Virus record (IMG/VR): IMGVR_UViG_3300024265_000604
Span: 1-6,838 of that record
Reading direction: 5' to 3' (one strand)
Length of the DNA stretch: 6,838 bases
Position numbers and translations under genes: made by a program. Below are positions 1 to 6,838 of this stretch, piece by piece. The notes below the pieces were generated by a model that was not told where the DNA came from, made no database searches, and saw only the letters and a list, made by a program, of their open reading frames with translations. Each line of letters starts with the position of its first letter. Within the stretch, counting starts at the first letter, position 1.

Positions 1-699
1 TCATTCTTTTTTACCTTTTAATTCTATATAAACAAATGGTTCATAATTTAAATCAATTTCATTATCAAACATTTTCTTTTTAACAATATCATGAGTAATC
101 TTACCATTTAATAAAGGTTTGATTATATCTACTATTTCAATTACTCTTAATCTTAATCTTTTTGGATAATTTTTAAGAATTTTAAATTGTAAACCTTTCT
201 TTCTATGAGATTCTACTTTTTCATAAGTATTATATAATTTAAAGTATTTTTTTGCTTTATTATATGGTAATGTAAATTTACCATAAGTATTATTATTTAC
301 ATCATGAAAAACATAATTAAAATTATCTGAATTAAAGTTATTTCTATGTTGGCATTCAATAATAAAATTAGCTTGTTTTCTAAATCTTTTATCTATAGTT
401 GATAACATTGGAGTAGTTAAATAAATATCTGTAAAAGATTTTCTTGTATGAAATATTATACTTGATATATATTCATTTAGAGAACTTGAACTTACTCTTG
501 ATTCAATCCAAGAATAACCCTCATCCATTAGAATAACAATATTATCTTTAAGTTCAAATAAATCTGGAATACCTAATTCTCTATAGTTAGGAATATTAAT
601 TTTAAAATTACTCCAAATTTCTCTATTTTCCAATAAAATTAAAAGAAGCATAATTAATGTTTTACCACTTCCTAAATTACCTATTACTATAACTAACAT
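1..699 (-). CDS. Zot/inovirus pI-like P-loop ATPase (putative virion assembly/extrusion ATPase), 232 aa
   Basis: N-terminal strand plus Walker A GNLGSGKT, REIWSNF after the P-loop helix, Walker B IVILMDEG, and HTRKSFTDIYLTTPMLSTIDKRFR matching the Zot/pI pattern (RH/RK-x-x-x-D-h-h-h-h-T-[QP]...IDK-x-h-R). No TM segment evident. Confidence 0.85.
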   Translation of the reverse strand: MLVIVIGNLGSGKTLIMLLLILLENREIWSNFKINIPNYRELGIPDLFELKDNIVILMDEGYSWIESRVSSSSLNEYISSIIFHTRKSFTDIYLTTPMLSTIDKRFRKQANFIIECQHRNNFNSDNFNYVFHDVNNNTYGKFTLPYNKAKKYFKLYNTYEKVESHRKKGLQFKILKNYPKRLRLRVIEIVDIIKPLLNGKITHDIVKKKMFDNEIDLNYEPFVYIELKGKKE

Positions 700-703
700 A
701 GTA

Positions 704-1030
704 TTAATCTAATTTGGTATTAAAACTAATATTTTCATTTAAATTTTTATTATTTAAATTTGATATAGCAGAAATAATTTCCTTCCTTCCGTTTCTGTCT
801 TTACTAACCATATATTCCATAAATTTTCTAATATATGTAAATATTGTTTTTGCTGTAATTGGATAACCATCTTTTTTTAAACTTGTAGCTAACATAAATA
901 ATCCTGCTAATTGTCTTGGTCTTGGAATTTCTGTTTTTAATTCTAAATTTTTTTTACCACTCATAAGATTATTTAGAATTTGCTGAATAGAAACGTCATC
1001 ATTTTCTATTAAATCTTTAATTCCTTCCAT
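704..1030 (-). CDS. Hypothetical soluble helical protein, 108 aa, directly upstream of the ATPase
   Basis: Open frame with a TAATG stop/start overlap at 1030, a GGGGT SD-like motif upstream and a 4-nt gap to the ATPase. Contains the charged motif VSKDRNGRKEI. Confidence 0.8.
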   Translation of the reverse strand: MEGIKDLIENDDVSIQQILNNLMSGKKNLELKTEIPRPRQLAGLFMLATSLKKDGYPITAKTIFTYIRKFMEYMVSKDRNGRKEIISAISNLNNKNLNENISFNTKLD

Positions 1031-1410
1031 TATATAAACCCCATTACAATATAAGTACTAAACCCTCCAATTAATATACCAAATATTATATCCATCCAAT
1101 TTCTTTTAGGTTTGTCATTAAGATTTTTTGTAAAATCAACTATTACATGCTTATTAAGTATTAAATCTGTATATTTAGTATTAATTTTAGTTTTAATATC
1201 AATAAATAGTAGTAAATCTTTTGTAGAAATATCATAGCAATAATAATTATTTAAACCTTTTGAGTATGAATGCTGAGATATATCTATGATATAAGCATTA
1301 TCTTTAAAATTAACATTTTCAGTGGTGGATTTAATTCTTTTTCTAATTACTTCTGTATAAAAATTTCCATCTTTATTGTAGAATATAACTATATATTTTT
1401 TCTTAAACAT
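1030..1410 (-). CDS. Hypothetical protein with soluble beta-rich N-terminal domain and single C-terminal TM anchor, 126 aa
   Basis: Hydrophobic C-terminus IIFGILIGGFSTYIVMGFI. GAGGT SD-like motif at 1419-1423 (minus). 2-nt gap from the upstream gene. Confidence 0.8.
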   Translation of the reverse strand: MFKKKYIVIFYNKDGNFYTEVIRKRIKSTTENVNFKDNAYIIDISQHSYSKGLNNYYCYDISTKDLLLFIDIKTKINTKYTDLILNKHVIVDFTKNLNDKPKRNWMDIIFGILIGGFSTYIVMGFI

Positions 1411-1412
1411 TT

Positions 1413-1736
1413 TTATAAACCTCTTTTCTTTTTGAATCCTTCATAATAATCTAAACCAGCTATTAAAAATATAATAGATTGAAAAAAGATAAAAAATAAA
1501 CTAAAATATGGAGTAAATGGCATAAATGGATAAGTTAAACATATAAAACCTATTAATAATGAAAATAGGTAAGTAAGGATTAAGGGTAATATATCTTTAA
1601 CTTTCATATATAAATATAGCATTAAAATTATTAAAAAGAAAATTACAGAAATATGAGAAAATATTATACCAACATTTTCTATTTCTTGTCCCGCGTGAGT
1701 AGGGTCTGGAAAAGGGTCTACAGGTTGAAATATCAT
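1413..1736 (-). CDS. Small membrane protein with about 3 TM helices, 107 aa (putative minor virion protein)
   Basis: Three hydrophobic stretches and a basic C-tail (FKKKRGL). GGAGGT SD motif at 1749-1754 (minus). Confidence 0.8.
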   Translation of the reverse strand: MIFQPVDPFPDPTHAGQEIENVGIIFSHISVIFFLIILMLYLYMKVKDILPLILTYLFSLLIGFICLTYPFMPFTPYFSLFFIFFQSIIFLIAGLDYYEGFKKKRGL

Positions 1737-1739
1737 ATT

Positions 1740-2189
1740 TTATTCATTACCTCCAGTTAATTTTTTTATTACTCCTATAGAATAACCAAGTGTTAAACCT
1801 ATATATATAACACTTCCAAATATAGCAATTTCTATAATTAAACTAAATACAATTAAGGTTAAAGTTGTCCATAAACCTACATAAGCAGTTATCATAATAA
1901 TTACTTTTGCTGAATAAGGATTCAAACCAGACCCTAAAACCGAAATTCCTATTATACCTGCTACAACAGCTACAGTTATTATTAATGCTATTCCAGCATT
2001 TATTAAGACTGAAGTATCAATTTGAAATATTACATCTTGAGCTTCTACTAAAAAAGTAGTTGTATTACCATTAATTAATGAAACATTATCAACTTCTACA
2101 TTTATAGTATTAGAGATATAATCACTTCCTAATATAATACTAAATAAAGACAGAAAAACCATTACTAATATTGTTAAACTTATTAACAT
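1740..2189 (-). CDS. Membrane protein with about 4 TM helices and a probable glycosylated external loop, 149 aa (putative minor virion protein)
   Basis: N-terminal hydrophobic helix, an acidic loop with NVS and NTT sequons, then three further hydrophobic segments. GAGG SD-like motif in the end of the upstream gene. Confidence 0.8.
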   Translation of the reverse strand: MLISLTILVMVFLSLFSIILGSDYISNTINVEVDNVSLINGNTTTFLVEAQDVIFQIDTSVLINAGIALIITVAVVAGIIGISVLGSGLNPYSAKVIIMITAYVGLWTTLTLIVFSLIIEIAIFGSVIYIGLTLGYSIGVIKKLTGGNE

Positions 2190-2194
2190 TTTTA

Positions 2195-2425
2195 TTAGCC
2201 TCTACTTTTTTGAACATTATTTCCAATTATAAATATTAATACAATTAAACATAAAATTATACTCCATAATGGTAATAATGCTGACCATACACAAAAACCA
2301 CAAAATATAGTTAGCCAACAAAAGAAAGTTTCTATATCTTTATAAGTTAAATAGGTTAATGCTAAAGCCAAACCAAAAGTTATAGATAAACCTAATACTA
2401 TATTTGTAGGAGTTATAACAACCAT
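2195..2425 (-). CDS. Small 3-TM membrane protein, 76 aa (putative minor virion/tail protein)
   Basis: Almost wholly hydrophobic, with an LLPLW turn before the last helix. Starts 3 nt after the adhesin stop. Confidence 0.8.
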   Translation of the reverse strand: MVVITPTNIVLGLSITFGLALALTYLTYKDIETFFCWLTIFCGFCVWSALLPLWSIILCLIVLIFIIGNNVQKSRG

Positions 2426-2428
2426 TTA

Positions 2429-5374
2429 TTAAACCACTTCCTTTTTACTTTTAAAGAATACCATTATTATACTTGGAAATACAATAATAAAAAATAACCA
2501 ATATGGAATTAAAGTACTAATTGTTAATACAAGAGAAAATAATATAAATAAAGGTACTATTACTTGTTTTCCAAACCTACTTGAAAATAAAAATGTAGGT
2601 ACTAAAATAATAATTAATGGAATCATCATATTAAGTAATGATTCTGTAATAACACTAACATCTATATCTATAACATCTATTAATTCTACATTATAAATAT
2701 AACCAGAAGTTAAACCTGTTATTACATTATTATCCTTATCGGTTATTAATACTATTATATCTCTTACAGTATTGTCTTGAGATAAAAGAAATCTTGTAGT
2801 TGTAAGTGTATAAGGTATTGGAAGTATTTGAGAAATATCAGTATAATTAATTCTTATATAACCATAAGCATTATTATCCATATCAGACCTAAATGAAAAA
2901 GCATAATCAGAACTATTAACATCATTAATATTAAAAGTGGCTTGAATGTATTCTAAATTTGTATCGTCTGCTATATGTAAGAAATATAATCTATTATTAG
3001 AAACATAAAAATAACTGTCATCTATATCTACTCCAGAATGTTCAAACTCTAAATTATATTCTATAACACCTTGCTTTAATATAACTCCATCTATTTTGAA
3101 TGTAGAAATATTAAAATAATGATTTTGAAGAGTAAAAACAAAAGTAATATTAGCTATTGTTGTATCAGAATCATAGCCATTAATAGTATGAACTTCATTA
3201 TAATAATTTCTCATACTTCTGAATTCTGTCATTGACATACCAACAGTATAACTTCCTTCTACTAATCCAATATTAAAAGAACCATTAGCTTTTAAAAATA
3301 ATAAATTATTAATTTGAGTATTCCATGTTTGAGCAATATTATAAACAGCATAAGCCAATTCTGGAGTTTGAGAAATTCCATTATAATATACTCCAATATT
3401 ATCTATATTCCAATGTAAATCAGCATAATCGACAGAATGAACTAAAAGAGAAATCTTAGTTAATCCATTTTTTCCAGTGTAAAAGTTTGGTACTGTATAA
3501 GAATCATCATAAACTCCATCTATATAAAAATCAATGAAGGTTATATCTAATTCATAATTAATAAATACTACTACTCTATAAATTTTTCCAGTGGTAATAT
3601 CGTCTCTTACTTGTAAACCCCAAAAATCATCTACAGCTTGAAAAATATTCATAGAACCATTACTTCTAAAATCCAGCATTGCTATATAATTATCGTCTGA
3701 TGATTCTATTATTAAAGTGTGTGTACCGTTATTTCCAGTCATATCCATCATTTCAAACTCTATATCTACAGTAATAAAATTATCTGTAGAAGTAAAATCA
3801 TCATTAAGTATTCCTATTGTTTGAGCTAATCCATCTGTAGAAAGTTTATATACTCTGTCATCAGATTCATTAGGGTCTTGAATTATTATAGCTAATTCAT
3901 TTTCAACTCCAGTTTGCTCCCATCCTAAAGCTTCTTTAGTATTTACTGGAATTAAAGTATTTATACCACTTAAAGCAAATTCATATTTATCTACTTCTTT
4001 AAAACCAGTAATATTAAGATATGGAATAAGATTATCGCCAATTATATAACTTGGTAAATTATCGCCAAGATTATAATAAGGGTCTGCTATATTACCATAA
4101 TTGTCTAAGAACATAGAATTGACAGAATCGCCTTGAGCTTGAATGGTAAATGCGTCAATTCCATTACCTCCCATATTATCATGAGTAGCTTGATTATCAA
4201 CCTTTAAAACTAAATCTACATAAAAATCAAAAGTATTATCAGCCCTCCATGTAATTCTAATATGATAAAATATATCATTACTAACAGCTTGTATTAATTG
4301 CCAAACATCAAACTCATCTTGATATTCTAAATTACCACCGTCTATTTTAAGATAAACAATAATTCTACCAACCCCTTGATCTGCTATTGGCATATGCCAA
4401 TATTGATTAACCTCATTTGTTCCAAGATAATATTCAATTGTACCAGAAGTAGAAGGAGTAAAGTAATGAGATATAAGAGGGTCTTCTGCTGGAGTTATAT
4501 CATCTGTAAGATTAAAGACTTTAGTAAAAGAATCAAAATTAGGGCTTACAATACAATCTCCATCAAAAAGAATTGAACCAGAAACTATATTAGGTAAATC
4601 TCCAATATTTTGTTCAGTAAAAGTATAAGTAGCATTAATACCAGACCAAGAATAACCAATTGCGTCAAAATATATTTGGTAATTACCTGTAGAACCAGTT
4701 CTAATAAACAAACCTTCCAAATTATCTGCTACAGTTCTAAAATCAATACCAGAAAGAATTTGAATATTATCTAAATAAAAATCAAACAAATCAGAAGTAC
4801 AATTGAAAATTATTTTACTATGATACCATTTGTTAGAAATTACACTTATACCCGTATCTGTTAAATCCTCTCCATCATAATATTTAAACTTGCCAGATAT
4901 CGTAAGAATTGATATCATTGTATCAGTATCATTTTGTAAATAGAAAAGTACTGTCTTAGCTGAATCAGAAAAATACCACCACCACTCAACAATACCAGAA
5001 ACTATATTATCATCAAAAAAGTTAGTCATGTCTATATTTCCTGCTACACTATGATTCATAAGTATTACTTTAGAATGATTATCGAAATCACTAATTACAT
5101 TAAGATTACCCCCAGTTTCATCTATATTACTCCATCCTAAAGGAATAGTTCCATCTATATCATTTTCAAAACTATAAGTAGCATTATAATGACCAGAATA
5201 ATAACTTGAATTTTTAACATTAAAAGTATTGTCAAACTCATTTATAGTAGAATCAATTAAAACATTATCATCAAAAGTATAAGAAATATCTGTAGCTCCT
5301 TTAACAAAATTAGTAGGAAATAAAAATAAAGATAATATTAAAAATACACTTATTATTATATATTTTCTATTCAT
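2429..5374 (-). CDS. Large secreted, membrane-anchored glycoprotein with three ConA/LamG-like beta-sandwich repeats; putative receptor-binding adhesin/tail protein, 981 aa
   Basis: Signal peptide MNRKYIIISVFLILSLFLFP...VKG/A. Repeated motifs NKWYHSKIIF...FDFYLD / DIFYHIRITW...FDFYVD / KIYRVVVFI...IDFYIDG and YFDAIG / FLDNYG / NIDNIG. At least 15 N-X-S/T sequons counted by eye. Three C-terminal TM helices followed by KSKK. Confidence 0.82.
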   Translation of the reverse strand: MNRKYIIISVFLILSLFLFPTNFVKGATDISYTFDDNVLIDSTINEFDNTFNVKNSSYYSGHYNATYSFENDIDGTIPLGWSNIDETGGNLNVISDFDNHSKVILMNHSVAGNIDMTNFFDDNIVSGIVEWWWYFSDSAKTVLFYLQNDTDTMISILTISGKFKYYDGEDLTDTGISVISNKWYHSKIIFNCTSDLFDFYLDNIQILSGIDFRTVADNLEGLFIRTGSTGNYQIYFDAIGYSWSGINATYTFTEQNIGDLPNIVSGSILFDGDCIVSPNFDSFTKVFNLTDDITPAEDPLISHYFTPSTSGTIEYYLGTNEVNQYWHMPIADQGVGRIIVYLKIDGGNLEYQDEFDVWQLIQAVSNDIFYHIRITWRADNTFDFYVDLVLKVDNQATHDNMGGNGIDAFTIQAQGDSVNSMFLDNYGNIADPYYNLGDNLPSYIIGDNLIPYLNITGFKEVDKYEFALSGINTLIPVNTKEALGWEQTGVENELAIIIQDPNESDDRVYKLSTDGLAQTIGILNDDFTSTDNFITVDIEFEMMDMTGNNGTHTLIIESSDDNYIAMLDFRSNGSMNIFQAVDDFWGLQVRDDITTGKIYRVVVFINYELDITFIDFYIDGVYDDSYTVPNFYTGKNGLTKISLLVHSVDYADLHWNIDNIGVYYNGISQTPELAYAVYNIAQTWNTQINNLLFLKANGSFNIGLVEGSYTVGMSMTEFRSMRNYYNEVHTINGYDSDTTIANITFVFTLQNHYFNISTFKIDGVILKQGVIEYNLEFEHSGVDIDDSYFYVSNNRLYFLHIADDTNLEYIQATFNINDVNSSDYAFSFRSDMDNNAYGYIRINYTDISQILPIPYTLTTTRFLLSQDNTVRDIIVLITDKDNNVITGLTSGYIYNVELIDVIDIDVSVITESLLNMMIPLIIILVPTFLFSSRFGKQVIVPLFILFSLVLTISTLIPYWLFFIIVFPSIIMVFFKSKKEVV

Positions 5375-5541
5375 AATACAATACCAGATACAAGTGAAAT
5401 AATTAGCATTACTAAAGCAATTAATAATATTGACTTAATTAATAAATATAATTCTTTAAAAGTTTTGTCAATATCCTTTTGATTAGGTTCTATTTTCTTT
5501 TCCGGAATAATAATTAGTTCTTTCTTTTCTGTATCATCCAT
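5371..5541 (-). CDS. Small protein with charged N-terminus and C-terminal TM helix, 56 aa (not in ORF track)
   Basis: Manual translation: MDDTEKKELIIIPEKKIEPNQKDIDKTFKELYLLIKSILLIALVMLIISLVSGIVL*. Its TGA overlaps the adhesin ATG (ATGA, 5374-5371) and it fills the gap between MCP and adhesin. Confidence 0.78.
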   Translation of the reverse strand: MDDTEKKELIIIPEKKIEPNQKDIDKTFKELYLLIKSILLIALVMLIISLVSGIVL

Positions 5542-5558
5542 ATTTTTCAAACCAGTTC

Positions 5559-5583
5559 AAAATAAAATAAAAAAAATAAAAAA
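5559..5583 (-). terminator. Oligo-T archaeal-type terminator downstream of the capsid gene
   Basis: Minus strand reads TTTTTTATTTTTTTTATTTTATTTT, starting about 26 nt after the MCP stop, with no GC hairpin. Confidence 0.6.
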
Positions 5584-5609
5584 TGTGAAATCAGAGAATT
5601 AACGTATAA

Positions 5610-5852
5610 TTAGCTTGAACGTGCTTTAGGTAAAAACATCATAACTACGGAAATAATTGCTATAATAGGAAGTAAGGTGACCAAAAGTACTAAAACTGTA
5701 GGGTCAATAACGTCAGCCAGAGTATCGCCAGATGTGGCATTTACAATTACATTTCCCGCATTACCAATTAATCCGAGAGCTATAGGGAAAATTACAGCTA
5801 TAATAATTAATGCGACAGCTAAAGTTATAACCTTTCTATATGATTCAGCCAT
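5610..5852 (-). CDS. Putative major capsid protein of spindle-shaped archaeal virus type (two hydrophobic helices, hairpin), 80 aa
   Basis: MAESYRK-VITLAVALIIIAVIFPIALGLIG-loop with NAT sequon-DPTVLVLLVTLLPIIAIISVVMMFL-PKARSS. Each helix has an internal proline, as in SSV1 VP1 (recalled as IGIVLLPVI...TLLNLVPLFYIL), and the tail is basic. First gene of the operon, followed by a terminator. ATG at 5852 is preferred over the TTG at 5861 used by the track. Confidence 0.78.
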   Translation of the reverse strand: MAESYRKVITLAVALIIIAVIFPIALGLIGNAGNVIVNATSGDTLADVIDPTVLVLLVTLLPIIAIISVVMMFLPKARSS

Positions 5853-5884
5853 TTTTATCAAAAAATCTTTTTTTTATGAAAAAT

Positions 5885-5936
5885 TTTATAAATTTAGTTA
5901 TAAATAGTAATGTTTGTTCACTTTTAAGGTTTTTGG
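5885..5936 (-). promoter_or_regulatory. Candidate archaeal promoter(s) for the structural operon
   Basis: Minus strand has CCAAAAAC-CTTAAAAG (BRE-like plus TATA-like, 5936-5921) and a second candidate TTTATAAA at 5892-5885. The AT-rich background prevents choosing between them. Confidence 0.4.
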
Positions 5937-5963
5937 TTGAAAATATTTCATATTTTTCTTTAC

Positions 5964-6012
5964 TACTAAAGAATTTATAATTATACTAAAGAATTGATAA
6001 TTATACTAAAGA
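5964..6012. repeat. 20-bp tandem direct repeat, about 2.5 copies
   Basis: TACTAAAGAATTTATAATTA (5964-5983), TACTAAAGAATTGATAATTA (5984-6003), TACTAAAGA (6004-6012). One mismatch between the full copies. Confidence 0.9.
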
Positions 6013-6020
6013 TTTAAATA
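6007..6020 (+). promoter_or_regulatory. Archaeal TATA box with purine-rich upstream element for the small-gene arm (probably leaderless mRNA)
   Basis: TAAAGA-TTTAAATA. The box at 6013-6020 is centred about 26 nt upstream of ATG 6043, the usual archaeal TATA-to-start spacing, and that ATG has no SD. Confidence 0.6.
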
Positions 6021-6042
6021 GTAGTTATTCCTTTATTTAATT

Positions 6043-6195
6043 ATGACACATTTAAAAATGAATGCTTTTGAAAAAGATGATATAATTACTAAATTAAATA
6101 AAATTTATTTAAATTCTAAGAACTTAAATAAAACAGATATTAAAGCTATAATCAGAGTTATGGATATAGTTCTTAATAAAATAGAAAATAAGTGA
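6043..6195 (+). CDS. Small hypothetical helical protein, 50 aa (not in ORF track)
   Basis: Manual translation: MTHLKMNAFEKDDIITKLNKIYLNSKNLNKTDIKAIIRVMDIVLNKIENK*. Positioned correctly behind a TATA box. Alternative start at ATG 6058. Confidence 0.65.
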   Translation: MTHLKMNAFEKDDIITKLNKIYLNSKNLNKTDIKAIIRVMDIVLNKIENK

Positions 6196-6201
6196 ATAAA
6201 A

Positions 6202-6351
6202 ATGGCAACAAGAATAATAGAATGGAAAAATGCTGACAAAACTGAATATGAAATTATGAAATGGATATACAATTATAATAAACATGAAGTTTATAGATAT
6301 TTTAGAAATTCAGCGGGAATAATAACTAAGGATAAAATAGGAAGTTTATAA
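6202..6351 (+). CDS. Small hypothetical protein, 49 aa (not in ORF track)
   Basis: Manual translation: MATRIIEWKNADKTEYEIMKWIYNYNKHEVYRYFRNSAGIITKDKIGSL*. Preceded by AAGTGAATAA (6190-6199), 6 nt after the previous stop. Confidence 0.68.
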   Translation: MATRIIEWKNADKTEYEIMKWIYNYNKHEVYRYFRNSAGIITKDKIGSL

Positions 6352-6376
6352 ATTAACCAAAAGTGAATAATTATGA
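6351..6376 (+). repeat. Repeated gene-leader element, copy 1 (contains GTGA SD-like motif and start codon)
   Basis: AATTAACCAAAAGTGAA-TAATTATGA, identical to 6636-6662 except for a 1-nt indel. Confidence 0.85.
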
Positions 6377-6603
6377 GATTGATTGAAAAAAATATTAAAG
6401 AAATGAAAACAAAACGATATGGAGTAAAAACATTATTAATTTTTAAAAGTAATTCTAATTTTCATGGTTTTATTGAATATACAGCTACAAGAAAAATGCC
6501 TAATGGTAAGGTTTTTAGAGTAGATAAAGCAATATATAATCAAAATGGCAATCATATAGCTTATTATCCAAAAACAAAACCAATGTTTAATACTAAGTTT
6601 TAA
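6373..6603 (+). CDS. Small basic beta-rich hypothetical protein, 76 aa
   Basis: ORF track. ATG lies within the repeated leader and a T-tract follows the stop. Lys/Arg-rich, no recognised family. Confidence 0.72.
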   Translation: MRLIEKNIKEMKTKRYGVKTLLIFKSNSNFHGFIEYTATRKMPNGKVFRVDKAIYNQNGNHIAYYPKTKPMFNTKF

Positions 6604-6614
6604 TTTTTCTTTTT
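6604..6614 (+). terminator. Candidate oligo-T terminator
   Basis: TTTTTCTTTTT immediately after the TAA of 6373-6603. Confidence 0.45.
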
Positions 6615-6635
6615 GAAAGTTAATTAGATAAACCT

Positions 6636-6662
6636 AATTAACCAAAAGTGAAATAATTATGA
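6636..6662 (+). repeat. Repeated gene-leader element, copy 2
   Basis: AATTAACCAAAAGTGAAATAATTATGA, containing the ATG at 6659. Confidence 0.85.
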
Positions 6663-6838
6663 TTGAGAAAATTGTTAAAGTATTAATATTAATTACATAT
6701 TTAATATTATCAATTCTTTCTATATTAGAAATAATATTTTTTAGTAAGTTTTATTGTATCATATTTCAAATTACAATAATAACTCCATGTTTTATATTTC
6801 TGTATATAGCATTTAGTATGATTAATATAACAGATTGA
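6659..6838 (+). CDS. Small 2-TM membrane protein, 59 aa (not in ORF track)
   Basis: Manual translation: MIEKIVKVLILITYLILSILSILEIIFFSKFYCIIFQITIITPCFIFLYIAFSMINITD*. Starts in leader copy 2 and ends with TGA at the last base of the window. Confidence 0.65.
   Translation: MIEKIVKVLILITYLILSILSILEIIFFSKFYCIIFQITIITPCFIFLYIAFSMINITD

Follow-up and report, generated by a model that had tools for sequence, protein, structure and literature searches.

The 6,838-bp stretch of DNA analysed here (the window; IMG/VR UViG 3300024265_000604) is identical to part of the contig of WyrdV7, a virus that has already been described. Very probably, the window is the half of this virus's linear dsDNA genome that serves morphogenesis; the virus itself is uncultured, of spindle type, and is assigned to Asgard (Lokiarchaeia/Promethearchaeota) archaea. 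Specifically, the window is an exact sub-string of JGI contig Ga0209976_10001236 (15,316 bp; our locus L003), its reverse complement matching positions 6,878–13,715 without a difference. This contig was named WyrdV7 in 'Viruses of Asgard archaea' and annotated there gene by gene, with genes for a His1-like major capsid protein (MCP) and an adhesin, five genes left without annotation, and genes for a pI-like AAA+ ATPase and a protein-primed PolB (pPolB) (bioRxiv 10.1101/2021.07.29.453957). The first-pass annotation, made from the letters of the window, had suggested a possibly undescribed member of its lineage, a suggestion that the exact match to a published contig overturns; it had also mentioned that wyrdviruses combine capsid, ATPase and adhesin, and the window turns out to be the wyrdvirus morphogenetic module itself. 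We take the published version of the wyrdvirus preprint to be Medvedeva et al. 2022, Nature Microbiology, 'Three families of Asgard archaeal viruses identified in metagenome-assembled genomes'.

The IMG/VR record covers 45% of the parent contig and omits its polymerase arm as well as the small genes on the right. A whole-window megablast against GenBank phage records gave no match, while tblastn recovered Lokiarchaeota virus WyrdV1 (GenBank MZ666939), the sole wyrdvirus deposited among those records. Near-identical copies of the locus are present in four assemblies or samples.

Layout and conservation of the morphogenetic module

The window comprises the following features, each given with its coordinates, strand and basis.

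1–699, minus strand: predicted pI/Zot-family P-loop ATPase, 232 aa (Pfam, PHROG and PDB matches, AF2 model)
704–1030, minus strand: 108-aa soluble protein, gene 5 of a conserved five-gene block (similarity, no hydrophobic segment)
1030–1410, minus strand: 126-aa tail-anchored protein with a soluble N-domain and a C-terminal membrane helix, block gene 4 (similarity, hydropathy)
1413–1736, minus strand: 107-aa integral membrane protein with about three helices, block gene 3 (similarity, hydropathy)
1740–2189, minus strand: 149-aa integral membrane protein, block gene 2 (alignment, hydropathy)
2195–2425, minus strand: 76-aa integral membrane protein, block gene 1 (alignment, hydropathy)
2429–5374, minus strand: predicted adhesin, 981 aa (AF2 model, fold matches and Pfam matches of relatives, hydropathy)
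5371–5541, minus strand: 56-aa protein with a charged N-terminal half and one C-terminal membrane helix (ORF, hydropathy)
5542–5609, minus strand: 68-nt spacer 3′ of the MCP gene, with T6, T8, T4 and T4 runs (sequence read)
5610–5852, minus strand: predicted MCP, His1 VP21-like, 80 aa (ORF, profile match, hydropathy)
5853–6042, no strand: divergent intergenic region separating the MCP operon from the leftward small genes, a putative promoter region (sequence)
6043–6838, plus strand: four small divergent genes of 50, 49, 76 and 59 aa, the last hydrophobic (ORF calls)

Positions 1–5852 carry nine co-directional minus-strand genes with a coding fraction of 98.5%. The gaps between successive genes, from MCP to ATPase, are 68, −4, 3, 5, 3, 2, −1 and 4 nt, so that the last eight genes are spaced by −4 to +5 nt, and all ORFs and gaps of the first-pass annotation, which had described these eight as overlapping or at most 5 nt apart, were verified. 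At a G+C content of 24%, the chance of a random codon being a stop is p = 0.092, and fewer than 0.03 ORFs of at least 107 codons are expected by chance in the window. The 56-, 76- and 80-codon ORFs lie within chance expectation by length alone, and are supported because their position, size and membrane-helix pattern are kept in five other loci. Hydropathy analysis agrees with the membrane and soluble labels given earlier to the genes: the 80-aa protein has two hydrophobic helices, the 56-aa protein one C-terminal helix, the 981-aa protein a signal-like N-terminus and C-terminal helices, the 76-, 149- and 107-aa proteins several helices each and the 126-aa protein a C-terminal anchor, while the 108-aa protein and the ATPase have no membrane helix.

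The idea of a complete operon is right for the conserved module from MCP to ATPase and fails for the co-directional gene string, which continues past the window edge. On the parent contig, six more small genes lie on the same strand beyond the ATPase gene, the first overlapping its stop codon by 4 nt; that stop codon ends the window only because the IMG/VR record had been trimmed to a gene edge. The four plus-strand genes are outside the morphogenetic module, sitting between it and the polymerase gene. The parent contig carries pPolB and imperfect inverted terminal repeats; a repeat search of the whole window found no terminal repeats, as expected for an internal fragment. A tRNA scan of the window found none, and Pfam and PHROG scans of the five block proteins and the four plus-strand ORFs gave sub-threshold noise only. 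The best tandem repeat of the window (20 nt, 2.7 copies, 5964–6016, TRF score 92) lies in the divergent intergenic region. A recombinant sibling contig is near-identical to WyrdV7 except for a diverged polymerase arm, and comparison with it places a recent recombination junction in the divergent promoter region.

The gene order MCP, ~56-aa gene, adhesin, five small genes and ATPase is kept in six wyrdvirus loci, namely the WyrdV7 window, WyrdV1 and four others (L002, L010, L011 and L012). WyrdV1 has the same order and similar sizes (MCP, 57, adhesin 973, 80/131/100/145/106 and ATPase 231 aa), and eight of its nine module proteins are significantly similar to those of WyrdV7, with 27–51% identity; the exception is the 57-aa protein, which has no detectable similarity to the WyrdV7 56-aa protein. 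WyrdV1 differs from WyrdV7 in carrying a pair of MCP paralogues and in lacking a polymerase gene. Wyrdviruses have been characterized by one or two His1-like MCPs of about 80 aa with a pair of hydrophobic helices, a receptor-binding adhesin encoded downstream and a pI-like AAA+ ATPase that lacks a transmembrane domain (bioRxiv 10.1101/2021.07.29.453957). The window contains an ~80-aa His1-like two-helix MCP, an adhesin gene downstream of it, the five-gene block and an anchor-less pI-like ATPase.

Capsid protein, post-capsid spacer and adhesin

The MCP is 80 aa long from its ATG, or 83 aa from an upstream TTG; the ATG is supported because homologues begin at 'MA'. Hydrophobic segments at residues 2–38 and 43–79 are connected by a short loop with a conserved N-x-T sequon. 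Profile evidence places the protein in the His1 VP21 capsid family. Specifically, a 67-sequence MCP profile matches His1 VP21 with an hhalign probability of 87% (E 3.9e-6), and 11 of its 67 members match Pfam His1_capsid (best E 9.7e-7), bearing out the earlier proposal of a spindle-virus-type two-helix capsid protein. The window MCP alone scores sub-threshold against His1_capsid (E 0.37–0.89), and a narrow profile (A1, Neff 2), too shallow for the purpose, gave 11% against VP21. Table S5 of the wyrdvirus preprint lists an HHsearch probability of 99.42% to the His1 MCP for the WyrdV7 MCP gene (bioRxiv 10.1101/2021.07.29.453957). In hhalign comparisons with SSV1 VP1 and VP3, no homology was detected (4–10% probability); distant homology is still likely because deeper profiles have given lower-scoring matches to fusellovirus capsid proteins (bioRxiv 10.1101/2021.07.29.453957). 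MCP profiles searched against PDB sequences gave nothing meaningful, the solved SSV19 and SMV1 capsid proteins not being reached.

The spacer between the MCP gene and the 56-aa gene is predicted to be an archaeal oligo-T terminator or attenuator. Oligo-T runs of 6–11 occur at the same post-MCP position in all six wyrdvirus loci, and the T fraction of these spacers is 0.54–0.73, compared with 0.34–0.40 overall.

The 981-aa protein is modelled as a multi-domain surface protein with tandem lectin-like (ConA/LamG-type) beta-sandwiches and a C-terminal membrane anchor. Its AF2 model (pLDDT 81.6) is all-beta from residue 30 to 900, followed by three helices, and the sequence has a signal-like N-terminus, 17 N-x-S/T sequons and a helical membrane anchor at 904–979. 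The model matches the folds of laminin LG domains, galectin, sialidase CBM and phage LamG tail proteins, and among 24 relatives Pfam Sialidase-like_CBM was found in 8 and Laminin_G_3 in 3. In addition, the protein is 27% identical to the WyrdV1 adhesin over its full length (E 1e-67). The anchored beta-sandwich model and the full-length similarity to WyrdV1 together uphold the first reading of this gene as a large membrane-anchored adhesin.

The closest named relatives of the N-terminal adhesin modules are chromosomal Promethearchaeota proteins (30–41% identity), and the lectin modules may have been swapped with surface proteins of Asgard hosts. This resemblance lends indirect support to an Asgard host of WyrdV7. 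In the accessible part of the wyrdvirus preprint, a CRISPR spacer match to a host is reported for WyrdV1 alone among wyrdviruses (bioRxiv 10.1101/2021.07.29.453957). Two scans of 185,579 species-representative genomes, one with the ATPase profile and one with the MCP profile, gave no confirmed match, and thus no provirus or host contig was seen.

One could also imagine a plasmid, or a cellular locus for surface structures or secretion, that encodes a pilus-like or vesicle-forming system, as most module proteins lack an annotated family and lectin-like modules of the adhesin recur in chromosomal Asgard proteins. The chance that the locus is not viral is nonetheless practically negligible. Neither a pilin nor another cellular membrane family was matched consistently by the MCP family: Pilin_N was matched by a single one of 30 members (E 0.23) and by no member of the 67-sequence profile at E ≤ 0.01. 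Nor is the locus a conserved chromosomal one without mobility, as it lies on small virus-like contigs, all of at most 15–29 kb, with tiny genes, pPolB and terminal repeats. Pilin, chromosomal-locus and plasmid readings were rejected on these grounds (no consistent pilin match, small pPolB contigs, no copy in representative genomes) and because near-identical copies came from four assemblies or samples.

The ATPase and the five-gene block

The 232-aa product of the last gene is assigned by profile and fold to the pI/Zot assembly-ATPase family and has no counterpart to the membrane and periplasmic portions of phage pI. The protein scores 30.1 bits against Pfam Zot (PF05707; gathering cut-off 20.3), and its PHROG matches are Zot-like (1.3e-9) and M13 protein I morphogenesis (1.1e-5). 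The sole match of the family profile among PDB sequences is 2r2a (7.6e-9), a solved Zot-family N-domain that is also the best fold match of the AF2 model (pLDDT 92.5; E 7e-9, TM 0.63 on target). The HMM comparison with Zot profiles proposed in the first pass thus came out above the Pfam threshold, with 2R2A best by both sequence and fold, in keeping with an inovirus pI/Zot-like ATPase. Invariant residues in 34 relatives include Walker A G7–T14, D59–E60, R68, K87, D103 and R105. No hydrophobic segment exists beyond the β1/Walker A strand, and therefore no membrane domain; the C-terminus (about 165–232) is a soluble helical domain, and a Pfam search with the C-terminal 73 residues at E ≤ 10 gave nothing usable. 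The WyrdV1 ATPase is 43% identical, and an HHsearch probability of 99.79% to Pf3 ORF301 has been published for the ATPase (bioRxiv 10.1101/2021.07.29.453957).

The N-terminal P-loop NTPase domain is common to the WyrdV7 ATPase and the pI/Zot ATPases of filamentous phages (Tubulavirales). Phage pI has, in addition, a transmembrane helix and a periplasmic, secretin-contacting C-terminal domain, whereas the WyrdV7 ATPase lacks these and a secretin partner and, unlike the phage proteins, would act in a single-membrane archaeon. Nothing suggests toxin activity of the WyrdV7 ATPase; the family name Zot is historical.

An alternative for the same virus is that the ATPase serves mainly as a replication-initiation or DNA-packaging motor (DnaA-like or FtsK/HerA-like), the small proteins being virion or membrane-remodelling components. 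Such a role is conceivable because the next-best fold matches are the viral DNA-packaging ATPase B204 of STIV/STIV2, second overall, and generic AAA+/RecA/FtsK folds, and because the counterparts SSV1 B251 and His1 ORF16 bear the RefSeq label 'DnaA-like replication initiation protein'. The ATPase profile aligns to His1 ORF16 with an hhalign probability of 84.5%, the signal for SSV1 B251 is weak (30%), and the helical C-terminal domain takes the place of a membrane anchor. We judge this alternative quite unlikely: the pI/Zot family provides the only significant sequence matches and the best fold matches, the gene invariably closes the structural module, in every locus, while replication genes vary or are swapped, and the genome already has a protein-primed polymerase, for which no DnaA-type initiator is needed.

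All five block proteins are significantly similar to the products of the syntenic WyrdV1 genes (E 1e-6 to 1e-20). The 76-aa protein is 51% identical to its 80-aa WyrdV1 counterpart (E 1e-14), the 149-aa protein, with an N-terminal helix and 2–3 more helices, is 42–57% identical to those of WyrdV1 and L002, and the 108-aa protein is 40–42% identical to syntenic proteins, with a conserved 'YMVS..R..R.E.I.A' region and no family match in Pfam and PHROG scans. Upstream of the adhesin gene, a 50–59-aa gene of like architecture occupies the position of the 56-aa gene in the six loci, its sequence barely conserved. The WyrdV1 counterpart of the 126-aa protein is annotated 'conserved fusellovirus protein B277', with a published HHsearch probability of 90.9% (bioRxiv 10.1101/2021.07.29.453957). 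Our six-sequence profile of the 126-aa protein aligns weakly to SSV1 B277 (hhalign probability 29%, E 5.9e-4), pairing equivalent pre-anchor and anchor regions. We infer roles for the five block proteins by topology and position only.

Relation to other spindle viruses and a proposed assembly route

His1 virus (Halspiviridae, Salterprovirus), whose host is a halophilic euryarchaeon, shares with WyrdV7 the VP21 MCP family, a linear genome, protein-primed PolB and inverted terminal repeats, and its ORF16 is distantly related to the WyrdV7 ATPase. In His1 the ATPase gene is encoded on the other strand and apart from the structural genes, whereas that of WyrdV7 ends the structural module. BLASTP of the nine module proteins against the 14 His1 proteins gave nothing significant, the MCP alone reaching E 0.026.

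In SSV1 (Fuselloviridae), the end-filament gene C792 is followed by B78 and C166, and farther on B277, one or two genes and the ATPase gene B251. These two blocks parallel the WyrdV7 981/76/149 and 126/108/232 runs in size and hydropathy, and B251, like the WyrdV7 ATPase, has no membrane helix. The C792/B78/C166 parallel drawn in the first-pass annotation therefore stands for order, size and hydropathy and finds no sequence homology behind it in profile comparisons: hhalign with 6–24-sequence profiles against single SSV1 sequences gave 7% for adhesin/C792, 0.7% for the 76-aa protein/B78 and 0.2% for the 149-aa protein/C166, and no homology was detected between the 108- and 126-aa proteins and A153/C102. 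Unlike in WyrdV7, the SSV1 MCP genes lie between its two blocks. SSV1 has a circular genome and an integrase, while the WyrdV7 parent contig has pPolB and imperfect terminal inverted repeats; no tyrosine integrase was found among the called genes of the contig, where pPolB and Zot are the only Pfam families.

From homology, we infer that WyrdV7 would be spindle-shaped, leave its host without lysis and use its ATPase for extrusion. A module that builds pleomorphic, vesicle-like enveloped particles of the pleolipovirus type would be a different outcome, for which one could cite a likeness to the pleolipovirus core (small membrane protein, large C-terminally anchored spike, multi-helix proteins and NTPase), the fact that wyrdvirus particle shape is so far predicted from genes, and the published likening of wyrdvirus replication-module plasticity to Pleolipoviridae (bioRxiv 10.1101/2021.07.29.453957). 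This outcome is very unlikely, as the small protein has a specific match in the His1 capsid family, and no pleolipovirus match came out of Pfam and PHROG scans of module proteins. In addition, NMV3, a virus of the Asgard archaeon Nerearchaeum marumarumayae, has His1-like MCPs and an AAA+ ATPase like that of filamentous-phage assembly, and a 2026 preprint links it to spindle-shaped particles on Asgard cells (bioRxiv 10.64898/2026.08.12.739948). By description, NMV3 and WyrdV7 have the same kind of MCP and ATPase pair.

In the proposed route to a spindle-shaped virion, the MCP, a helical hairpin that probably bears a glycan on its loop sequon, would insert into the cytoplasmic membrane of the host and would be made in excess because the oligo-T terminator 3′ of its gene attenuates read-through. 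The adhesin and the 56-, 76-, 149- and 107-aa membrane proteins may gather in the membrane as a tip or assembly platform, with the cytosolic ATPase probably tethered via the tail-anchored, B277-like 126-aa protein, the soluble 108-aa protein or both. ATP hydrolysis would then drive co-assembly of viral DNA with membrane-embedded MCP, and the particle would cross the membrane non-lytically, by analogy with filamentous phages, whose extrusion is driven by pI. On the next host cell, the lectin-like domains of the adhesin may then recognize a receptor, either a glycan or part of the surface layer.

An extension of this route, possible if rather unlikely in our estimate, is that the membrane half of pI is supplied in trans: the 126-aa protein, perhaps with the 108-aa protein, would dock the anchor-less ATPase, and the trio would be a conserved extrusion core of wyrdviruses and fuselloviruses (B277, A153/C102 and B251). 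If this were true, spindle-virus egress would be mechanistically, and perhaps evolutionarily, continuous with inovirus extrusion.

The tie between spindle-virion assembly and a pI-type extrusion ATPase of filamentous phages has been in print since 2021–2022 with this very contig, and our analysis thus adds no new entity. It confirms the published annotations independently, by structure prediction and by a profile search that covered 1.8 billion proteins, and it adds a near-identical sibling contig whose diverged polymerase arm locates a recombination junction. Furthermore, the sequence tie between the adhesin binding modules and chromosomal Promethearchaeota proteins adds indirect host support for WyrdV7, and the conserved terminator-like element could set the stoichiometry of capsid to minor proteins.

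Identity of the window

A protein search with the ATPase recovers the window itself as the complete 6,838-bp IMG/VR record UViG 3300024265_000604, while an exact-protein look-up of the 80-aa major capsid protein (MCP) retrieves JGI contig Ga0209976_10001236 (L003; 15,316 bp, metagenome 3300024265), together with near-identical contigs in three other assemblies. The reverse complement of the window is an exact sub-string of this contig (L003:6878-13715). The contig has been named WyrdV7 in 'Viruses of Asgard archaea' (bioRxiv 10.1101/2021.07.29.453957; hereafter the preprint), which presents it as a likely linear, nearly complete genome with a protein-primed PolB (pPolB) closest to thaumarchaeal spindle virus PolB. 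Specifically, Table S5 of the preprint gives _00043 as an AAA+ ATPase related to filamentous-phage pI (HHsearch 99.79% to Pf3 ORF301), _00044 to _00048 without annotation, _00049 as adhesin, _00051 as His1-like MCP (99.42%) and _00056 as pPolB.

The preprint defines wyrdviruses by an MCP, an adhesin, a conserved five-gene block and a pI-like ATPase without a membrane domain, and proposes a non-lytic, extrusion-like assembly. The first-pass annotation had recognized the wyrdvirus-like combination of capsid protein, adhesin and pI-like ATPase, and its interpretation is supported as right in kind. Because the published definition matches this combination exactly and WyrdV7 is named, the entity was already described; the suggestion of a possibly undescribed virus falls, and the window holds no novelty as an entity, since its sequence is that of WyrdV7 itself. 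The IMG/VR record covers 45% of the contig and is trimmed at gene boundaries, with loss of the polymerase arm and six co-directional small genes. In IMG/VR, wyrdviruses are stored as 6.7-10.5-kb pieces (3300024265_000604, _000605, _000607, _000608 and 3300027822_000124), and one sediment metagenome is the source of four different wyrdviruses among these records.

Gene string and control regions

The window has a G+C content of 24% and contains the following features.

Features of the window
1-699, minus strand: ATPase ORF, 232 aa
704-1030, minus strand: ORF, 108-aa protein
1030-1410, minus strand: ORF, 126-aa protein
1413-1736, minus strand: ORF, 107-aa protein
1740-2189, minus strand: ORF, 149-aa protein
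2195-2425, minus strand: ORF, 76-aa protein
2429-5374, minus strand: adhesin ORF, 981 aa
5371-5541, minus strand: ORF, 56-aa protein
5542-5609, minus strand: 68-nt oligo-T-rich spacer 3' of the MCP gene, terminator-like
5610-5852, minus strand: MCP ORF, 80 aa (83 aa with an upstream TTG start)
5964-6016, divergent region upstream of the MCP gene: 20-nt tandem repeat, 2.7 copies, 91% matches, the highest-scoring TRF repeat of the window
6043-6838, plus strand: four small divergent ORFs of 50, 49, 76 and 59 aa, the fourth strongly hydrophobic

All nine co-directional minus-strand ORFs of the first-pass annotation are present at the same coordinates, and a Kyte-Doolittle scan reproduces their topology labels. 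From MCP to ATPase, the intergenic gaps are 68, -4, 3, 5, 3, 2, -1 and 4 nt; coding sequence makes up 98.5% of positions 1-5852. The ORFs of at least 107 codons are far beyond chance, because the stop probability per random codon on the minus strand is 0.092. By length alone, the 56-, 76- and 80-codon ORFs lie within chance expectation; comparison with other loci, in which their position, size and topology are kept, validates them. Each of the five proteins in the block between adhesin and ATPase shows significant similarity to the syntenic protein of WyrdV1 and aligns over six loci; the 56-aa protein retains architecture alone. The operon had been taken as apparently complete; the string from MCP to ATPase is indeed present, but on the parent contig six more co-directional small genes follow, the first of which overlaps the ATPase stop codon. 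Searches of Pfam and PHROG found no family match for the four plus-strand ORFs.

Several T6-T11 runs lie 3' of the (last) MCP gene in six of six wyrdvirus loci (the window, L002, L010, L011, L012 and WyrdV1, L007), where the T content of the spacer is 0.54-0.73, versus 0.34-0.40 overall. Judged by its sequence, the spacer resembles an oligo-T terminator or attenuator of archaeal type, which could raise MCP output over that of the downstream genes. We found no mention of this element in the available text of the preprint. The 20-nt tandem repeat is possibly a regulator-binding site and is reminiscent of direct repeats at SSV1 promoters.

Capsid protein, ATPase and adhesin

Close relatives of the MCP form 69 clusters, 53-100% identical and all of about 80 aa, in which certain prolines are invariant, the loop carries a conserved N-A-T sequon and the second helix shows 'LLPIIAII'. 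Pfam His1_capsid is sub-threshold against the single window MCP (E 0.37-0.89), and the shallow profile of close relatives gives an hhalign probability of 11% with His1 VP21. When a profile was run against 1.84 billion representatives, 104 relatives emerged, of which 67 were aligned; His1_capsid is matched by 11 of the 67 (best 9.7e-7), no other family recurs, and the 67-member profile matches His1 VP21 over 61 columns with a probability of 87% (E 3.9e-6). These matches bear out the earlier assignment to two-helix, spindle-virus-type capsid proteins. Among the relatives then suggested, His1 VP21 is reached, but SSV1 VP1 (and VP3) is not reached by the MCP profiles in hhalign, nor are solved capsid proteins by sequence or profile searches. 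Identity as a pilin was rejected, as no pilin family recurs among the relatives in Pfam searches that included the 67-member alignment.

The ATPase had been called inovirus pI/Zot-like, and several searches agree. It scores 30.1 bits against Pfam Zot (cut-off 20.3) and matches the PHROG families 'Zot-like' (1.3e-9) and 'morphogenesis (protein I of M13)' (1.1e-5), and a 34-member profile has a single significant match among PDB sequences, 2r2a (7.6e-9). A confident AlphaFold2 model (pLDDT 92.5) has as its top fold match the same entry, 2R2A, a Zot-family N-terminal domain (E 7e-9, TM 0.63 on target), followed by the STIV/STIV2 B204 packaging ATPase. The main rival reading, a role in replication or packaging, is disfavoured, since the ATPase matches its family specifically and its gene invariably comes last in the structural module, whereas replication genes vary. 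Walker A (G7-T14), D59-E60, R68, K87, D103 and R105 are invariant in the family. The Kyte-Doolittle scan detects no membrane helix; in the model, residues ~165-232 form a helical domain, and the C-terminal 73 residues have no usable domain match in Pfam. In hhalign, the family matches His1 ORF16 at 84.5% and SSV1 B251 weakly, at 30%.

The adhesin model (pLDDT 81.6) is all-beta from ~30 to 900 and ends in three helices at 904-979. Its fold matches include laminin LG, galectin, sialidase carbohydrate-binding modules and numerous LamG-type tail proteins of phages; also matched are sialidases (a propeller with a CBM). Pfam Sialidase-like_CBM is matched by 8 of 24 relatives and Laminin_G_3 by 3 of 24, and the adhesin contains 17 N-x-S/T sequons. 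Two N-terminal lectin-like modules (residues ~52-245 and 248-440; window 4055-5221), with the signature 'Y.ATY.FEND..G..P..W ... Y.DA.GYSW', share 26-41% identity with repeated modules of NCBI-named Promethearchaeota proteins. Chromosomal proteins of this group, an S8 peptidase included, carry three or four copies, and one such gene (L015:10001-13633) adjoins a Ras/Roc GTPase and ribosomal protein eS30 in a chromosomal neighbourhood. This similarity suggests an exchange of lectin-like domains between the virus and surface proteins of Asgard hosts.

For the module, family memberships and topologies are established, as are synteny and viral context; an assembly pathway can be proposed beside them. 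The MCP would enter the membrane as a hairpin; the spacer would attenuate transcription downstream of the MCP gene, and MCP would therefore be made in excess. The adhesin and the small membrane proteins may form a tip or assembly platform. The anchor-less ATPase would be brought to the membrane, plausibly via the 126-aa tail-anchored protein, the 108-aa protein or both. By analogy to pI in filamentous phages, the ATPase would power DNA-coupled assembly and non-lytic release, and attachment would occur via the lectin-like domains of the adhesin.

Relatives, mobility and host

SSV1 has the gene order C792, B78, C166, (B115, VP1), VP3, VP2, A82, C84, B277, C102/A153, B251. The window's 981/76/149-aa proteins mirror C792/B78/C166, and its 126/108/232-aa proteins mirror B277/A153/B251, in size and hydropathy. 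The parallel drawn earlier with C792/B78/C166 thus holds for order, size and hydropathy but is an architectural resemblance, with homology unproven at the level of shallow profiles, because these detect no match to C792, B78, C166, A153 or C102 and give a weak, positionally sensible 29% signal between the 126-aa protein and B277. The preprint gives 90.9% for the WyrdV1 counterpart against B277. What the virus shares with His1 is limited to the MCP, the type of polymerase and, at a distance, the ATPase. The GenBank taxonomy line of WyrdV1 (MZ666939) reads Fuselloviridae; this placement is not supported, as the MCP is nearer His1, relatives are linear with pPolB and no integrase family is on record. 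A 29.4-kb virus-like contig (L013, ENA ERZ936117) encodes an ATPase of 42% identity and a Laminin_G_3 adhesin of 1,410 aa; nine different genes, among them those for proteins of 419 and 467 aa, stand where the five-gene block would be. The contig may represent a wyrdvirus relative that is larger and distinct.

WyrdV7 is a mobile, viral element, given the pPolB encoded on the parent contig, its inverted repeats and a common right-hand end. Comparison of L003 1-800 with 14517-15316 reveals an imperfect inverted repeat ~200 nt from each end (79 nt, 83.5% identity, E 1.7e-17), and two independent assemblies (L003 and L004) have the same right-hand end base, both of which fit a linear, nearly complete genome. 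No integrated copy turned up in either of two scans of genome collections. In the available text and supplements of the preprint, a CRISPR match is found for WyrdV1 alone; the resemblance of the adhesin modules to Promethearchaeota proteins gives indirect support to an Asgard host for WyrdV7.

The sibling contig L004 (ENA ERZ27251120 k141_1363840) is 99.96% identical to WyrdV7 over the 7,650 nt between the divergent promoter region and the right end, with the junction at window ~6048. Its left arm has diverged: in the PolB C-terminus, amino-acid identity falls to 67%, unrelated small ORFs replace the plus-strand ORFs of the window, and two extra genes (221 and 247 aa) have sub-threshold methyltransferase and glycosyltransferase matches. 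Either wyrdviruses recombined very recently to give L004, or the contig is an assembly chimera. What is worth keeping beyond the published WyrdV7 is thus the terminator-like spacer, the link between adhesin and host modules, the 20-nt repeat and this candidate recombinant sibling.

What the first reader, a model, noticed from the sequence alone, without database searches (positions are those of the whole stretch)
4028..4665. Nested (Russian-doll) domain insertion in the adhesin: repeat 2 sits inside the tail of repeat 1
Seen: repeat 1 breaks at YFDAIGYSWS, repeat 2 starts at once (GINATYTF) and ends FLDNYGNIADPYYNLGDNL, then PSYIIGDNL follows. Removing aa 245-440 (nt 4642-4055, 588 bp) gives YFDAIGYSWS-PSYIIGDNL, which aligns without gaps to FLDNYGNIAD-PYYNLGDNL. 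DNA traces: ATTATCGCCAA at 4031-4041 and 4058-4068, and TATAAGTAGCATTA at 4624-4637 and 5173-5186, while the repeat interiors are highly diverged. Inference: a whole lectin-like domain was inserted in frame, and the short conserved border sequences could act as recombination points for swapping receptor-binding modules.
Basis: partly seen in the sequence, partly recalled or inferred. Interest (0 to 1): 0.68.

Follow-up and report, generated by a model that had tools for sequence, protein, structure and literature searches.

The report
Nested lectin domain in Asgard-virus adhesin
The receptor-binding adhesin of a spindle-shaped virus of Asgard archaea carries a complete extra sugar-binding-type domain spliced exactly into the end of another one. 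Related viruses leave that same splice point empty or fill it with different modules, so it looks like a plug-in socket for changing what the virus sticks to.

Summary

- **Context.** The window is a fragment of a wyrdvirus-like (WyrdV1-related) Asgard archaeal virus. The 981-aa ORF at 2429-5374 (-) is its membrane-anchored adhesin.
- **Precise insertion.** Residues 245-440 (nt 4055-4642) are a complete LamG/ConA-like jelly roll with its own C-terminal tail motif. They sit between the body of repeat 1 (ending DAIGYSWS) and repeat 1's displaced tail (PSYIIGDNL). Splicing them out restores the family consensus DAIGYSWDPNYNIGDNL, spacing included.
- **Variable slot.** Of 120 adhesin homologues, 69 have nothing at this junction. 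35 carry LamG-like modules of several lineages, and 16 carry unrelated modules, some with propeller-like repeats.
- **Module exchange.** Presence or absence needs at least 28 changes on a tree of the conserved C-terminal part. The window's repeat 2 is 45% identical to the sole domain of a distant short-form adhesin, but only 24-28% identical to repeat 2 of its nearest relatives. A relative pair (P0003/P0005) shows sharp cassette swaps bounded by the conserved border motifs.
- **Structure.** AlphaFold models and structural alignments suggest the displaced tail returns to repeat 1, and that repeat 1 is itself an excursion from repeat 3. I had no coordinates, so 3D nesting is inferred.
- **Rejected rival.** A recent local 27-bp duplication is not supported.

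The parts
2429..5374 (-). Adhesin gene, 981 aa (P0001). It has a signal peptide, three jelly-roll modules, a beta-rich stalk and a C-terminal membrane anchor.
   Evidence: ORF list and translation. tblastn to the WyrdV1 adhesin gives E 3e-58 over 98% of the query. The AF2 model has mean pLDDT 87.7.
5297..5374 (-). aa 1-26: N-terminal hydrophobic signal-like segment.
   Evidence: Helix 4-17 with low pLDDT in the model. A hydrophobic N-terminus is present in the homologues aligned.
5186..5296 (-). aa 27-63: conserved 'pre' strands. Strand 53-63 appears to belong to the repeat-3 sandwich.
   Evidence: 78-84% identical to P0003/P0005 although the repeat-1 body is only 36-37%. Many repeat-3 structural alignments start at model residues 39-59.
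4643..5185 (-). aa 64-244: repeat 1 body. It starts at NATYSF and ends at YFDAIGYSWS, with no tail.
   Evidence: The domain HMM matches 62-244 to profile positions 1-185 and stops before the tail positions. VIA-align gives Z 15.7 for model range 64..244.
4055..4642 (-). aa 245-440: repeat 2, the inserted unit. It is a complete jelly roll running from GINATYTF to its own tail PYYNLGDNL (nt 4055-4081).
   Evidence: The domain HMM matches 247-441 to profile positions 3-195, tail included. VIA-align gives Z 22.4 for model range 247..432. It is 45% identical to the sole domain plus tail of P0063. It is absent from 69 of 120 homologues.
4028..4054 (-). aa 441-449: PSYIIGDNL, the displaced canonical tail of repeat 1.
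   Evidence: Spliced to aa 237-244 it reproduces the family consensus. Y443 and N448 are nearly invariant. pLDDT is 78 with residues 27-244 present and below 50 without them.
3377..4027 (-). aa 450-666: bridging strand 451-461 plus repeat 3, an L-type-lectin-like jelly roll that ends at IDNIGVYYNG.
   Evidence: VIA-align gives Z 14-15 to ERGIC-53, Emp46/47, legume lectins and the phage J-1 Dit CBM2, with ranges 450-463..666 or 39-59..666.
2675..3376 (-). aa 667-900: conserved beta-rich stalk.
   Evidence: Long strands in the model. 79% identical to P0003/P0005.
2429..2674 (-). aa 901-981 plus the stop codon: three hydrophobic helices forming the membrane anchor.
   Evidence: Helices 904-934, 936-952 and 958-978. 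81-84% identical to P0003/P0005.
4031..4068 (.). The 11-nt exact repeat ATTATCGCCAA at 4031-4041 and 4058-4068, on the G-D-N codons of the two tails.
   Evidence: family D16. Both copies use GGC, which is 5 of the 61 Gly codons in this gene.
4624..4637 (.). One copy of the 14-nt exact repeat TATAAGTAGCATTA, on the NATY codons that open repeat 2. The other copy is at 5173-5186 and opens repeat 1.
   Evidence: family D3: 38 nt at 74% identity, spaced 549 nt.
5173..5186 (.). Second copy of the 14-nt repeat, on the NATY codons that open repeat 1.

Best explanation
**What it is.** The gene encodes the receptor-binding adhesin of a wyrdvirus-like spindle-shaped virus of Asgard archaea. Its ectodomain is built from LamG/ConA-type jelly rolls of one family. 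The canonical unit of that family runs from G-x-Y-N/P-A-T-Y-x-F to D-A-I-G-Y-S-W-D-P-N-Y-N-I-G-D-N.

**The insertion.** In this protein a second complete unit (repeat 2, aa 245-440, with its own tail) lies in frame between the last strand of repeat 1 and repeat 1's tail. At sequence level repeat 2 is therefore nested in repeat 1. In the AF2 models the chain returns to repeat 1 after repeat 2.

**The slot.** That W|Y junction is a variable slot across the family. It can be empty, hold a LamG module of several lineages, or hold unrelated modules.

**Cassette exchange.** The bodies of repeats 1, 2 and 3 are exchanged as cassettes between co-circulating adhesin genes. The exchange happens by recombination in the short conserved border motifs, which are the first and last strands of each jelly roll. 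The scaffold stays constant: signal peptide, pre strands, tail and bridging strand, stalk and membrane anchor.

**Likely function (inferred).** Each jelly roll is probably a glycan-binding head. Adding or swapping one would change receptor specificity or avidity, and so host range.

**Shown:** the precise insertion relative to the family consensus, the polymorphic slot, and the mosaic identities and breakpoints.

**Inferred:** 3D packing of the tail, recombination as the mechanism, and glycan binding.
For: **Identity and synteny.**
- WyrdV1 adhesin hit.
- The order MCP, adhesin, conserved genes, pI-like ATPase matches WyrdV1.

**Insertion.**
- Short homologues run DAIGYSW-xxx-YxIGxN without a break.
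- 69 of 120 homologues are short forms, and each is matched end to end by one HMM.
- In 24 multi-repeat proteins that lack the adhesin's C-terminal module (the two identified are from Asgard MAGs), 64 of 78 domain ends have the tail Tyr exactly 10 residues after the Asp, whatever domain follows.
- The spliced junction scores 42.2 bits against 5.7 bits unspliced.
- The domain HMM ends repeat 1 at profile position 185, and runs repeat 2 through its tail to position 195.

**Exchange.**
- Repeat 2 is 45% identical to P0063's only domain including its tail.
- Repeat 2 sits in a clade with 95% SH-aLRT support together with P0044 repeat 2, the P0063 domain, and P0152/P0110 units. P0003/P0005 and P0004 carry repeat 2 of other clades, with 95-100% support.
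- By the C-terminal part, P0001 groups with P0003, P0004 and P0005 at 99% support.
- The slot state needs at least 28 changes, of which at least 21 are forced by well-supported branches.
- P0003/P0005 segment identities: pre 89, R1 34, R2 86, tail 80, R3 36, stalk 84, TM 89%. The switches fall at the border motifs.

**Structure.**
- Full-length model, pLDDT 87.7. Repeat 2 is a complete jelly roll, Z 22.4 over model range 247..432.
- Repeat-1 alignments to 2zzj, 3w9a, calnexin 1jhn and calreticulin 8tzo reach residues 451-454 with 181-186 aligned residues. Alignments that stop at 242-246 have 160-171 aligned.
- Without residues 27-244, the tail falls from pLDDT 78 to below 50 and strand 451-461 is lost.
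Against: - No coordinates were available, so packing of PSYIIGDNL on repeat 1 rests on pLDDT changes and on first-to-last alignment ranges. Those ranges sometimes include stray residues, for example 65..611 and 121..431.
- The two AF2 runs used different alignments (A3 and A4). Part of the pLDDT drop could come from the alignment.
- In both models the tails are coil, not strands.
- The short-form HMM parses P0001 equally well as 3-244 plus 247-978, which is the signature of a plain tandem duplication of the domain body.
- 28 LamG-like long forms have only one tail. For them 'nested' and 'tandem' cannot be told apart.
- The direction of change (gain or loss) is not resolved by the unrooted tree.
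- Recombination is inferred from protein mosaics. DNA of P0003 and P0005 could not be fetched.
- No relative closer than about 50% identity, and no deletion variant in the source assembly.
- Glycan binding is untested.
Confidence: 0.72

Rival explanations
1. Plain tandem array. Repeat 1 and repeat 2 are ordinary neighbouring domains produced by duplication of the domain body. The doubled x-Y-x-I/L-G-D-N-L is a local 27-bp tandem duplication in the linker before repeat 3.
For: - The HMM parse 3-244 plus 247-978 fits a body duplication.
- The two tails share 19 of 27 nt, an exact 11-mer, and the rare GGC codon.
- Both tails are coil, and the first has pLDDT below 50.
- Most LamG-like long forms have a single tail.
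Against: - The first tail is orthologous to the single canonical tail of P0063's domain: AYYEIGDNL against PYYNLGDNL, inside a 45%-identical 205-aa alignment. It therefore belongs to repeat 2.
- The double tail, mostly with a 9-aa period, is found in 7 adhesins of 25-35% identity that are scattered on the tree.
- Tail-to-tail DNA identity in P0011 (17/27) and P0042 (16/27) is about the same as here (19/27). The similarity therefore reflects the motif, not recency.
- Unrelated modules occupy the same W|Y junction.
Confidence: 0.12
2. In-situ divergence. Repeat 2 arose once by an ancient duplication and has been inherited vertically. The differences between relatives reflect fast diversifying evolution of a receptor-binding head. 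Short forms are simple deletions, and no module exchange took place.
For: - 19 diverged repeat-2 domains form one clade with 96% support on the domain tree.
- Receptor-binding domains are known to evolve fast (general knowledge).
- The direction of gain and loss is unresolved.
Against: - The window's repeat 2 is 45% identical to domains of distant adhesins, but only 24-28% identical to repeat 2 of adhesins whose stalk is 65-79% identical.
- The domain tree and the stalk tree are incongruent, with strong support on both.
- P0003/P0005 keep repeat 2 at 86% while repeats 1 and 3 drop to 34-36%, with step-like borders.
- Unrelated folds are found in the same slot.
Confidence: 0.08
3. Assembly artefact. 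The 588-bp block is a chimeric join of two related adhesin genes in a metagenome assembly.
For: - The window comes from a metagenome.
- Related viruses coexist in such samples (run X2).
- The conserved border motifs could mislead an assembler.
Against: - An independent Logan contig of the source run covers 2400-5913 with 0 differences and no joint at 4055 or 4642. It comes from the same sample, so the independence is limited.
- The reading frame is intact.
- The same body-body-tail-tail architecture occurs in six other proteins from other samples.
Confidence: 0.02

Closest known systems
Adhesin of Lokiarchaeota virus WyrdV1 (QYW08118; 'Viruses of Asgard archaea', bioRxiv 10.1101/2021.07.29.453957)
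   Same: It is homologous over 98% of its length at 28% identity. It has the same place in the morphogenetic module, between the His1-like MCP and the pI-like ATPase. It is annotated as a carbohydrate-binding, receptor-binding adhesin.
   Different: The preprint's text describes the protein only as an adhesin. I found no mention there, or in the other papers I searched, of a split domain, an insertion slot or cassette mosaicism. The window's protein differs in module content.
Calnexin/calreticulin lectin domain with the inserted P domain (PDB 1jhn, 8tzo)
   Same: A legume-lectin-type jelly roll interrupted near its C-terminal end by an inserted module, after which the chain returns to finish the sandwich. 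VIA-align aligns repeat 1 plus residues up to 452-453 with these split domains: Z 13.7-14.0, 184-186 residues aligned, 13-14% identity.
   Different: There the insert is an extended proline-rich arm, not a second jelly roll. The similarity is of fold and topology only. That the P domain is an insertion is from my own knowledge.
'Evolved' Dit proteins of lactic-acid-bacteria siphophages, which carry carbohydrate-binding modules inserted in the galectin-like domain (phage J-1 CBM2, PDB 5ly8)
   Same: This is a viral host-recognition protein in which sugar-binding jelly rolls are inserted into another beta-sandwich domain. The presence of the inserts varies between related phages. Repeat 3 aligns to J-1 CBM2 with Z 14.3.
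   Different: It belongs to a bacterial tailed phage and is a baseplate protein, not a membrane-anchored tip adhesin. There is no sequence relation. That these CBMs are insertions in Dit is recalled from the literature and was not tested here.
Mosaic tail fibres and receptor-binding proteins of bacteriophages (general knowledge)
   Same: A conserved anchoring part is combined with exchangeable distal receptor-binding modules, which recombine at short conserved junctions.
   Different: In the window's protein the modules are nested jelly rolls on a membrane-anchored protein of an archaeal spindle-shaped virus. The same domain family also builds giant surface proteins of the host phylum.

Membership tests
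Wyrdvirus-type receptor-binding adhesin | Sequence homology to the WyrdV1 adhesin over most of its length | tested here: met
   tblastn gives E 3e-58, 28% identity and 98% coverage. 949 homologues are found in the representative library.
Wyrdvirus-type receptor-binding adhesin | Position in the morphogenetic module: His1-like MCP upstream, a block of small conserved genes downstream, then a pI/Zot-like ATPase | tested here: met
   The MCP-like 83-aa ORF at 5610-5861 (-) resembles the WyrdV1 MCP. Five small ORFs follow. The ORF at 1-699 (-) hits the Zot-like / pI morphogenesis PHROGs at E 1e-9. WyrdV1 has the same order.
Wyrdvirus-type receptor-binding adhesin | Located at the virion tip and binds the host receptor | not testable with these tools
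   This was only inferred for WyrdV1 itself, by analogy with fuselloviruses and halspiviruses.
LamG / concanavalin-A-like lectin jelly roll | A two-sheet beta sandwich of about 13-15 strands, recognised by structure comparison | tested here: met
   Repeat 2: Z 22.4 to the jelly-roll domain of sialidase BT_1020 over model range 247..432. Repeat 1: Z 15.7. Repeat 3: Z 14-15 to L-type lectins. Homologue P0042 carries a weak Pfam Laminin_G_3 hit.
LamG / concanavalin-A-like lectin jelly roll | Carbohydrate (or Ca2+-dependent ligand) binding | not testable with these tools
   A shared fold does not show function. No binding-site residues were examined.
Nested (domain-in-domain) insertion | The parent domain is contiguous in homologues and interrupted here at one precise point | tested here: met
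   Short forms and 64 of 78 units in multi-repeat proteins have an uninterrupted DAIGYSWDPNYNIGDN. P0001 has 196 residues between W-S and P-S-Y.
Nested (domain-in-domain) insertion | The insert is an autonomous, complete domain | tested here: met
   The domain HMM covers positions 3-195 of 199. Repeat 2 forms a full jelly roll on its own in both models, with pLDDT mostly above 90 in the R1-less model. The same domain type is the only head domain in P0063.
Nested (domain-in-domain) insertion | The segment after the insert packs back onto the parent domain in 3D | tested here: inconclusive
   Indirect support only. The pLDDT of 441-449 is 78 with residues 27-244 and below 50 without them. Four repeat-1 alignments reach 451-454 with 10-15 extra aligned residues. 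I had no coordinates or contacts, and the complex test gave no verdict.
Local tandem duplication (27 bp) | The two copies are each other's closest relatives and more alike at DNA level than the motif requires | tested here: not met
   The first tail is closest to the tails of P0063, P0044 and P0035. DNA identity is 19/27 here against 16-17/27 in distant double-tail relatives.

The most novel reading that the evidence does not exclude
**Three-level Russian doll.** The ectodomain would be nested three deep, acting as a general plug-in hub.
- Repeat 2 is inserted before the last element of repeat 1.
- Repeat 1 (with repeat 2) is itself an excursion between two long strands, 53-63 and 451-461, which belong to the repeat-3 sandwich.
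- The termini of all three jelly rolls therefore meet in one small conserved junction.
- The conserved junction strands would serve both as the structural core and as the homologous-recombination sites through which heads are exchanged.

**Wider exchange.** Heads would be exchanged among viral adhesins, and possibly with the giant multi-repeat surface proteins of the Asgard hosts, which use the same domain-plus-tail unit.
Probability: 0.35. Interest if true: 0.75.

Novelty: new variant of a known kind. Interest (0 to 1): 0.6.

Why it matters
**Host-range determinants of uncultured viruses.** Viruses of Asgard archaea are known almost only from metagenomes. Nothing is known about how they recognise the cells considered closest to the ancestor of eukaryotes.

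**What this finding gives.** It defines the exchangeable receptor-binding heads of a very large adhesin family, with 949 detectable homologues. It defines their exact borders. It also identifies a socket that naturally tolerates whole-domain insertions. That provides concrete constructs for glycan-binding and structural work, and a marker for tracking host-range shifts in sediments.

**Link to host surface proteins.** The same domain unit builds giant surface proteins in Hermodarchaeota and Promethearchaeota MAGs. This hints at a shared virus-host domain pool.

**Protein architecture.** A jelly roll inserted precisely into the tail of a jelly roll of the same family is an unusually clean natural example of nested domain insertion.

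Tried and rejected
- **Whole-protein self-BLAST** found no internal repeat. Only a segment-against-segment comparison shows repeat 1 and repeat 2 to be related, at 23% identity and E 1e-4.
- **PHROGs, NCBIfam and PDB sequence searches** gave nothing useful for the adhesin.
- **A profile of 48 domain-plus-tail units against the PDB** found only weak LamG-like hits, and none covered the tail motif.
- **Complex prediction** with repeat 1 (aa 27-244) against aa 441-480 gave no verdict: runs scored 0.15, 0.68 and 0.27, and the mark is 0.32. It is not evidence either way.
- **Read mapping for deletion variants.** Only Logan contigs were available. The source contig is colinear with the window over 2400-5913. 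The joints seen in run X2 have short sides of 21-40 nt at 85% likeness. I read them as conserved islands of diverged relatives, not as deletion alleles.
- **DNA of P0003, P0005 and P0044** could not be fetched, so breakpoints were mapped at protein level only.
- **MAFFT on 120 full-length sequences** misplaced some short forms into the insert columns. Insert classes were therefore taken from length plus HMM parses.
- **Protein-atlas look-ups of alternative inserts.** The propeller-like insert gave NHL/SGL-type leads at scores of 0.85-0.89 only. The 128-aa insert gave nothing.
- **The exact DNA repeats as recombination scars.** Rejected as unproven. They sit on the conserved codons of NATY and GDN.
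Full report
**What the window is.** The 6838-bp window has about 23% G+C. All its long ORFs lie on the minus strand. The largest, at 2429-5374, encodes 981 aa (P0001). By tblastn, P0001 matches the annotated adhesin of Lokiarchaeota virus WyrdV1 with E 3e-58, 28% identity and 98% coverage.

Gene order matches WyrdV1:
- an 83-aa ORF at 5610-5861 (-) with two hydrophobic segments, resembling the WyrdV1 His1-like major capsid protein;
- a small membrane protein, then the adhesin, then five small ORFs;
- an ORF at 1-699 (-) that hits Zot-like / pI morphogenesis ATPase families.

The preprint that described wyrdviruses calls this protein the receptor-binding adhesin of a conserved morphogenetic module and says nothing further on its architecture. 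The record is an IMG/VR fragment labelled provirus.

**Checking the observation.** YFDAIGYSWS lies at aa 235-244 and GINATYTF starts at 245. FLDNYGNIAD-PYYNLGDNL lies at 422-440 and PSYIIGDNL at 441-449. Residues 245-440 equal nt 4055-4642. Both exact DNA repeats occur exactly twice, and never twice in 200 shuffles. They lie on the codons of NATY and of GDN.

**The canonical unit of the domain family.** A search of 1.84 billion representative proteins gave 949 homologues. Among the best 150 are 24 proteins of 900-6545 aa that lack the adhesin's C-terminal part and consist of many copies of the repeat-1-type domain.
- Of the four of these I looked up, P0154's cluster is from Hermodarchaeota and Promethearchaeota MAGs, one on a 534-kb contig.
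- In these proteins the domain ends with a very regular motif, D-A-I-G-Y-S-W-D-P-N-Y-N-I-G-D-N-L. In 64 of 78 ends the Tyr lies exactly 10 residues after the Asp.
- This holds whether the next element is an Ig-like spacer or directly the next domain.
- The Y-x-I-G-x-N tail therefore belongs to the domain unit, not to whatever follows it.
- The unit begins G-Y-Y-P-A-T-Y-G-F-E, the counterpart of G-H-Y-N-A-T-Y-S-F-E in the adhesins.

**Repeat 2 is a precise in-frame insertion relative to that unit.**
- Joining aa 237-244 to aa 441-449 gives DAIGYSWS-PSYIIGDNL. This matches the consensus at 13 of 17 positions with the right spacing. It scores 42.2 bits on the family matrix, against 5.7 bits for the sequence as it stands.
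- A domain HMM aligns repeat 1 (62-244) to profile positions 1-185 and stops there. It aligns repeat 2 (247-441) to positions 3-195, including repeat 2's own tail PYYNLGDNL.
- The order is therefore body1 - body2 - tail2 - tail1. A single unequal crossover gives body-tail-body-tail or body-body-tail, never this order.
- Placing one complete unit between body 1 and tail 1 explains it in one step.

**Homologues without the block, or with something else there.** Among 120 adhesin-type homologues (those with the C-terminal module, 760-1100 aa) lengths are bimodal: 69 of 770-868 aa, 6 of 904-955 aa, and 45 of 966-1094 aa including P0001.
- The short forms read DA[IV]G[YF]SW, three residues, then Y-x-I-G-x-N. 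Each is matched end to end by one HMM.
- Long forms carry 169-222 extra residues at exactly this point.
- I classed 28 as LamG-like with one tail and 7 as LamG-like with two tails. The two-tail group is P0001, P0011, P0034, P0035, P0042, P0044 and P0123. The tail period is 9 aa, except 13 aa in P0034.
- A further 16 are not LamG-like. They include proteins with four or so repeats of the type F-D-G-N-S-F-W-I-V-D (P0009, P0046, P0047, P0056 and P0071 by repeat motif) and a group with about 115-150 extra residues.
- A language-model look-up gives NHL/SGL propeller families as leads for the repeat type, with scores of 0.85-0.89. These are leads only.

**The doubled tail is not a recent local duplication.**
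- P0063, a 788-aa short form, has as its only head domain a close relative of the window's repeat 2: 45% identity over 205 aa. The alignment runs through the tail (AYYEIGDNL against PYYNLGDNL). After it P0063 continues straight into the conserved segment that in P0001 follows the second tail.
- So the first tail came with repeat 2, and the second is the scaffold's own.
- The two tails share 19 of 27 nt, including the rare GGC codon (5 of 61 Gly codons). The two tails of P0011 and P0042, which are only about 28-30% identical to P0001, share 17 and 16 of 27 nt.
- The seven double-tail proteins are scattered over the tree: 7 changes, at least 5 of them forced.

**Evidence for module exchange.** A maximum-likelihood tree of the part downstream of the slot (537 columns, 120 proteins) needs at least 28 changes of insert presence or absence. 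At least 21 are forced by branches with 95% or higher SH-aLRT support. It contains well-supported sister pairs with different states:
- P0039 and P0059;
- P0010 and P0064;
- P0043 and P0053;
- P0106 and P0113.

On that tree P0001 groups with P0003, P0004 and P0005 at 99% support. On a tree of 217 domain units the picture differs:
- The window's repeat 2 lies in a clade with 95% support, together with P0044 repeat 2, the P0063 domain, and units of P0152 and P0110.
- Repeat 2 of P0004 groups with P0016, P0039 and P0007 at 100% support.
- Repeat 2 of P0003 and P0005 groups with P0008 at 95% support.

Segment identities say the same:

| Pair | pre | R1 | R2 | tail+strand | R3 | stalk | anchor |
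|---|---|---|---|---|---|---|---|
| P0001 / P0003 | 78 | 37 | 28 | 60 | 29 | 79 | 84 |
| P0003 / P0005 | 89 | 34 | 86 | 80 | 36 | 84 | 89 |

In the P0003/P0005 alignment the switches are step-like. They fall at NATYSFENE, at DA[IV]GYSW, at EV[DN]K[YF]E[FY]AL and at GVY-x-NGISQ, which are the first and last conserved strands of repeats 1 and 3. All three jelly-roll bodies therefore behave as cassettes in a conserved scaffold. It does not show that the particular exact repeats in this window are scars.

**Structure.** AlphaFold2 on a 78-row alignment gave a confident full-length model with mean pLDDT 87.7 and pTM 0.69. Its elements are:
- a signal-like helix;
- strands 30-63;
- a 14-strand sandwich at 82-241;
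- a 15-strand sandwich at 268-428;
- coil at 429-446, with pLDDT below 50 at 434-441;
- a short helical turn at 447-449;
- a long strand at 451-461;
- a third sandwich up to 664;
- a stalk of long strands;
- three hydrophobic helices at 904-978.

Structural alignment gives the following:
- Repeat 2 (247..432): Z 22.4 to the jelly-roll domain of sialidase BT_1020.
- Repeat 3: Z 14-15 to L-type lectins (ERGIC-53, Emp46/47), legume lectins and the CBM2 of phage J-1 Dit.
- Repeat 1: Z 13.5-15.7 to GH16-type, GH131, glucuronan-lyase and calnexin/calreticulin jelly rolls.

For repeat 1 the alignments fall in two groups:
- Those that stop at 242-246 have 160-171 aligned residues.
- Those that reach 451-454 (2zzj, 3w9a, 1jhn, 8tzo) have 181-186 aligned residues at rmsd 3.0-3.5.

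The segment after repeat 2 therefore seems to fill the place of a C-terminal element of the repeat-1 fold. Calnexin and calreticulin are themselves lectin domains split by an inserted P domain (my own knowledge).

As a deletion test I folded aa 245-700 alone on an equivalent alignment:
- Repeat 2 and repeat 3 stay confident.
- Residues 436-449 drop below pLDDT 50, from about 78 for 441-450 in the full model.
- Strand 451-461 disappears, falling from pLDDT 90 to 46-72.

The tail and the bridging strand thus depend on residues 27-244, not on repeat 2 or repeat 3.

These are indirect readings. I had no coordinates. Ranges give only first and last residues and sometimes include strays. The two runs used different alignments. 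A split-chain complex prediction gave no verdict.

**A further nesting, noticed on the way.** Many repeat-3 alignments start at model residues 39-59 instead of 449-476, and these tend to have more aligned residues.
- Strand 53-63, which is sequence-adjacent to the start of repeat 1, therefore seems to sit in the repeat-3 sandwich next to strand 451-461.
- If so, repeat 1 with repeat 2 inside it is an excursion from a hairpin of repeat 3, and the termini of all three jelly rolls meet at one conserved junction.
- This fits the conservation pattern: pre, tail and bridging strand are 60-89% identical where the bodies are 24-37%.
- I rate this as plausible but unproven.

**Most likely mechanism.**
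- *Shown:* a complete canonical domain unit sits in frame at the body|tail junction of repeat 1. The junction is empty in most homologues and holds unrelated modules in others. Module and scaffold histories disagree. Breakpoints coincide with the conserved border motifs.
- *Inferred:* exchange happens by recombination between co-infecting or co-resident adhesin genes at those motifs. Because the N- and C-termini of a jelly roll lie side by side, a whole unit can be dropped into the junction without disturbing the parent fold. The modules are glycan-binding heads, and their number and kind set receptor specificity or avidity.
- *Anchoring:* the C-terminal helices would anchor the protein in the virion, by analogy with the tip adhesins of fuselloviruses and halspiviruses cited for WyrdV1.

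**Novelty.**
- Mosaic receptor-binding proteins, and sugar-binding modules inserted into other beta-sandwich domains, are known from bacteriophages. Domain-in-domain insertion is a known kind of protein architecture.
- The papers I searched do not describe either for wyrdvirus adhesins or other spindle-shaped archaeal viruses.
- I therefore class this as a new variant of a known kind, of moderate to good interest for archaeal virology and for protein-architecture studies.

**Limits.**
- There is no relative closer than about 50% identity.
- There is no population-level variant. Only contigs of the source run were available, and they are colinear with the window over 2400-5913.
- The direction of gains and losses is unresolved.
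- No binding data exist.

Noticed in passing
window 5186-5296 (aa 27-63) and 3992-4027 (aa 450-461): In the AF2 model the conserved N-terminal strand 53-63 seems to belong to the repeat-3 sandwich, because many repeat-3 structural alignments start at residues 39-59. Repeat 1 plus repeat 2 may therefore be an excursion from a hairpin of repeat 3, which would be a third level of nesting.
   Followed up: partly
P0003 and P0005 (homologues; DNA not retrievable): These two adhesins are 84-96% identical in the signal peptide, pre strands, repeat 2, stalk and anchor, but only 34-36% in the bodies of repeats 1 and 3. The borders are step-like and fall at NATYSFENE, DAIGYSW, EVDKYEFAL and GVYxNGISQ. 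This is a clean natural double cassette swap.
   Followed up: yes
P0154/P0156, P0090, P0060, P0051, P0105 and others (proteins of 900-6545 aa): Giant multi-repeat proteins are built of the same domain-plus-tail unit, usually alternating with a spacer of about 75 aa (GYSLDGQ..NKTILGNTTIP...HTIQVFGN). The P0154 cluster comes from Hermodarchaeota and Promethearchaeota MAGs. Virus adhesins and proteins of the presumed host phylum share one domain family.
   Followed up: partly
window 4577-4592 and 4994-5009: A 16-nt exact direct repeat, ACCAGAAACTATATTA, encodes NIVSG in repeat 2 (aa 262-266) and in repeat 1 (aa 122-126). The two copies lie at non-equivalent positions of the two jelly rolls. Unexplained.
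   Followed up: no
window 4624-4637 and 5173-5186: The 14-nt direct repeats on NATY flank the repeat-1 body and are spaced 549 nt apart. Recombination between them would remove repeat 1 and leave a P0063-like short form whose only head is the repeat-2 type. This is speculative. One X2 contig shows a 5183-to-4646 joint with 14 other letters in between, but it lies at a repeat and at low likeness.
   Followed up: partly
window 5610-5861 (-) and 5371-5550 (-): An 83-aa His1-like major capsid protein homologue, and a 59-aa protein with one hydrophobic segment, lie just upstream of the adhesin. The window holds one MCP copy where WyrdV1 has two.
   Followed up: partly
window 5964-6016: A 20-bp tandem repeat (TACTAAAGAATTTATAATTA, 2.7 copies, 91% matches) lies in the non-coding stretch upstream of the MCP gene, where the coding strand switches. 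It could be a regulatory or origin-like element.
   Followed up: no
window 6075-6515: Contig depth in the source run drops from about 33 to about 2, and the main Logan contig ends at 5913. Go-back joints occur at 6598-6653. The right end of the window may be a variable region, a junction (the record is labelled provirus) or an assembly seam.
   Followed up: no
L003 (contig of P0152), gene at 3353-6055: A 900-aa protein has a first domain 44.5% identical to the window's repeat 2, but it lacks the wyrdvirus stalk and anchor. It sits among small genes on a 7.4-kb contig, possibly another mobile element using the same head module.
   Followed up: no

What the first reader, a model, noticed from the sequence alone, without database searches (positions are those of the whole stretch)
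6190..6680. Repeated leader plus shared N-terminal codons in front of unrelated small genes: cassette-like array
Seen: AATTAACCAAAAGTGAA(A)TAATTATGA precedes both 6373 and 6659 (one indel). Similarity continues into coding DNA: ATTGAAAAAAATATTAAAG vs ATTGAGAAAATTGTTAAAG (16/19; IEKNIK vs IEKIVK), after which the proteins are unrelated (basic soluble vs 2-TM). A shorter copy, AAGTGAATAA-NN-ATG, precedes 6202 with the same spacing as at 6373. The repeat is much longer than an SD needs. Inference: a portable expression/recombination unit that lets small genes be gained, lost or shuffled by recombination between leaders without an integrase. It could instead be a shared translational-regulator site.
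Basis: partly seen in the sequence, partly recalled or inferred. Interest (0 to 1): 0.66.

Follow-up and report, generated by a model that had tools for sequence, protein, structure and literature searches.

The report
Repeated hairpin-plus-ribosome-site adaptor between virus genes
The repeated "leader" is real: it is one copy of a roughly 60-base module (stop codons, RNA hairpin, ribosome-binding motif, start codon) that a family of viruses of Asgard archaea places between small accessory genes, and where genes have been gained or lost between relatives the breakpoints I could map lie at or next to these modules.

Summary
The window is part of WyrdV7, a published 15.3-kb linear spindle-type virus of Lokiarchaeia. 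The 17-mer at 6351 and 6636 belongs to a conserved intercistronic unit. The unit runs: upstream stop, U-tract, 9-bp AU-rich hairpin, CCAAAAGUGAAUAAU, AUG. The window holds one full copy (6601-6661), one 5'-truncated copy (6351-6375) and one motif-only copy (6190-6204).

WyrdV7 has at least 7 hairpin units. A covariance model found 42 hits (E<0.01) in 145 kb of related contigs, 40 of them on the sense strand of the small-gene arrays (two training units at E 0.009 I did not place). The hairpin is supported by compensatory changes, with G.U but no A.C mismatches, so it most likely acts in the mRNA. An outer helix pairs the U-tract with AAAAGU. Each array starts from a BRE/TATA box exactly 22 nt before a leaderless first ATG. 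Internal genes use the unit.

Relatives differ by whole [unit+gene] cassettes, and the polB-MCP slot holds different genes behind the same promoter. The closest analogues are T4-phage PeSLs and mycobacteriophage SAS/ESAS. No excision product, circle or precise deletion was seen.

The parts
5965..6024 (+). Three tandem 20-nt repeats (ACTAAAGAATTTATAATTAT / ACTAAAGAATTGATAATTAT / ACTAAAGATTTAAATAGTAG) in the divergent region between the capsid-protein gene and the small-gene array. They are conserved in L027 and L033.
   Evidence: One metagenome contig lacks exactly 20 nt at 5964.
6008..6020 (+). Archaeal BRE/TATA-like promoter AAAGATTTAAATA, 22 nt before ATG 6043. This geometry predicts a leaderless first cistron.
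   Evidence: AAAGATTTAWATA followed by exactly 22 nt and an ATG opens the first ORF of an array in 6 viruses. That this gives a leaderless mRNA is inferred from known archaeal promoter geometry.
6043..6195 (+). ORF1, 50 aa, first cistron. It has no start-associated motif upstream.
6190..6204 (+). Motif-only copy: AAGTGAA (6190-6196), 5-nt spacer, ATG 6202. The ORF1 stop TGA (6193-6195) lies inside the motif.
6202..6351 (+). ORF2, 49 aa.
   Evidence: It is identical in L018-L021.
6351..6375 (+). 5'-truncated unit: a remnant of the 3' arm (ATTAACC, 6352-6358), then CAAAAGTGAATAATT, then ATG 6373. It has no U-tract and no 5' arm, and no structure is predicted (-1 kcal/mol, z +1.2).
6373..6603 (+). 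ORF3, 76 aa, basic. Its only homologue (84% identity) sits in another virus's slot behind a different 56-aa gene.
6601..6661 (+). Full intercistronic unit. Its parts are: stop UAA 6601-6603; U-tract 6604-6615; 3-nt bulge 6616-6618; 5' arm 6619-6627; loop 6628-6633; 3' arm 6634-6642; CAAAAGU 6643-6649, which pairs with the U-tract; AAGUGAA 6646-6652; AUG 6659-6661.
   Evidence: MFE -13.1 kcal/mol, z -3.5, with stop and start codons at the base of the helix.
6659..6838 (+). ORF4, 59 aa, hydrophobic with two predicted TM segments. It converges on the protein-primed DNA polymerase gene just beyond the window.
6382..6400 (+). N-terminal codons of ORF3 (IEKNIK) that match 6662-6680 of ORF4 (IEKIVK) at 16/19.

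Best explanation
The repeat is a conserved, self-contained intercistronic adaptor of wyrdviruses, the spindle-type viruses of Asgard archaea. Each small-gene array is probably transcribed from one BRE/TATA promoter as a polycistronic mRNA whose first cistron is leaderless. Internal cistrons are headed by a start-associated sequence, CCAAAAGUGAAUAAU-AUG, whose GUGA core is a Shine-Dalgarno-like site at a fixed distance from the start.

Where the gap between genes is long (about 52-68 nt), the gap is filled in most cases by a bipartite RNA hairpin. The hairpin has an inner 9-bp AU-rich helix and an outer helix in which the U-tract, which follows the upstream stop codon, pairs with AAAAGU of the start-associated sequence. 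The likely function is translational coupling and insulation. The hairpin brings the upstream stop next to the downstream ribosome site, and a ribosome terminating on the stop sits on the U-tract and frees the site. This step is inferred.

Because the unit carries stops, hairpin, ribosome site, ATG and even the first codons, any ORF placed behind it is expressible. Its near-identical 50-65-nt copies also serve as homology patches at which [unit+gene] cassettes are gained, lost or replaced. No integrase is involved.
For: 1. Extent. Further copies lie in front of 11 plus-strand genes of the full contig L018, and 7 of them have the hairpin.

2. Distribution. The covariance model found 42 hits at E<0.01 in 145 kb from 14 contigs. 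Forty are on the sense strand of the small-gene arrays and none on the strand of the structural genes or polB in those contigs; the two units of the most distant relative used, L036 (one E 0.0059, one only E 0.56), lie in front of called genes, and the strands of the L017 and L022 hits at E 0.00065-0.009 were not all checked against gene calls.

3. Inner helix. 94% of cells are paired, 6 of 9 pairs carry compensatory changes, 0 of 500 shuffles reach this, and slid controls give 13-49%.

4. Strand of action. Mismatches in correctly aligned rows are 9 G.U against 0 A.C. The outer helix, predicted independently by RNAalifold, has U.G in 20 and 10 sequences at two pairs. Both point to a sense-strand RNA.

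5. Distant relatives keep the layout with other stems: GTTAAGG/CCTTAAC followed by canonical GAGGT in L036, and CTATTAGG/CCTATTAG in L034.

6. Geometry. The distance from the upstream stop to the hairpin has a median of 16 nt, and a T run is present in 37 of 38 units.

7. Promoter. AAAGATTTAWATA plus 22 nt plus ATG occurs only at first cistrons, in 6 viruses.

8. Cassette indels. L030 equals L018 plus [unit + 105-aa gene], and it also carries an extra [unit + 65-aa gene]. In both cases the flanking units share the same loop sequence.

9. The polB-MCP slot. It keeps the same promoter and 3' T-tract but holds 50/49/76/59 aa, 47/49 aa or 65/54/51 aa genes, holds 56/76 aa in another relative, and holds 0-3 unrelated genes in more distant relatives.

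10. The near-identical class A units head genes without a homologue in 8 of 13 cases, against 3 of 16 for other hairpin units (p=0.027).

11. Contigs from four studies pile up on the promoter and on the unit but hardly cover the ORFs between them.

12. The unit is 88-91% identical between genomes whose polB genes are 74-78% identical at the nucleotide level.
Against: 1. There are no transcript data. No RNA run holds the sequence. The polycistronic mRNA, the leaderless start and the coupling mechanism are therefore all inferred.

2. AAGUGA is an imperfect match to the canonical GGAGGUGA. The structural genes of the same virus use GAGG-type motifs instead, so the motif may be recognised by something other than, or in addition to, the 16S rRNA.

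3. The U-tract looks like an archaeal oligo-T terminator and resembles the operon-end tracts. This would argue for separate transcripts.

4. U-tract:A-tract pairing is easy to obtain in 23% GC DNA, so the outer helix is less secure than the inner one.

5. The G.U excess may be partly compositional, because the sense strand is G-rich relative to C.

6. The recombination evidence is comparative only: two clean indels plus slot variation. Unit identity within a genome (0.91) is barely higher than between genomes (0.88), so there is no strong sign of ongoing homogenisation.
Confidence: 0.62

Rival explanations
1. Terminator-promoter cassette in the strict PeSL sense. The T-tract terminates the upstream gene, the AT-rich palindrome is a TBP/TFB promoter or carries one, and every unit-headed gene is its own short-leader transcript.
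For: A T run of 4 or more occurs in 37 of 38 units. The same kind of T-rich tract closes the arrays (window end; L018 15016). Archaeal terminators are oligo-T and archaeal promoters are AT-rich (established knowledge). The PeSL precedent is in PMC2839356.
Against: The virus's own promoters are AAAGATTTAWATA at a fixed 22 nt from the ATG, and nothing like that lies in the units. The distance from hairpin to ATG varies from 15 to 29 nt, while the distance from motif to ATG is fixed. The stems covary, tolerate G.U, and can be GC-containing and not TATA-like, as with GTTAAGG in L036. The U-tract pairs with AAAAGU.
Confidence: 0.15
2. Operator or stoperator-like DNA site. The palindrome is bound by a virus-encoded dimeric DNA-binding protein that controls the accessory arrays.
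For: The repeat is a perfect palindrome. Its sequence is conserved more strongly than polB. A clade-specific change occurs on both arms (GTTAATTAG/CTAATTAAC against GATAATTAG/CTAATTATC). Wyrdviruses encode many Zn-finger proteins (10.1101/2021.07.29.453957).
Against: Mismatches are 9 G.U against 0 A.C in the inner helix, and about 30 U.G cells occur in the outer helix. These would be A.C on the other strand. Three or more different stem sequences coexist in one genome. Loop length and sequence are free. All copies lie in the sense orientation directly before start codons.
Confidence: 0.1
3. mRNA processing or stability element. The hairpin marks a cleavage site or blocks exonucleases, so that the array is cut into stable monocistronic mRNAs. 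Translation is led only by the Shine-Dalgarno-like motif.
For: The RNA-level structure has the same support as in the main explanation. It includes a single-stranded U-rich tract and a 3-nt bulge. This reading is compatible with the main explanation rather than exclusive of it.
Against: It does not explain the tight distance between the stop codon and the hairpin, nor the pairing of the U-tract with part of the start-associated sequence. No bulge-helix-bulge or K-turn signature is visible on inspection.
Confidence: 0.1
4. Ordinary ribosome-binding sites plus chance similarity in very AT-rich DNA.
For: The DNA is 20-30% GC. Single exact 17-mer matches in 14 unrelated IMG/VR contigs look like chance.
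Against: 0 of 200 shuffles reach the observed matches. There are 42 covariance-model hits down to E 1e-10, the strong ones all on one strand, with only three weak palindromic echoes (E 0.5-0.8) on the other. Covariation is seen. The unit is conserved above the level of coding sequence.
Confidence: 0.02

Closest known systems
PeSLs (promoter-early stem-loops) of T4-type phages (Arbiol et al. 2010, PMC2839356; Comeau et al. 2014, PMC4122927)
   Same: Both are a short, conserved composite regulatory motif with a stem-loop, repeated in intergenic spaces of the variable regions and running up to the SD/ATG. Both are associated with ORFans. In both, relatives differ by [motif+ORF] cassettes flanked by two motifs, the stem sequence differs between phage lineages, and no dedicated recombinase is present.
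   Different: PeSLs contain a sigma-70 early promoter, and their stem-loop is a demonstrated terminator. Here no promoter is detectable in the unit, the U-tract precedes the hairpin and pairs across it, and the host is an archaeon. PeSL mini-circles were shown by inverse PCR. Nothing comparable is available here.
Start-associated sequences (SAS) and extended SAS (ESAS) of Cluster K mycobacteriophages (Pope et al. 2011, PMC3203893)
   Same: Both have an asymmetric conserved motif directly upstream of many start codons, in one orientation. The motif contains an SD-like core plus conserved positions that cannot pair with rRNA. About half the copies also have an inverted repeat with a variable spacer just upstream, and the inverted-repeat consensus differs between subclusters. 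Both are often found in front of unrelated genes. The function of SAS/ESAS is unknown.
   Different: The sequence is unrelated (GGGATAGGAGCCC against CCAAAAGTGAATAAT). The ESAS arms are 17 bp and imperfect. SAS/ESAS have not been linked to cassette indels. The hosts are bacteria.
Integron cassette arrays (attC sites, Pc promoter, IntI)
   Same: Both have one upstream promoter and a row of small promoterless ORFs separated by imperfectly conserved hairpin-forming repeats whose structure is conserved more than their sequence. In both, gene content varies cassette by cassette.
   Different: No integrase was found. The hairpin lies 5' of each ORF together with its ribosome site, not at the 3' end of a cassette. 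The stems are perfect and lack extrahelical bases. The GTT/AAC ends are in the opposite arrangement to R'/R''.
Stoperators of Cluster A mycobacteriophages (as cited in PMC3203893)
   Same: Both are many copies of a short oriented site in the intergenic spaces of one transcription direction.
   Different: Stoperators are 13-bp asymmetric DNA sites for the phage repressor. They have no hairpin and no link to start codons.

Membership tests
Wyrdviruses (genome context) | A His1-like two-helix capsid protein, a large adhesin, a block of five conserved membrane-protein genes and a Zot-like ATPase without a TM domain, with or without pPolB. The contig is named in the describing paper. | tested here: met
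   The window equals L018:1602-8439, and L018 is contig Ga0209976_10001236. That contig is called WyrdV7 in 10.1101/2021.07.29.453957. Zot hits are. pPolB (PF03175) is. The gene order is shared with L022-L026.
PeSL | A conserved composite motif repeated in the intergenic spaces of variable regions. | tested here: met
PeSL | The motif contains a consensus promoter. | tested here: not met
   No BRE/TATA of the virus's own type lies in any unit. The stems covary like RNA.
PeSL | The stem-loop acts as a transcription terminator. | not testable with these tools
   A hairpin is present, but the U-tract lies 5' of it. No RNA data are available.
PeSL | Association with ORFans and with insertion, deletion or replacement between close relatives. 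| tested here: met
PeSL | Mini-circles or deletions formed by exchange between neighbouring motifs. | tested here: inconclusive
   Only contigs could be laid. The joints from promoter to unit and from unit to unit have unknown content between them.
SAS/ESAS | An asymmetric motif in one orientation, directly upstream of the start codons of many unrelated genes. | tested here: met
   In L018, 17 of 18 AAGTGAA sites are on the plus strand, and most lie 3-6 nt before an ATG.
SAS/ESAS | A subset of copies has an upstream inverted repeat with a variable spacer, and the inverted-repeat consensus is lineage-specific. | tested here: met
SAS/ESAS | The consensus GGGATAGGAGCCC, in Cluster K mycobacteriophages. 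| tested here: not met
   The sequence is different and the host is an archaeon (one search compared). This is an analogue, not a member.
Integron | An IntI-type tyrosine recombinase next to the array. | tested here: not met
   A Pfam scan of 30 of the roughly 35 called WyrdV7 proteins gave no recombinase; the few not scanned are short (50-107 aa).
Integron | An attC architecture (R''-L''...L'-R' with extrahelical bases) at the 3' end of each cassette. | tested here: not met
   The 9-bp stems are perfect and lie 5' of the ORF with its ribosome site. This was judged by inspecting the sequences.
Shine-Dalgarno site | A purine-rich match to the 3' end of 16S rRNA at a fixed short distance upstream of the start. 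| tested here: inconclusive
   The spacing is fixed at 3-6 nt after AAGTGAA. GGAAGUGA matches 7 of 8 positions of the canonical GGAGGUGA, which is established knowledge. The homologous position in L036/L037 carries GAGGTGA. The host 16S rRNA could not be read.
Rfam families | A match to any curated RNA family. | tested here: not met
   There was no hit at E<=1 in 5800-6838.

The most novel reading that the evidence does not exclude
Wyrdviruses carry a recombinase-independent gene-cassette system. In this reading a mobile, self-contained translation-coupling adaptor (all-frame stops, bipartite hairpin, specialised ribosome site, ATG and first codons) moves ORFs between co-infecting viruses. Movement would occur by homologous exchange, or by hairpin-promoted template switching during protein-primed replication. 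This would make it an archaeal counterpart of PeSL mini-circles and integron cassettes. The non-canonical AAGUGAA site would mark a separately regulated class of accessory genes.
Probability: 0.25. Interest if true: 0.8.

Novelty: new variant of a known kind. Interest (0 to 1): 0.6.

Why it matters
Almost nothing is known about gene-expression signals in Asgard archaea or their viruses. In the paper that describes wyrdviruses, searches for the words intergenic, promoter and Shine-Dalgarno returned nothing.

This unit gives testable sequence-level predictions for Lokiarchaeial gene expression:
- a BRE/TATA box 22 nt before leaderless first cistrons;
- Shine-Dalgarno-led internal cistrons;
- a covarying intercistronic RNA hairpin.

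It is also a compact, portable expression adaptor that could be tried in genetic tools for these organisms. In addition, it extends the PeSL idea, that conserved regulatory cassettes direct gene gain and loss to safe places, from T4-type phages to an archaeal virus family. It offers a mechanism for the "arrays of short genes" and the plastic replication-module region noted for wyrdviruses.

Tried and rejected
1. An exact 17-mer scan of IMG/VR gave 14 contigs with one match each and no shared context. I treated these as chance.

2. The longer unit pattern found nothing in IMG/VR or in the 185,579 species genomes. The unit is therefore not a host repeat, at least not in exact form.

3. The 76-aa protein and polB found no relatives in viral contigs or genome contigs.

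4. L017, the only IMG/VR relative found through the ATPase, ends before the region homologous to the finding.

5. A generic hairpin-before-ATG finder was useless in 23% GC DNA because spurious hits were everywhere. I replaced it with a curated alignment and a covariance model.

6. Code 4 (TGA=W) was considered because ORF1 and ORF2 are in the same frame across the TGA. I rejected it: the 981-aa ORF is open under table 11, and the gene calls in all sources use table 11. I named no other code.

7. No RNA run holds the stretch, and only Logan contigs could be laid. Starts, ends and rare deletion variants could therefore not be seen.

8. The two contigs carrying the 84%-identical 76-aa homologue came back without DNA, so only their gene maps were used.

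9. K-turn and bulge-helix-bulge readings of the 3-nt bulge were considered by eye and dropped because the defining G.A pairs or second bulge are missing.

10. Terminal inverted repeats were not evident at the ends of L018, in line with the paper calling the contig "nearly complete".
Full report
**What the window is**

The window is an IMG/VR record flagged as a "provirus". It is in fact an internal piece, L018:1602-8439, of the 15,316-nt JGI contig Ga0209976_10001236. Medvedeva et al. (bioRxiv 10.1101/2021.07.29.453957) describe this contig as WyrdV7, a nearly complete linear genome of a wyrdvirus, a spindle-type virus assigned to Asgard (Loki) archaea.

The minus strand of the window carries the morphogenetic module:
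- a Zot-like ATPase;
- five small membrane-protein genes;
- a 981-aa adhesin-like protein;
- an 83-aa two-helix capsid-type protein.

The finding lies in a divergently transcribed array of four small plus-strand ORFs of 50, 49, 76 and 59 aa. The array converges on a protein-primed DNA polymerase gene just outside the window. polB homologues carry the source names Promethearchaeota and Thorarchaeota MAG. The DNA is 19-31% GC.

The 17-mer AATTAACCAAAAGTGAA occurs exactly at 6351 and 6636, which no shuffle reproduced. AAGTGAA lies 5, 5 and 6 nt before the ATGs at 6202, 6373 and 6659. The 16/19 match in the first codons (6382-6400 against 6662-6680) is in the top 0.18% of 3321 pairs of gene starts, and nearly all other pairs that score as high are orthologues. 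The similarity therefore does continue into the coding DNA.

**What the repeat is part of**

Reading the whole contig shows the same motif before 11 plus-strand genes. In its full form it is a unit of about 55-65 nt with these parts in order:
- the stop codon of the upstream ORF, often within TAATTAA;
- a U-tract (TTTTATTTTT or TTTTTCTTTTT);
- G-TAA-G;
- a 9-bp inverted repeat with a 5-6-nt loop of free sequence;
- CCAAAAGTGAATAAT;
- ATG.

The window holds one full unit (6601-6661). It also holds a 5'-truncated unit that keeps only the last 7 nt of the 3' arm (6351-6375), and a motif-only copy in which the TGA stop of ORF1 sits inside AAGTGAA (6190-6204).

In WyrdV7 the intergenic gaps are bimodal. 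Gaps of 6-21 nt carry the motif alone. Gaps of 52-68 nt carry a hairpin in 6 of 7 cases.

**Spread among relatives**

Related contigs were fetched through polB and through a pattern scan of metagenomes. They carry the same unit. I aligned 38 instances. A covariance model built from them found 42 matches at E<0.01 in 145 kb. Forty of these lie on the sense strand of the small-gene arrays, and none falls in a structural module or in polB. The remaining two are training units whose strand I did not check against the gene calls for every contig. The only opposite-strand matches are three weak palindromic echoes at E 0.5-0.8. There is no Rfam match. The pattern is absent from 185,579 species genomes.

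**The hairpin is selected as a structure, most likely in RNA**

On the MAFFT alignment the nine inner pairs are 94% paired. Six pairs show compensatory changes, no shuffle reaches the score, and slid controls give 13-49% pairing.

Stems differ between unit classes within one genome:
- GTTAATTAG/CTAATTAAC;
- CTAATTAG/CTAATTAG;
- CTATTTAG/CTAYTTAG.

Stems also differ between genomes:
- GATAATTAG/CTAATTATC in L023, L024, L026 and L034;
- CTATTAGG/CCTATTAG in L034;
- CTTATTAT/ATAATAAG in L022;
- GTTAAGG/CCTTAAC in the distant L036.

The layout stays the same throughout.

In correctly aligned rows the non-Watson-Crick cells are 9 G.U, about 9 U.U, 1 U.C and no A.C. A double-stranded DNA site would be expected to show both kinds of transition mismatch.

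Folding the window's unit gives -13.1 kcal/mol (z -3.5). It reveals an outer helix in which the U-tract pairs with CAAAAGU. This places the UAA of ORF3 and the AUG of ORF4 at the base of one bipartite hairpin. RNAalifold finds this outer helix on its own. With the outer helix included, 92.8% of cells pair and 10 of 16 pairs show compensatory changes. U.G occurs in 20 and 10 sequences at two outer pairs, and C-G replaces U.G where the U-tract is interrupted by C. I treat the outer helix as less certain, because U:A pairing is cheap in this composition.

**How the array is probably expressed**

AAAGATTTAWATA, a BRE plus TATA box, lies exactly 22 nt before the ATG of the first ORF of a small-gene array in six viruses, including window 6008-6020 before 6043. 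It was not found before any internal gene. By the known geometry of archaeal promoters this predicts a leaderless first cistron. First cistrons also lack the motif.

Internal cistrons have AAGUGAA at a fixed distance from the start. GGAAGUGA in the class B units matches 7 of 8 positions of the canonical archaeal GGAGGUGA, and distant relatives carry GAGGTGA at the same place. I therefore read the motif as Shine-Dalgarno-like.

It is nonetheless more conserved than pairing requires. The structural genes of the same virus use GAGG-type motifs. The whole unit is 88-91% identical between genomes whose polB genes are 74-78% identical. The motif may therefore also be recognised by another factor.

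The stop of the upstream ORF lies a median of 16 nt (range 11-37) before the inner hairpin. This puts it directly at the 5' end of the U-tract. A terminating ribosome would cover the U-tract and open the outer helix. I infer translational coupling and insulation as the most likely role. mRNA processing or protection is a compatible alternative. Nothing here is shown at the RNA level, because no RNA run holds the sequence.

**Is it a cassette system?**

1. L030 is collinear with the right array of WyrdV7, except that it carries one extra [unit + 105-aa gene] of 375 nt between the 60-aa gene and the EYCKFY gene. It also carries an extra [unit + 65-aa gene] further left. In both cases the two flanking units have the same loop (AAAACC twice, ATTTAC twice).

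2. The polB-MCP slot keeps the same triple-repeat promoter and the same 3' T-tract, but its contents differ:
   - 50/49/76/59 aa in the window;
   - 47 aa, then a unit, then 49 aa in L027;
   - 65/54 aa, then a unit, then 51 aa in L033;
   - 56/76 aa in the contigs with the only homologue of the 76-aa protein;
   - two, none, one or three unrelated genes in L022, L023, L024 and L026.

3. The near-identical class A units head genes with no homologue in the other five genomes in 8 of 13 cases. The figure is 3 of 16 for the hairpin units in front of conserved early genes (p=0.027).

4. In contigs from four independent studies, the promoter island (5860-6040) and the unit (6600-6652) are covered many times over, with many different continuations. 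The ORFs between them are hardly covered.

5. WyrdV7 has no recognisable recombinase.

This is the same kind of evidence on which PeSLs were first proposed (PMC2839356). What is missing is any direct product:
- no circle and no precise 285-bp deletion was seen;
- the contig joints from promoter to unit and from unit to unit have unknown content between them;
- unit identity within genomes (0.91) is only marginally above that between genomes (0.88).

I therefore regard recombination at the units as a likely by-product of repeated homology, or of hairpin-prone replication. It is not a demonstrated mobility mechanism.

**Comparison with known systems**

The unit works like a hybrid of two bacterial-virus elements.

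PeSLs of T4-type phages are conserved stem-loop-containing regulatory cassettes next to ORFans. Exchange between them makes indels (PMC2839356, PMC4122927).

SAS/ESAS of Cluster K mycobacteriophages are a conserved SD-containing start-associated motif. About half the copies are preceded by an inverted repeat with a variable spacer, and the repeat consensus is lineage-specific (PMC3203893).

The unit is a member of neither family. It has no promoter of the virus's own type, its sequence is unrelated, and the host is an archaeon. It is integron-like in having one promoter and hairpin-separated promoterless ORFs, but it fails the integrase and attC tests.

I found no description of it in the wyrdvirus paper or in a 2026 Asgard virome paper. 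I classify it as a new variant of a known kind.

**Limits**

All relatives are metagenomic contigs with predicted genes. The alignment used for covariation contains three rows that MAFFT placed out of register; these counted against the structure, not for it. The host's 16S 3' end was not read.

Noticed in passing
window 5965-6024: There are three tandem 20-nt repeats in the divergent promoter region, and the last one carries the BRE/TATA box. They are conserved in L027 and L033. One cold-sediment contig lacks exactly one 20-nt copy, so copy number varies. They may be tandem promoters or regulator sites.
   Followed up: partly
L019 against L018 (L019 5315-10743 = L018 7241-12614): A second virus is 97% identical to WyrdV7 from the capsid-protein gene through the small genes, polB and the early genes. 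Its ATPase-to-adhesin module, however, is only about 64% identical, with a 797-aa adhesin in place of the 981-aa one. This is a recent swap of the structural module, with a breakpoint near the capsid gene.
   Followed up: partly
whole window (IMG/VR record): The record is labelled "provirus", but it is an internal 6.8-kb piece of a 15.3-kb linear viral contig with viral genes on both sides. The provirus call looks like a trimming artefact.
   Followed up: yes
L018 minus-strand leaders; L034 and L035 leaders: The family uses three different pre-start motifs. GAGG-type motifs precede structural genes. AAGTGAA precedes accessory-array genes. GAGTTGATTAA precedes other small genes and, as GTTGATTTAA, the capsid gene. 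One contig joins the hairpin to the GAGTTGATTAA type (loose end at 6646). This suggests separately regulated translation classes.
   Followed up: no
L026 1539-1600 (minus strand, leader of gene 1312-1539): The leader consists of three tandem copies of TTAGTGAATTAAA-like sequence, that is, a triplicated start-associated motif.
   Followed up: no
L018 13878-13946 against L030 1430-1576: The unit-headed ORF is 48 aa in L030 but is cut to 22 aa in WyrdV7 by a 2-nt gap. It is a decaying cassette gene behind an intact unit.
   Followed up: partly
window 6836-6838 and L018 8440-8470; L018 15016-15044: The sequence after the last gene of both plus-strand arrays is the same T-rich tract (TAATTAAYTTCTTTTTCTTTTTTTA, 91% over 35 nt). 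It is probably the array terminator.
   Followed up: no
L017 1-496; L026 8168-8708: Some relatives carry two tandem paralogues of the small two-helix capsid protein, as the wyrdvirus paper notes. WyrdV7 has one.
   Followed up: no
L030 2227-2544: The 105-aa gene of the extra cassette (MKGKIITLCGSSKF...) is the only cassette gene that looks enzyme-like by eye. It was not searched.
   Followed up: no
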